Source: a virus. From it: 64,000 nucleotides of DNA. Both the position numbers and the translations under genes were made by a program. The notes beneath the pieces are model-generated. The model was not told where the DNA came from and did not search any database. It was given only the letters and a program-made list of their open reading frames with translations. Of this stretch, positions 1 through 64,000 are shown one piece after another. The stretch spans positions 81,036 to 145,035 of the IMG/VR virus record IMGVR_UViG_3300045988_171725; one strand, 5' to 3'. The first letter of the stretch is position 1. Every line of letters begins with the position of its first letter.

Positions 1-603
1 ACCCTTAGTGAAACTCAAATAGAATATACCAAAGCCTTAGTTTCTAACGTGGATGATATTAGAAATATCTTATTAGGGAAACATACTAAAAACTTCCAAA
101 ATATGTTGGATTTCGTGAACAAAAACAACATGTTACAAGGCGATTATGCACGGTGGGGAGAAATGTTCAGAGCTGCTGGTATATTAAACGAATGGAATTC
201 TTTGTCTGACAAAGAGAAAGAAGCTATTAGAAGCCAAGCAAATACGAGAGCGGGTGGAGACATTTCCTTCCAAGGCGGTAAAGCTCTTATCAACGAACTT
301 GGAACCGAAGCGGTCATCACACCTGGCGGCACGCTCACCGCGCTTCCTTCGAAGACGGGTATCGTCCCTGCGGACATAACCCGAAACGTTTGGGCGCTCG
401 GGGAAGTTGCTCCGACGTTGGTCGCACAGCTCGGTTCGCTTACGCAAAAGACGCTTTCTGGCAACGCTGGAAACACGACCTACGAAGAGGGTCAATACTT
501 CGACAACTTTACGATGAACGTTTACCCCGCAAAAGGCGACGACTTGAGCAAGATCCTGGAGCAAGCACGTGCACAAATGCGGCTTACGCGTCATAATAAT
601 TAA
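1..603 (+). CDS. C-terminal fragment of a large tail protein, possibly tape measure (partial, runs off the 5' edge)
   Basis: The frame of ORF 49..603 stays open back to nt 1, so the listed GTG is probably internal. It lies directly upstream of tail/baseplate-sized ORFs. The tape-measure assignment rests on position only. Confidence 0.35.
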   Translation, partial: TLSETQIEYTKALVSNVDDIRNILLGKHTKNFQNMLDFVNKNNMLQGDYARWGEMFRAAGILNEWNSLSDKEKEAIRSQANTRAGGDISFQGGKALINELGTEAVITPGGTLTALPSKTGIVPADITRNVWALGEVAPTLVAQLGSLTQKTLSGNAGNTTYEEGQYFDNFTMNVYPAKGDDLSKILEQARAQMRLTRHNN

Positions 604-693
604 CTTGGATTAAATAAAAGGGTAATTTTATTATACGAAAAACGGTCCAACGCGGGTTCGCCCTTTCCCGCGCGACCAAAACAAGGAGGAATT

Positions 694-1509
694 ATGCTAT
701 ATTTAGATTACGCGAAACCTCTCGCAGACGGTAAATACATTCTCAGCTTCTTCGCTGACAGTGCGGCTGACTTAGAGAGTATTTCGCACGGACAAAAATT
801 TGTAACGAAAAACGGGACTGATTACGGCGTTCCGCAGGCTGGAAGCACGGTAATCGTAACGTCCCCGAATTCTGGCAAAACGACTTACGTTATGGACGCG
901 GAAGGCGTTTGGGTAGTCACGGAAGACATCTCGTATTCGGCGGTTGTGGCAAACCCGAGCGACGCGGCGACGGCGAAATTGGAGAAATTAAAGGTAAATG
1001 ACACGACTTATGCGAACTGGACTGAAAGCGAGATAAAAGCGTTGGCAGGGAAAGGGGAAGATGGGGTTGGTGTTACTTCGTTTGAAACTGTCTCGTCTAC
1101 CGTTGTTGGGGACAATACTAATACTACGGTTCGCGCTCATTACTCGAACAATACCACCGATGAATTTGTTGTAACGGCAAAAAACGGAATATCAAAGTCA
1201 CTTTACTTTCACAAAATTTACATTAGCGACGGTTGGGGGGATAATATAGTTAAAGCGTGTTTTATAAATCATAGTGGTAATGAAGTTAGTAAAATTTCGG
1301 AAATTGACGCCATTAGTAATATATTATTTAATATTAGATTTCAGCCAGATAATTCAGCGAATACAGAGTATATAGGTAATTACCTTGATGTCGAAAATGA
1401 CAAATTTTCAATTGGGTATTTTTTAAATTATCCATTTAGACTCCCTGTGACCAATAAAAAATTCGCTTTAGGTATTGGCTCAATTAGTGATGAGGTGACT
1501 GCCCTCTAA
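694..1509 (+). CDS. Hypothetical virion/tail protein (271 aa)
   Basis: AAGGAGG RBS sits just upstream of the ATG, and the ORF is in the structural module. The N-terminal half is GC-rich and the C-terminal half AT-rich, with the switch near nt 1190. Confidence 0.5.
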   Translation: MLYLDYAKPLADGKYILSFFADSAADLESISHGQKFVTKNGTDYGVPQAGSTVIVTSPNSGKTTYVMDAEGVWVVTEDISYSAVVANPSDAATAKLEKLKVNDTTYANWTESEIKALAGKGEDGVGVTSFETVSSTVVGDNTNTTVRAHYSNNTTDEFVVTAKNGISKSLYFHKIYISDGWGDNIVKACFINHSGNEVSKISEIDAISNILFNIRFQPDNSANTEYIGNYLDVENDKFSIGYFLNYPFRLPVTNKKFALGIGSISDEVTAL

Positions 1510-1700
1510 TGTTAACTTTATTTTTATCAACTTTATTCGAAATTTAAGATTACTAAATGATATCTAAATATATTTAAAAACGGTTTTATCGCGTTTCCGT
1601 AAAAAAAACGCGTTACCATTACTTTGGGTGTGGCGGGTTGAGAAAACCTCCCGCCCGTTATACTCAAATATTAAAAAAATAAAAAAGAGGAGGAAAAATT

Positions 1701-4700
1701 ATGGCTATTTATAAACCGAGCAATTGCACACCGTTTTTGACGTGCCTGGATTTGACAAAAGCGCAGGATATAACTTGTGAGCTTAACACGTCCAACGAAT
1801 TAGTTACGGGGTATAAAATTAAGATATTAGACAGTAACAATGACGTGATTTTCGAAGGGGCAAAGTTTGATCCGATAAATCCCGTTGGTTACGATAACAG
1901 CGGCTTGAACGGTTCGACGCTTGTGCTGCCTTTGATCGTCGAAGGGAAGGCGATTAACAATAACACGATCGGCTATCAAAACGGGGGATATAACGTAAAC
2001 GACCCGACTGGCACCAAATTCGATGCGACGCGTTTTTCTAACGGCTATATCAATCAACCGTATAAGTGGGAGATCGTCCTCGAACAAGGAAACACGACAG
2101 GCGTTAAAGCAGATAAATTTTATGATATGACTATCACACAAGGAAAAGTTCTCGGTTCGACGAGAAACCGCATTCAGAGTTATTTATCCGATAACATATA
2201 TAAGGATTATTTCATTCAGTTAAACAATACTTCGAAGAGAGTGTTGATAAATAGCTATGATCATACATACGGGTATTTATACCCGCAGGAAAACAAGTTT
2301 ACCGATGAAGAGGTTGAAGCGGCGACTTTTTTCCAGATATACAAATTCAGCAACGACCCCGACGTGATTGCGGCAGGATCGCAAGTTGCATACGCCATCA
2401 GTCAATCGATGAACGATGTTGCAATTGGGAGAAAGAAGAGCACGGTGGCATGGGGTAGTAATTTGGTTTATCCGTATTATTTCGAGCAGGTTTTTGAAGG
2501 GTTGTCCCGTTCTTACACGGCGCAAAACGATATTCCAAATTCCGCGTTCGATTCTGAAATGAGCGGGTTTCTTGTTACTGGAACGAACGTTATGGTTAAA
2601 GGAGAAACAGACGCAAACGCTTTTAACGGAATTTTCACATTAAATTCGGTCTCTGAAAAGGAACGCGACGTCGAAGTTAATGGCGAGACAAAGACACTAT
2701 ACGATCTTACGCTTAAGTGGCTTAGAAGTACGCCTGGTGATACGTGGGCGAATTTAACTAACGCGGTGTTTTATGTTCAAAACGGAGCCGACCACGGTAC
2801 AAGGTGGCAGGTAAATACCGACACGCAAACAGTTGGGACAATTAACCAGACGCCCGTTATTTTTATCCGCGAGAAACCCGTGGAGATATATACTGACGCA
2901 AGCAAAGGGTACAGTTCCGACAAAACAAAAGGGCAAATTTTTAAAAATACAAACAGACAAGTTTATATACGTCCTTTTATTGGAATAGAATCTGGAATGC
3001 GGTTTAGTTATTTAAAGAAAGGTGAAATTGCTTATAAAAATATAGATGATTTCACAATAGACACAGAGATGTGGCAATTGAGTGGGAATATCGGTGAAAA
3101 ATTAAAACCAGATGAAACCCAATATAAAATTTCGTCTTATTTTAAGGGGAGCGATGAAAATCCGTTTTACGCTTACGCCGAACCAACGGTCTCAATATAT
3201 TATGATGGAAATCTTTTACCGTCAGATTTACTTAAAAGAATGATTGTAAGCAGAAGAACTGCGACTTTTCAGGGCGTTTTTGAACAAATTAATAATAAAA
3301 CATGGATAAATTATCAATGGTTTATTAATGATTTGTCAGATGGGACGACCGAGCAATCGGATAAATTTTACAGTGGTGATTTATCATACACGTTTCAGGG
3401 ACTCCAAGATAAGCACATTTATCAAGTCGTGTTGGTTGTCGAAGATGAATTTGGCACAAGTCATAAAACTTATGGCAATATTGAAATAGAAATAGATTTT
3501 ATTACTGGCACAACCGATTTGACGGTAGAATTGGATTGCCTTACTCAGTCTTATATAATAGACTTCAATAAGTTAGGTATCGTAATTCCTGATCCTAGTA
3601 GCCAAACGCTCAAATATCGTGTTTATAATTCAACAAATACAGGTAAAGAGAATTATACGGTTAAAGAAGCGGATGAACCCGTTTCAAATTATGAATATTT
3701 TAATGTTGAAAATTCATATGATTACGGATATACGATTGATTACCCTGAATCTCAATCGGGAAGATATTTATCTTTATCGGATATAAAAGATGTAAACAAA
3801 ATGGAGGGGCGTGATTCTTTAATGAAATATGATAAACTTCAAATCATTGGAGAAGAAACAATTGCCTCTATCCCTTCCCCAACTGGAGATTCATGCACTA
3901 TGAATTCACAACATAGATTGGGCGCAGGTTTTAATGGAGATATCATAAAATATGAAATAGACGTAGACGATTCGTTATTTGGTACTGCTAAAGCAATTAT
4001 AAAAGTATATCTGCCTCCTGTTACGAGAATGGATTCAAACGGAGAAATTGTGGTTTATACTGATGACAGTCTAACTTCGTATAGTCAATACGAGGTAAAT
4101 AGTACCGATGTAATCGGAAGAAAAGATTACACAGTTATAAAAGCTCCGAATTCCGAGGAGTTATTCTTCGTTAAAGATATCGGCTCCATAGCAAATCGAT
4201 ATAGTATAATAGCCTTATATACTAAAAAATATTCGGAAAATGACGAAATATTACTTGCTTCGAAGATTTTAAACTGGGATGAAGAACGTGGAGATGTTAA
4301 GATTGTTTCTGCTTGGGTGCCTCAAAATGAAGCAGCTAACGATAGTTATGACTATTTGGATACTGATGCAGTTTATGATGTTCTCCCTGAAAATTCAAAT
4401 TATCGCCATATTAGAGGTGAAGGGGCCTTGAATAGTAAAGGAAAAATCGGTTATGTTTTCAGCGAAAAAAAAGATAAAGAATATTCTTATTTTAACGATA
4501 AAAAAAGAGTTGTTGTAACGCAGGCAAACGGCGAGAAAATAAACGTATTAAATGGTGAGTATAATTATTGGAATGATGCTTATTACGATGAAAATGGAAA
4601 AAAGAAATATCATTATTGGTTTGATAAAGGAAGCGAGGAAGGTATTTATGAACAAACTAATATCAACAATTCTTCTGAACATACTGGGAGACAGTTTGTT

Positions 4701-4820
4701 AATGATAAAATTTGGACTTTAAATTTGGGGTTACGTAATTATAATACGACTTTGACCGCCGAAACATTTAATTCGCAAAATGATTTTATATTTAATTTAT
4801 TTGAAGAGGAGGCGAAGTAA
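1701..4820 (+). CDS. Large tail fibre / receptor-binding-type structural protein (1039 aa)
   Basis: GAGGAGG RBS. Its size and position after the tape-measure-like ORF fit a fibre. Composition switches sharply near nt 2940, as in modular fibre proteins. No catalytic motif recognised. Confidence 0.5.
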   Translation: MAIYKPSNCTPFLTCLDLTKAQDITCELNTSNELVTGYKIKILDSNNDVIFEGAKFDPINPVGYDNSGLNGSTLVLPLIVEGKAINNNTIGYQNGGYNVNDPTGTKFDATRFSNGYINQPYKWEIVLEQGNTTGVKADKFYDMTITQGKVLGSTRNRIQSYLSDNIYKDYFIQLNNTSKRVLINSYDHTYGYLYPQENKFTDEEVEAATFFQIYKFSNDPDVIAAGSQVAYAISQSMNDVAIGRKKSTVAWGSNLVYPYYFEQVFEGLSRSYTAQNDIPNSAFDSEMSGFLVTGTNVMVKGETDANAFNGIFTLNSVSEKERDVEVNGETKTLYDLTLKWLRSTPGDTWANLTNAVFYVQNGADHGTRWQVNTDTQTVGTINQTPVIFIREKPVEIYTDASKGYSSDKTKGQIFKNTNRQVYIRPFIGIESGMRFSYLKKGEIAYKNIDDFTIDTEMWQLSGNIGEKLKPDETQYKISSYFKGSDENPFYAYAEPTVSIYYDGNLLPSDLLKRMIVSRRTATFQGVFEQINNKTWINYQWFINDLSDGTTEQSDKFYSGDLSYTFQGLQDKHIYQVVLVVEDEFGTSHKTYGNIEIEIDFITGTTDLTVELDCLTQSYIIDFNKLGIVIPDPSSQTLKYRVYNSTNTGKENYTVKEADEPVSNYEYFNVENSYDYGYTIDYPESQSGRYLSLSDIKDVNKMEGRDSLMKYDKLQIIGEETIASIPSPTGDSCTMNSQHRLGAGFNGDIIKYEIDVDDSLFGTAKAIIKVYLPPVTRMDSNGEIVVYTDDSLTSYSQYEVNSTDVIGRKDYTVIKAPNSEELFFVKDIGSIANRYSIIALYTKKYSENDEILLASKILNWDEERGDVKIVSAWVPQNEAANDSYDYLDTDAVYDVLPENSNYRHIRGEGALNSKGKIGYVFSEKKDKEYSYFNDKKRVVVTQANGEKINVLNGEYNYWNDAYYDENGKKKYHYWFDKGSEEGIYEQTNINNSSEHTGRQFVNDKIWTLNLGLRNYNTTLTAETFNSQNDFIFNLFEEEAK

Positions 4821-4822
4821 TT

Positions 4823-5830
4823 GTGAATAAAATGAAAGTGTTAGTTTCGCCTTTTGATGAAACGACTAAAAATACCAAACTTGGTCAAGATGTATTCTTT
4901 ATAAATGTTTTAAACACCTTTGATGACAGTAAAGAAAAACCGATTAAAGTAACATATGAACAAAGAGATACAATTAGCACCGCGTTACTTCTTAATTACC
5001 AAGACTATGATAGCGAAGGATTCTTTTGTGATTATACTCAGGGTTATGCTCCGATTGCTAAAAGTGAAGAATCTATGGCTTCGATATATAAGCAAGAAGT
5101 ATCGGTTGGAGATGATAAAGAGATTAAAGCTTTAACTCGTTTAAAACCCGTTAAAACCGATATAAATAATTTTAAATTTAGGGATTTTAATATATCAAAC
5201 CATAGATTATACCAATATGTTTTGTATCCAAGTAATGCTCGGCAAGGAGAGGAAATAGAGAAAGCCACTGTAATTCCAAATAAAACTAATTGGGGTGCTT
5301 GGAGTATTACTGAATTGCATCCTGTTGCTGGAAATAAAAAACAATTTACTGCGACCGCTGATGATGTGTGGTTATTTAATCTCAATGTTGAAACAGGAGA
5401 GCAATCCCAAAATATATCTCGAAATGAACAGCAAACTTTAGGACAATTTAACAAATATTCTCAAGGGCGAACGAATTATATATCGGGCAGTGTTAGTTGT
5501 TTACTTGGAAGTGAAGTTATTCCCGCAAGTTACATTAAACAAAAAAATGGAATCATAAATTCTAACGGTGGTTATACCGAAAGACGAATTTTCGACACAA
5601 AACCGACCTCTAATGAGCGGGTAGATATGTTATTAGCATGGAGAAAAGTGGTGTATTCCTCAAACCCGAAATTGCTTAAAGACCGTGCGGGGCAATCATT
5701 TTTAGTGACTTTAAACAGCTCTTCTAATAAACCAATGGATGCGGTAGGAATTCAGCCAAACACCATAAGTTTCAATTGGACACAAATTGGGACAACCGAG
5801 GATTTGCAGATAATAGATGATACTTTATAA
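4823..5830 (+). CDS. Hypothetical tail/baseplate protein (335 aa)
   Basis: GTG start 2 nt after the previous stop, suggesting translational coupling within the structural operon. No motif recognised. Confidence 0.45.
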   Translation: MNKMKVLVSPFDETTKNTKLGQDVFFINVLNTFDDSKEKPIKVTYEQRDTISTALLLNYQDYDSEGFFCDYTQGYAPIAKSEESMASIYKQEVSVGDDKEIKALTRLKPVKTDINNFKFRDFNISNHRLYQYVLYPSNARQGEEIEKATVIPNKTNWGAWSITELHPVAGNKKQFTATADDVWLFNLNVETGEQSQNISRNEQQTLGQFNKYSQGRTNYISGSVSCLLGSEVIPASYIKQKNGIINSNGGYTERRIFDTKPTSNERVDMLLAWRKVVYSSNPKLLKDRAGQSFLVTLNSSSNKPMDAVGIQPNTISFNWTQIGTTEDLQIIDDTL

Positions 5831-5841
5831 GGAGGCATTGA

Positions 5842-7083
5842 ATGAGCAGTTATAAAGTTAGAAGCGCAAGTGGAGATATTTTGTCGTATTACTCAACAGA
5901 GACTTCTCAAAATATCTCCATAGAATGTATAAAGCAAGAAATAGACAATACCCCCGTGATAAACCCAAAATTTCGGTTTCATATTCTTAATGAAGACGAG
6001 ACAATTCGAGAAGATATCCCTGAAGAAGATATAATCATGGGCGGGACTTATAATGAAAATTATCAGAATGGGCAACGTCGAAGTATCTCAATTTCACTAT
6101 TTAATTACACTGGGAAATATACACCTTCCATAAATGGGTTATGGGTCGGAGTCAAAATAAGCTTTGATATGGGTTTAGAAATAAACGGTGTTACTATTTG
6201 GTTTAAGAAAGGGATTTATGTTATTTCATCGATCTCCCCCTCTCATGAACCTGGCACGACAAATGTTAGCGTAGAATTGAGCGATAAATTTGCCGTTTTA
6301 GAAGGCGCAACGGGAACATTTGAGACCTCATATACTGTTCCAGTAGGCAATGACATTCAAGAAGTGATTCAGGATTTGCTTAATTTGCAAAGAGGAAACG
6401 GGCAGGTAATCGATCCGAAACCCATAATATATAACAGCAAGTTTAAGGGCGCAAAAATACAAGCCGAAATACCCAAACAAGCAGGAGACACCATAGGTTC
6501 GATAATAATAGACATAGCCACCCAACTTAACGCGGAAGTGTTTTACGATGTCGAAGGAAATCTCACGTTTGTTCCGATAAACGATGTGACTGGTGATGAG
6601 GATAAACCCGTCATATACCATTTTTATGATGAAAACGGGGATATCTTCAATAATAATTTGTCATTTGATCTTAGCGGAGCGATTAACCGCGTTATAGTGA
6701 TTGGTTCGACTGTTAATAGTAATGTCATTATAGCCACTTCCGTGAATGATAATGTCGGGTCGCCCTTATGTTACCAGCGAATTGGATATCGAACTGCAAG
6801 CCCAATAAACGACTCGAATATTACCACCGAAATTCTAGCGCAAGAACGTGCCGATTACGAGCTTCGTCAGCACTTGATACTTAAATCAAGTGCGAGCAAT
6901 GGCGTTCGGTATAACCCGCTTCTATCGGTAAACAATTTAATCGGTGTAACAGATTCGTTTTATGGATTTAATCAGGAGCGATTTTTGTTGCAAAGTATAA
7001 GTTGCCCGATTGATTATAGCGGTTCGATGAGTATAACAAGTGCAAATATACAGAATTTCGGATTTTTGACGACTCGGAGGTAA
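5842..7083 (+). CDS. Hypothetical baseplate/tail protein (413 aa)
   Basis: AAGGAGG RBS, structural operon. Followed by an 87-aa ORF, which loosely resembles hub-plus-small-protein pairs in PBSX-like tails. The resemblance is weak. Confidence 0.45.
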   Translation: MSSYKVRSASGDILSYYSTETSQNISIECIKQEIDNTPVINPKFRFHILNEDETIREDIPEEDIIMGGTYNENYQNGQRRSISISLFNYTGKYTPSINGLWVGVKISFDMGLEINGVTIWFKKGIYVISSISPSHEPGTTNVSVELSDKFAVLEGATGTFETSYTVPVGNDIQEVIQDLLNLQRGNGQVIDPKPIIYNSKFKGAKIQAEIPKQAGDTIGSIIIDIATQLNAEVFYDVEGNLTFVPINDVTGDEDKPVIYHFYDENGDIFNNNLSFDLSGAINRVIVIGSTVNSNVIIATSVNDNVGSPLCYQRIGYRTASPINDSNITTEILAQERADYELRQHLILKSSASNGVRYNPLLSVNNLIGVTDSFYGFNQERFLLQSISCPIDYSGSMSITSANIQNFGFLTTRR

Positions 7084-7086
7084 GAT

Positions 7087-7350
7087 ATGGAAAACAATGC
7101 GGAACAACTTGTTTCTCTTATTCGAGAGTTAGTAAGAGAAGAACTTAATAAACGAGATAACACTTCGATCGGAATGGTGAAAAGTGTTAATAATGATAAT
7201 ACGGTGAATATTTGTTTATTTCCTGATTTTAATACTATAATATCTAATATAAAGAATTCTTCTAAATATGAACTTAAAGAAAACGATATAGTAGTATTAT
7301 ATAAAATAAATAACCAAATAAATAATTCTTTTATAATTTCTAAATATTAA
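7087..7350 (+). CDS. Small structural-module protein (87 aa)
   Basis: Starts 3 nt after the previous stop. It is the last ORF before a strong terminator. Confidence 0.45.
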   Translation: MENNAEQLVSLIRELVREELNKRDNTSIGMVKSVNNDNTVNICLFPDFNTIISNIKNSSKYELKENDIVVLYKINNQINNSFIISKY

Positions 7351-7358
7351 TGATGATT

Positions 7359-7396
7359 AAGGATATTAGATTTTCAAAGTCTAATATCCTTTTTTT
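7359..7396 (+). terminator. Rho-independent terminator closing the late/structural operon
   Basis: Perfect 12-bp stem AAGGATATTAGA (7359-7370) / TCTAATATCCTT (7380-7391), 9-nt loop, followed by a T-run through 7396. Confidence 0.85.
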
Positions 7397-7443
7397 ATCC
7401 ATTTTTGTCCGAAAGATTTTTTTGAAAAATTTACATTAAACGC

Positions 7444-7472
7444 TTGACAAATGAATTTTGTTATGTTATAAT
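7444..7472 (+). promoter_or_regulatory. Sigma70-type promoter P1 (TTGACA-17-TGtTATAAT)
   Basis: -35 TTGACA at 7444-7449 and -10 TATAAT at 7467-7472, with a 17-bp spacer. Extended -10 TG at 7464-7465. Confidence 0.7.
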
Positions 7473-7504
7473 GGCAGCGAAGAATAAATTTTGGAGGTTG
7501 TATT

Positions 7505-7822
7505 ATGGCAAAAGAAAAGCTTAACACAATGGCGGTAAAAGTGGAAGATATTTTAAGGAACAAATCGAAAGCTCGCGACGACGATAACGTGTTATACGCG
7601 TATTTCTTGAACTCGCTCGGTGTTTCGGTTCGTAAGACGTCATTTTGGGAAATCACGCGCCGCGTGGTGAATGGTGATTTGCCGTCGATGGAAAGTGTGG
7701 GGCGTGTTCGCCGCAAAGTGCAGGAACTCAACCCCGAACTCGTCGGCACGGCAGAGAAGAGAAAGATAAGATATAAGGCGATCGACGATTACAAAGAATT
7801 CGCTCGCCAAAAGGAGATTTGA
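7505..7822 (+). CDS. Hypothetical early protein (105 aa)
   Basis: GGAGG RBS. First ORF after P1. No motif recognised. Confidence 0.6.
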   Translation: MAKEKLNTMAVKVEDILRNKSKARDDDNVLYAYFLNSLGVSVRKTSFWEITRRVVNGDLPSMESVGRVRRKVQELNPELVGTAEKRKIRYKAIDDYKEFARQKEI

Positions 7823-7823
7823 C

Positions 7824-8189
7824 ATGGAAGAAAAAGAGGTTTTCAAAGTTCCGCCGAAAGAGGTTCAACAGGCGGTCATCGACCGCGTTTTGATGCGGAT
7901 AGAGGCGCGTCGTTCGAGTTTTACCCGCGAAGACGTAATCGGTTTCGCAAAAGAGGCGCAGATCCCGACCATATACGCAGAGGCAGTTAGCTCCGCTGTT
8001 ATCGAGGATTTGGGCAGCAGAATTTTCTCGCGTTTGCTCGTAAACGGAATGCTCATTCCCGTAAAAGGCACCAACTATTACAGGAAAATCACCGAAGAAG
8101 AAATGCAAGCGGCAAAGAAGGCTTATTTGGCGGCGCAGGAAGAGACAACGCGGGAGGCACAAAATGACGAAAAAATCGTACTTAACTAA
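7824..8189 (+). CDS. Hypothetical protein (121 aa)
   Basis: Starts 1 nt after the previous stop, in the same-strand operon. Confidence 0.55.
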   Translation: MEEKEVFKVPPKEVQQAVIDRVLMRIEARRSSFTREDVIGFAKEAQIPTIYAEAVSSAVIEDLGSRIFSRLLVNGMLIPVKGTNYYRKITEEEMQAAKKAYLAAQEETTREAQNDEKIVLN

Positions 8190-8520
8190 AGAGCAGTTCG
8201 TAGAGTACGTCGGGCGGATAAAAGCGACGTGTGACAAAGACGATATGTTATCAGAGGCAATGGAGAAGGCATGTAACGATGATTGCCGAGTAATCGGCTT
8301 ATACGGCGCTGAATGCTCCGCGATGGTTGATTTGCTCTCGCTCGCAATGGGGTCGGAAGTCGGGACTTGCAGCGGGAATGAGATTGAGTATTTCATATAC
8401 GACCTGAATTTCGGGAAAGATTACGCAGAAGGGTGTTTCACCGAAATGGACGGTACACCGATAGATATTTCAACGGCAGAAAAGTTATACGACTATATTG
8501 CGTCGGAGGCAGAGAAATGA
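8164..8520 (+). CDS. Hypothetical protein (118 aa)
   Basis: Overlaps the previous ORF end by 26 nt, in the same operon. The exact start is uncertain. Confidence 0.5.
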   Translation: MTKKSYLTKEQFVEYVGRIKATCDKDDMLSEAMEKACNDDCRVIGLYGAECSAMVDLLSLAMGSEVGTCSGNEIEYFIYDLNFGKDYAEGCFTEMDGTPIDISTAEKLYDYIASEAEK

Positions 8521-8882
8521 TTACAATGTACGACACGCCCAAAAAGGTTAAACTCACCGATTTATTCCCTGATTCGGGGCGCAAGTATTATATTCAAAAG
8601 TTCGAGTACGGTGATTTCGATAATTGGGTTACGGCGGTTATATACGAAACGAGCCTCGTTATAAACGATTACTCGCTCAATTCAAAAGCGGTAAAAGACG
8701 GGAAATATTCCGCATATTTAGCGACGACTTTTATCCCGATCGACGAAGCTGAAAAAATGGGCGGCAATTTTATAAATAGCAATTGCAAGTTTGTCGGTTG
8801 CGGGAATGACCTGAAAATAAGTAAGTTAGAAAATTTGACCGATTTCGAAGTTACGGTAGACGGGGAATGGACGAGAGGCTGA
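8517..8882 (+). CDS. Hypothetical protein (about 121 aa)
   Basis: In-frame ATG at 8517 forms an ATGA overlap with the upstream stop (8518-8520). I prefer it to the 8433 start in the track. Confidence 0.5.
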   Translation: MITMYDTPKKVKLTDLFPDSGRKYYIQKFEYGDFDNWVTAVIYETSLVINDYSLNSKAVKDGKYSAYLATTFIPIDEAEKMGGNFINSNCKFVGCGNDLKISKLENLTDFEVTVDGEWTRG

Positions 8883-8883
8883 A

Positions 8884-9939
8884 ATGCTCAAAGACATAAA
8901 GGAAAAGCTCATAACCAACGCGGACGCGCTCATTGAATTACTCGAAGAATTCGGATTTGAAAAAATTACTCCGCGAGTAAGCGAAATTCGGTGCGCCCGC
9001 GACGCAGATGGTGGCGGCAATAACATTCAGATTCGTCTCAATAATAACGACGGCGCGTATGTTACCGATTACGCACGCGGAACGAAAGGCGAAGATATAA
9101 TCGCTTATATAATGCGTGAGAAAGGCGTTGATTTCCGCACAGTCGTTGGGAAAATTCAGAAAATTCTCGGTTTATCGGACGATTGGGCGAAGCAAAAACA
9201 ATTGCCGTTATTCGGCGAGTTTTACAATCAAATCGGGCGAAAGAACGCGGAAATCGAAGTGAAGACTTATCCTGAAAGCGTGCTCGACCAATACGATATG
9301 ACACCGAACGAACGCTGGATAAAAGACGGAATTACGATCGAGGCACAGCGGTTTTACAATGTTGGGTATGACCAATACGACCAAAGGATTATATTTCCTA
9401 TTCGTAATGCGGAAACGGGCATGCTCATGGGAATTAAAAAAAGACGCAATTATTCAACGACTGACGAGAGTGACCCGAAATATGTTTACGAAAAAGACTA
9501 TGCTTGCTTAATGAGCCAAACGCTTTTCAATTATTCGGAAAGTTACGGCGATTTATACGGGAACGAAGTTTGGGTTGTCGAGTCGGAAAAAACTTGTATG
9601 GTCAGTTACGGGTTTGGCGTAAAAAACATCGTCGCTCTCGGTTCGCACTCGTTGTCGGAAAAACAGGCGCAGTTAATTTTACAGCTCAACCCGAAACGCG
9701 TGATTATGGCTCTCGACGAAGGGCTGGATTTCGAGGCGACCGAAACAAACCTCAAATTGTTAAAATCGTTTTCGGCGTTACGCGATATCGAATTTTGGTA
9801 TTGGGATACGACGCTCGACCCGACGATCAAAGGGACGAAGTGTGGTCCGTGCGACAATGGCGCGGAGTATTTCGAAAAGGTAAAAAACGAACAGTTGAAG
9901 AGGTGGGATTATGGCAAAAAGAAAGATGAAGAAATTTAA
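8884..9939 (+). CDS. DNA primase, Toprim-domain (DnaG-like)
   Basis: Toprim-like signature: EVWVVESEKTCM (conserved Glu), then VIMALDEGLD (acidic DxD-type motif). It lies in the replication region. Confidence 0.6.
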   Translation: MLKDIKEKLITNADALIELLEEFGFEKITPRVSEIRCARDADGGGNNIQIRLNNNDGAYVTDYARGTKGEDIIAYIMREKGVDFRTVVGKIQKILGLSDDWAKQKQLPLFGEFYNQIGRKNAEIEVKTYPESVLDQYDMTPNERWIKDGITIEAQRFYNVGYDQYDQRIIFPIRNAETGMLMGIKKRRNYSTTDESDPKYVYEKDYACLMSQTLFNYSESYGDLYGNEVWVVESEKTCMVSYGFGVKNIVALGSHSLSEKQAQLILQLNPKRVIMALDEGLDFEATETNLKLLKSFSALRDIEFWYWDTTLDPTIKGTKCGPCDNGAEYFEKVKNEQLKRWDYGKKKDEEI

Positions 9940-10345
9940 AGGTTTTCACAATTTATCGGCGGGGCTTTTTGGCTATCGCGGTTGGTATTGGTATAAAAAC
10001 ATCGGTGATTTATGGATTTTGATTAAGCGTGTGTTTTTTGTCTTGAATCACGGTTATGCTCCGCAAGCGTTATGGGAAACTGACGGTTGGTTTATCGGCG
10101 TTATGCGGGAGATTTTGACAGATTACCGTAATAATCGAGGTTTCGTCGGGTTCTTTGACCGCGAAACAGAAACCGAAGAAGAAAACGAGAAAAAGACGAA
10201 TGAATTGCTCGATTATATGATTGGTTTGCTCGATAAAATGGAGCTTGACTATATATGCGATGAAAAAACGATGAAAGAATCTGATAAGGCGAGAACGGAA
10301 TTTTTTACGTTGTTTTGTAAATATTTTTATAATTTTTGTGATTAA
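9911..10345 (+). CDS. Hypothetical protein (144 aa)
   Basis: Overlaps the primase 3' end, in the same operon. No motif. Confidence 0.5.
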   Translation: MAKRKMKKFKGFHNLSAGLFGYRGWYWYKNIGDLWILIKRVFFVLNHGYAPQALWETDGWFIGVMREILTDYRNNRGFVGFFDRETETEEENEKKTNELLDYMIGLLDKMELDYICDEKTMKESDKARTEFFTLFCKYFYNFCD

Positions 10346-10368
10346 TTTTAAAATTGGAGAAGGGTGTT

Positions 10369-10683
10369 ATGAAGGTTTTGGAAAATAACAAAGAGACAAA
10401 GGAATATCTCAATTCTCTCCCGAAAGCTTATATCGCGGCTTGTTGGGCTGGTTGGGGCGTTCGTGATTTCCCGTTCAGTGGTAAATACGAAGACAAAGAA
10501 AAAACTATTCCGCTCGTTTGGGATTATTTCGATTTCAACGGAGCCGCCGATGAATGGCATTTAATTAGTATTTACGACACGACGACTGGATTTATTGCTG
10601 GTTGGTCTTTTAATGAGGCGATGTTAAAAGATTATGTTCGTCTTAAAAACGCAGAACGCGGGGAAGAGTGGAGAAATAAGTAA
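10369..10683 (+). CDS. Hypothetical protein (about 104 aa)
   Basis: ATG at 10369 is preceded by GGAGAAGGG. The track start at 10354 is a TTG inside the RBS. Confidence 0.5.
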   Translation: MKVLENNKETKEYLNSLPKAYIAACWAGWGVRDFPFSGKYEDKEKTIPLVWDYFDFNGAADEWHLISIYDTTTGFIAGWSFNEAMLKDYVRLKNAERGEEWRNK

Positions 10684-10708
10684 AAGTAATTGTACAGAGG
10701 TGGTATAG

Positions 10709-11170
10709 ATGGATTGGTTCGAAATATGTATTATTGTTTTGTGCGTAGTTGTTGTTTTGATGTATCTCGTATGTACAGTTGGTTTTTGCATACTTACTCG
10801 GCGTTATAAAAAGTTTTACGAAACGACGGAAGAAGGCAGGAAACTTTATTGCGCCTTATACACGAAAGACCGTTTGGGCAGTAAACATGATTGGCTTGTA
10901 AATCGAATGAGTGAATTGCGAGATAAGATAGACGAATTTGAAACCTATTTCCCCGAAGAGAGTCACGAAAAAGCGTCTATACATGAAATGAAAGCTCGAT
11001 ATAAAGAATACTCTGATGAACTTTATCGCACGAAAGAAGCTATGACTGATTGGGGTGAACGAATTAACAAAATGGTCGCGGCGTTGCCAAAAAAGTATAG
11101 CGATATCTTGGAGTACAACTGGGCAAATGCAAAAGTAGAAGTTAAGGAGGAGGAAAGCATATGTTGGTAA
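10709..11170 (+). CDS. Membrane-anchored hypothetical protein (153 aa)
   Basis: N-terminal hydrophobic helix WFEICIIVLCVVVVLMYLVCTVGFCIL. Confidence 0.55.
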   Translation: MDWFEICIIVLCVVVVLMYLVCTVGFCILTRRYKKFYETTEEGRKLYCALYTKDRLGSKHDWLVNRMSELRDKIDEFETYFPEESHEKASIHEMKARYKEYSDELYRTKEAMTDWGERINKMVAALPKKYSDILEYNWANAKVEVKEEESICW

Positions 11171-11535
11171 AAGATTGGTTAAGCGTAGTTATTCCCGCGT
11201 CGAATATTAAGGTCATAGACGGGAATATCTCAGCATATGGAACAAAGGAAAGTCTAGAAGAAAATTATGGGGATTTCGACTTGAAAAGAGTTGAGCAAGT
11301 AGATGACACAGATCTGTTGATTCTTTATGTTTCGACTAAATGCCCTCATTACAAAACCCGAACAGTCAAACACTATCTGAGCGAATACGAAAGGGGATAT
11401 TACGCCGCATTATACGGCGGCACTCAATATGAGTGCATTGACGAAGAAGAATCTTATTGTTTCGGGACGAAGAACTGCGAAGTTTGCCATTGTGGTGGAG
11501 ATAAAAGAAAGTGTGATTTTTATCCCGCTAAATAA
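11161..11535 (+). CDS. Hypothetical Cys-rich protein (124 aa)
   Basis: Overlaps the previous stop. C-terminal CEVCHCGGDKRKC cluster. Confidence 0.5.
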   Translation: MLVKDWLSVVIPASNIKVIDGNISAYGTKESLEENYGDFDLKRVEQVDDTDLLILYVSTKCPHYKTRTVKHYLSEYERGYYAALYGGTQYECIDEEESYCFGTKNCEVCHCGGDKRKCDFYPAK

Positions 11536-11569
11536 AATCGGAATTTTATCAAAAACCTCGTTCAAACAG

Positions 11570-11598
11570 TTGACAAACGGATTTCGGTGTGCTATAAT
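11570..11598 (+). promoter_or_regulatory. Sigma70-type promoter P2 (part of a roughly 75-nt cassette repeated at P5)
   Basis: TTGACA at 11570-11575 and TATAAT at 11593-11598, 17-bp spacer, TG at 11590-11591. Confidence 0.7.
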
Positions 11599-11627
11599 AA
11601 AGCCACAGATTGAGTAAAGGAGTAAAT

Positions 11628-12332
11628 ATGAGAGAAGATTATACTTTTTACAATTGTTATTGTCATGATAATGTTCCTATTGACTTTAAAGCTTATGTGC
11701 TAAATCAACTTAGAGATTTGGGTTATTTTAATTGGCTTAGAGATGAACCTAGATGGATTAAAGAAGAGGAAGATTTTTTAAATTCCACCCAAAGAATCCC
11801 TTACATAGAAAGGGAAATAAAACGAGACCAAAAAAGAATAAGAGAAGCCAAGGAATTTCTTAAACAAATAAAAGAGCACCCTGATGAAGAGTATGGGAAA
11901 TACGTGAAAGACGAAACCGAGAAATGGCAGGCGCAGTATAATACCAAAATTAACAACAAAACAGATTATGCCACTGAGCGCATTAAATACCTGAAACGCC
12001 GTGCCGATGAGTTGCAGTCTTTTCTTAATAGTTGGGAGACGCCTGATGAATATTACAACGTGACTGAAACTTTGAATAATCAGCTTTTGACTGTAAGAAA
12101 AGAAGCCAAAGAGCAGCAAGAAGATAGAAAACTGTTTTATGACAACCTTGAAGACAAACCCGTTATAGCGTCTGAGGAAGTTTATCTGGAAGATATTAAA
12201 GAACAGTGTGAAGACATTATAAAGAGAAGTCGGAATTGGATTTCTGATAATAAAAGAAATATCGAAAGAATGAAAAAGCAGGACGAGGCCACCCATAAAT
12301 TATTTGAGTCTTTTAAACAGTTGGGTTTATAA
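11628..12332 (+). CDS. Hypothetical coiled-coil protein (about 234 aa)
   Basis: ATG at 11628 follows AAGGAG (11617-11622). Lys/Glu-rich, likely helical. Confidence 0.55.
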   Translation: MREDYTFYNCYCHDNVPIDFKAYVLNQLRDLGYFNWLRDEPRWIKEEEDFLNSTQRIPYIEREIKRDQKRIREAKEFLKQIKEHPDEEYGKYVKDETEKWQAQYNTKINNKTDYATERIKYLKRRADELQSFLNSWETPDEYYNVTETLNNQLLTVRKEAKEQQEDRKLFYDNLEDKPVIASEEVYLEDIKEQCEDIIKRSRNWISDNKRNIERMKKQDEATHKLFESFKQLGL

Positions 12333-12347
12333 TAAGAGGTGTTGGTT

Positions 12348-12581
12348 ATGAAAGTTAAAGAATTATTTAAAGTTGTAGATACAAGATTTTTCTGTCCTGA
12401 TATTACTATTGTTGACGACGCAAACTCAAGAAGTGTAAAAACATTTAAGTATCCACAGGATGGCAGAACTTATGTTGATGGAATGCTTAATCAATTTGAG
12501 GATAGAACAATTGTACAATATGGTGTTGATTTTGGTACTGATGAAAATGGAATTGACTACATTATAATCGAGGTAGAATAA
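12348..12581 (+). CDS. Hypothetical protein (77 aa)
   Basis: ATG at 12348 after AAGAGGTG. Lies in the AT-rich accessory block. Confidence 0.5.
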   Translation: MKVKELFKVVDTRFFCPDITIVDDANSRSVKTFKYPQDGRTYVDGMLNQFEDRTIVQYGVDFGTDENGIDYIIIEVE

Positions 12582-12582
12582 T

Positions 12583-12840
12583 ATGAAAATAAAAGATTTA
12601 TTTGATAAAAATAAAGGTAAAGTTATTATAGAATATCATAATGGTATTAAACACGAGTTTAACACTTATGAAGAATATGAAAAATATCTAAACGATTATT
12701 TTGGAGATAAAATAGTTAATTCTGTGCTTAATGAGAGTATAGAAAGTAGAATTTCAGAGGTTTATAGTTTAGAATTTAATCTTAGAGATGATAAAGGTAG
12801 AATTTTTAACTATGAAGAATTCTTGTGGGAAGTGCAATAA
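12583..12840 (+). CDS. Hypothetical protein (85 aa)
   Basis: Starts 1 nt after the previous stop. Confidence 0.5.
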   Translation: MKIKDLFDKNKGKVIIEYHNGIKHEFNTYEEYEKYLNDYFGDKIVNSVLNESIESRISEVYSLEFNLRDDKGRIFNYEEFLWEVQ

Positions 12841-12841
12841 T

Positions 12842-13030
12842 ATGAATAAAGAAGAAATTTCTTGGGTTGTAGGTGAGGCTATTCATTTTGCTTATGAAGT
12901 TGGCTATTTAGATTGTGAGTTAAAAAGAGGCTATTCTAATTTTGATAAAATAGTAGAAAAAGTTTTAGAATATTTAGATAATGATTCTGAAAGAAATATA
13001 TTAAAGAAACTTTTAGGTAAAGAGGTTTAA
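12842..13030 (+). CDS. Hypothetical protein (62 aa)
   Basis: In-frame ATG at 12842, just after the previous stop. Confidence 0.45.
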   Translation: MNKEEISWVVGEAIHFAYEVGYLDCELKRGYSNFDKIVEKVLEYLDNDSERNILKKLLGKEV

Positions 13031-13033
13031 GTT

Positions 13034-13333
13034 ATGTTTGTAATAAGTATAAAGAGAATATTTGATTGTTCAGGAAACAAATTAGAGAAACCAGAATATG
13101 AATATTTTAGTTATGATAAATATGCGGGTTCTTTTAGTATTGGCTATCCTACTTGGGATGATTTTTATCATGCTGAAACTTTTAAAACTGCTGAACAAGC
13201 TAAAAAGGTTTATATGGAAAATTTACATATTCTTTATTGCTGTTGGAAAGATTATGACAGGGACAGTGTAAGAATTTGTGAAGTTAAATTTAAGCCTGTA
13301 GAAAAATTGCCTTGGAAGGAAAATAAAGATTAA
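13034..13333 (+). CDS. Hypothetical protein (99 aa)
   Basis: Tightly packed same-strand ORF. Confidence 0.5.
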   Translation: MFVISIKRIFDCSGNKLEKPEYEYFSYDKYAGSFSIGYPTWDDFYHAETFKTAEQAKKVYMENLHILYCCWKDYDRDSVRICEVKFKPVEKLPWKENKD

Positions 13334-13434
13334 TTATGAAAGTTAAAACTTACCATATTGAAGTCAATTCCTTTAAGGAGGGAAAAGATTATTCTTTAGA
13401 GTAAACTGTAGAAGCAGTAGATATTTACGATGCC

Positions 13435-13629
13435 ATGGAAGTAGTAGAAAATTATTGCTGTGACAATCATGGAACTTGTGAAATTACTAGTGTGAAAAAA
13501 ATAGATAAAAACACTTTTACATGTGAAGTTTGTAAAAGAAAATATCAGTGGGCTTTTCCATGCACGCCTGATGACTGCGAGGAGAGGTTAAAAGATTTTT
13601 GTGAAGGAAAAGACGATAGGGTGGAGTGA
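13435..13629 (+). CDS. Small Cys-rich (zinc-ribbon-like) protein (64 aa)
   Basis: CCDNHGTC ... CEVC ... C pattern. Confidence 0.45.
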   Translation: MEVVENYCCDNHGTCEITSVKKIDKNTFTCEVCKRKYQWAFPCTPDDCEERLKDFCEGKDDRVE

Positions 13630-13668
13630 TATGACTAATTTTAAAAAAAATAAAACAAGGAGAAGATT

Positions 13669-14070
13669 ATGAAAAAGATTATTAAAATTATGTTGACTTT
13701 AATGATTGCTATAATGATGATTTTTGCTTCTGGCTGTAATCAAGCAGATACGATGAGATACAATATTCAGAAGGAAGCGGACAAATTCAATGTCTATCGA
13801 AAGATTACATTTGTAAATCTATATACTGGTCAGCTTCTTTACAGTGCAGAAGGTTATTTTTCTGTACAAACTACATATGACAACAATTATCAAGGACAAC
13901 AAGAAATAGGTATCGTATTTAACGTTGCCAAGAACGAATATAAAATGGACTATTTCAGTATTGCCGAGAACGTATGCTATGTTATCGAGCAAGCAAAAAA
14001 CACGACGGGAGATCCGTACCATTGGAAAATTGTTTGGTATATAGCAATTCCCGAAAACGTAGGTGGTTAA
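13669..14070 (+). CDS. Lipoprotein (133 aa)
   Basis: Signal peptide with lipobox: MKKIIKIMLTLMIAIMMIFASGC. Confidence 0.65.
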   Translation: MKKIIKIMLTLMIAIMMIFASGCNQADTMRYNIQKEADKFNVYRKITFVNLYTGQLLYSAEGYFSVQTTYDNNYQGQQEIGIVFNVAKNEYKMDYFSIAENVCYVIEQAKNTTGDPYHWKIVWYIAIPENVGG

Positions 14071-14090
14071 AAATAAGGAGAGAAACAATA

Positions 14091-14420
14091 ATGAAAATTT
14101 GGGTTGATGATGAAAGAGAAATGCCAAAAGACTATAGTTGCACCGCTTGTACAACCAGATGTGCTCTTTATTTTATCGAGAAAGCTTTTTATAATAAAGA
14201 TGATGTAGAAATTTCTCTCGATCATGATGCTGGAAAATATGCCGATATGGGCGGTGATTATATTAAAATTTTAGAGAAATTGGAAGAGTTATCTTATGAA
14301 TATCCAATGGTTAAAGATTATATCAAAAACAAAATGACCTTTCATCTTCACACAGCAAACCCAGTTGGAAGAGAGAACATGAGAAGAATTATTCAGAAAA
14401 ATGGTTGGAAGGAAGTATGA
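14091..14420 (+). CDS. Hypothetical protein (109 aa), possibly a receiver-like (CPR-type) domain
   Basis: ATG at 14091 after AAGGAG. The N-terminal MKIWVDDERxMP motif recalls a phage receiver-like family from memory. Weak. Confidence 0.4.
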   Translation: MKIWVDDEREMPKDYSCTACTTRCALYFIEKAFYNKDDVEISLDHDAGKYADMGGDYIKILEKLEELSYEYPMVKDYIKNKMTFHLHTANPVGRENMRRIIQKNGWKEV

Positions 14421-14524
14421 AAGATAGAGATAATTTAAAATAAGTATAAAAATATAGCGTCAACTAATTTTATACTATAATATATAATTAAATTATAAAA
14501 ATTATTTGGAGGTGCCATTAAAAT

Positions 14525-15646
14525 ATGGTGGAATTTATTTTAGGTTTAATTGCTATTGCAATTGGTGTTATTGTTGGAACAGTTCTTAAGAGATACTCTA
14601 TTGTGGAAACTGTAAATAACTCGGATAATGAAAGAGTTAAGGTTAAGACCAATCCTCTTAAGAAATATGCAGTCATTCCTATTGCAGCTGGAATTGTTTT
14701 AGGGTGTATTGGTACATTCTGTGGTAGTGTTGTGTCGGTAACTACAGGTAATACTGGTGTTGTATCTACTTTCGGTAAAGTTGAAAACTATACTCTTGAG
14801 TCAGGATTCCATTTTAAAGCTCCTTGGAATACTGTAACAGAGATGGATAATAGAGTTCAGAAGCAGACTATTGAAATGAAATGCTTTAGCTCTGATATTC
14901 AGGAAGTTAGTATGAAATATACTCTTAACTATCAAATTGATCGTGCTAATGCTCAGGAAATTTATAGAACTATAGGTAAGGATTATTATTCAACTATTAT
15001 TGAACCTAATATTACTGAGGCTGTAAAAGTTGCTTCTGCTCAGTATACTGCAGAAAAGCTGGTTCAAACTAGAAGTGAATTAGCAGATGATATTGAAAAA
15101 CTATTGAGAGAAAATCTTAATAAATATCATATTAATGTAAGTTCAACTGCTATTGAGGATATGGATTTTACGGATGCTTTCACTAATGCAGTAGAAGCAA
15201 AGCAGGTTGCAGAACAGAAGAAGAAACAAGCAGAAATTGAACAGTCTCAGCAACTTGCTCAAGCTGAAAATGATAAGAAAATTGCTGAAACAAAAGCTAA
15301 AGCTGAAGCAGAGGTAGCAAAGATTAAAGCAGAAGCAGATATGGAAGTAGCTAAGATTGAAGCTGATACAGCTGAATATGCAGGTCAGAAAAATGCAGCT
15401 ATTGCACTTCAAGGACTTGCCTCTACAAATGGGTGGACAGTTGTAACTTATAAAAATCCTGATGGTGCTTCTATCAATAAGCTTCTTAAATCTGATGGTG
15501 AAGTTGTAACTCAAACTGAACTTGAAATTGGCGTTAAGAATTATCTTGAAAAACTTAAAAATGATAAATGGGATGGTAAGTTGCCTGTTTATTATCTTGG
15601 ATCTGATGGAAGTATTACAACTGTAATTCCTACACCTGGCAATTAA
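14525..15646 (+). CDS. SPFH/band-7 (prohibitin/flotillin-like) membrane protein
   Basis: Two N-terminal TM helices, then a typical SPFH core (GNTGVVSTFGKV...GFHFKAPW...) and an Ala/Glu/Lys-rich coiled coil. Confidence 0.8.
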   Translation: MVEFILGLIAIAIGVIVGTVLKRYSIVETVNNSDNERVKVKTNPLKKYAVIPIAAGIVLGCIGTFCGSVVSVTTGNTGVVSTFGKVENYTLESGFHFKAPWNTVTEMDNRVQKQTIEMKCFSSDIQEVSMKYTLNYQIDRANAQEIYRTIGKDYYSTIIEPNITEAVKVASAQYTAEKLVQTRSELADDIEKLLRENLNKYHINVSSTAIEDMDFTDAFTNAVEAKQVAEQKKKQAEIEQSQQLAQAENDKKIAETKAKAEAEVAKIKAEADMEVAKIEADTAEYAGQKNAAIALQGLASTNGWTVVTYKNPDGASINKLLKSDGEVVTQTELEIGVKNYLEKLKNDKWDGKLPVYYLGSDGSITTVIPTPGN

Positions 15647-15696
15647 AAGATAATATAAGAAGAATTATCCAAAAGAATGGTTGAAGAGAAGTATAA

Positions 15697-16188
15697 ATGA
15701 AAAACTATAAGAAGCTAACTTTTAAAAGAAGTAAAAACGCATCTAATGCAAGTTACGAAGAATTATTAAATCGTCTTGCCGAACTCGAAGACAAAATCGA
15801 GGACGGAACTCTTATTGAGGTTGAGTCGCCTTGTACAGAAGAAAAGTTTGATTATATTTGCAAGTATTATGAGAATGGCTTGTGTCATCTCGGCGAGGAA
15901 TTATTTGGTGTTCCACCTCAGTTGTGTGATTGTATAAATGACTTTGAAAATTGTATGGGTTCTAAACCAATTGAATATGAAAAAGAACAGAAGATTGGCA
16001 TAACTCTTAAAGAAATCAAACAGGATGCCATTACACAATTAGTCAATCTTGTAAATAAAAAATTGAATATATTGTGTAATAACAAACACAACACCAAATT
16101 ATCGGCTTTTTATTTATCCAATATGATAAAAGAAGCTTTACATGAACTTGGATATGAGGTTCGAATATATGAAAATTCTAATAAATAA
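15697..16188 (+). CDS. Hypothetical protein (163 aa)
   Basis: Same-strand ORF. No motif. Confidence 0.5.
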   Translation: MKNYKKLTFKRSKNASNASYEELLNRLAELEDKIEDGTLIEVESPCTEEKFDYICKYYENGLCHLGEELFGVPPQLCDCINDFENCMGSKPIEYEKEQKIGITLKEIKQDAITQLVNLVNKKLNILCNNKHNTKLSAFYLSNMIKEALHELGYEVRIYENSNK

Positions 16189-16444
16189 AACTTATCGACC
16201 TTTTTGTGATGCTGTGCCTCAAGAATTTTATGATGCGTATAATATAACTGGTGTAGACCAACTTTGTTTAAGCAGAAAAGATCCAAGATTGATTAAATGG
16301 TTAGAGGACCATCCAGAGCAACAGCATCGCACTATTTGGGTAGAAGAAGTTCCAAAAGGGACTAAATATAGAATTGTTGTATTAGAAAGTGGTTGCGAAG
16401 ATATTGAATGTTTTGATGACATTGAGTGGGAAATTGCAGATTAA
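16169..16444 (+). CDS. Hypothetical protein (about 91 aa)
   Basis: ATG at 16169 with GAGG 8 nt upstream. An alternative ATG exists at 16142. Confidence 0.45.
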   Translation: MKILINKTYRPFCDAVPQEFYDAYNITGVDQLCLSRKDPRLIKWLEDHPEQQHRTIWVEEVPKGTKYRIVVLESGCEDIECFDDIEWEIAD

Positions 16445-16460
16445 TAGGAGGATTGAATAT

Positions 16461-16910
16461 ATGAAATGCAAGTTTTATTCGGAAGAGATAGGCAAATGCT
16501 TATTTGATGGACCACCAGATGATTGTCCTTTTGAAAATAATGAAGATAATTGCGCTTGTTTTGAACCCAAAATGATTGAATACGGAAGCAGCGACGTGCA
16601 TAATGACGAAGACGAGTTTTACAAGAAATATTGCAGAGGATGCAGTTCGTTGGTGTGCAGTGGCGTCAGAGATACGATCGCAAGAGAGGGTTGTAGATAT
16701 TATCGGCATGAAATGAAGAAAGAAACTCCCGACAATTTGCCTTTACCCGAAGGCGTCATACCACTCAAGGGCTACAAAATCGCATTGCCGAAATATTCCG
16801 CAAGGATTTCAATTGGCAGTTTGCAAATAAATTTAACTGACAAAACGTTCACCGAAGAGCAAATCAAAAATATGAAAGAAATGCTTGGTTGGGAGGTTGA
16901 AAACTTATAA
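16461..16910 (+). CDS. Cys-rich hypothetical protein (149 aa)
   Basis: ATG at 16461 after GGAGG. Multiple Cys clusters. Confidence 0.5.
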   Translation: MKCKFYSEEIGKCLFDGPPDDCPFENNEDNCACFEPKMIEYGSSDVHNDEDEFYKKYCRGCSSLVCSGVRDTIAREGCRYYRHEMKKETPDNLPLPEGVIPLKGYKIALPKYSARISIGSLQINLTDKTFTEEQIKNMKEMLGWEVENL

Positions 16911-17275
16911 TGGAAATTTTGCGAGTGATATTTTTCATACAAGCAGGAGTAACTATTTCTCTTTCCGTTGGATTGATAACAGAAGGTATTTCGTCAGGTA
17001 AATTTGGAATTTTAAATTTACTTGTGAGATCGACGGTTTTGAATAAATTTGGAAAAATTTTTTCAATTATATTATATGTACTTATTAGCCCGTTTTGGGC
17101 GATAGTGGATACATTGTGGTTTGCAATGACATATAAGAAGGATAATGTAAAATGTAACAATTGCGGGAAAAATTTTTGTGCAAAAACCACCGAGAGGGCG
17201 CCCGCGATTACGGGTGTTGCAAAATGCCCTCATTGTGGTAAGTTTACTGTGATAGATAAAGGAGAGACAAAATGA
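16910..17275 (+). CDS. Membrane protein with C-terminal zinc ribbon (121 aa)
   Basis: Hydrophobic N-terminal two-thirds, then CNNCGKNFC...CPHCG. Confidence 0.5.
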   Translation: MEILRVIFFIQAGVTISLSVGLITEGISSGKFGILNLLVRSTVLNKFGKIFSIILYVLISPFWAIVDTLWFAMTYKKDNVKCNNCGKNFCAKTTERAPAITGVAKCPHCGKFTVIDKGETK

Positions 17276-17466
17276 AATTAGAACTCGTTCAATACCCTTA
17301 CCCCAAATCAGGTCCGACCGTTTATCTCGACGATTACCAAATCGCAGGTCCGAGAGCGTATGGCGTGGGGCCTACGGTCGCGAGTTACGAGCTGAAGAGA
17401 GAAAATTTAGAAGATATTCAGAGAATTGTGACACGAGAATTGAACCGTTTAAACGGGATAAAATAA
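17272..17466 (+). CDS. Hypothetical protein (64 aa)
   Basis: ATGA overlap with the previous ORF. Confidence 0.5.
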   Translation: MKLELVQYPYPKSGPTVYLDDYQIAGPRAYGVGPTVASYELKRENLEDIQRIVTRELNRLNGIK

Positions 17467-17483
17467 AAGAGGTGTTTTAATAT

Positions 17484-17765
17484 ATGGATAATGTATGTAT
17501 GAATATGAACAGTATATGTATGACGGTCGCAGACCTTAAAAGAATTTTAGAAGATTTGCCCGATGATATGCTTGTGGCAATCCCCGATCGCGTTGATGAG
17601 AATTATAACATTTTGACATGTTGTGTCGCAGTTGGGACCGCTGGCGTTCTGAGCTCGCCGTATGAGGCGACAAGAGTTTTGTGCTTAAACGCCATAGCAA
17701 GCAGAGCAGATACAATCGCGGGTCAGATTAACGACACGATAGAATGCGAACAAGTATTATTTTGA
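17484..17765 (+). CDS. Hypothetical protein (93 aa)
   Basis: Last ORF before the terminator/promoter module. Confidence 0.5.
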   Translation: MDNVCMNMNSICMTVADLKRILEDLPDDMLVAIPDRVDENYNILTCCVAVGTAGVLSSPYEATRVLCLNAIASRADTIAGQINDTIECEQVLF

Positions 17766-17787
17766 AACTATTATTTATAATTTTTTT

Positions 17788-17824
17788 AAGAACTTGCGGC
17801 TAAATGCTTGACAAGTTCTTTTTT
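17788..17824 (+). terminator. Rho-independent terminator overlapping promoter P3
   Basis: 9-bp perfect stem AAGAACTTG (17788-17796) / CAAGTTCTT (17812-17820), followed by TTTT. The -35 of P3 lies in the loop and 3' arm. Confidence 0.7.
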
Positions 17825-17836
17825 ATCTGCTATAAT
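17808..17836 (+). promoter_or_regulatory. Sigma70-type promoter P3
   Basis: TTGACA at 17808-17813 and TATAAT at 17831-17836, 17-bp spacer, TG at 17828-17829. Confidence 0.7.
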
Positions 17837-17860
17837 AGAGACACAATCGGAGGTAGAAAT

Positions 17861-18352
17861 ATGGAAATTGTAACTTGGATCATTTCAGCAGTTGTTCAGG
17901 TGACTTTGGCAATCGGGTTTTTTGTGGTTTACACCAAATACCAAAAAGCGACGAAAAAGGTTCGCAGCTTGGAACGTGAAATCGAGAAACTCACGCAGCC
18001 GAGTTTAATCTCTCTAAGCCCCGAAATTTATAACGTGATTTCGCGGTGGATTAAAGATTGCGGGGTTATGCAGGTCGGGATTGCATTAAAATACGAAAAA
18101 GAGAAACGGGGTTATCGTGCCCTGATTTACACGGATCGTGTAGGGTATCTCATCGGGAAAGCGGGTTGCAAAGTCGCGGCGGTTAAAAAGGAACTCATGG
18201 AGCTGAAACAAGCGAATAATATCGTAGGCGTGGAAATCAACGAGGTTTTGGGTTTCATCAATCAAAGAGAAGTAGATGTGGACGATTATTACAGCGCGTA
18301 TATGTTGAATTGGCAAGCGTATGAAGACGCAGGCGAAGAAGTGATATATTAA
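17861..18352 (+). CDS. Membrane-anchored KH-domain (RNA-binding-like) protein
   Basis: ATG at 17861 after GGAGG. N-terminal TM helix. KH-type GxxG motif in VGYLIGKAGCKVAAVKKEL. Confidence 0.5.
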   Translation: MEIVTWIISAVVQVTLAIGFFVVYTKYQKATKKVRSLEREIEKLTQPSLISLSPEIYNVISRWIKDCGVMQVGIALKYEKEKRGYRALIYTDRVGYLIGKAGCKVAAVKKELMELKQANNIVGVEINEVLGFINQREVDVDDYYSAYMLNWQAYEDAGEEVIY

Positions 18353-18379
18353 AAAGATGATTTTATTTGGAGATAAAAG

Positions 18380-18784
18380 ATGGAGCACATAAAAGGTAAA
18401 GAACTCGAAACATTCGACGATTTTAGATTTGCAGAAAAACCTGTAATTTTTGAAAATAAGATTGGGCGGTCTATCGAGGCTGATCTTGAATGGATGTCGG
18501 TTGATGAATTTGTAGGCTATAAAAGAAGTGGGTATCGTTTTTATGAAAGAGTAAAGCCTGATAAGGGTATTTGGCATAAAGTATCGGAAGACGGATTGCC
18601 TAAAACAAATGATTATATATTAGTCTATCTTCGTAGTCGAAGCAAGTCGTATCACCCGACTGTTTCGATGGCTAGGTATACTCCAAATTATGGAGGTTGG
18701 TGGATTGCTGTAAATTCCTCTGAAACGCTCGACGATGATGATGAAGTTGTCGCGTGGATGGAAATTCCTGAATACGAAGAATAA
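18380..18784 (+). CDS. Hypothetical protein, DUF551-like C-terminus
   Basis: W-x-V-x-DGLP ... VVAWMEIPEY pattern, also seen in ORF 30869..31210. Confidence 0.45.
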   Translation: MEHIKGKELETFDDFRFAEKPVIFENKIGRSIEADLEWMSVDEFVGYKRSGYRFYERVKPDKGIWHKVSEDGLPKTNDYILVYLRSRSKSYHPTVSMARYTPNYGGWWIAVNSSETLDDDDEVVAWMEIPEYEE

Positions 18785-18816
18785 TAAAATTGCAGTTTTA
18801 TCGAGTGGAGGTTGAA

Positions 18817-19785
18817 ATGGAGTATAGATGTAGGATATGTGGAAAGTTAGCGGAAGAAGATGCACATTTTTATAAAACAAAAATGTTATGTAATAGACAT
18901 TACATTCAAATGTATCGTTATGGGAAAATCATGGATACCATCCCGCGCGGCATTTTAAAACATGTTTGTGTGGTTTGTGGAGATACAAAATCTTGTCGAT
19001 ATCAAGTTTGGCATGGTGGCGGCGAATACGATGGGCAAGAAGTATGTTCAAAGCATTATACCCAATTAAGAAATAAGGGTAAAATTTTGGATTCAGCTCC
19101 TGCTCCACATATTAATGTAGAAGATAGAGTCTGTGATGTTTGTGGTTCAACACATCATGTGATTTATCATAACGGAAGATATTATTGTTTAAGGCACTAT
19201 TCGCAAATTAAAAACCTCGGTGGTTTACGCCCGATAACAGTTTTCGATAGAAATGAATATGATACAGACGGCGATATAACTTATATTTATATTAGAAACG
19301 GTAAGAATGAACGTATCGCTACTTGTAAAATAGATACGGAAGATCTTGATAGAATAATTAAGCATAAGTGGAGCTTAGGAACGTGGGGCTATGCTTCGGC
19401 CATGCTTGACGGCAACAGTATAATGATGCAGCGTTATATACTTAGTGTGTATGACAAAAAAGATATTGTAGATCATATAAATAGAGATCCACTTGATAAT
19501 AGAAAGAGTAATTTAAGGATAGTAAATAAATCTTTAAACTCAATAAATACAGGGCTACGAGCGAATAATGTAAGCGGTGTGACTGGTGTTAGTTGGAGTA
19601 ATTCATTATCTCATTGGCGTGCTTATATAAATTATGATGGAAAAAGAATAGAACTAGGATGCTTTGATTCATTCGAAGAAGCGGTTACCGCTCGTTTAAT
19701 GGCCGAAAATAAATATTATGCTGGGTTGCAACCCCAAATAGAATTATTTGAGAAATACGGAGTTAAAATAGAAAATGGGCAATAA
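18817..19785 (+). CDS. HNH + AP2-domain homing endonuclease
   Basis: VDHINRDPLDNRKSNLR (HNH), then SGVTGVSW...WRAYINYDGKRIELGCFDSFEEA (AP2). AT-rich. ATG at 18817 follows GTGGAGG. Confidence 0.75.
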   Translation: MEYRCRICGKLAEEDAHFYKTKMLCNRHYIQMYRYGKIMDTIPRGILKHVCVVCGDTKSCRYQVWHGGGEYDGQEVCSKHYTQLRNKGKILDSAPAPHINVEDRVCDVCGSTHHVIYHNGRYYCLRHYSQIKNLGGLRPITVFDRNEYDTDGDITYIYIRNGKNERIATCKIDTEDLDRIIKHKWSLGTWGYASAMLDGNSIMMQRYILSVYDKKDIVDHINRDPLDNRKSNLRIVNKSLNSINTGLRANNVSGVTGVSWSNSLSHWRAYINYDGKRIELGCFDSFEEAVTARLMAENKYYAGLQPQIELFEKYGVKIENGQ

Positions 19786-22700
19786 AAATTATGTTTGTTA
19801 TCACCTCCATACCGAAGATAGTCTTCTCGATAGTTGCACAAACCATCGACTTTATTCCGATAAAGCAAAAGAGTTAGGGCAAACCGCTATTGGTTTCTCA
19901 GAACATGGAAATTGCTATAACTGGATCGAAAAGAAAGAATATTGCGAAGCTCTCGGATTAAAATATATTCACGGTATAGAAATATATCTCACTGAGCACC
20001 TTGAACCAAAAGTACGTGATAACTATCACACTATACTTATTGCAAAAGATTATGAGGGGGTGAAAACAATTAACTCTCTCTTTAGTTTGTCAACCGATGA
20101 AGCGCATTTTTATTACAAACCCCGTTTATCGTTTGATGAATTTAAAAGTATATCATCAGAGCACGTGATTAGAATAAGTGCGTGTCTTGCATCACCGCTT
20201 AATAAATTGCGTGATGAAAGCCTTATTCGGTATTATGATTATTTAGAGATTCAACCCCATATAAACAGCGAAGCACAAAAAGAGTATAATTTGTGGCTGT
20301 ATGATATGGCGCAAAAATATCACAAACCGCTTATCGCTGGAACTGATACTCATAGTATCAATCAATATAAAGCCGAGTGCCGTTCGGTTTTGCAGACCGC
20401 TAAAAAAATCGAATTTACAAACGAAGACGAGTTTGATTTAACATATAAAAGTTATGAAGAGCTTTGCGATATGTTCAAAACGCAGGGTGTATTATCCGAA
20501 CAAACATATCTTGAAGCGATTGAAAACACCAACGTGATGGCGGCGTCTATAGAAGAATTTAAGCTCGATAAAACATTCAAATATGCAAAATGTTATGAAG
20601 ATGATGAACTCGAACTTAAACGTAGATGTAACGAAAGATATAAAGACAAAATTACTCGTGGAGTTATTAAGCCTAATAAACAATATATTGAAAATGTGAG
20701 AGAAGAATTTCGTGTTTTCAAAAAAATTGGTATGCTGGGGTTTATGTTGTTTATGTCCGACCTTGTAAGTTGGTGTTGGCAAAACGGCATCCCAATTGGC
20801 TTTTGTCGTGGGAGTTGTGGGGGATCCACAATTGCATATCTTATAGATATTATTGACGTAGATCCCGTAGTCTGGCATACGGTATTCTCACGTTTTGCCA
20901 ATGAAAACCGTACAGAATTGGGCGATATCGATATCGATATAAGCCCCACACAGCGAGAACTTGTTTATAAGCATATAATTGATACTTACGGCGTCGATTA
21001 TACTGGTTATATACTTGCCATCGGTACAATTTCCGATAAAGGGACCATCGACGAAATTGGCAGGGCGTTGCAAACTCGTTGGGAACGTTCTGATAAGGGA
21101 TATTTGAAACTTGTATCTTATTATGAAAATAAAGGACAAAAACCCGTAATTGATAACGAATTTATTCCTTATTACGATGAAAAAAGAAAGGCTGAACTAT
21201 TGCGTAAATATATCGACGACAAGTCGCCATTCTGCTTAAATCGTATTGCCCAAATTAAAGACGAATACGACCAAAATCCCGAGAACACAAAGAAAAAATA
21301 TCCCGATTTATTTTATTATTTTGACGGATTGTTAAATACGGCGATATCACAATCTATGCACCCCGCTGGAATTATTGTAAGCCCTATAACATTGCAAGAT
21401 AATTACGGGATGTTCTGGTCTGACGGTAAAAGAATTCTTCAAATTAATATGGAAGAATGTCATGAGGTATCACTTAATAAATACGATTTATTGGGTTTGA
21501 AGAACGTTGAAATTATTAAAGACACCTGTGTGTTTGCTGGTATACCATATCCAAAATCCTATCAAATCAACTGGGAAGACCAAGCGGTATGGAAAGACAT
21601 GCTTACTTCTCCCGCAGGAATATTTCAGTTTGAAGGAAAATACGCTTTCGATATGTTAAAACAGTTTGTGCCGTCTAAAATAAACCACTTAAGTTTGGTA
21701 AACGCCGCCCTTCGTCCGTCTGGCGCTTCGTACCGAGATCGTCTTATGGCACACGAAATCAATAAAAACCCATCGCCAATTATCGACGACTTACTTAAAG
21801 ATAACAATGGTTTTCTTGTTTTCCAAGAAGATACAATTGCTTTTCTTCAAAAGATTTGTGGATTAAGCGGTGGTGACGCAGACAACGTTCGTAGAGCGAT
21901 CGGTCGTAAGCAAAAAGATCGACTCGATGCGGCTCTTCCTCAAATACTCGAAGGCTATTGCTCGAAGTCTGATAAACCTCGCGCAGAAGCAGAAAAAGAG
22001 GCAAAAGCGTTTTTACAAATTATTGAGGACTCTGCGAATTATCAATTTGGATTTAATCATTCCACAGGTTACAGTATGATCGGTTATACTTGTGCGTTTT
22101 TGCGTTATTATTACCCAACCGAATTTATTGCGGCATACTTGAATAACGCGAACAATGATGACGATATTCAAATGGGGACACAGTTGGCAGAATTTAAACA
22201 TATCCCAATTTTGCCACCTAAGTTCAGACATTCAAAAGATGTTTATGTACCCGATGCAAAAGAGAAAAAGATATACAAAGGGTTGAGTTCGATTAAGTTT
22301 TTATCGTCGGATATTGCTTCTCAACTTTACGAAATGCGAGATATGAAATTCGATTCGTTTGTTGATTTTCTTAAGGTTAGCCCTTTGAATTCTAAACAGT
22401 TGTATATTCTTACAGTTTTAGATTTCTTTTCTGAATTTGGTGATGTTGGAAAACTCCTCATGATTACCGACATTTACAACACTTATTCAGGCAAAAAACT
22501 TCTCAAAAAAGAGACCTGCACTCTTCCTCGCGAGGCGGTTCTCCAATTCGCGACTGAGACCGAAAAGCAATATCGCATAACCGATTCCGCCGCGCTTGTT
22601 TCTTATCTCTGCGAGAACGCTAAACCAAAGGAATTCACGCTTTCCGAGCGGTTGGCTTCCGAATTGGAATATTTGGGATATATCAGTTTCAAAGATTCTT

Positions 22701-22978
22701 CGAAGCGTTTTTGGGGTTATGTTATTGATGTTCCGTCTACAAAATTTAGTCCTCGTGTAAGTGTTTATGATATATCGACTGGGCAACAAAAAATCATAAA
22801 GTGTTATAAAAACGCATTTGCAGAACAGCCATTGAGTAAAGGAATGGTTATAATATATGCAACTGAATCAAAACAAAAAAGTAGAATGAATCCAGAAACG
22901 AAGAAATTCGAAAAAATAAACGGAGAATATGAAGATTGGTTTCGTTTTTGGACTATAAAAGAGAATCCTTATGCCTAA
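19775..22978 (+). CDS. dnaE: DNA polymerase III alpha subunit (DnaE-type replicase)
   Basis: PHP motifs (YHLHTEDSLLDS, GFSEHGN), palm motifs (CRGSCGGSTIAYLIDI, LGDIDIDI). 1067 aa. Confidence 0.9.
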   Translation: MGNKNYVCYHLHTEDSLLDSCTNHRLYSDKAKELGQTAIGFSEHGNCYNWIEKKEYCEALGLKYIHGIEIYLTEHLEPKVRDNYHTILIAKDYEGVKTINSLFSLSTDEAHFYYKPRLSFDEFKSISSEHVIRISACLASPLNKLRDESLIRYYDYLEIQPHINSEAQKEYNLWLYDMAQKYHKPLIAGTDTHSINQYKAECRSVLQTAKKIEFTNEDEFDLTYKSYEELCDMFKTQGVLSEQTYLEAIENTNVMAASIEEFKLDKTFKYAKCYEDDELELKRRCNERYKDKITRGVIKPNKQYIENVREEFRVFKKIGMLGFMLFMSDLVSWCWQNGIPIGFCRGSCGGSTIAYLIDIIDVDPVVWHTVFSRFANENRTELGDIDIDISPTQRELVYKHIIDTYGVDYTGYILAIGTISDKGTIDEIGRALQTRWERSDKGYLKLVSYYENKGQKPVIDNEFIPYYDEKRKAELLRKYIDDKSPFCLNRIAQIKDEYDQNPENTKKKYPDLFYYFDGLLNTAISQSMHPAGIIVSPITLQDNYGMFWSDGKRILQINMEECHEVSLNKYDLLGLKNVEIIKDTCVFAGIPYPKSYQINWEDQAVWKDMLTSPAGIFQFEGKYAFDMLKQFVPSKINHLSLVNAALRPSGASYRDRLMAHEINKNPSPIIDDLLKDNNGFLVFQEDTIAFLQKICGLSGGDADNVRRAIGRKQKDRLDAALPQILEGYCSKSDKPRAEAEKEAKAFLQIIEDSANYQFGFNHSTGYSMIGYTCAFLRYYYPTEFIAAYLNNANNDDDIQMGTQLAEFKHIPILPPKFRHSKDVYVPDAKEKKIYKGLSSIKFLSSDIASQLYEMRDMKFDSFVDFLKVSPLNSKQLYILTVLDFFSEFGDVGKLLMITDIYNTYSGKKLLKKETCTLPREAVLQFATETEKQYRITDSAALVSYLCENAKPKEFTLSERLASELEYLGYISFKDSSKRFWGYVIDVPSTKFSPRVSVYDISTGQQKIIKCYKNAFAEQPLSKGMVIIYATESKQKSRMNPETKKFEKINGEYEDWFRFWTIKENPYA

Positions 22979-24560
22979 AGCAAAAACAGAACAAGAATAT
23001 AAAAATGAAATAGTGAAATTTAATGTAGAGCTTTTAGAGCCGTATAAAAATAACCATACGGCTCTAAGACATAGATGCTTGTCTTGTGGAAATGAATGGA
23101 TGATTACACCGCACAACATTTTAAGTGGGCACGGTTGCCCAAAATGTTCGCATAAAAAATCGAAAGAAGAAATGGAAATGCTCAAAAATAATTTCATAAA
23201 TTCTCTTTCTGAACAGAAGAGACAGACTATAGAATTAATGGAAGAATTTAAAGGCGTTGAACATCCAATTCTTTTTAGATGTAAAATATGTGGGAACACA
23301 TGGAAACGGCGCCCGCTTGAAATTAAAAGCAGAAAATATCCATGTATACATTGCGAATTAAATAGACGCAAACAATTAAGACAGAAAACAAAACAAGATA
23401 ACAAAAAGATAAATGAAAAAAGATTAGAGGAAAAATTAAAGGAAAGGACAATTGCTGCCGAACAAAAATTTATTAAAAGGATATCGACTTTAAATCCCAA
23501 TGTAGAGTACATAAGTGATTTTCAATTGGGAGCCAAGAAAGCTAAATTTAAATGTAAAACGTGCGGATATATTTGGTGTGCTTTGAAGGGCAATATTTTA
23601 AAAGGAAGCGGATGCCCAAAATGTAAGAAAAGATACAAATTGACTACTGAGGAATATGCCGAAAAAATTAAAAATTCGAACATAACACCCATAGAAGATT
23701 TTATTGGTCGTCATACGAAAATTAAACATCGTTGTGGTGTTTGTGGGTATGAATGGAGTGCTTATCCTGGTAATATTTTAAAAGGGAGTTGCTGTCCAGT
23801 GTGCAGGAAAGCTAATGCAAAGAACTCAAAACTAAAATCGCACGAAAAATATGTTCAAGATGCGAGTCAAAAAAATAGTACAGTCGATGTGATCGGAACG
23901 TATGTTAACACCAAAACAAAAATTTTACATCGATGCAAGATATGCGGTAAGGAATTTTATATAGCACCAAGCAGCGTTTTGCGTGGGTGTGGTTGTAAAG
24001 AGTGTGGGTATAAGCGGGTTATTCAGAAAAAAATAGATTTGAATTTACCTGGATGCCCGAAACCGAAAGAAAAGTATATTGAACAATTAGCGATTAAAAA
24101 CCCAAGCGTGAAGTTGGTTGGAGATTATACAAAACAAAGTGCCTATGCAACCTTTCGATGTATTAAATGTGGACATATATGGAGCGCGTTGGCAGGGAAT
24201 GTTTTAGGGGGTTGTGGATGCCCAAAATGCAATGTCTCTAAAGGAGAAGAAAAGATCAAGACATATTTATCTTTGAAAAATATTAGTTTTGAAGTACAAA
24301 AAACATTCGGCGGTTGTAAAAAGAAACGACTGATGAAGTTTGATTTTTATCTTCCCGATTATAATTTGTGCATAGAGTACGACGGGGAGCAACATTTTAA
24401 GCCATTAAAGCATTTTGGTGGTGAAAAAGACTTGACAGAAAGGCAAGAAAATGATAAAATAAAAACGAACTATTGTTTAGAAAATAGAATTTCATTATTG
24501 CGCATTCGATATGATGAAAACATCGAACAGGCTTTAGATTTGTTTTTTTCTAAATTTTAA
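22971..24560 (+). CDS. Six-fold zinc-ribbon repeat protein with C-terminal PD-(D/E)XK (Vsr/DUF559-like) nuclease domain; probable homing endonuclease
   Basis: Six repeats of the type [H/F][R/K]C-xx-CG-x-x[W/F]-x(9-12)-C-x-x-C. C-terminal FDFYLPDYNLCIEYDGEQHF...LLRIRY. Confidence 0.55.
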   Translation: MPKAKTEQEYKNEIVKFNVELLEPYKNNHTALRHRCLSCGNEWMITPHNILSGHGCPKCSHKKSKEEMEMLKNNFINSLSEQKRQTIELMEEFKGVEHPILFRCKICGNTWKRRPLEIKSRKYPCIHCELNRRKQLRQKTKQDNKKINEKRLEEKLKERTIAAEQKFIKRISTLNPNVEYISDFQLGAKKAKFKCKTCGYIWCALKGNILKGSGCPKCKKRYKLTTEEYAEKIKNSNITPIEDFIGRHTKIKHRCGVCGYEWSAYPGNILKGSCCPVCRKANAKNSKLKSHEKYVQDASQKNSTVDVIGTYVNTKTKILHRCKICGKEFYIAPSSVLRGCGCKECGYKRVIQKKIDLNLPGCPKPKEKYIEQLAIKNPSVKLVGDYTKQSAYATFRCIKCGHIWSALAGNVLGGCGCPKCNVSKGEEKIKTYLSLKNISFEVQKTFGGCKKKRLMKFDFYLPDYNLCIEYDGEQHFKPLKHFGGEKDLTERQENDKIKTNYCLENRISLLRIRYDENIEQALDLFFSKF

Positions 24561-24590
24561 TATTAAAGAATTCCCGCCAAAGGAGACAAA

Positions 24591-24782
24591 ATGAAAAAAC
24601 GCAAATCAAATGGCGAAAAAATATTTATTTCATCTTATGATGGAGCGACCGCCGAAGAAGTAGAACCTGGAAAATACAGGATAAAAATAGAGTTTTCTTT
24701 TCCGAAATTTGAATTGAGCGGAGAGATAGACATCAAAGATTTATTAGAAGATTCAGGACGGCTAAAAAAGGAGACAAAATAA
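24591..24782 (+). CDS. Hypothetical protein (63 aa)
   Basis: AAGGAG RBS, same-strand ORF. Confidence 0.5.
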   Translation: MKKRKSNGEKIFISSYDGATAEEVEPGKYRIKIEFSFPKFELSGEIDIKDLLEDSGRLKKETK

Positions 24783-25789
24783 TGGCAGTTAAAAAACCAA
24801 CAAGATTTTCATACAGTAGATTAAACCAAATGGAGAATTGTCCGTTTGCCTACTACTTAAAATACGAGCAAAAACACTTCCCCAAAGACAGTGCCTTAAC
24901 AATGGAGTACGGCAATTTGTGCCATTACATTCTCGAAACAATTGGTAATTGCATAAAAGACGGTAAAGAAATTCCATATGAAAAACTCACAGAGGATTTT
25001 TGGAACATCGAATTACACACCCAAGAAAACGGGAAGAAAAAAGAGGATATTCTCGGTGCTAATCTTCTCGCTAAGAAATATCCCGAAGCGTGGGTAAAAC
25101 CCAGCCGCGCAGGGAAAACTTACGCAGAAAAGGCAAAATACTTCGCGGCGATTGGAATGTATCGTTTGGAATGGTATATACAGGATCACCCCGAGCTTGA
25201 AATTGTTGGTTGCGAAGTTCCATTCGAGTTTAAATATAACGATAATTACACATTTTTCGGATATATTGACCGTTTGTTTAAAGTTAAAGGGCAAAATAAA
25301 TACGTAATTCACGATATAAAGACCAAGGACAAAGAGTTCAGAAAAGAGGATTTAGCGACGCCGTTACAGTTCGTGATTTACGTTTTATCACAGCAAAAGG
25401 TCTACGGTGAAGACGCAGAGTTTGAATGTTGTTACGATTTACCTTTCGCAGGTGAAGACGGCGTTTGGCAGTCGGCGTTGACAAAGGGTGGAATAAAGCG
25501 CGGGCTTGCAAAAATCGACAAGCTTTTTACAAAAATCGAAAACCAAGAGTGGAAGCCGTCGCCGAGCATTTTGTGCGCTTGGTGCCCGTTTAGCGCAAAT
25601 AACCCCGATCAACCCGAAGATTGTAAGAATTTGTGTTGTTATTATAATCTTTCCACGCAAGACGAGTTTGATACTTATCACGTTAAAATGGAATGGAAAG
25701 GAATGGATAAACACTTTATTCAGATGAAGAAATTCACAGCATTGCAAGCGATCGATGAAGCAATTGACGACGACGATTTCGAGATTTAA
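24782..25789 (+). CDS. PD-(D/E)XK exonuclease with Fe-S Cys cluster (Cas4/RecB-family)
   Basis: N-terminal Cys (ENCPFAYY), GYIDRLF...VIHDIKT nuclease core, C-terminal CAWCPF...C. Acidic tail DDDDFEI. Confidence 0.7.
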   Translation: MAVKKPTRFSYSRLNQMENCPFAYYLKYEQKHFPKDSALTMEYGNLCHYILETIGNCIKDGKEIPYEKLTEDFWNIELHTQENGKKKEDILGANLLAKKYPEAWVKPSRAGKTYAEKAKYFAAIGMYRLEWYIQDHPELEIVGCEVPFEFKYNDNYTFFGYIDRLFKVKGQNKYVIHDIKTKDKEFRKEDLATPLQFVIYVLSQQKVYGEDAEFECCYDLPFAGEDGVWQSALTKGGIKRGLAKIDKLFTKIENQEWKPSPSILCAWCPFSANNPDQPEDCKNLCCYYNLSTQDEFDTYHVKMEWKGMDKHFIQMKKFTALQAIDEAIDDDDFEI

Positions 25790-25797
25790 GGAGAATT

Positions 25798-25935
25798 ATG
25801 GAGGAGCAAAGGTTAATATCGTATGGTGACACGGTTAAATTCGAAATCGCTGAAGAGGAGACAAATGGCGGCGCAGTCGCGTTTGAAATCAACGCAGAAG
25901 AATTATTTACGATTAATGATTTAAAGGAGGAATAA
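25798..25935 (+). CDS. Small acidic hypothetical protein (45 aa)
   Basis: AAGGAG at 25788-25793, ATG at 25798. Below the cutoff of the ORF track. Confidence 0.4.
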   Translation: MEEQRLISYGDTVKFEIAEEETNGGAVAFEINAEELFTINDLKEE

Positions 25936-26083
25936 AATGGAAATATTGGCTTATCGAAGACGGCTCGCTTGACGTCGACGAATTACAACAGTTCATCGAC
26001 GAAAACAACTTAAAGATAAAGATAATTGTTTATCGGCAAGGTGCAACAAAACCTGAATTAAAGAATTTTTAAGAGGTATAAAA

Positions 26084-26389
26084 ATGATAATTGATTATAT
26101 CGGCCAAGAACTGATTTGGAATTTAACCGCGACACACCCATACAAACAAAATCGCGGCAATTATATCATAGGGATAAATTGCAAAACCCCGAAACAGAAC
26201 AAAGACGCCGTTCATTTTTTGAAGTCTCATCTCGGCAATAAACTCTTGACCGTAGAAACTCGAAAATACATCGATAAAAATACGGGGTTGGAATGCGTTC
26301 TTGTTAATACAATATCCGTTCCCGACGCGTTTGGCGGGTTTGGAGAAGTGATTCTTATGAATGAATTCGCAAGGGAGATCAAACAATGA
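26084..26389 (+). CDS. Hypothetical protein (101 aa)
   Basis: Same-strand ORF with GAGG upstream. Confidence 0.5.
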   Translation: MIIDYIGQELIWNLTATHPYKQNRGNYIIGINCKTPKQNKDAVHFLKSHLGNKLLTVETRKYIDKNTGLECVLVNTISVPDAFGGFGEVILMNEFAREIKQ

Positions 26390-26727
26390 ATAAGCAAAAA
26401 GTTATGGAAATAAACAAAGAATTCGTGAAATTAGTCGCAGAAAACCCTGAATTGCCGATTAAGGTTTTTATAGATGGTAATTGCGTAGAAGATGAGGAAT
26501 GGGTAGTAAGCGAAATTTACGATTGTAAAGTCACCGAAATAACGGAATACAGAGGCAAGTGTTACGAAAGGGATGATTCCGATTGGTTAAAAGAGATAAT
26601 CTCTAACAAGGTTTGCGACGAGCCTGAATACGTAAATCTCACTGACGAAGAGTTCGATAAAGCAATGGAAGAAAAAGTGGAATGGCTCGGCTGGGAAAGA
26701 GTAATTTTGTTAAAGGTGAGCGTATGA
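26386..26727 (+). CDS. Hypothetical acidic protein (113 aa)
   Basis: ATGA overlap with the previous ORF. Confidence 0.5.
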   Translation: MNKQKVMEINKEFVKLVAENPELPIKVFIDGNCVEDEEWVVSEIYDCKVTEITEYRGKCYERDDSDWLKEIISNKVCDEPEYVNLTDEEFDKAMEEKVEWLGWERVILLKVSV

Positions 26728-27014
26728 GTGAACACAAAGAATTAGTCACCCCCGATGAAATTGAAAAGCTTATTGCAGAATTTCCAATCAAAATCGGACA
26801 GCGCGTTTGGTTCGTAACCTATTACGACAGTAAATCTTTGAGAGATGCGTGGATTTGTTCTGGAGTAGTTTTAGCAGTCACAATTACAGCAAATGGGATT
26901 TATGTAAAATTTAAAGATTCTTATGAACATAATAAAACTTACAAACTTGGCAAATCGGTATTTTTAACAAAAGAAGAAGCTGAAGAAAGATTAAAAGATT
27001 TCTTGACACAATAA
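26724..27014 (+). CDS. Hypothetical protein (96 aa)
   Basis: ATG at 26724 forms an ATGA overlap with the upstream stop. Confidence 0.5.
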   Translation: MSEHKELVTPDEIEKLIAEFPIKIGQRVWFVTYYDSKSLRDAWICSGVVLAVTITANGIYVKFKDSYEHNKTYKLGKSVFLTKEEAEERLKDFLTQ

Positions 27015-27041
27015 AATTTATATTTCACCCCGTTAAAACAG

Positions 27042-27070
27042 TTGACAAATGAATTTTAATATGTTATAAT
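27042..27070 (+). promoter_or_regulatory. Sigma70-type promoter P4
   Basis: TTGACA at 27042-27047 and TATAAT at 27065-27070, 17-bp spacer, TG at 27062-27063. Almost identical to P1. Confidence 0.7.
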
Positions 27071-27115
27071 TTAATTACAAAAAATAAATAAGGCGAAAGC
27101 CAAAGGAGCAAATCT

Positions 27116-27718
27116 ATGATGGAAAATATGTTTAATGGCATGTTTGGCAAGGTCGCAAACGGTATGTGCCGTTTGTCTATGAACGGAGGGATCGCGGTTA
27201 AAACTTCAGGCGGGTACAAAACGTACAACGTTGAAAAGAAAAGATTAACTAATTGTGATAACTTCGTATTTAACATCGGAGAAGAATTCTTCTTCGTTAT
27301 TCCCACAAACAAAGTGGCAATCGGAGATATCATTCTTGTGGCGGGCAAACCGAAATGCGTTATCAAAGCTGATGGCGAAACTATTAAAGTTATCAATTAC
27401 GAAGATTCGACCGTGGAAGATATTTTGCCCGAAAGACACGTATTTATGGGAGAAACGTACTTCTATGGAAAAATTGTTTCGATGTTTGGGCAAAATTTCA
27501 TGAAAGGCAAGAAAGGAATGAACAAATTTATGTCCTATATGATGATGTCTGAAATGATGAAAGGAATGAATGGGAGTTCCTCTTCGATGAACAATATGCT
27601 TCCTTTTATGATGATGGGCGGCAATTTGGGTGATATGTTTGGCGATATGTTTGATGGCACGATGGATTTTGGAAGTCTAATTGGCGATAACGAAGAAAAC
27701 GAAGAAGAGGAGAAATAA
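27116..27718 (+). CDS. Hypothetical protein with Met/Gly-rich, acidic C-terminal tail (200 aa)
   Basis: AAGGAG RBS. C-terminus FMSYMMMSEMMKGMNG...MLPFMMMGGNLGDMFGDMF...EENEEEEK. Confidence 0.55.
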   Translation: MMENMFNGMFGKVANGMCRLSMNGGIAVKTSGGYKTYNVEKKRLTNCDNFVFNIGEEFFFVIPTNKVAIGDIILVAGKPKCVIKADGETIKVINYEDSTVEDILPERHVFMGETYFYGKIVSMFGQNFMKGKKGMNKFMSYMMMSEMMKGMNGSSSSMNNMLPFMMMGGNLGDMFGDMFDGTMDFGSLIGDNEENEEEEK

Positions 27719-27720
27719 TT

Positions 27721-28608
27721 ATGGGTGGTGGTAGCTGGACTACAAGTTCGTATACATCTTATACGAAAACAAAAGGGATTAAAACTTCATGTTTAGCCGA
27801 TGGGACCGTTACTCTCGATTCTTCTTACGATGTCCAAGATCTTTATAAGGCGAGAAAACTCGACGAAGCACTTGATCCAAAGGGCGTTGTTAGAGAATGC
27901 GTGGATAGCGATGAACATCCAAATACTATCCCTGTAATTCTTGCACTTGATGTTACGGGGAGTATGGGGAGTGCCCTTGAGGAAGTTTCAAAGAAACTCA
28001 ACGCCATTATGACTGAAACATATAAGAAAGTAAAAGATGTCGAGTTTCTTGTGATGGGAATCGGAGACCTTGCGTATGACGATGCACCTATTCAGGCTTC
28101 TCAATTCGAATCCGATATTAGAATAGTGGAGCAACTTGATAAAGTTTATTTTGAACGTGGTGGCGGTGGTAATCAATACGAATCCTATACGGCAGCTTGG
28201 TATTTTGCCATTAACCAAACGAAGTTGGATGCTTGGAAACGCGGCAAGAAAGGTATTTTAATTACTCTCGGAGACGAACCTCTTAATCCGTACTTACCAA
28301 AAGAAGCTCTCAAAAGGGTGACTGGCAACGAAACGCTGCAAGGGGACGTTGAAACAAAAGAACTATATAATGAAGTAATCAAAAAATACGATGTTTATCA
28401 TTTTGCGATTAACGATAACCATACTTGTTATAGATATTATAGAGACGGTATCAAAGAAACTTGGGGAAAGTATCTTGATAACAATCACCTCAAAGTCGTT
28501 ACTTTGAACGAGCTTGCGGCACAAATCGTAAGTGCTATTGTAGAATCTTCCGATTCGGTTATTAGCGAGACGGGAGCTTGTACTTCTACTGATGGGATTT
28601 CTTGGTAA
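27721..28608 (+). CDS. von Willebrand factor A (vWA) domain protein
   Basis: MIDAS-type motif in VILALDVTGSMGS. 295 aa. Confidence 0.65.
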   Translation: MGGGSWTTSSYTSYTKTKGIKTSCLADGTVTLDSSYDVQDLYKARKLDEALDPKGVVRECVDSDEHPNTIPVILALDVTGSMGSALEEVSKKLNAIMTETYKKVKDVEFLVMGIGDLAYDDAPIQASQFESDIRIVEQLDKVYFERGGGGNQYESYTAAWYFAINQTKLDAWKRGKKGILITLGDEPLNPYLPKEALKRVTGNETLQGDVETKELYNEVIKKYDVYHFAINDNHTCYRYYRDGIKETWGKYLDNNHLKVVTLNELAAQIVSAIVESSDSVISETGACTSTDGISW

Positions 28609-28614
28609 AATTTT

Positions 28615-29796
28615 ATGAATGTTAAAATTGTAATAGGATCTAATTATGGAGACGAAGGGAAAGGGTTAGCCTCTCGTTACTTCGCCCAAAAAGCTGAAGG
28701 AAGTTGTTTAACTGTTTTGCACAATGGGGGTGCACAAAGAGGGCACACCGTTGATTATTTGGAAGGCAAGAGATTCGTATATCATCATCTCGCTTGTGGA
28801 ACTGCAGATGGGAGCGATACTTATTTTGAGCAAAACTTCATAGTTAATCCTATTCTTTTTAACAGAGAGGTTGAAGAGCTTGAAAAAATAGGCATTCGTA
28901 ATTATAGCGTGTTTATTTCACCTCATTGCAGAGTAACTACTCCATACGATATGATACTCAACCAAATGGTTGAACGGGCACGAGGTGGTCAAAAACACGG
29001 TTCTTGCGGAGTTGGAATTTTTGAAACTATAAAGAGATATGAAAGTTCTGAATATAATAAAACCTTTTCCGAGATGAAGAATATGACCGATTTGGAATTA
29101 TTCAGATATATCGAAGAAATCTCTAAGGCGTATTTATTCAGTAAAATTGAAGAATATAAAATTCCGAGAAATATTTCTGACGATTATTTGCCTTCAATTA
29201 CTTCTCGTAGATTTTTGAGCGATTACATTATAGATTTTCGTTTAATGGCATCTGAGATAGCAGAAGCAGAGCCGCAGGACTTATATAGGAATTATAATAC
29301 TCTCATATTCGAGGGAGCGCAGGGACTTGCTTTAGATATGGATAATAAAGACAATTTTCCTTATCTGACGCCAAGCAAAACGGGTTGTTATAATCCACAG
29401 AAATCTCTTGAAAAATGTGGGGAAACTCCTTTCAATATCGAGTTATGCTATGTTACAAGGACATACTTCACTCGACATGGAGCAGGTCCGTTCCCCACAG
29501 AATGTAAAAAAGAAGAAATTAACGAACAAATCGAAGATAAGACGAATGTCTCCAACCCATATCAAGATAGCATAAGATATGGAAAATTCGATATAACAGC
29601 ATTTTTGAATAGAGTTAAATCAGATAAAGCCACATTCCCTTATCATCATATCTCTACGTGTTTTATCACGCATAATAATTACGTGGATTTCGAAAGCTCT
29701 GAAATTGAAGAACAACTTACGTCAAATTTTCATTTTTTATATTTTTCAAGAGATAAGTTCGGAAGAAAAATAACAACGAAAAGAGGTATAAAATGA
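28615..29796 (+). CDS. Adenylosuccinate synthetase-family enzyme (PurA/PurZ-like)
   Basis: GDEGKG P-loop, GGAQRGHT (compare PurA GGHNAGHT), FEGAQGLALDMD...FPYLTPS, TRHGAGPFPTE. The PurA TTGRxRRxGW segment is not evident. Confidence 0.7.
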   Translation: MNVKIVIGSNYGDEGKGLASRYFAQKAEGSCLTVLHNGGAQRGHTVDYLEGKRFVYHHLACGTADGSDTYFEQNFIVNPILFNREVEELEKIGIRNYSVFISPHCRVTTPYDMILNQMVERARGGQKHGSCGVGIFETIKRYESSEYNKTFSEMKNMTDLELFRYIEEISKAYLFSKIEEYKIPRNISDDYLPSITSRRFLSDYIIDFRLMASEIAEAEPQDLYRNYNTLIFEGAQGLALDMDNKDNFPYLTPSKTGCYNPQKSLEKCGETPFNIELCYVTRTYFTRHGAGPFPTECKKEEINEQIEDKTNVSNPYQDSIRYGKFDITAFLNRVKSDKATFPYHHISTCFITHNNYVDFESSEIEEQLTSNFHFLYFSRDKFGRKITTKRGIK

Positions 29797-30050
29797 CATT
29801 AAGAGATTTTTTAAATTCTAAAATAAGATCATATGAAATTTGCCTCATTTATGCACACTACTCGACGGTCGCTATTTCGTGGATATTCGAAGAATCGTTT
29901 TCGGCAATTCCTGAAAAATACCTAAATTGGACAGTGAAAGGCGACGAATGGGTGGAGCATACAACCATAAAACAGGGTGGTTTACCGCAACGCACATGGT
30001 TTCATGAAATCACAATAGAGGAAAGCAAAAATGAAAGCACCTTATTTTAA
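29793..30050 (+). CDS. Hypothetical protein (85 aa)
   Basis: ATGA overlap with the previous ORF. Confidence 0.5.
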   Translation: MTLRDFLNSKIRSYEICLIYAHYSTVAISWIFEESFSAIPEKYLNWTVKGDEWVEHTTIKQGGLPQRTWFHEITIEESKNESTLF

Positions 30051-30408
30051 AAAGACAACTGATAGCGCGGGGAATGAATGGGTTGACGCACAGGATATTT
30101 TTCAATACACCGATGAGTTCGGCCCGTTTTTCAACAAGTGGTATCAGTTCATCGTCAGGAAATGCGAACAATTGAATTATTATAATAACCACACGTCAAC
30201 CGCTTATGGCAATCCCGACCTTTCGTGGTTAATCGGCTTTTGTTCGGGGTGGATAACAGCAAGAAATTGTTATGAAGATTTCAAAGATAACGTTTGTTAT
30301 ATCAAAGATTCACGCGATAAAACGATTATGAAATTCGACGTTCCAAAAATTTCTGAAACAGAGCGAGAAACCCGAAAGAAAATCGATGAACTTTGGGAGA
30401 ATATATGA
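30031..30408 (+). CDS. Hypothetical protein (125 aa)
   Basis: Overlapping same-strand ORF. Confidence 0.5.
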   Translation: MKAPYFKKTTDSAGNEWVDAQDIFQYTDEFGPFFNKWYQFIVRKCEQLNYYNNHTSTAYGNPDLSWLIGFCSGWITARNCYEDFKDNVCYIKDSRDKTIMKFDVPKISETERETRKKIDELWENI

Positions 30409-30445
30409 TGAATGAAAAAGCAAAACAAATATTGGAGAGATAATT

Positions 30446-30865
30446 ATGAGTTGGAGAGATATATCAGTAATTAATTCAGAACATCTAAAAACTATAGTAA
30501 GTTACCTTTATCAACTGAAGTGTAAATTAAATGATTCAAAAACTACTTTGGAGAGTGATGAGTTGTTTGCTTCTTGGGAAGATTATGATAATTTTAAATA
30601 TCTCATCGAACGGTCTAAAGATTTTTATAATCTTGTGTTTAACATAGAAGAAATAAAAGTCAGAGATGAACATTATTCTTTATGGTGCAATAAATTAATA
30701 ATAGCGTTTGAAGATGACAAAAAAATAATTTTAAATTGCGAAGGAAAGTTTACAGTGGCAGAAAGACAGACTCTCGTACTAAACTATGCAGAGGCAGAAA
30801 ATAAAAGATTAAAAGAAGAGATTGAAAAATTAAAATTAGAATTATCTAAGTATAAAAGGAACTGA
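30446..30865 (+). CDS. Hypothetical protein (139 aa)
   Basis: GGAGAG RBS, AT-rich. Confidence 0.5.
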   Translation: MSWRDISVINSEHLKTIVSYLYQLKCKLNDSKTTLESDELFASWEDYDNFKYLIERSKDFYNLVFNIEEIKVRDEHYSLWCNKLIIAFEDDKKIILNCEGKFTVAERQTLVLNYAEAENKRLKEEIEKLKLELSKYKRN

Positions 30866-30868
30866 CAC

Positions 30869-31210
30869 ATGGATGATATAGAATTAGCAAGAGATTTATT
30901 TGAAACAACGCCTGGACCATGCAATTTAGGTAATTGTTTTGAATGTAGGTACTTTAATAAAGATAATATTTGTATAGAGTTAAAACAAGCTGAAAGTTTG
31001 GTTGCTAGAGGTTATCAAAAAATCAAGTGGCATAAAATTACTGATGAGAAAATTCCGTTAGAAGATGGCAAAGATGTACTCGTCATCGACGATTATGGGA
31101 ATTATTGGGTTGCTAAATACGTCAAAGCAACTAACTGGTTTGCAATATACGAAATGGATTGGCCTTACAAATTTATTGCATGGACCGAATTGCCGAAATT
31201 TAATAAATAA
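30869..31210 (+). CDS. Hypothetical protein, DUF551-like C-terminus (113 aa)
   Basis: IKWHKITDEKIPLEDGKDVLV...FIAWTELPKF, as in ORF 18380..18784. Confidence 0.45.
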   Translation: MDDIELARDLFETTPGPCNLGNCFECRYFNKDNICIELKQAESLVARGYQKIKWHKITDEKIPLEDGKDVLVIDDYGNYWVAKYVKATNWFAIYEMDWPYKFIAWTELPKFNK

Positions 31211-31230
31211 AACAGTAATTTTAATGTATT

Positions 31231-31503
31231 ATGAAATTAGAAGAATTATTAAGAACATTTATAGGTATTGGAAGTTGGATCTATAGAATAAATTTATACG
31301 AAACGGATTCTAAGGGTAATACTAAATATATAACAGACCATCATATGATAGATTATTATATAGATATGAATAAATTCAAAGATTGGTTTGATATGAAGGT
31401 AGAAAATTGTTTCGTTACCCCTTATGGATACGGCAACAATATAGAAAACGGTATAAAAAGAGGACTCGTAGATATATACGTAAAAGCGGAGGTGAAAATA
31501 TGA
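31231..31503 (+). CDS. Hypothetical protein (90 aa)
   Basis: Same-strand ORF. Confidence 0.45.
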   Translation: MKLEELLRTFIGIGSWIYRINLYETDSKGNTKYITDHHMIDYYIDMNKFKDWFDMKVENCFVTPYGYGNNIENGIKRGLVDIYVKAEVKI

Positions 31504-31898
31504 AAAATAATATACCCGAAATCGGCAAAACATACGCCTTTTTCGATGACGGCAAAACAGGGCTCACTCGTTGTTATAAAGCGATAGTTTTAGACATAAT
31601 CCCGTCCAACGTTGTCGAGGAACTTTATCCAAAACTTTTCGCGGGTTGGAAAGAGAATCTTGAAAAAGCCAATTTCCTTTACGCGCCGATAACTGACTTT
31701 TTTATAAAATGCTCGATTCCGAATTACGCTTACAATAACGTATATTTCGTTAGAGACACAAAAGACGGTTGGTTCTCGATTGATTACCCGCACGGTTGGA
31801 TGAGCGGCTTGCTCGATGTTGATGGGGAATATGGAAGAAAGAACGATGTCCCGCCCGTAGATGAATGGGTGGCTGGAAAAGATTATTTGGGAGATTAA
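31500..31898 (+). CDS. Hypothetical protein (132 aa)
   Basis: ATG at 31500 forms an ATGA overlap with the upstream stop, after GGAGGTG. Confidence 0.5.
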   Translation: MKNNIPEIGKTYAFFDDGKTGLTRCYKAIVLDIIPSNVVEELYPKLFAGWKENLEKANFLYAPITDFFIKCSIPNYAYNNVYFVRDTKDGWFSIDYPHGWMSGLLDVDGEYGRKNDVPPVDEWVAGKDYLGD

Positions 31899-31901
31899 GT
31901 T

Positions 31902-32444
31902 ATGAATGTTTATTTTAGTTCAACGCATTTACAAACTTTGTGTGATTTAAAAGCGCTCGCAGAAAAGCATGGGTGTTTTATTCGTTTCGGGGTAAATCAA
32001 GAGAATTCGGTGAATGTAGATTTTGATAAATTTGATAAAGCGACAGAAAAGATCATTCACGAATTATTAAATAAAGGAATATTTTCGCAGTCTGTGTATA
32101 ATGTGACATCGATGTATTTTGAGCTCTTCGATAATAATAACAAGACCTATCATACACTTACTTACAACGAGGGAAGCCAATCCACTTCTTATGAATTAGG
32201 TTGGGCTGACGAATTATCAGACGAAGCAATCTCTTTTTTGGAATATAATTTAGTCGAATGGCAAACAATAGACGATATAGATGATACAAAGCTCACGATT
32301 TATTGTCGTTTAGATGAAACAAAAATTACAGGTTTCCCCAATCAAAAGCATCTAAGCGTTTATCGCGAAGGAATGGCGCTAAAATTTTTCGGTGATTTGG
32401 TTTGCGATTATCTCGGTGAAGAAAGAATTGTGAGGACTTATTAA
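31902..32444 (+). CDS. Hypothetical protein (180 aa)
   Basis: Same-strand ORF. Confidence 0.5.
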   Translation: MNVYFSSTHLQTLCDLKALAEKHGCFIRFGVNQENSVNVDFDKFDKATEKIIHELLNKGIFSQSVYNVTSMYFELFDNNNKTYHTLTYNEGSQSTSYELGWADELSDEAISFLEYNLVEWQTIDDIDDTKLTIYCRLDETKITGFPNQKHLSVYREGMALKFFGDLVCDYLGEERIVRTY

Positions 32445-32707
32445 TGACAAAAGACAGTTTTATTGCATCAATTAAACATTTTGAATCTTTACAAAAACGT
32501 TATCAAACCACTAATAACAAGAAGATGTGTGATATAATCTCCAATGCGTTGCAAAGCATGAATCTCTATTTTAGAATTAAAGATGTGATAGAAGAGTTTT
32601 ATCCTACGAGCGCAGTTCAGCTAGAATTTTGGCTGGACAAAAATGGATGTTTATCGACTAAATATATTCAGGGAGGAGTACAACCGAATGATAAAGATTA
32701 CGAATAA
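32444..32707 (+). CDS. Hypothetical protein (87 aa)
   Basis: Abuts the previous stop. Confidence 0.5.
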   Translation: MTKDSFIASIKHFESLQKRYQTTNNKKMCDIISNALQSMNLYFRIKDVIEEFYPTSAVQLEFWLDKNGCLSTKYIQGGVQPNDKDYE

Positions 32708-32996
32708 AGATTTTTATAAAAGATACAAAAGTTTCAGCGGTTCATTTCTCGAGTGGTTTCGTTCCTGCGTAAATGAACACGATGTTTTCCGTTTTTGGTA
32801 CAAAGGCGACCCTGAAGATGTCAACGGTGATTACGTCCAAATTTCGAGTGTTATCGATATAGACGGAGACTTCCTGCTCGGATTGAAATTCGTCGATTGG
32901 AATGGCGAAGAGGAAGGGAAAGAAATGGTCGAGTTTGTAAGGTTGAGCGAAGTAAGAACAATCGAAATTTTCGCGAATGAGGAGAACGAGGAATGA
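32688..32996 (+). CDS. Hypothetical protein (102 aa)
   Basis: ATG at 32688 after GGGAGGAG. Confidence 0.5.
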   Translation: MIKITNKDFYKRYKSFSGSFLEWFRSCVNEHDVFRFWYKGDPEDVNGDYVQISSVIDIDGDFLLGLKFVDWNGEEEGKEMVEFVRLSEVRTIEIFANEENEE

Positions 32997-33247
32997 GATT
33001 AGGCACGATTTCCGAATTAAGTCGCGAGCAACTCGAAAAGAAATTTCCGCGAAAAGGTTATTGCATCACTTTTTACCCCGTGGAAGACGGTTTCCCCGAC
33101 CCAATAAACGCACCGCAGATTTTCGTAAAACTTACCGAATCGAAAGCAAAAGAGTTGGCCGAACTTTTCGAAAAGACGAATGAGAAGAATGACGGACTGA
33201 AAATTACGATAGAAATTTTTGAAATAGGTGAGGTAGAAGATGTATAA
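32993..33247 (+). CDS. Hypothetical protein (84 aa)
   Basis: ATGA overlap with the previous ORF. Confidence 0.5.
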   Translation: MRLGTISELSREQLEKKFPRKGYCITFYPVEDGFPDPINAPQIFVKLTESKAKELAELFEKTNEKNDGLKITIEIFEIGEVEDV

Positions 33248-33902
33248 ATTTCAAAAACCGTTATCGGAAATCGATTACATAATCAGCTTCGACCTCGCGC
33301 TTTATAAGACAGGTGTCTCGATTTACGACATTTCTCAAAAATCAATCGTTCGAACCGACAAAATCGAAGTCTCGCACACCGACGAAACGCCCGTCGCGAC
33401 GCTTTATACGAAGCTCAAAGAGTATTTGACCTCGGCAGTCGAGAAATACGGCAATTTGTTGATGATTGTCAAAGAAGCGATGCCCGCGCAGGCAGGTCGA
33501 TTTACGACTATCGCAACGCTCCAAACGCTCGCGAAAGCGCACGCGGCTCTCGACATCGCGGTTGCAAAGGTGGACGGAGTTGATTTCTACGACGAAGTGG
33601 GCGTTCACGCGGTCTCGGTAAAAGCGCTTTTCAAAACCGAGGAAACGCCGAAGCCGACAAAGACCGACATCAAAAAAGCGGTTTGCGCCCATTATGGGCT
33701 GAAAGCGGGCGATTTGACGGACGATGAAAGCGATTCGGTCGCGGTGATTTACACGCTCATAAAGAAGAAATGGAACGCGGATTTGAAGGATGAGATAAAA
33801 CGCGTTAAAAAAGAGATGAAAGGCTTAAAACAGGAACGAGCAATCGCCGCTCACGAGAAGAGAATCGAAGAATTACAGGCGATGATTTTGGAGGTAGAAT
33901 AA
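33240..33902 (+). CDS. RuvC-like Holliday-junction resolvase
   Basis: N-terminal IISFDLALYKTGVS (RuvC motif I-like Asp) and DDESDSVAVIYT (C-terminal acidic motif). Basic coiled tail. Confidence 0.55.
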   Translation: MYKFQKPLSEIDYIISFDLALYKTGVSIYDISQKSIVRTDKIEVSHTDETPVATLYTKLKEYLTSAVEKYGNLLMIVKEAMPAQAGRFTTIATLQTLAKAHAALDIAVAKVDGVDFYDEVGVHAVSVKALFKTEETPKPTKTDIKKAVCAHYGLKAGDLTDDESDSVAVIYTLIKKKWNADLKDEIKRVKKEMKGLKQERAIAAHEKRIEELQAMILEVE

Positions 33903-34456
33903 TGGCACTTAATACGGGTGTCCTAACAAGTAATCGAACGGCAGATGGGGACGAACAATATACACCCTTTTATGCGTGTGATCCAATCGTGAAATACATT
34001 CCTAAAGATTGGATAGTCTGGTGCCCGTGCGACGAAGAATGGTCGGCTTATGTGCGGTTGTTCAAAGAAAGCGGTTATAAAGTAATTCGCAGTTCGTTAT
34101 CTGACGGAAAAGATTTTTTGAAATATGAACCCGAAGAACATTACGATGTTATAATTACGAATTTGCCGTTTTCATTAAAGACCAAAACGCTTAAAAGACT
34201 TGATGAACTCGGAAAGCCGTTCGCGGTTTTATTACCGCTAAACAGTTTACAAGGGCAAGATAGGTTTGAAGTTTTCAGTCACGGGATTCAGCTGCTCGCG
34301 TTTGATAAAAGAATTGGATTTCACTCGCCGAAAAGTATGGATAGAACAATCGAAGGCTCACCATTTGCAAGCGCATATTTTTGCAGAGGGATTTTACCGA
34401 GAGATTTGATTTTGGAAGAGTTAGTAAAATATGAGAGACCGCTAATTAGTGAATAA
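33902..34456 (+). CDS. Putative DNA (adenine) methyltransferase-like protein
   Basis: VIITNLPFS resembles catalytic motif IV (N/D-P-P-F/Y). Only 184 aa, and no clear AdoMet motif read. Confidence 0.4.
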   Translation: MALNTGVLTSNRTADGDEQYTPFYACDPIVKYIPKDWIVWCPCDEEWSAYVRLFKESGYKVIRSSLSDGKDFLKYEPEEHYDVIITNLPFSLKTKTLKRLDELGKPFAVLLPLNSLQGQDRFEVFSHGIQLLAFDKRIGFHSPKSMDRTIEGSPFASAYFCRGILPRDLILEELVKYERPLISE

Positions 34457-34501
34457 AAGACCAATTTTATTACACGGCAAAAATAAAAAAAGAGGGTAAA
34501 A

Positions 34502-34738
34502 ATGGAAACTTGGGAAAAAGAATTATTAAAAAAACCAAAGGAAATGCAAGAGCGTTATTATAAATTCGTCGAAGATGTGAAGGCGAATTTCGACAATGAG
34601 GACGCAGTTCTTTTGGAAAACGAACCAAATGCCCTTCGCGTTGTGAAATGGATTGTAGAACACGAAAGCCTCGATATTCCAGCCGCGTGTTACATTTATT
34701 GTTTTTGTGATTTTTGGGAAAACGTTTTATATATGTAA
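34502..34738 (+). CDS. Hypothetical protein (78 aa)
   Basis: GAGGG RBS, same-strand ORF. Confidence 0.5.
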   Translation: METWEKELLKKPKEMQERYYKFVEDVKANFDNEDAVLLENEPNALRVVKWIVEHESLDIPAACYIYCFCDFWENVLYM

Positions 34739-34763
34739 ATTTTCAAAAACTTCGTTCAAACGC

Positions 34764-34792
34764 TTGACGGGGACGAAGTTTTGTGTTATAAT
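34764..34792 (+). promoter_or_regulatory. Sigma70-type promoter P5 (cassette homologous to P2)
   Basis: TTGACG at 34764-34769 and TATAAT at 34787-34792, 17-bp spacer, TG at 34784-34785. A 9-bp inverted repeat AAAACTTCG/CGAAGTTTT brackets the -35. Confidence 0.65.
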
Positions 34793-34814
34793 GAAGCCAC
34801 AATTGGAGGTAGTT

Positions 34815-35015
34815 ATGAAAAGACTCAACGCGAAAGGTATGGAAAAACTCAACGAAATCTCGGAAAAATATCGTTTTAAATCAACGTTCGAGATAGAGCA
34901 AGAAGAAGTTTATGATTTTTGCAACGATATTTTAAAGGCGGCTTATCTCGGGCTTGATCTCGACCCCGAAGATTTAGACTGGATTACTGAAGTTAGAGAC
35001 GCGATGTGCGAATAA
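34815..35015 (+). CDS. Hypothetical protein (66 aa)
   Basis: ATG at 34815 after GGAGG. The longer track ORF runs through the promoter. Confidence 0.5.
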   Translation: MKRLNAKGMEKLNEISEKYRFKSTFEIEQEEVYDFCNDILKAAYLGLDLDPEDLDWITEVRDAMCE

Positions 35016-35025
35016 GGAGCAGGCT

Positions 35026-35433
35026 ATGAGAACGAAAAATAAAGACATCGCAATGATCTGTAAAGGATTTTATGTGGTCACTAATGAATATCGTGATCCT
35101 ATTTCAGCATTAAAAGATTATATCAAAGAATATACAGGAAACGCAGAATTATCGTCGGAGAGTCTTTTGCATCATTTGACGAAAGCTGTTTTGGAATTTA
35201 TACCAAAAGAAGAATTGCTAAGAGCGGCATTTACACAATCTTCTCAAATTGGAAATACAGAGATAAAACCACGGTGTTTTTTAGAACATCTTTATCTTCG
35301 TTTGTTGGGCGGGATTGCGATGGACGAGATTGGAGTGAACGATTATCTTGAAATTTGGGAATATATTGAAGATAATCGTCATAGTAAAAAACCTTGGTGG
35401 TCTATTGACAAATTTAAGGAGAATATTAAATGA
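35026..35433 (+). CDS. Hypothetical protein (135 aa)
   Basis: AAGGAG RBS. Confidence 0.5.
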   Translation: MRTKNKDIAMICKGFYVVTNEYRDPISALKDYIKEYTGNAELSSESLLHHLTKAVLEFIPKEELLRAAFTQSSQIGNTEIKPRCFLEHLYLRLLGGIAMDEIGVNDYLEIWEYIEDNRHSKKPWWSIDKFKENIK

Positions 35434-35870
35434 GACTGTGGCATATTGATTTAATTCCGTATCTTCCAAAATCGCAGTTGCTTGCGCAGTGGCGCGAACT
35501 CAACTCGATATACGCAAAACAAGACAAGCACATTTTGATCAATTATATATACGATTACAACCGTCATTACCTCAAAGCGTATTCAGACAAGGTAATTGCT
35601 GAAATGCGGCGGCGCGAAATAAATATTCGTGATTTTTCGAAATACGACGATTATTTTTGGGGAATGCAAAACGGGTTTGCGGGAAAAGAAATCATCGGGT
35701 TAGAATCGGGCTTGCGGTTCAAAGAGCACGACGATGAATATTTACGGATTTGTTATTACAATCTCAAAGAGAAATATATGCGCGGGCAAAAAGATTTTGA
35801 TTACCCGACGTGGATAAAATTATATTATTTTTGCAAAAATATTTTAGAAAAGGAGAAGACAAATGGCTGA
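35430..35870 (+). CDS. Pyrimidine-dimer DNA glycosylase-like (TIGR02328-type) protein
   Basis: The N-terminus MRLWHIDLIPYLPKSQLLAQWREL matches, from memory, the MRLWH..LIPYLP..QLLGQHRE signature of this family. Confidence 0.5.
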   Translation: MRLWHIDLIPYLPKSQLLAQWRELNSIYAKQDKHILINYIYDYNRHYLKAYSDKVIAEMRRREINIRDFSKYDDYFWGMQNGFAGKEIIGLESGLRFKEHDDEYLRICYYNLKEKYMRGQKDFDYPTWIKLYYFCKNILEKEKTNG

Positions 35871-36354
35871 ATTTCCAAAAGTGATATGTAAGGAATTTGA
35901 CCACAATCGACAAGTGATTTCCGATTGGGACGTTTTACATTATCGCGAAGATGACATCAAAAAACTCAAAAAGAAGTGCGCGACGCGAGCCGAGTTTGCA
36001 GAAGAACTTCGCAAAGAATTTATGTGGCGGTTTTGGTCGAAAGCCGAACACGAACTCATCATAAGCAGAACCGAAGACGGGAGAATTCTGCTTATACCGT
36101 GGTGCGGCTGCCGCGATGACGAAAAAGCGACAATCGACGTGACGGACGATTATTCGCAGCTCGATTGGGGCGCGTTCGCTGATTACCATATAAATAAGCA
36201 GATTTTCAAAACAGAGGCAAAAATCGACGTTTACGACCAAATTATGTTCGGCGACAGATTCGAAAAGTTGGTCGATGCGTTATGGACAACGCGACTTAAA
36301 TACGAGCGCGACAACCCCAAATTCCACGATAAAAACAAGGAGAACAAACAATGA
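35863..36354 (+). CDS. Hypothetical protein (163 aa)
   Basis: Overlapping same-strand ORF. Confidence 0.5.
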   Translation: MAEFPKVICKEFDHNRQVISDWDVLHYREDDIKKLKKKCATRAEFAEELRKEFMWRFWSKAEHELIISRTEDGRILLIPWCGCRDDEKATIDVTDDYSQLDWGAFADYHINKQIFKTEAKIDVYDQIMFGDRFEKLVDALWTTRLKYERDNPKFHDKNKENKQ

Positions 36355-36863
36355 GTTGGAATAGACAATCAGTTAGAGAATTCAACCGCAAAAACAAAAC
36401 CAATTACACAAAGGCGGAGCTTGAAGCACTCGACTTCGCAATAAAGTTCCGCGCAGGCAACGCGAACGTTCAATCAATGAGCGACCTCGCACTTAACCCG
36501 TTTATCAACATCGAACTCGAAGAGCCGATTCCCGAAGGAACGGAAGTGAAGCTTAATTACGAGGTCATAAAGAACCGCCCGACTTATCCGAGATTATCGC
36601 AGAAATATAAGGATTTCATCGAGGCGAACAAAGACGCGATTTTACACACGACGGACGAGAATGCGAAGAAGGGTTACGTTTGTCTCGCGGAAGACCCCGA
36701 CAAGTTGTGGTTATGGACGCCGCTTTTCGACCTTTTGTATCGGAACGAAGCGGGTGAGTTTGTGGAATACGGCGACTCGATTTTGGCGCCGAAAGAAGAA
36801 GAAAAAGAGGGAGAGGAAGAAAATGTATCAAACAAAACTGACGAAGGAACAGTTATCGTATAA
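36351..36863 (+). CDS. Hypothetical protein (170 aa)
   Basis: ATGA overlap with the previous ORF. Confidence 0.5.
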   Translation: MSWNRQSVREFNRKNKTNYTKAELEALDFAIKFRAGNANVQSMSDLALNPFINIELEEPIPEGTEVKLNYEVIKNRPTYPRLSQKYKDFIEANKDAILHTTDENAKKGYVCLAEDPDKLWLWTPLFDLLYRNEAGEFVEYGDSILAPKEEEKEGEEENVSNKTDEGTVIV

Positions 36864-36981
36864 CATTGCGTATCATCTCGAAAAGGAGACCGACAAACCG
36901 ACGCATGAAGTTATTATCGAAACATTGGCGGCATACGAAGAAAAACCAAAAAAAGCATCAAAAACGCTTGACAACGATTAA
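36823..36981 (+). CDS. Small hypothetical protein (52 aa)
   Basis: ATG at 36823 after GGAGAGGAAG. The upstream part of track ORF 36661.. is an alternate frame of the previous gene. Confidence 0.4.
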   Translation: MYQTKLTKEQLSYNIAYHLEKETDKPTHEVIIETLAAYEEKPKKASKTLDND

Positions 36982-36996
36982 AAAGCGTGCTATAAT
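36968..36996 (+). promoter_or_regulatory. Sigma70-type promoter P6
   Basis: TTGACA at 36968-36973 and TATAAT at 36991-36996, 17-bp spacer, TG at 36988-36989. Confidence 0.7.
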
Positions 36997-37027
36997 GAAA
37001 GAAAAGTGATTAAAAGGAGCAAATTAA

Positions 37028-38245
37028 ATGGCAGTTTATTTTGACGCGGTGGGAACAATTCATCCCATCAAGGAAACAGAAAAGTTTAAGGCGGTTGAAT
37101 ACCTCAGATTCGATTCGGGCTGGGCGAAGAAAGTTCTTCGTTTCAACTTCCGCACCAACACGGGCTCGGTAACGAATATGGAAATTTCCGCGCTTTACAG
37201 AGCGAATGAAGACGGAACCCCCGCAGACGACAACAAAACTTACGTCAGAGAGGGAGGTTGGATTGAGTACCTCGAAAGAAAAAAGCATTCGGGGAAAGGC
37301 AGATTTATGACGAGTTTTCTCGATAAATCGCCTTATAAGGTCGCAAATGTTCTTAAAGCGTATGACGAGGGAAATCTTTCGACTTATGATGCGGACAAAT
37401 ACGGCATTCATTCCGATAAAGATTACGAAGAATTAAGTAAAAAATATAACAGTTGCGTAAAATACTTCCTTTTCGACATTGATTTTATCAATTACTTCGA
37501 AAGAATTTTGGAAAATTACGACAAGTTCCTCAAAGGCAGACTTATGAGGGTGAGCGGCGAATGGACGTTTGAATATTCGACGCAGAAAGACGCGATTTAC
37601 AAGAAATTCGTGCCCAGCCGCATTGAATATTGCCACGATGAAGACCCCGTTCAGGTCATCGCGCTTAAAGTCCCGTTTATTTTCAAGGGCAAAAACCCGA
37701 TTGCGGTCGGCAAAGGCGATAAAAAGGTGCTTAAAGGTTACACAAATTACTTCGCGAGAGAATTTAAGACTGAAGAATTCAAAGGCAAATACCTCGCCCC
37801 CATTGAAATCGTTATTCCCGAAAATCTCGAACAGTCGATTTCTAACAGATTCGATAAAGAAGACCCAACCGTAACATCGGATTACAAGTTATGGAATTTG
37901 AATTGTGCTTATATCAACGGCGCAGAAAAGAAAGATATCGAAGAAGACGATTTGTCCCCCGACGAGAAGTTCGATATCGAGTGTGGTTTCAGAACGCTTG
38001 AAGAAATTAGAGCCGAACACGCGAAAGCCGATAAAGGCGCGGACGAAAAAGGCAAATATGACTCGACCAAAGTTTACGGTGACAGAATTACCGAAATCAG
38101 ACTTATAAAGTGCGGCGAAAAAGGTAATCCCGAAAACGCCGAATATGACGATAGACAGACCGAAAGTCCGTCGCACGACATACCCGAAGAAGTAAAACAA
38201 GCAGTCGGCGCGGAAAGCGATGACGACGATATTTTTGAGATTTAA
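37028..38245 (+). CDS. Putative single-stranded DNA-binding protein (405 aa) with acidic C-terminal tip
   Basis: First gene of the P6 operon, directly upstream of the ERF annealase. C-terminus ...GAESDDDDIFEI resembles SSB/gp2.5-type acidic tails. The OB fold is not verifiable by eye. Confidence 0.45.
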   Translation: MAVYFDAVGTIHPIKETEKFKAVEYLRFDSGWAKKVLRFNFRTNTGSVTNMEISALYRANEDGTPADDNKTYVREGGWIEYLERKKHSGKGRFMTSFLDKSPYKVANVLKAYDEGNLSTYDADKYGIHSDKDYEELSKKYNSCVKYFLFDIDFINYFERILENYDKFLKGRLMRVSGEWTFEYSTQKDAIYKKFVPSRIEYCHDEDPVQVIALKVPFIFKGKNPIAVGKGDKKVLKGYTNYFAREFKTEEFKGKYLAPIEIVIPENLEQSISNRFDKEDPTVTSDYKLWNLNCAYINGAEKKDIEEDDLSPDEKFDIECGFRTLEEIRAEHAKADKGADEKGKYDSTKVYGDRITEIRLIKCGEKGNPENAEYDDRQTESPSHDIPEEVKQAVGAESDDDDIFEI

Positions 38246-45414: not shown

Positions 45415-46662
45415 ATGGTTTACGTAATTTCAAAAGAAAACAAACCTCTTATGCCCTGTTCTAATGTAATCGCAAGATTATTATTAAAACAAGGGAAAGC
45501 AAAAGTAAAAGGCAAACAACCGTTTACAATTAAATTGCTTTACGAAACAACTAATTATACTCAAGATTTAACGCTTGGGGTAGATACTGGCTCTGGAACA
45601 ATTGGCACAGCCGTTGCGACAGATAGCAGTAAAGTCGTTTATGTCTCTGAAGTGGTGGTTAGAAACGATATAACAAACAAAATGACACAACGTGCTAAAT
45701 ATCGCAGGAATAGAAGAAATAGAAAAACTCGTTACAGAAAAGAAAAGTTTCTTAATCGTAAGAACTCGATTAAAATTGATAGATTTAGCCCAACCATGGT
45801 AAGTAAATTGCATAGTCATGTTAAAGAAATCGAGTATATCAAATCTATTCTTCCTATAAAAACACTTGTTTTAGAAACTAGTCAATTCGATCCGCACCTT
45901 ATGCAAAATCCCGAACTAAAATATAAACCTTGGGGTTATCAAAAAGGTAAAAATTATGGTTTTGCAAATACTAAAGAAATGGTGTTGAGTCGTGATAATT
46001 ATACTTGTCAATATTGCAAAGGAAAACACAAAGACAGTAAACTTGAAGTTCATCATATAATTTATCGCAGCAATCACGGAAGTGACGATGAAAATAATCT
46101 TATAACTTTATGTCAAACTTGTCATAAATTGTTGCATAATGGAGAAATCAAATTAAACCTAAAGGGTAAATCCAAAGGAACACTAAAATATGCAACTCAG
46201 ATGAATTCCATAAGAAAACAATTGTTGAGAATTTATCCTGGGGCAATTGAAACATTCGGATTTGTTACAAAAGAGAATAGATTAAATATCAACGTTGATA
46301 AACACCATTATTTAGATGCTTGTGTAATTGCAACTGGCGGTAAAGAATTTCAAATATGTTGTAACATTTATAAGAAAAGATGTGTTTCTAAAGGTGATTT
46401 TCAGCAAACAAAAGGGGTTCGTTCTGAACAGAGATTGAACACAAAAAAGATTTGCGGGTTTAGAAAATTCGATAAAGTAAAATATTTCGGGAAAGAATAT
46501 TTTATCAAAGGAAGAATGTCGGCTGGGTATGCCGTTTTAATGGATATTGAAGGTAAAAAGATTAATTTTTCAGATATGCCAAAGGGACGCAAGTCGGTTA
46601 AGTTAAATAATTGTAAACGAATTTCAGCGAGAAAATCACAACTAATTACTCTTTATTCTTAA
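45415..46662 (+). CDS. iscB: IscB-like RNA-guided nuclease (copy 2, intact, 415 aa)
   Basis: AAGGAG RBS. PLMP N-terminus (VYVISKENKPLMPCSNVIARLLL). RuvC-I LGVDTGSGTIG, bridge RRNRRNRKTRYRKEKF, RuvC-II LVLETSQFD. HNH CQYCKG...VHHIIYRS...NNLITLCQTCH. RuvC-III HHYLDACV. Confidence 0.85.
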   Translation: MVYVISKENKPLMPCSNVIARLLLKQGKAKVKGKQPFTIKLLYETTNYTQDLTLGVDTGSGTIGTAVATDSSKVVYVSEVVVRNDITNKMTQRAKYRRNRRNRKTRYRKEKFLNRKNSIKIDRFSPTMVSKLHSHVKEIEYIKSILPIKTLVLETSQFDPHLMQNPELKYKPWGYQKGKNYGFANTKEMVLSRDNYTCQYCKGKHKDSKLEVHHIIYRSNHGSDDENNLITLCQTCHKLLHNGEIKLNLKGKSKGTLKYATQMNSIRKQLLRIYPGAIETFGFVTKENRLNINVDKHHYLDACVIATGGKEFQICCNIYKKRCVSKGDFQQTKGVRSEQRLNTKKICGFRKFDKVKYFGKEYFIKGRMSAGYAVLMDIEGKKINFSDMPKGRKSVKLNNCKRISARKSQLITLYS

Positions 46663-46774
46663 ATTTGTGAAGTTTAAATTTGACAAAATTATGTTATAAA
46701 AAAATAGAGAATTGATGTATAGCTAGCATCACACGCAGAGCTGGTCGTGCTCGACAAAAGAACCCAGCCCGTCA

Positions 46775-46851
46775 CGGGGTGTAGCGCAGCTTGATAGCGC
46801 GTTCGGTTTGGGGCCGAAAGGTCGGAAGTTTGAATCTTCTCACCCCGACCA
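46775..46851 (+). tRNA. tRNA-Pro (anticodon UGG), CCA encoded
   Basis: Hand-folded cloverleaf: acceptor CGGGGTG/CACCCCG, D stem GCGC/GCGC, anticodon arm TTCGG-TTTGGGG-CCGAA, T arm GGAAG-TTTGAAT-CTTCT, then A-CCA. 77 nt. Confidence 0.8.
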
Positions 46852-46858
46852 TCGCTGC

Positions 46859-46883
46859 GTCGGTTCGAACCCGACCAATGATT
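46859..46883 (+). other. Orphan tRNA 3' half (T arm plus 3' acceptor strand) with no matching 5' half
   Basis: GTCGG-TTCGAAC-CCGAC followed by CAATGAT. No complementary ATCATTG, D arm or anticodon arm upstream. Confidence 0.5.
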
Positions 46884-46918
46884 GCAGGGAACGGCAATTA
46901 TAGTGGATAGCGGCACGT

Positions 46919-46995
46919 GCACTCATCGCCTAAACGGAATAAGGCTTCGGATTTGTAACCCGAGGATGCGGAATCATACTCCGCTGAGTGCTCCA
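46919..46995 (+). tRNA. tRNA-Thr (anticodon UGU) with atypical T loop, CCA encoded
   Basis: Acceptor GCACTCA/TGAGTGC, D stem GCCT/AGGC, anticodon arm TCGGA-TTTGTAA-CCCGA (one A-C mismatch). T arm GCGGA-ATCATAC-TCCGC, then T-CCA. 77 nt. Confidence 0.6.
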
Positions 46996-47065
46996 GTGAG
47001 TTGTTGAATGTCAACATCATTCAGTCGATTGGAAATAATTTGGCGATTGTTTCCAAAATATTTTT

Positions 47066-47103
47066 AGAAACCGTGTTATTTTGCTTGACACGGTTTCTTT
47101 TTT
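47066..47103 (+). terminator. Rho-independent terminator after the tRNA cluster, overlapping promoter P9
   Basis: 10-bp perfect stem AGAAACCGTG (47066-47075) / CACGGTTTCT (47089-47098), then TTTTT. Confidence 0.8.
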
Positions 47104-47113
47104 GTGTTATAAT
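47085..47113 (+). promoter_or_regulatory. Sigma70-type promoter P9
   Basis: TTGACA at 47085-47090 and TATAAT at 47108-47113, 17-bp spacer, TG at 47105-47106. Confidence 0.7.
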
Positions 47114-47134
47114 AATCACATATAGGAGGTAGCT

Positions 47135-48037
47135 ATGGGAAATTTCATTTTAGTAATGGGTTTATCAGGAAGCGGAAAATCATATTGGACAAATAACGTT
47201 GCCGATGATGAGGGCATGGTCATTTTGTCGAGCGACGCGCTTCGGAAAGAATTTTACGGCGACGAAAATATTCAAGATAACCCCGCCTTTATATTCGAGC
47301 AAATGCGTATAAGAACGTTACAGGCGTTAAAAGAAGGTAAAAGCGTTACTTACGACGCGACTAACCTCAGCTCGAAGCGTCGTAAGGCGTTGTTGAAGCA
47401 ATTGCCCAAAGATGTTTATAAAATCTGTCATTGTATTATTACGCCCCTCGAAAAATGTATCGAGAACGATTCAAAAAGAGAAAGGCACGTTTCGGAGCGC
47501 GTAATTATGCGGCAGTTGGAGCAATTCGAGGTGCCGTGGTTTGATGAGGGTTGGGATACAATTTTCGTGATAAAACCATTTGGCGACGCCCCGTTAAAAG
47601 TCAATCTCAATGTAATGCACGATTGTTCGAAATATCACAAAAACGACACGATCAATAATCATATCGCAAGGGTTATACAAGCGGTCGCATTGAAGCCGAA
47701 TGTTGAAAAAGGCGATCGCGATGTTCTTCTCGAGGTAGCGTGGTTTCATGATATTGGGAAACCGTATACAAAAACCTTTTATGACAAAAAAGGAAAGCTC
47801 GGAGAAAACGCTCATTATTATAACCACGAAAACGTGGGTGCTTATTTATATATGGTTTCACATGTAGAAGGGGCGGCTTACGGAGATAGAGAAAATATGT
47901 ATAACGACCTTTTTCTCGCGTGGCTTATCAATAACCATATGATTATCTGGAATAATCAAAAAAGATATAATTCATTTAACGAACATATCAAACATTTACT
48001 TAAAATATTCGGCGAATGTGACAAGGAGGGTGCTTAA
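47135..48037 (+). CDS. Polynucleotide 5'-kinase (T4 Pnk-like P-loop) fused to an HD-domain phosphohydrolase
   Basis: GLSGSGKS Walker A. YDATNLSSKRR and NDSKRERHVSERV parallel T4 Pnk (SDTNLNPERR, RNSKRGTKAVP). C-terminal HD signature WFHDIGKP...HENVGAYL. Confidence 0.6.
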   Translation: MGNFILVMGLSGSGKSYWTNNVADDEGMVILSSDALRKEFYGDENIQDNPAFIFEQMRIRTLQALKEGKSVTYDATNLSSKRRKALLKQLPKDVYKICHCIITPLEKCIENDSKRERHVSERVIMRQLEQFEVPWFDEGWDTIFVIKPFGDAPLKVNLNVMHDCSKYHKNDTINNHIARVIQAVALKPNVEKGDRDVLLEVAWFHDIGKPYTKTFYDKKGKLGENAHYYNHENVGAYLYMVSHVEGAAYGDRENMYNDLFLAWLINNHMIIWNNQKRYNSFNEHIKHLLKIFGECDKEGA

Positions 48038-48039
48038 GG

Positions 48040-48924
48040 TTGTATATGGGATTTATTTATAAAATAACAAATTTAGTAAATAATAAAATTTATATAGGTC
48101 AAACCTCATTAACTATACGCAAGAGATGGGAAACGCATATAAAAAATGCAAAAGCGCATACTAATAGATATTTATATGATGCGATGAATCATTATGGTTA
48201 TAACAATTTTGTAATTGAACAAATAGAAGAATGTGCAAAAGAAGACCTCGATAATAGAGAAAAATATTGGATATCTTTTTATAATTCGACAGATCCCAAT
48301 ATAGGATATAATCTAACAGCAGGTGGCGGCGGTGGTAATACCTGGGTATTAAACCCACATAAAAGAGAGACTCTTGAGAAGTCTCGTATGACTAAAGCAA
48401 AAGAAAGCTATGTTCCAATAACAAAGGAATCTTTATTAGCTGATATTGAAAATAAATTAACTATAAAAGCAGTGTGTGAAAAATATCACTGTAATGGGCA
48501 AACAATTAAAGCATATTCAATGTTGTTTTTTGGTGAAATAATTTCTAAACTAAGAGTTGTTGAAAATAGTGGGGTTTTTAAAAAAAAAGAAGTTGATAAA
48601 AATCAATTGTATTCTGATATTATAGAAAATAAATTAAGCGTAAAAAATCTTGCTAAAAAATATAATATGGCTGCAAACACACTTAATAATAGATGTATAG
48701 AATTGTTTGGTGATACAATAATGAATTTACGTCAAAGAAAATATATAATTTTCAAAACTATTCAAGATGAAGAACGGTTAAAAGAAGAAACTTTATCTGG
48801 AAAGAAATTAGACGAAATTGCACATATTTTTAATATGTCAAAAAATACATTAGTTACAAGATTGAAAGAGATGTATAATATGAATTTTAAGGAGTATAGA
48901 AATTATGTTAAATCCAAAAACTAA
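48040..48924 (+). CDS. GIY-YIG homing endonuclease with three C-terminal HTH-like repeats
   Basis: GFIYKITNLVNNKIYIGQT...RKRWETH...REKYWI...GYNLTAGG. AT-rich. The start is TTG at 48040 or ATG at 48046. Confidence 0.75.
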   Translation: MYMGFIYKITNLVNNKIYIGQTSLTIRKRWETHIKNAKAHTNRYLYDAMNHYGYNNFVIEQIEECAKEDLDNREKYWISFYNSTDPNIGYNLTAGGGGGNTWVLNPHKRETLEKSRMTKAKESYVPITKESLLADIENKLTIKAVCEKYHCNGQTIKAYSMLFFGEIISKLRVVENSGVFKKKEVDKNQLYSDIIENKLSVKNLAKKYNMAANTLNNRCIELFGDTIMNLRQRKYIIFKTIQDEERLKEETLSGKKLDEIAHIFNMSKNTLVTRLKEMYNMNFKEYRNYVKSKN

Positions 48925-50136
48925 TCAACGGGAATTGGCTTATATAACGACAATACAAGAAATACGAGATCTTCCTGGATATGATAAAGTAGAATACGCA
49001 AGAGTAATCAATTGGTGGTGTGTTGTAAGAAAAGGCACTTACAAAGTAGGTGATTTATGCGTTTATTTTGAAATTGATTCAAAAGTGCCAGCAGAAAATC
49101 CCGTGTTTGATTTTATGTCTAAATATAAATACAGAATTAAAACACAGAAGCTCTGCAAAGTTTTATCACAGGGTTTAATTATGACGCTTGAAGAATTAGG
49201 ACTTAAAGATGTAAAAGAAGGGGAATTCTTAACAAAAAAACTCGGCGTTACATATTATGAAGCCGAAGATAATGTACGCAAAGCAAATAATAAAGAATTG
49301 ATTGCAATGAAGGTTGCAAAAAGAATGGAAGTATGGGGAAAGAAACACAAATTCCTTTCGCGATCCAAATTTTTCTGTAATCTACGTAAAAAACTTTTTG
49401 AAAAACAAATAAAAAAGGAGCCCAAAAGAAAAAGAAAACCAACTGGCCGTGTTGGGTAAAAAAGACGGATGAAGATAGATGCCAAAACTTACCCCAACTT
49501 TTCACGGAACCACTTAACGAGACGCATTGGATTGCGACGGAAAAAATCGACGGGACGTCAACAACTTTCACAATGCTTCAGGCGAAGAAAAGGAAAAGAC
49601 ACGCAATCATATGTTCTCGAAACGTCGTATTCGACACACCACAGGCAAATGAGAAGAATTATTATAAAGACACCGACGGGAATGTTTATGTCGAAATGTT
49701 TGAAAAATACGATATCAATGCGGTTTTAAACCACATTTTGGATAAACATCCTGAATATGAGTTTATAACAATTCAGGGCGAAACATATGGCGGGACAATA
49801 CAAAAACGAAGATATTGCAAAGAACACAGACTCGCAATCTTTAATGTCATCTTTAAAACAAAGAAGCTGGAACCGATTAGACTTAACCCGATTGAAATGT
49901 GCGATTTTGTTGGTCAAATAAACAAAGAACTGCAAACGGGAAATAAACTCGAATGCGTGCCGATAATATGCGAAGATTTCGTTTTACCGACGACGTGTGA
50001 AATGTTGCTTGCATACGCAGACGACGCGTCCGAAATTGACGGTGAAATGAGAGAAGGTCTCGTGTTCAGAAGTCGTGATGGTAAATTGAGTTTCAAAGCC
50101 GTTTCCAATAAATTCTTAGAAAAATACCACGGGTGA
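48905..50136 (+). CDS. RNA ligase (nucleotidyltransferase with KxDG motif) in two frames; needs a -1 shift at A_AAA_AAG (49411-49417)
   Basis: Frame A (48905-49459) encodes an N-terminal domain (GYDKVEYARVINWWCVVRKGTYKVGDLCVYFEIDS). Frame A-1 is open from 49402 and encodes WPCWVKKTDEDRCQN, then the motif I lysine in ATEKIDGTS and the rest of the enzyme. Confidence 0.6.
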
Positions 50137-50141
50137 ATCAA

Positions 50142-52493
50142 ATGGAAAACCAGGAAAACCAAAACAAAATTACGGGTTATTGCGTTCCGACGCGCTTAAT
50201 TTACCCGAAAGTCCCGATCGAAGAGTTCGTCCCAGGAAGTTGGGGGCTTCTCGAAGTCGATGTGGGGCAGATATTACAAGGGTCATTCCCAGCGGGATTC
50301 AGCAAAAATGGTTGGTTCCCGACGGTCGTGTTTAAAGGGGCACTCCCGCCGATCGACACTGAGAAAACGTATTACTTCGAGATCGAAATGGTCGCGGACG
50401 CAAAAAGCCCATATAAGGTCGGTTTTAACGTTTTGTTCATGACACAGAAAGTTCGCTTGACAAAGTTCGAAGAGCAGAAACTCTTCCTCGAAAGCATTTT
50501 GACCGAGCACCAAATCGACATTTTATACGAAGAACTCATCGATCCGTTCGAAGCAATCGACAGCGGGGATTTGTTCTTGCTTTCGACCGTAAAAGGGATT
50601 GGCGAGAAAACAGCAGAGAAGATTATCGAAACATATAACCGCACCAAAAAGGACGCGAACGCTTTCCTCGTTCTCCGAGAAGAGTTCGGATTAACCGACG
50701 CGGCGGTAACAAAGCTCCAACAGCGTTACCTCTCGACCGATACGATAATCGTGAAGCTTCGAGAAAACCCATATGAGTTGATGACCCTCGATGGTTACGG
50801 CTTCAAAAAGTGTGACGCGCTCGCGCTCAAAGGCGGAATGGCAAAAGACGCGAAATTCAGAATTCGCGCTTACGTTACGCATTTTCTGACCGAGCAAGCT
50901 GAGACGGAGGGGAATTCGTGGATTTATCTCCGCGACCTTTTGCACGGGGTCGTTGAGTTCGTGCCATCGATAAAGAAGGAAGTTTTCGCTGAATGGCTCA
51001 AAGAATGGACAGGAAGAATTGAATCAGACGAACCCGAATTCTTGTATTACGACGAAGAGCAAAAGCGGATCGGGTTGAAGCATTACCGCGAACTTGAAGA
51101 AAACATTACCGACGAAATTTTCAGGCTTCTCGACGCGCCGAAGAAAAACCTCTCGAAATGCCGTTACACAATCGAGGACGCGATAAGAGATTGCGAGGCG
51201 GATAATGGCTGGGAATATACCGACGAACAAAAGGCGGCAATTCGAGGATGTTTGGAAAATAATATTACGATAATAACAGCAAAAGCGGGAAGTGGTAAAA
51301 GTGCTTCGGTTCAACCTATTACTCGTTTCTGTCTTGCTAACGGTTTATTTGTTGCGCAAACAGCATTATCGGGAAGGGCGGCTTCAAATCTCTCTGAAAT
51401 TACAAACATTGAGGGGAAGACGATCCATCGTCTTTTGTGCTATAATCCAAAGGTTGGATTTACTCACAACAAAGAAAACCCTATTATAGAAGACATCGTA
51501 ATTATAGATGAAATGTCGATGAACGATAATGAGTTACTATACAATCTGTTACAAGCTATACCGAATGGCTGTAAAATTATAATGTTGGGCGATATTGCGC
51601 AATTACCATCTTTATCTGTAGGTTGTGCGTTTAAAGATTTAATAGAAACTAACGTTGTTCTATGTTACCGTTTAACTAAAATACACAGACAATCACAAAA
51701 ATCTGCTATCGTAACAGATTCAATTAAAATTTCCAATGGGATACAAATAATAAAAAAAGAACCAGTTTCGGAAATTCGTGGTGAATTACAAGATTTAAAA
51801 ATTGTCACATATAAAAATATAGATGAATCCCGTTCAAAATTTCTTAGAGAATATAAAACTTTATTAGATCGCGGGATTAGTTTTCAAGAAATCATCGGAG
51901 TCGTTCCTATGAAAAATAGAGGACCGATGTCTTGCTTGTCATTAAATAATGATATACAAAAATTTGTGAACCCAGATAAAGCTCTCCCCTTTATTAATTT
52001 GGCTGCAAATAAAACAGAATATTATGTTATAAAACTCGGTGACAGAGTTATTAACCGAAAAAATCATTATGACACAATTACTCTTGCTGAATATAATAAA
52101 AGCAAAAATATAAAAAGTAATAACGTAGAACCAATCTATAATGGGAATCTTGGAATTGTTACAGCTATAAAAGATGAATATATTGTAATCGACTTCAAAC
52201 AACAAGGTAAAATTGTGGTAAGGCGTGAATATTGGCAAGATATTATGCTGGGGTATGTAGTAACAGCCCATAGTTTTCAAGGTTCACAATCGCCTTATGT
52301 TGTTGTTGGTATAGATATGAGCGCATATATGCTTTTAAATAGAGAGTGGGAATATACAGCTATAACCAGAGCAAAAAAATATTGTGTTTTTGTAGGACAA
52401 ATTTCAGCAATTCAAAAAGCCACATCGATAAATAAGACTTATATAAGACAAAATTGGTTGAAGGAGTTATTAAATGAGAGAAATAGAGAGTAA
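50142..52493 (+). CDS. RecD-like SF1 DNA helicase (AAA_30/UvrD_C-type) with N-terminal HhH region
   Basis: GIGEKTAEKII (HhH), Walker A TAKAGSGKS, Walker B IVIIDEMSM, TAHSFQGSQSPYVVV, YTAITRAKKYCVFVG. Confidence 0.8.
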   Translation: MENQENQNKITGYCVPTRLIYPKVPIEEFVPGSWGLLEVDVGQILQGSFPAGFSKNGWFPTVVFKGALPPIDTEKTYYFEIEMVADAKSPYKVGFNVLFMTQKVRLTKFEEQKLFLESILTEHQIDILYEELIDPFEAIDSGDLFLLSTVKGIGEKTAEKIIETYNRTKKDANAFLVLREEFGLTDAAVTKLQQRYLSTDTIIVKLRENPYELMTLDGYGFKKCDALALKGGMAKDAKFRIRAYVTHFLTEQAETEGNSWIYLRDLLHGVVEFVPSIKKEVFAEWLKEWTGRIESDEPEFLYYDEEQKRIGLKHYRELEENITDEIFRLLDAPKKNLSKCRYTIEDAIRDCEADNGWEYTDEQKAAIRGCLENNITIITAKAGSGKSASVQPITRFCLANGLFVAQTALSGRAASNLSEITNIEGKTIHRLLCYNPKVGFTHNKENPIIEDIVIIDEMSMNDNELLYNLLQAIPNGCKIIMLGDIAQLPSLSVGCAFKDLIETNVVLCYRLTKIHRQSQKSAIVTDSIKISNGIQIIKKEPVSEIRGELQDLKIVTYKNIDESRSKFLREYKTLLDRGISFQEIIGVVPMKNRGPMSCLSLNNDIQKFVNPDKALPFINLAANKTEYYVIKLGDRVINRKNHYDTITLAEYNKSKNIKSNNVEPIYNGNLGIVTAIKDEYIVIDFKQQGKIVVRREYWQDIMLGYVVTAHSFQGSQSPYVVVGIDMSAYMLLNREWEYTAITRAKKYCVFVGQISAIQKATSINKTYIRQNWLKELLNERNRE

Positions 52494-53397
52494 TTTAATA
52501 GGTAAGGTTTTTGGAAAACTAACTGTGTTCAATTACAAAGTTGGTAAAAATGGCGGTATTAGATGCGACTGTAGATGTGAATGTGGGAATGAGAAAAAAG
52601 ATATTCCCATTGGGGATCTAATTAACAAACACGATACGTCTTGTGGTTGTGCAAGGATAAAATATAAAGAAGATTTAACGGGTAGAACAGTTAATCACTT
52701 AACCGTAATAGGCATTGGGGAACCTCGTGTCGGAAAGGATGGATATAAACACAAAAGATGGGTTTGCAAATGTGAATGCGGTAATATTATAAATGTTGAA
52801 CCAGCGAGATTAATAAACGGCACGATAAAATCTTGTGGGTGTAAAACAAATGAAATAATCTCCAAAACATTAAAAAAATACAATAAATATGAGTTTTTTG
52901 AAGATTATGTTGTTGGTTATACTTCAAATCATAATCTTCCATTTTATGTAGATTTGGACGACTATGAAAAAATAAAAGATATATGTTGGATCGATTTTGT
53001 TCGAGGTGGGATGACGGTTTTACTTGGAACAACTGTTAAAACTGATAGTGGCACAAAATCTGGCGTACCAATGCACCGTTTTTTAGGATATAAAAATTAC
53101 GATCATATAGATAGAAATGAATTAAACAATCGTAAATCAAACTTACGTCCATGCACTGCATTAGAAAACAGCAGGAATAAGAGTTTGTTAAAAAGCAATA
53201 AAAGCGGAGTAGCTGGTGTTTGGTGGAATCAAAAAAGATCAAAATGGGAAGCTTCCATAATTATAAAGCGCGTTAAAAAACATCTTGGGCGTTTTGATGA
53301 TAAAGAAGAAGCAACGATTGCACGATTAAAGGCTGAGAAAGAATATTTTGGGGAATTCGCTCCGCAAAGACATTTGTTTGCTCAATATGGAATTTAG
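52474..53397 (+). CDS. HNH + AP2-domain homing endonuclease
   Basis: YDHIDRNELNNRKSNLR (HNH), then SGVAGVWWNQKRSKWEASI...LGRFDDKEEA (AP2). Paralogous in architecture to 18817..19785. Confidence 0.75.
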   Translation: MREIESNLIGKVFGKLTVFNYKVGKNGGIRCDCRCECGNEKKDIPIGDLINKHDTSCGCARIKYKEDLTGRTVNHLTVIGIGEPRVGKDGYKHKRWVCKCECGNIINVEPARLINGTIKSCGCKTNEIISKTLKKYNKYEFFEDYVVGYTSNHNLPFYVDLDDYEKIKDICWIDFVRGGMTVLLGTTVKTDSGTKSGVPMHRFLGYKNYDHIDRNELNNRKSNLRPCTALENSRNKSLLKSNKSGVAGVWWNQKRSKWEASIIIKRVKKHLGRFDDKEEATIARLKAEKEYFGEFAPQRHLFAQYGI

Positions 53398-53460
53398 CCG
53401 CGTTTCAGTCAAACAAACGTGGCTTAAAGAACTGTTATTAAAAAAGGGAGGTGAAAATAA

Positions 53461-53682
53461 ATGAGATATAGAAGTAGCGGTAGCAGCAGTAGCAGTATTG
53501 GGTTTAGCCTTACAACCATCGCGTTTATTTTGTCAATGATTTTCATGGTTTTGAAATTTTGTGGTAAAATAGCTTGGTCGTGGGTTATGGTTTTTCTTCC
53601 GCTTATTATTTCGGTCGGAATTGACATTGTTGTGATTTTGGTCGCAATAATTATTTTTGTAATTTCTAACTTTAAAGGGTAG
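53461..53682 (+). CDS. Small membrane protein (73 aa, two or three TM helices)
   Basis: GGGAGGTG RBS. Ser-rich N-terminus followed by hydrophobic stretches. Confidence 0.55.
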   Translation: MRYRSSGSSSSSIGFSLTTIAFILSMIFMVLKFCGKIAWSWVMVFLPLIISVGIDIVVILVAIIIFVISNFKG

Positions 53683-53689
53683 AAAATGC

Positions 53690-53718
53690 TTGACAAATGG
53701 GCTCGAGTATGTTATAAT
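53690..53718 (+). promoter_or_regulatory. Sigma70-type promoter P10
   Basis: TTGACA at 53690-53695 and TATAAT at 53713-53718, 17-bp spacer, TG at 53710-53711. Confidence 0.7.
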
Positions 53719-53788
53719 ACAGTCGAAAATCATATAATAAAATTGTGATTTTATTTAATGAAAAATCGCCAAAAAAAAGAGAAACGAA

Positions 53789-54091
53789 ATGACAGTATTA
53801 TTAACACGGCACGCAAATGAAAGAATGAAGACGAGAACGAACTTCTCGCCAACACGAGCGCAGGAGATCGCAGAAGAGGCTTATTATTGTGGAAAAGATT
53901 TGGATGATTTCCCGAAACAAATAAAAAGATACCTTGAAAATGTTTTGCAGGCTTCTTCGGGAGATACGTTAAAAATTTTAGGCAACGACATCTATCTTTT
54001 TGGGAATGGGTACTTAATCACGGTTTTCCCTTTCCCCAAGAAAGTCGTGCAAAATAAAAAAAAAGAAAGGAGAAAAAAAATGACAGGGTGA
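53789..54091 (+). CDS. Hypothetical protein (100 aa)
   Basis: First ORF after P10. Confidence 0.5.
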   Translation: MTVLLTRHANERMKTRTNFSPTRAQEIAEEAYYCGKDLDDFPKQIKRYLENVLQASSGDTLKILGNDIYLFGNGYLITVFPFPKKVVQNKKKERRKKMTG

Positions 54092-54633
54092 ACAATTTTG
54101 TTAATTTGTTATTAGAAGGCGAGGATTACAAATATATACCTGAAACAAATCAAGAGTATATAATAACCAATTTCGGCAGAGTTTTTTCAAAATCAAGAAA
54201 ACCCGTTTGGGTTGTTTTAAAACACAGATTGACGAGAGCTGGATATCATCGGGTAACGATTAAAGGCAAGGATAAATATATACATCGTTTAGTTTTAGAA
54301 AATTTTAATCCAGTAAAAAATATGGAAAAATTAGATGCTGGGCACATAGATGATGATAAAGATAATAATTATTTAGATAATTTAAAATGGATGACGCGGT
54401 TGGAAAACAACCATTGGAATGACAAAATTGAACGAGGGGCATCTAAAAGGCGAGAACCAGTGGCAAGATACACCATGGATGGTGAATTTATAGATAGCTT
54501 CGCGTCCATGAGAGAAGCTGCTAAGTATCTAAATTTCGATCATAGTAAAATTTCTAAATGTGCCCATGGTGAAAAAGAAAGTTATAACGGTTTTAAATGG
54601 GAATTATTAAAAGGAGAAAACAAAAATGTATAA
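54088..54633 (+). CDS. HNH homing endonuclease (NUMOD4-like N-terminus, HNH, C-terminal NUMOD1/IENR-like HTH)
   Basis: YKYIPETNQEYIITNFGRVFS; GHIDDDKDNNYLDNLKWMTRLEN; SMREAAKYLNFDHSKISKCAHG. Confidence 0.7.
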   Translation: MNNFVNLLLEGEDYKYIPETNQEYIITNFGRVFSKSRKPVWVVLKHRLTRAGYHRVTIKGKDKYIHRLVLENFNPVKNMEKLDAGHIDDDKDNNYLDNLKWMTRLENNHWNDKIERGASKRREPVARYTMDGEFIDSFASMREAAKYLNFDHSKISKCAHGEKESYNGFKWELLKGENKNV

Positions 54634-55318
54634 TTTGTTAGCACTTTTCAATAGATGCTTAAACGCAGATTATAAGCATGTTGAAAATGACGGAGATTAC
54701 GCTCTTGAAAGAGATGGCGATTTGCTTTATATTCTTTTTGAATGTAGTAACGGGAAAGTAGACTGGAAGAATAATTTTGACTTTCCTACAAAACCATATA
54801 AAGATATGGGTATCAAATGGCATTGCCATAGGGGGTTTTTGAGAGTGTGGAAATCAATTGAGCCTTATCTTGAAAATGTTATTAAAGATCCCACAATCAA
54901 AAAGATAATAATAGTCGGATATTCCCATGGAAGTGCGATTGCGAGTTTGTGCCATGAATATGTATGGTATAATCGCCCCGACCTCAGAGAAGGTAATCTT
55001 GAAGGCTTCGGCTTCGGCTGCCCGAAGGTTTATTGGGGATTTATGAAAAAAGCTCTTAAAGAACGTTGGGAACATTTCCATCCGATAAAAAATTGTAGTG
55101 ATATTGTTACGACAGTACCGCCCGTAATTTTTGGGTTTATCCATGTAAATAAGGTTTATAAACTTAAAAACAAGACGCTTAAAAATAGACACGGGAATAT
55201 TAAGAGCGTAGACTCTCATTACCCCGATAATTATCTTTATAGTTTGTCATTGGAAACCGATGATGGTTTTCATAATTTTAAAGAAAAAATAAAAAAAAAT
55301 AAAGAGGCAAAAAAATGA
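54626..55318 (+). CDS. Class-3 lipase / alpha-beta hydrolase-like protein
   Basis: Nucleophile elbow GYSHGS within IIIVGYSHGSAIASL. 230 aa. Confidence 0.55.
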   Translation: MYNLLALFNRCLNADYKHVENDGDYALERDGDLLYILFECSNGKVDWKNNFDFPTKPYKDMGIKWHCHRGFLRVWKSIEPYLENVIKDPTIKKIIIVGYSHGSAIASLCHEYVWYNRPDLREGNLEGFGFGCPKVYWGFMKKALKERWEHFHPIKNCSDIVTTVPPVIFGFIHVNKVYKLKNKTLKNRHGNIKSVDSHYPDNYLYSLSLETDDGFHNFKEKIKKNKEAKK

Positions 55319-55707
55319 AACTTATAAATGTAATCAACGCGAGAAAAATTATTGAAACCAAAGCGACGGAAAAGGTTGAATTTAATCTCGCTTATAAATT
55401 TGCGAAACTCATTAAACTCACAAACGACGACGAAGAATTTTACAACAAAAGCCAAAGAGAGATTTTTGAACAGTATGCAAAAAGAGACGACAAAGGAAAT
55501 ATTCTCCCCGACGAAAATGGTCGTTATCAATTCGACACCGATAAAGTCGCAACGGTTGAATCGGAATTAAGAAAATTGGCAACAACGGAAGTTGAAATTC
55601 CCGAATCGCTCAAATTTACGGTAGAAGAATTGACGCCATTAAAATTTTCCGTCGAAGAAGTTATGATTTTTTCAAGTCTAATTAAAGACAACGATGATGA
55701 AAAATAA
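55315..55707 (+). CDS. Hypothetical protein (130 aa)
   Basis: ATGA overlap with the previous ORF. Confidence 0.5.
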   Translation: MKLINVINARKIIETKATEKVEFNLAYKFAKLIKLTNDDEEFYNKSQREIFEQYAKRDDKGNILPDENGRYQFDTDKVATVESELRKLATTEVEIPESLKFTVEELTPLKFSVEEVMIFSSLIKDNDDEK

Positions 55708-55876
55708 ACCCGACAAAGATATTCGCCAAATAAAGAAGATAAACGCGGATGGCTCGATTACCGAAGTTACGGTCGATTGGAACAAACTCCCGTGTCGGAA
55801 ATGCGAGCGCCGCTATCATTTTTGTTGTCCTAAACCAGATTGTTGGAATAAGAATGGCGAATATTGCGTATATTAA
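55694..55876 (+). CDS. Small Cys-rich protein (60 aa)
   Basis: CRKCERRYHFCCPKPDCW. Confidence 0.45.
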   Translation: MMKNKPDKDIRQIKKINADGSITEVTVDWNKLPCRKCERRYHFCCPKPDCWNKNGEYCVY

Positions 55877-55893
55877 AATAAGGAGAAAAAAAC

Positions 55894-56751
55894 ATGGCAG
55901 AATTAGATGAAGAAAAAGTCAAATTCGAAATTGATGGGCATCCGCTCGATGGTTATATTCCGTCACCGCCCGACGACAGAGATTACACACTCGAAACCGT
56001 TTGTGCGCTCGATGACGAAGAACTCCCCGAGGAGTACATAACCGACAAAGAAGTCCCCGTGCTTAATCAGGGTGCCAACTCAGATTGCGTTGCGCACGCT
56101 ATCGCCGTTGCAATTGCTCATGGGCAGTATAAAGCCGAAGGAAAGTTTAATGATTTCTCTCGCGGTTATATTTACGGCAACCGAAAACTCACGGATGCCC
56201 AAGGCGAAGGAATGATTGTCAGACAGGCTTTAAAAAACTGCAACCACGACGGAGATTGTTTAAACATAGTTTTCCCTTACAGAGGCACGTACCCAAAGAT
56301 GAAAGCGAAAATCGCCGAAAAACCCGAAGAGTACGCCAGAGAAGCTGCTAAATCTAAGATAGTGAATTATTGTAGATTGTATAGCGAAAGGGAAATTAAA
56401 AAAGCGATTATGCGTCAGGGCGCGGTCGTTATCGGCACAACGCTTTTCGAAGGGTTTGGAACGCACGTAAAGGTACCGACAAAAGACAGCAAAAAGACTG
56501 GCGGACACGCGATGTGTTGCGTCGGTTGGGATAAGAATGGCTGGATAATACAGAATAGTTGGGGAAGTTTATGGGGCGATAAAGGTTATTGTTATATGCC
56601 TTATGAATACCCCGCAGATGAGTGGTGGGGAATTACCGTAAGCACGACAATTCCGCAGCCCGAAAAAGATTCGTTTTTAAAAAGGCTCATCAACTTCTTT
56701 AAGTATATAATAATAAATCTTCGAAACTTTTTCCACAAAAAAAATAAATAA
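55894..56751 (+). CDS. Papain-like (C1 family) cysteine peptidase
   Basis: QGANSDCVAHAIA (Gln and Cys) and GGHAMCCVGWDKNGWIIQNSWGSLWGDKGY (His, Asn-Ser-Trp). Hydrophobic C-terminal tail. Confidence 0.7.
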   Translation: MAELDEEKVKFEIDGHPLDGYIPSPPDDRDYTLETVCALDDEELPEEYITDKEVPVLNQGANSDCVAHAIAVAIAHGQYKAEGKFNDFSRGYIYGNRKLTDAQGEGMIVRQALKNCNHDGDCLNIVFPYRGTYPKMKAKIAEKPEEYAREAAKSKIVNYCRLYSEREIKKAIMRQGAVVIGTTLFEGFGTHVKVPTKDSKKTGGHAMCCVGWDKNGWIIQNSWGSLWGDKGYCYMPYEYPADEWWGITVSTTIPQPEKDSFLKRLINFFKYIIINLRNFFHKKNK

Positions 56752-56762
56752 TTTTATTTTAC

Positions 56763-56794
56763 CCCCTTGTTTTAGTTGACAAGGGGATTTTTTT
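56763..56794 (+). terminator. Rho-independent terminator overlapping promoter P11
   Basis: 7-bp stem CCCCTTG (56763-56769) / CAAGGGG (56780-56786), then A plus TTTTTTT. Confidence 0.7.
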
Positions 56795-56804
56795 ATGGTA
56801 TAAT
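56776..56804 (+). promoter_or_regulatory. Sigma70-type promoter P11
   Basis: TTGACA at 56776-56781 and TATAAT at 56799-56804, 17-bp spacer, TG at 56796-56797. Confidence 0.7.
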
Positions 56805-56834
56805 AAGAGCACAAAGTAAGGAGCAATAATATAT

Positions 56835-57125
56835 ATGATTGTTAGCAGAAAATATACATGCAGATTTTGCGGCAAGGAAATTACGGTGCAAGCCGAAGAA
56901 GAAAGATTCTCACGCCTCGATGCTGGCGCACATGTCCAAGACGTGTTCCCCGATTTAAGAGTAAATTATCGCGAGCTTATGATAAGCGGTATTTGCGGGG
57001 AATGCTTCGATCAGATATTTGAAAACGATGACGACGAGGATGATTCCGCGTCCGATGACGAGTTTTTCATAAGCAAATATGACGAAAAAACCGATATTTT
57101 CAGCGATAAATACGAAGGAGATTGA
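56835..57125 (+). CDS. Zinc-ribbon protein with acidic tail (96 aa)
   Basis: CRFCGK...CGEC, then an Asp-rich C-terminus. AAGGAG RBS. Confidence 0.5.
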   Translation: MIVSRKYTCRFCGKEITVQAEEERFSRLDAGAHVQDVFPDLRVNYRELMISGICGECFDQIFENDDDEDDSASDDEFFISKYDEKTDIFSDKYEGD

Positions 57126-57276
57126 CGGCGAAAATTATCGCAAAATCGCGGGAAATTGTTAAAAAAATACTAAAAAATAGGCATTAAAATTAACAAGTCG
57201 CGGTATATGCGTGTTAATTGACATTTTTGTTAAAATTTTACAAAAAAGTTAAAATAAACGACTTATAGGTATAGGA

Positions 57277-57351
57277 GTGGGATATATTTGTTCGATTCAA
57301 TATCGCATAGTTTGGTGTGTGAAATACAGACATAAAATCAAAAAAAGGTGA
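57277..57351 (+). pseudogene. tnpA: Remnant of an IS200/IS605 Y1 transposase gene (tnpA), about 24 codons
   Basis: Encodes ...[17 protein letters not shown], matching the N-terminal Y-H-I-V-W-C-P-K-Y-R-R-K-V signature of IS200-family TnpA. It then stops, and the rest of tnpA is absent. Confidence 0.55.
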
Positions 57352-58457
57352 AGAACGTGGAAAAAGCTTATAAATATCGTATATATCCGAATGAAAAACA
57401 AAGAGAAATAATTGCGAAAACATTTGGCTGTTGTCGATTTGTATATAACAAATATCTCGCGCAGAGAATTGAATTATACCAAACAAACAAAGAAAACTTG
57501 ACATATGTTAAGTGTGCAAAAGCGATGTCTGAATTAAAAGACGAACTTGAATGGCTTAATGAGGTTGATTCCACGGCTCTTCAATCTTCTCTTAAAGATT
57601 TAGATAACGCTTATAAAAAGTTTTTTAAAGAACACTCAGGATCTCCGAATTTTAAGAGTAAGAAAACATATAAATATTCTTATAAATCTAAACGTGTCGG
57701 CAATAATATAGCATATCTTGGTGGTTACATCAAACTTCCAAAACTTGGATTGGTAAAAACGAAAAACAAGTTGATACCACAAGGAAGGATAGTAAATGCA
57801 ACAGTTTCGCAAGAACTGAGTGGGAAATATTATGTTTCGTTATGTTGTGTAGATGTTGAAATTCAACCGCTATCAACCACAAACAACGCAGTCGGTATAG
57901 ATTTAGGAATTAAAGAATTCTGTATAACAAGCGATGGAGAACTCGTAAACAATCCAAAATATCTCAAAAACTCGTTAAATAAACTCGCAAAATTACAAAG
58001 GGAATTATCTCGAAAACCAAAAGGTAGTTCTAATCGTAATAAAGCGAGAATTAAGGTGGCGAGATTGTACGAGAAGATTTCAAATCAACGTAAGGACTTT
58101 TTACAAAAACTTTCAACAGATATCATTCGAGAAAATGACGTGATTTGTATTGAAGATTTGCAAGTGAAGAATATGGTTAAAAATCATAAGCTTGCACAGG
58201 CAATTAACGACGTATCTTGGTCGGAATTTGTTCGACAATTAGAGTATAAAGCTCGTTGGTATGGAAGATTGGTTATTAAAGTCGACAAATTCTTTCCAAG
58301 TTCTCAAACTTGTAGTGTTTGCGGGTATAAGAACGAGAAAACGAAAGACTTAAAAGTCAGAGAATGGGATTGCCCCGTTTGCCATACTCATCACGACAGA
58401 GATGTGAACGCGGCAATAAACATTCTTAATGAAGGGTTAAAACAGTTGACAGCATAA
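57348..58457 (+). CDS. tnpB: TnpB (IS200/IS605-family RNA-guided nuclease)
   Basis: [13 protein letters not shown]-terminus. Ruv[12 protein letters not shown], Ruv[14 protein letters not shown]. Zn finger CSVCGY...CPVCH. Ruv[15 protein letters not shown]. Confidence 0.85.
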
Positions 58458-58474
58458 ATCAAATGTGCTATAAT
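58446..58474 (+). promoter_or_regulatory. Sigma70-type promoter P12, overlapping the last codons of tnpB
   Basis: TTGACA at 58446-58451 (codons LT of ...KQLTA*) and TATAAT at 58469-58474, 17-bp spacer, TG at 58466-58467. Confidence 0.65.
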
Positions 58475-58717
58475 AATATAAACAACCGTTGGAACGACGG
58501 GGATGGCCTTCTAAATATCTTTACAAAGGTAAGGAATTTGTAGGAATCTCACGACTGAAGCCGCGAGAGGTTCATTGATGGTGAATTTACAGAAACAACA
58601 AAAGAGGAAACCGAAGAAGCACCAAAGCAGCCCACAGAATGAGTGTTGGGCTCATTTGTGGAAATACTCAAAAGAATTGCAAAAGTGGATATTTATTCCA
58701 CTTGAAGGAGGTAATGG
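58458..58717 (+). ncRNA. Region expected to carry the 3' part of the TnpB omega/reRNA and its guide (unverified)
   Basis: In IS605-type elements the omega-RNA overlaps the tnpB 3' end and extends to the right end. This 260-nt stretch has no strong ORF, only a possible 47-aa basic ORF at 58578-58721. Confidence 0.3.
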
Positions 58718-58813
58718 ATGATAAGGATTGTCATGGGGTGTTTAGTTTCTCTCATCTGTTTTGCCATATGCCTGATTATTATTCACTTTGACGACGGAGG
58801 CACCCCGCGATGA
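58718..58813 (+). CDS. Small hydrophobic peptide (31 aa)
   Basis: GGAGG at 58707-58711, ATG at 58718. Sequence MIRIVMGCLVSLICFAICLIIIHF. Its stop overlaps the next ATG (ATGA). Confidence 0.4.
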   Translation: MIRIVMGCLVSLICFAICLIIIHFDDGGTPR

Positions 58814-59013
58814 GAAAAGAGGAAAACGATTGCGTGAGTTGCCCCGCAGGCGTTCCGTGTCTCGGTAAGAGCTGCCCGATAAGGCATGCAGAGCGTATAT
58901 ATTGCGACAATTGCGGCGATGAAATAGACCCCGATTACGTGATAGAAATTGACGGGTATGATTATTGTTATGATTGCGCAGAAGAGCTAAAATTATTGGA
59001 GGAGGAAGAATAA
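58810..59013 (+). CDS. Zinc-ribbon protein (67 aa)
   Basis: CVSCP...C..C...CDNCG...CYDC. Confidence 0.5.
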   Translation: MRKEENDCVSCPAGVPCLGKSCPIRHAERIYCDNCGDEIDPDYVIEIDGYDYCYDCAEELKLLEEEE

Positions 59014-59262
59014 ATGTATTTCAAAATCAGTTTGAACAATTTCGCAGATGTAAATAAGTTCGTTTCCATTGCACAGAATATATCGGAAGATACGATCTTG
59101 CATGGCGGCAGATTTGCCGTTGATGCGAAATCGATCATAGGTATTTTCAGCCTTGATCTGTCAAAGCCGTTGATGTTCGAAATCGACGCACACAACGGAA
59201 GTCCCGATGAAACAGCATTTGCCGAATTGTTTAAGAACTTTCTTATTACAAAAGGAGATTAA
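59014..59262 (+). CDS. HPr-like (PTS phosphocarrier fold) protein
   Basis: RFAVDAKSIIGIFSLDLSKPLMFEIDAHNGSPDETAFAEL resembles the HPr core ([V/A]-[D/N]-[A/G]-K-S-I-[M/L]-G-[V/I]-[M/L]-S-L ... G-x-D-E). No obvious N-terminal phospho-His motif. Confidence 0.45.
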   Translation: MYFKISLNNFADVNKFVSIAQNISEDTILHGGRFAVDAKSIIGIFSLDLSKPLMFEIDAHNGSPDETAFAELFKNFLITKGD

Positions 59263-59263
59263 A

Positions 59264-59590
59264 ATGGAAATCAAGACAATTACCATAAAAGACAAAAAGG
59301 ACGGCGAAACAAAAACAGTTTCTTATTATATGACGGATGCAAACGTTCATATTGAAGATTCTTATTTAATTCGCTCAAACGAAACCAAAAAAGAAATTTT
59401 AACGATAATCCTTTCGAATACGGTTTTCGCTTACAAGAGAACGATAGGAAGTTGGCTTAGAGAATGGCGTGCGCACAATGTTTTGTATAGATGGGGATAT
59501 CAACCCGACAGAACAAAGAGCGTAGATTTGAACGAAGATGAAACGCAGATTCGAAAGATTGGTTATTTCTTACTTTCGATATTTGAATGA
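59264..59590 (+). CDS. Hypothetical protein (108 aa)
   Basis: ATG at 59264 after AAGGAG. Confidence 0.5.
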   Translation: MEIKTITIKDKKDGETKTVSYYMTDANVHIEDSYLIRSNETKKEILTIILSNTVFAYKRTIGSWLREWRAHNVLYRWGYQPDRTKSVDLNEDETQIRKIGYFLLSIFE

Positions 59591-59598
59591 GGTGAGAT

Positions 59599-59964
59599 AT
59601 GAGTTACGATATAAGTTTTAAAGTTAAAGTAGAAGGCTTGGAAAATCGTTATGTTGAGGTTTGCGATCCGAAAGCAAATATCACATGGAACTTAAGAGAG
59701 ATGATTCGGGAATCGACGGGGCTTGAATGGGAAAACGAAGCTAATAACGGATTATGCACGGACGTAATTCCCCACATCTCGCAAGGATTAAGCGAGTTGC
59801 AAAAGCACCCGCAGAAATATAAGAAGTATGAATCTGATAACGGTTGGGGCACGATCGGGGGTTGCAAAAATTTTTTCGGGAATATTCTAAAAGCGTGGAG
59901 CAATTTCAGCACCGATTCTTGGACAGCAGATTTGGCGCCCGTAACTTATTTTTGGATTGAATGA
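59599..59964 (+). CDS. Hypothetical protein (121 aa)
   Basis: GAGGTG RBS. Confidence 0.5.
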   Translation: MSYDISFKVKVEGLENRYVEVCDPKANITWNLREMIRESTGLEWENEANNGLCTDVIPHISQGLSELQKHPQKYKKYESDNGWGTIGGCKNFFGNILKAWSNFSTDSWTADLAPVTYFWIE

Positions 59965-59973
59965 GGTAGTGAC

Positions 59974-60180
59974 ATGAAAGTAAATGTGAGTTATGCAATG
60001 GAAGTTTCAGAAGAAGATTTTTACGGCATGAAAAAAGAAGTCGGTGTGGATACCGACGAAGAATTTATCGGATTTTTAAAATGCGTTATAAAGGCGCAAA
60101 GCACGGCTGGATGTAAACTCGTCAATTTGAAGATTGAAGTAGAACACGACGCATCATTTACGCCATCGAATTTGAATTAG
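59974..60180 (+). CDS. Hypothetical protein (68 aa)
   Basis: Same-strand ORF. Confidence 0.5.
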   Translation: MKVNVSYAMEVSEEDFYGMKKEVGVDTDEEFIGFLKCVIKAQSTAGCKLVNLKIEVEHDASFTPSNLN

Positions 60181-60190
60181 GAGGAGACTA

Positions 60191-60376
60191 ATGAATAAAT
60201 GTGAATTTTGTACAGCTTCAAAAAACCAGAACGGACGATTCGTGTGCGCGGGATGGACGCTTTATGATTGTCAAAGGGCAATTGAAACGATGGTTAAAGT
60301 CATGGAAATCCAAGCTACCAGCCGTAACACGAAGAATTACAATATAAACAAACGCACGGAGAATAAAAATAAATGA
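60191..60376 (+). CDS. Small Cys-containing protein (61 aa)
   Basis: AGGAGGAG RBS. Confidence 0.5.
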   Translation: MNKCEFCTASKNQNGRFVCAGWTLYDCQRAIETMVKVMEIQATSRNTKNYNINKRTENKNK

Positions 60377-60675
60377 ATACAGTTATTTTTTCGGATTATG
60401 ACAGTTGTTATTCCAGTGCGCTGCTTTTAAGCGACGGTGTAGAATGGGGCTTGATCGACAGAGATATGTATAAGGAACGAATCCCAGCATACGCGAGTGA
60501 TATAGCCGATTATGACGATGAGAAATTATTCGCTTTTTTCAAGCAGATATTCAACGCGGAAATTAAGCGTATCATTATCATCATCGATGGGGAAGTTATA
60601 AAAGTTCGGTGTAAATGCCCGAGAGGATTTTTCGGGTATGAAATGGTCGACGGGAAAGTTCAGGAAACCGAATAA
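60373..60675 (+). CDS. Hypothetical protein (100 aa)
   Basis: ATGA overlap with the previous ORF. Confidence 0.5.
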   Translation: MNTVIFSDYDSCYSSALLLSDGVEWGLIDRDMYKERIPAYASDIADYDDEKLFAFFKQIFNAEIKRIIIIIDGEVIKVRCKCPRGFFGYEMVDGKVQETE

Positions 60676-60681
60676 AAACGC

Positions 60682-60710
60682 TTGACAAACGTCAAGTAAT
60701 GTGGTATAAT
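60682..60710 (+). promoter_or_regulatory. Sigma70-type promoter P13
   Basis: TTGACA at 60682-60687 and TATAAT at 60705-60710, 17-bp spacer, TG at 60702-60703. The -35 lies in the perfect hairpin CTTGAC-AAAC-GTCAAG. Confidence 0.7.
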
Positions 60711-60738
60711 ATAGACATAATCAAAAAGGAGAAAAAAT

Positions 60739-61050
60739 ATGATAAAAATACTTAAACATGGTAAAAGGCATTCAAAGTTTCAGCTTACTTGCCCATTCTG
60801 TTGCTGTGAATTTGAGTATGAAGAATCAGAATATGGGTATTGTTGGGCATTATGGCTCAATTACGTCAGAGACGGTAAAGAGTTCAAGATAGCTCTTCCG
60901 TGTTATAAGAACGCGAATAAAGACAATTACAAAAGTTTGAGTTATTCGATTGCGACGGTCGATAGCTGCTCTTATACGACCGTGTTCAGCACAAGGTTTC
61001 TTTCGGAATTAAAAGACGGCGTTACGAAGTTCTTGAACGGGGAGATTTGA
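60739..61050 (+). CDS. Hypothetical Cys-containing protein (103 aa)
   Basis: AAGGAG RBS. First ORF after P13. Confidence 0.5.
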   Translation: MIKILKHGKRHSKFQLTCPFCCCEFEYEESEYGYCWALWLNYVRDGKEFKIALPCYKNANKDNYKSLSYSIATVDSCSYTTVFSTRFLSELKDGVTKFLNGEI

Positions 61051-61061
61051 GGAGGTTAGAA

Positions 61062-61409
61062 ATGATTTACAGAGTAATTCGGGTAAATGACTCAACCGTT
61101 TCTGGGAATGTTTTTTACAACAACCCATTAAAGGCGATTGAAGATTTCGCAAAAGCGGGACCAGTGAATGACGAGGTATTCGGCTTAATAGGCGACGACT
61201 TACAAGCCATGGTTTGGAGTCGGCAAGCGGAATATCTGTTATATAAACAAATGGGAGAAGAAGAGGGCTGGATAACTTTTTGGGATTATGAACAAATAAA
61301 GAATCCGAATAAAGTTAAAAGAGACCTCATAAAAGACGAGAAATATACCCACGTGATTTTGTATGATTTACAAAAACAGAAGCTAATTTTTGAGGTTGGC
61401 AATGAATAA
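61062..61409 (+). CDS. Hypothetical protein (115 aa)
   Basis: ATG at 61062 after GAGGAGG. Confidence 0.5.
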   Translation: MIYRVIRVNDSTVSGNVFYNNPLKAIEDFAKAGPVNDEVFGLIGDDLQAMVWSRQAEYLLYKQMGEEEGWITFWDYEQIKNPNKVKRDLIKDEKYTHVILYDLQKQKLIFEVGNE

Positions 61410-61665
61410 GAGAGAATATGCAAAACTGAAAAAGTGGACGGACACCTTGACCGACGAGCAGCTCAAAGAAGAATATTACGACGCGGTGTTCGACACACTC
61501 GGTAGCCAAGCCGAGGAAATGTACAAGCGCGGTTACGATATCGCAGACATACTCGAGAGAGAGAAGCATGAAAGGTGGCTGTCGAGACGAAGCGCTATGC
61601 TTGAAATGATTTGCTCGGAAAGAGGGATTGAGTTATGGGAAGAATACGCGAAGAAGAAGGGATGA
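61402..61665 (+). CDS. Hypothetical protein (87 aa)
   Basis: ATG at 61402 overlaps the previous stop. Confidence 0.5.
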   Translation: MNKREYAKLKKWTDTLTDEQLKEEYYDAVFDTLGSQAEEMYKRGYDIADILEREKHERWLSRRSAMLEMICSERGIELWEEYAKKKG

Positions 61666-62036
61666 TTTATAATTTTTATACCGAATTCGCCAACGCGGGA
61701 GAGTTCACTAAAATCAATCGTTCTGCCGAATGGAAAGACATGTGTAATTGGTGTTTGGAAAACGGCGTAAGGATTGGTTGTTTCCCAGTCGCAATCGACG
61801 ATAAAATTCAAGCGTTCTTTTTCTGCGAAGTGAAAAATGACACACCGAGCGAACAAGAGGTTTTGGAAAGGCTCAAAATAGCGGTGCCGAACGTCCATTC
61901 AACAAGTCAAGAAATTCCAGTCGCGATTGATTGGGGTAGGATTATAGATGGTTGTTCACACTCTTCAAAAAGCGCGGTTCGGGGCTCTCTATGTTGGAGC
62001 CACGGAGCGCAAGAGAAGCGGCTTTGGAATGGTTGA
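61662..62036 (+). CDS. Hypothetical protein (124 aa)
   Basis: ATG at 61662 forms an ATGA overlap with the upstream stop. Confidence 0.45.
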   Translation: MIYNFYTEFANAGEFTKINRSAEWKDMCNWCLENGVRIGCFPVAIDDKIQAFFFCEVKNDTPSEQEVLERLKIAVPNVHSTSQEIPVAIDWGRIIDGCSHSSKSAVRGSLCWSHGAQEKRLWNG

Positions 62037-62070
62037 ATGGAAAAGTGATATCGGACGAAAAGGAGAAAGA

Positions 62071-62247
62071 ATGATTAAGTTTAATTCTGCAGAAGCAAAG
62101 AAAGATTTTAAGGAATGGGTTAAAGATTTTTTAGCATACCGCGTTGGTATTCCAACTGATGATGATATTTGGACTTTAGATCTTATTGCTGAAACTATCG
62201 CGATGAAATACGAAAAAGAAATAAATTTTATTTTGGAGAATATATAA
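62071..62247 (+). CDS. Small hypothetical protein (58 aa)
   Basis: ATG at 62071 after AAGGAG. Confidence 0.45.
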   Translation: MIKFNSAEAKKDFKEWVKDFLAYRVGIPTDDDIWTLDLIAETIAMKYEKEINFILENI

Positions 62248-62398
62248 AGCGATATCGGAGTGATGTGATTTATATATCATATAGAGTGTGGTTATATAAT
62301 ATGGGGAGAAAAAGGAGAAAAGATATGGTCAGATTAGACTGTAGTGGGATGGTTTGGGATAACATTCTCTTTTTTCTTTAACCCAAAAAGAGGAAAAA

Positions 62399-63220
62399 AT
62401 GTATCGTCAAGGACTAATCTCAATTTCATCCAATCAACGTATATCCGATCAAATTTTATCAGAAGTCACCAAAAACGGTAAAATCATATCCGATATTACC
62501 TCAACGCAAGTTCTGATATTCCTAATAAACCGACCGATCGGATTTTTATATCTCAAAATAGACAATCGCACGGCACTTCGTTTAGCTTCGCGTGAAATGG
62601 TAATGGAGCGAATAAACCAGTTGACAGGCGAAGTCGAATACATTCTCGAAGTAGAAAACGCTTATCGTTTCGGCAGACCGCCAGTATACTTCATCACGGA
62701 GGAACTGCCATTGACCGCCGCCAAATATTCAGAATATTTAAGCCTTGCGCCATACGACAAATTCCAGCGTCGAGAAATCGTTTTCATCGATAATTCCACA
62801 CAAAAACGGTACAGGCTCTTATACACGCAAGAGGGGAACACGATATCGGTAGAGATGCAAACGCCAACGCTTGAAGAGGAATACTTCCTGCCTCAATGGT
62901 TACACGATTTATGTTATCAGAACGACGGAGAGTTATTGAAGAATTACGAAGCATTGCAAAACCGCAGAAGGCAAAAGCAGATAGAAGAGCAAGAAAGGAT
63001 AAGAGCGGAGCAGAAAGCCCGCAAAGACGCAGAGGCGGCGGAGCGTAAGCGCAAAGCAGCCGAGAAGAAGGCGGCGGCTAAGAAGGCCAAGGCTTTACCA
63101 AAAGCGGCAAAGAAGATTACCAAAAATGCTACAAAGCCCAAACCGAGCAAACCTGTAACAGAGAAGAAGAGAGAAGAGAATATCTCTGATATGTGGAGCA
63201 ATTGGGCGAAAGGGAAATAA
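62399..63220 (+). CDS. Hypothetical protein with histone-H1-like Lys/Ala-rich C-terminal tail (273 aa)
   Basis: C-terminus ...ERKRKAAEKKAAAKKAKALPKAAKKITKNATKPKPSKP. Confidence 0.55.
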   Translation: MYRQGLISISSNQRISDQILSEVTKNGKIISDITSTQVLIFLINRPIGFLYLKIDNRTALRLASREMVMERINQLTGEVEYILEVENAYRFGRPPVYFITEELPLTAAKYSEYLSLAPYDKFQRREIVFIDNSTQKRYRLLYTQEGNTISVEMQTPTLEEEYFLPQWLHDLCYQNDGELLKNYEALQNRRRQKQIEEQERIRAEQKARKDAEAAERKRKAAEKKAAAKKAKALPKAAKKITKNATKPKPSKPVTEKKREENISDMWSNWAKGK

Positions 63221-63476
63221 CTCTCTCAATCAGAGAATGGCGTTTTCAGTAACAGGTAAGAAAGCCAAAATCCCTTATACTAACTGAAAATGTTCACTCT
63301 CTCAATTGGAGAATCCCTTTTTGCTTAAAGTATAATTAAGGCGGCGGAGCCGACTGAACCACAAGGCAGCGCGAAGCGATGGCGCAGTGGATACGCGAAG
63401 CGGAACGTCTGTGGAGCGAGCTGTGGAAGCGGAGAACAAAAAATAAAAATAATTCCAAAAAAGTCGTATAAAATAC

Positions 63477-63505
63477 TTGACAAAAGAAAAATATTGTGGT
63501 ATAAT
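63477..63505 (+). promoter_or_regulatory. Sigma70-type promoter P14
   Basis: TTGACA at 63477-63482 and TATAAT at 63500-63505, 17-bp spacer, TG at 63497-63498. Confidence 0.7.
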
Positions 63506-63689
63506 AAAAGCAGATAGTGGAGGAGTGGGCGGTTGATTGTCCGCCGCCCATGAATTTCCTATATCTACCCCTTACTTAATTCTTTAAGGGTTAGGCTCAA
63601 AATCGCCCATTTTATCGAAGATTTTGGAGCGAGTTAGGACTTTTTGATATTTGAAAACTCCTAAAACACAAAAATAGAGGTGTTAATTT

Positions 63690-64000
63690 ATGGAAAATTT
63701 AACCGAATTCGAGAGACTTGTTAAGGAAGAAAGAGATAGAATTTATGAAGAAGCCGTGGCGGAAGAAGAGTGCAAAAGAACGGTAGAGATAAATATCGTT
63801 GATGCTATTTGCGGCAGTGGTAAAACATCCGCCGCCATAAACATGATTAATGCTTCCGATGATGAACAGAGATTCTTGTATATTACCCCATATCTTGACG
63901 AGGTTAATCGTATAATAGATTGTTGCCCCAAGAAAAAATTTAGACAGCCAGAAATTTATGGAACTAAAACGAAAGGAATTAAATATCTTCTTGAAAATGG
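63690..64000 (+). CDS. P-loop NTPase (partial, runs off the 3' edge)
   Basis: ATG at 63690 after AGAGGTG. Open to the window end. Walker A-like DAICGSGKTSAA. Not in the ORF track because no stop is reached. Confidence 0.55.
   Translation, partial: MENLTEFERLVKEERDRIYEEAVAEEECKRTVEINIVDAICGSGKTSAAINMINASDDEQRFLYITPYLDEVNRIIDCCPKKKFRQPEIYGTKTKGIKYLLEN

Follow-up and report, generated by a model that had tools for sequence, protein, structure and literature searches.

An RNA ligase gene of an uncultivated gut phage changes to the -1 frame exactly at a slippery heptamer of the E. coli dnaX type, which raises the question of whether the gene is decoded by programmed frameshifting or is broken. 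The whole stretch of DNA that we analysed, called here the window, comprises 64,000 nucleotides (positions 81,036 to 145,035 of the IMG/VR record IMGVR_UViG_3300045988_171725). The initial annotation had left two readings side by side, namely that a programmed frameshift yields two products or that the A-rich run contains an indel. If programmed, this would be a new case of recoding in an RNA-repair enzyme. The comparative data speak against it, and as the split lies on the seam of a patch that carries an endonuclease gene, the most likely explanation is a recombination scar rather than a programmed frameshift. The features on which this analysis is based are collected in Table 1.

Table 1. 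Features of the split ligase locus and its surroundings (window coordinates)
Feature	Position	Strand	Description
Polynucleotide-kinase-like gene	47135-48037	+	300 aa; Pfam AAA_33 (E 4e-22) and HD (E 8e-5); lineage-B backbone
Lineage-A patch	48038-49418		Endonuclease gene and 5' 514 nt of the ligase gene
Putative free-standing GIY-YIG homing endonuclease gene	48040-48924	+	294 aa; PF01541 GIY-YIG (E 3e-11)
Frame-0 ORF	48905-49459	+	184 aa; ATG at 48905, TAA at 49457-49459; PF21189 (E 2e-20)
-1 frame, nucleotidyltransferase domain	49402-50136	+	PF09414 (E 8e-15); aligned to NgrRnl residues 138-337
A_AAA_AAG heptamer	49411-49417	+	From lineage A, where it is plain Ile-Lys-Lys coding sequence without frame change
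AAAAGG, 6-nt microhomology	49413-49418	+	Overlap of the gap-free L018 and L001 alignments that abut at 49418/49419
Lineage-B segment	49419-51240		3' half of the ligase gene and 5' part of the RecD-like helicase gene
Hairpin CCAAC(N7)GTTGG	49439-49455	+	-6.2 kcal/mol, z = -0.93; no credible stimulator

Both reading frames and the heptamer are present in the window as annotated, and the heptamer is in the X_XXY_YYZ phase relative to the ORF that starts at 48905. This frame-0 ORF encodes the N-terminal OB domain of an Rnl5 ligase and a Lys-rich linker, reads ...GAA AAA CAA ATA AAA AAG GAG CCC... at the split and ends with a 14-codon out-of-frame tail. The -1 frame is delimited by a TGA at 49399-49401 and a stop codon at 50134-50136, and its translation contains ...WPCWVKKTDEDRCQN...ATEKIDGTS.... 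The KxDG motif I is found at 49543-49554, with its lysine codon at 49543-49545, and between 49402 and this lysine the -1 frame lacks ATG, GTG and TTG codons. A separate start for the catalytic domain upstream of the motif I lysine was therefore ruled out. Thus, a catalytic domain that includes the active site cannot be made as a separate protein, and standard decoding is predicted to yield the 184-aa OB-domain fragment only.

A conceptual -1 slip on the heptamer gives a product of 410 aa, in line with the length estimated in the initial annotation. Pfam analyses placed the PF21189 OB domain at residues 11-94 and the PF09414 RNA_ligase domain at residues 208-400 of this fusion. The match with phrog_968 ('RNA ligase') spans nearly its full length (E 2e-63), and that with the Rnl5 ligase of Naegleria gruberi (NgrRnl; 5cot) includes both domains and extends to residue 337 of 340 (E 2e-31). 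The KIDG of the fusion aligns with the motif I KLDG of NgrRnl, and its EGLVFRS...K with EGLVFKR...K. Only the conceptual fusion displays the make-up of the Rnl5 family, i.e. an N-terminal OB-like domain and a nucleotidyltransferase domain that contains motifs I-V and is not followed by a C-terminal domain. In the Rnl5 family, both domains are part of one polypeptide, and in the window they are in different frames. The split of a normally single ligase gene is genuine and goes beyond a chance pattern.

We compared this arrangement with that of the orthologues, using the fused protein as the query. The best 120 of 6391 matches (E <= 1e-30) are all single ORFs with both domains. Their sizes range from 394 to 418 aa, save for two 549-aa forms with an intein, and 12 clusters among these 120 are 90-98% identical to the fused query. 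Among isolated phages, at least 80% of the query is covered in 149 records, and in all of those listed the ligase is in a single piece. Those matches are at the protein level only, with 27-32% identity; at the nucleotide level, the ligase region had no match among 50,697 phage records. In five IMG/VR relatives (L001-L005, 63-85% identity), the ligase is also in one frame. The two-frame arrangement occurs only in the window's own protein cluster. The initial annotation had itself named uninterrupted orthologues without a slippery site as evidence against programming, and the orthologues are indeed single ORFs, those of L001-L003 without the heptamer. The first protein search also returned N-terminal-only ORFs. 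We rejected them as a recurrent two-gene arrangement, as they correspond to contig ends, chimaeric joins and assorted indels or stops. In these truncated relatives the indels and stops are at varied positions and in varied directions, and L009 runs into a bacterial ispA-like gene.

The window is part of a contig of ~145 kb (L006), which is identical to it over positions 45905-52459, and its relatives come from gut metagenomes. In a metagenome scan with an AT-rich 20-mer, 48 of the 49 loci retrieved were matches by chance; the remaining one, L018, is a relative and proved decisive. Scans with the 30-mer of the lineage-B junction retrieved only L001 and L002 among viral contigs and nothing among genome contigs. 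In lineage B, L001 and L002 read CAA ATA AAA GGA GCC CAA (IKGAQ) and L003 reads ATA AGA GGA, all three without the heptamer. In lineage A (L018, L068, L069, L070 and L007), the sequence is CAA ATA AAA AAG GGA CAG (IKKGQ), and a further lineage (L071-L073) reads ATA AAA AAG GAT; both have the heptamer in phase. These eight contigs read straight through the identical heptamer, and seven of them have an intact ORF of 409-410 aa. The heptamer and the two-frame arrangement are thus not conserved together, as would be expected of a programmed site: none of 13 related contigs changes frame there, with or without the heptamer, and the breaks in some short contigs are at other places in the linker.

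The initial annotation also pointed to a 5-bp hairpin downstream of the heptamer. This hairpin is present and starts 21 nt after the heptamer, but its stability does not differ from that of shuffled sequence (37 of 200 shuffles are at least as stable; z = -0.93). Relative to shuffled sequence, the best fold of 49418-49480 has a z of -0.83, and a 121-nt region has a z of +0.52. The same hairpin sequence encodes a conserved NWPCW in L001 and L002, where there is no frame change. The sequence 5' of the heptamer (CTTTTTGAAAAACAAAT) contains no SD-like element. With no such element upstream, a 21-nt spacer and a hairpin as stable as shuffled sequence, the signals that stimulate slippage in dnaX are missing here: neither an SD-like element nor a stable structure is found at a functional spacing. 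Transcriptional slippage was set aside, because a run of six As is too short for it. The AAAAAAG sequence itself is common in the window, with 51 occurrences, seven of which are in phase within long open frames.

Sliding identity profiles divide the region into three segments, and the locus is a mosaic. Up to 48037, in the kinase/HD gene, the window is closest to lineage B: positions 46753-48037 are 97.3% identical to L001, and positions 47540-48037 are 95.0% identical to L001 and 99.2% to L002, versus 85-87% to L018. The patch that follows aligns to L018 over 1381 nt without gaps at 99.1% identity, and the 5' half of the ligase gene inside it is only ~71-73% identical to L001-L003. The next segment is again lineage B, with 97.6% identity to L001 over 1822 nt and no gaps, versus 89.8% to L018. 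The 3' half of the ligase gene has 11 differences from L001, all of which are synonymous.

As the gap-free alignments to lineages A and B abut at 49418/49419, the frame change is the junction itself. Ahead of the A run, lineage-A-specific bases extend to 49405, the first lineage-B-specific base is at 49419, and the run of six As has the lineage-A length. The AAAAGG sequence in which the two alignments overlap is found in both lineages in registers that are 2 nt apart (ATAAAAAAGG followed by GACAGC in lineage A, ATAAAAGG followed by AGCCCA in lineage B). Because the segments meet out of register in AAAAGG, the ligase gene is 2 nt longer than in lineage B and 1 nt shorter than in lineage A at the junction, whose 25-mer is AACAAATAAAAAAGGAGCCCAAAAG. 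The second reading of the initial annotation, an indel in an A-rich run, was thus close to the truth regarding the indel; a random homopolymer slip is not supported, as the change coincides with the mosaic junction.

The predicted GIY-YIG gene in the patch is inserted between the conserved kinase/HD and ligase genes, and its last 20 nt are shared with the start of the ligase gene. Its product matches PF01541 above the Pfam cutoff and the SegE_GIY-YIG profile weakly, below the cutoff. The endonuclease gene is absent from L001-L003, where the ligase start follows the kinase stop at a distance of 1 nt. Among the window, L018, L068, L069 and L070, its DNA is 99.0-99.9% identical, whereas the flanks in the endonuclease-bearing contigs are more diverged (85-94% for the kinase gene, 89-97% for the ligase 3' half and the helicase gene). 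The locus thus combines the sporadic presence of the endonuclease gene with a higher similarity of that gene and its flank than of the backbone, as in intronless homing. Near-identical endonuclease genes on diverged flanks are the signature expected of horizontal cassette spread. Upstream of the patch, the kinase gene, which codes for a P-loop kinase with an HD domain, is 97.3% identical to that of L001 and 87% to that of L018. The ligase gene is followed by a gene for a RecD-like helicase, and there are three tRNA genes just upstream in the neighbourhood. Together, the kinase and the ligase suggest an RNA-repair cassette, by analogy with the T4 Pnkp/Rnl precedent (cited in PMC4408790).

On these grounds, the frame change is probably a non-programmed recombination lesion, a scar of homing and co-conversion in what is now a recent pseudogene. 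A backbone phage of lineage B, similar to L001, would have received a patch of ~1.38 kb from a lineage-A phage similar to L018. The patch would have brought in the gene for a free-standing GIY-YIG homing endonuclease together with the divergent 5' half of the adjoining Rnl5-type ligase gene. We infer that the endonuclease drove the transfer: in a co-infection, it would cut the endonuclease-free genome, and donor-templated repair would copy its gene and the flanks by co-conversion. The two lineages regain homology in the Lys-rich linker that joins the OB domain to the nucleotidyltransferase domain, and the right end of the patch would resolve there. It appears to have done so in the window by way of microhomology, out of register in the 6-nt AAAAGG, and the A_AAA_AAG heptamer would simply have been carried in with the lineage-A sequence.

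The contig L068, from a different sample of the same series, carries the same patch in a backbone ~100% identical to L001. Its right junction is in register in a shared CAAAAC (around window positions 49476-49481), ~60 nt downstream of that of the window, and its left junction is ~60 nt further left. Its ligase (P0031) is an intact ORF of 409 aa, 98% identical to the fused query. As the same patch has different junctions in the two contigs, the window and L068 represent independent events, one scarred and one clean.

Other disruptions are found in the group. The kinase gene of L001 has a frameshift due to A7 in place of A6, that of L068 has a TTG to TAG change, and an indel and stops occur in the ligase genes of L065 and L067, with A7 versus A6 in L065. 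More generally, the short, low-coverage contigs L007, L008, L009, L065, L066 and L067 have breaks, indels or stops in the same linker. We considered L007 as a second junction scar and rejected it, as its 1-nt deletion (CAAAAC to CAAAC) is inside lineage-A sequence and not exactly at the switch; its backbone is a mosaic of its own. The disruptions of the cassette in L001, L068, L007, L065 and L067 may be due to noise in the assemblies or may reflect that selection on an accessory RNA-repair cassette is relaxed.

Such disruptions bring up the possibility that the lesion of the window is itself a sequencing or assembly artefact, the true recombinant being in frame, e.g. ATA AAA AAG GGA GCC, with one base lost or contig ends mis-merged. 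With one additional G (GGG read as GG), the gene would be in frame again and its product identical to that of the -1 slip. In addition, assemblers break contigs at strain-variable junctions and the window record is a 'scaffold', and both the linker defects of the six short contigs and the kinase frameshift of L001 are compatible with errors of this kind. We nevertheless consider an artefact unlikely. The identical 184-aa ORF is present in JGI/IMG and ENA contigs of different sizes (145186 and 145035 nt), and hence the junction was recovered in more than one assembly. The 3.2 kb around the junction align to L018 and L001 without any gap, indicating that the assembly is not generally indel-prone. 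Moreover, the k-mers over both patch ends are unique to the recombinant, and the parents share only 6-9 nt there, so that a de Bruijn path from separate parents cannot make these joins. Together, the two-assembly record, the gap-free flanks and the recombinant-only k-mers favour a real DNA lesion, which we regard as likely when a variant with two events is counted in. In that variant, an in-register crossover in the shared CAAATAAAA and replication slippage that separately extended the A4 run of the lineage-B sequence to A6 would have produced the same outcome. The window does correspond to the L001 sequence with two extra As, and A-run length variants occur in the group (A7 versus A6 in the kinase gene of L001 and in L065). 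However, such a course of events appears rather improbable: it calls for two changes in the same 10 nt where a single out-of-register junction suffices, the six As are exactly the lineage-A run length, and an A4 run more usually changes by one base than gains two.

A dnaX-type -1 frameshift, programmed and selected for the production of the OB-domain protein and the full-length ligase in a set ratio, would account for a classic bacterial slippery site in the correct phase, for a 0 frame that ends 14 codons on, for a slip product that is a full-length Rnl5-type ligase and for a -1 frame without decay. In contrast, the best 120 of 6391 homologues and every related locus that was read as DNA remain in one frame there, and the heptamer is present without a shift in eight contigs and missing in lineage B. 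No SD-like element accompanies it, the hairpin is 21 nt off with a z of -0.93, and the shift coincides with a recombination junction. Furthermore, 68 E. coli genes contain A AAA AAG with no programmed role (PMC9307594), and seven in-phase copies occur in the window. We thus consider programming to be highly improbable.

If the frame change is a recombination scar, as we favour, it most likely entails the loss of ligase function. Given that the catalytic domain has no start of its own, the ligase gene would be a recent pseudogene, unless occasional -1 slippage gives the full-length enzyme. That all 11 differences from L001 are synonymous indicates either that the lesion is recent or that the gene is still used. 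Similarly, the lack of decay in the nucleotidyltransferase part fits a very recent lesion and equally fits a gene that is still expressed. The conceptual slip product is an exact in-frame hybrid of lineages A and B (IKKGAQKKKK; …EKQIKKGAQKKKK…) with the junction peptide ...EKQIKKGAQK..., which makes leaky function plausible. It is conceivable, with a rather low probability, that -1 slippage on the inherited heptamer at a few percent maintains RNA repair, in which case the recombinant could persist and the junction would represent a nascent, unprogrammed frameshift site. In the intact lineage-A genes, a -1 slip on the conserved in-phase heptamer might give rise to a truncated OB-domain protein, as gamma arises from dnaX.

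The locus thus appears to provide a natural example of a free-standing homing endonuclease cassette that moves between gut phages and drags along half of the neighbouring gene. It suggests that in some transfers of this kind the end of the copied tract is left with a damaging scar; the sister contig L068 illustrates a clean resolution. It also calls for caution in recoding screens: when a phage gene is A-rich and Lys-rich, the presence of a canonical slippery heptamer at its frame break is by itself no evidence of recoding.

The resemblance with E. coli dnaX is limited to the heptamer, which is identical and in the same phase, and to a 0 frame that ends soon after it. The shift in dnaX is stimulated by AGGGAG, an SD-like sequence upstream, and by a strong hairpin positioned where the mRNA enters the ribosome; the SD, the hairpin and the positions of these signals are needed for high efficiency, and their removal sharply decreases frameshifting (PMC5389563). 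In contrast, both stimulators are missing in the window, and the arrangement is not conserved. The consequences of the shift also differ, as it truncates the protein in dnaX (gamma) and would complete the ligase in the window.

Like the Rnl5 ligases DraRnl and NgrRnl, the conceptual ligase carries an OB-like domain at its N-terminus ahead of a nucleotidyltransferase domain, without a C-terminal appendage, and its KxDG and EGLVF-type motif V can be aligned with those of NgrRnl. Unlike in those enzymes, the Lys-rich interdomain linker of the phage ligases is ~45 aa longer, and the domains of the window ligase are in different frames. The N domain of NgrRnl is needed for adenylylation and for overall nick sealing, and its removal cripples both (PMC4408790).

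Finally, the closest parallel for the proposed transfer is the homing of the SegA-G endonucleases of T-even phages, e.g. SegB and SegG. The free-standing Seg and Mob endonucleases of T4 cut remote from their own genes, their cleavage and insertion sites are separate, and resection of the break followed by repair from the donor co-converts the flanking sequences (PMC2988022, PMC2330249). The window differs from these systems in that one end of the patch is out of register and broke the neighbouring gene and in that the host gene is an Rnl5-type RNA ligase of an uncultivated gut phage. As in T-even phages, however, the putative GIY-YIG ORF is located between conserved genes and is sporadic in close relatives, the endonuclease gene and the adjoining stretch are near-identical across diverged backbones, and the end points of the patch vary between recombinants, here the window and L068.

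A second sharp mosaic boundary lies at about 51240 in the window, within the helicase gene (50133-52493). Up to this position the window shares about 97% identity with the related contigs L001, L002 and L018; the value then drops sharply to about 60% and remains low until about 52090. This drop therefore indicates, at the level of sequence similarity, that the RecD-like helicase gene owes its 3' half to yet another lineage. In the helicase 3' region, another related contig, L007, matches L002 (about 95-100% identity) and not the window.

The kinase/HD gene adjoining the ligase gene is also disrupted in two relatives. In L001, which is devoid of the homing endonuclease gene, CAAAAAAAG (A7) is found in place of CAAAAAAG at about 2919-2926 (window about 47957-47963), and the ensuing frameshift gives the protein a different C-terminus over roughly its last 25 residues. 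Its position coincides with the left junction, in the endonuclease-bearing L068, of the patch that carries the endonuclease gene and the 5' half of the ligase gene. In L068 itself, a TTG codon of the kinase/HD gene is replaced by TAG at about 153 (window about 47689).

Directly upstream of the RNA-repair cassette (the kinase/HD and ligase genes), an ORF is located among three tRNA genes (see table). This ORF may represent a second homing endonuclease. The region encompassing this ORF and the tRNA genes shows only patchy similarity to the endonuclease-free relatives L001-L003.

Coordinates of the ORF and tRNA genes upstream of the RNA-repair cassette
Feature	Window positions	Description
415-aa ORF	45415-46662	RRXRR + HNH domains
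tRNA-Gln(UUG)	43675-43748	
tRNA-Pro(UGG)	46775-46851	
tRNA-Thr(UGU)	46919-46995	

In three short contigs from samples other than that of the window, L008 (about 634), L009 (about 2510) and L066 (about 690), similarity to the ligase gene ends within about 15 nt, in alignment coordinates, of the window's lineage switch (window 49405-49419). Past the break, L008 continues into unrelated sequence, L009 enters a bacterial ispA-like gene midway along its length and L066 leads into the start of a DnaB-like gene; these tails had no match among the sequences compared in this analysis. The shared break region could reflect assembly chimaeras at the A-rich stretch, or it could be a real hot spot of recombination or cleavage.

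Other peculiarities were found in ligase homologues. An intein is present in the homologues P0008, P0028, P0046 and P0047 directly after the conserved KTDEER motif and before a Cys (e.g. ...WVIKTDEER followed by CLAADTKVETDQG...), at the equivalent of window about 49470-49480; the window has none. The 549-aa forms harbour the intein-type Pfam domains PF07591 and PF14890. The short contig L067 (186-886) has two in-frame stops (...FICT*RKK... and ...FTML*AHKK...) in an otherwise well-conserved ligase, the second where relatives have Gln. These stops could be errors or signs of decay, or they could hint that this phage has reassigned a stop codon.

Another A_AAA_AAG heptamer (GTA AAA AAG), correctly phased for the -1 frame that encodes the catalytic domain, is found at 49458-49464, 41 nt after the first one, and exemplifies how common this motif is in the Lys-rich ligase linker; the equivalent codons of L001 are GTA AAG AAG. 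The in-phase A_AAA_AAG (linker codons ATA AAA AAG) is kept at the nucleotide level in the intact ligase genes of the endonuclease-bearing L018, L068, L069 and L070 and of L071-L073, which represent a further lineage. The proteins of the two lineages sharing it are about 76% identical. As predicted from these genes, a -1 slip at the heptamer would lead to termination about 35 codons on and yield a product with the OB domain only, a putative outcome that is formally dnaX-like.
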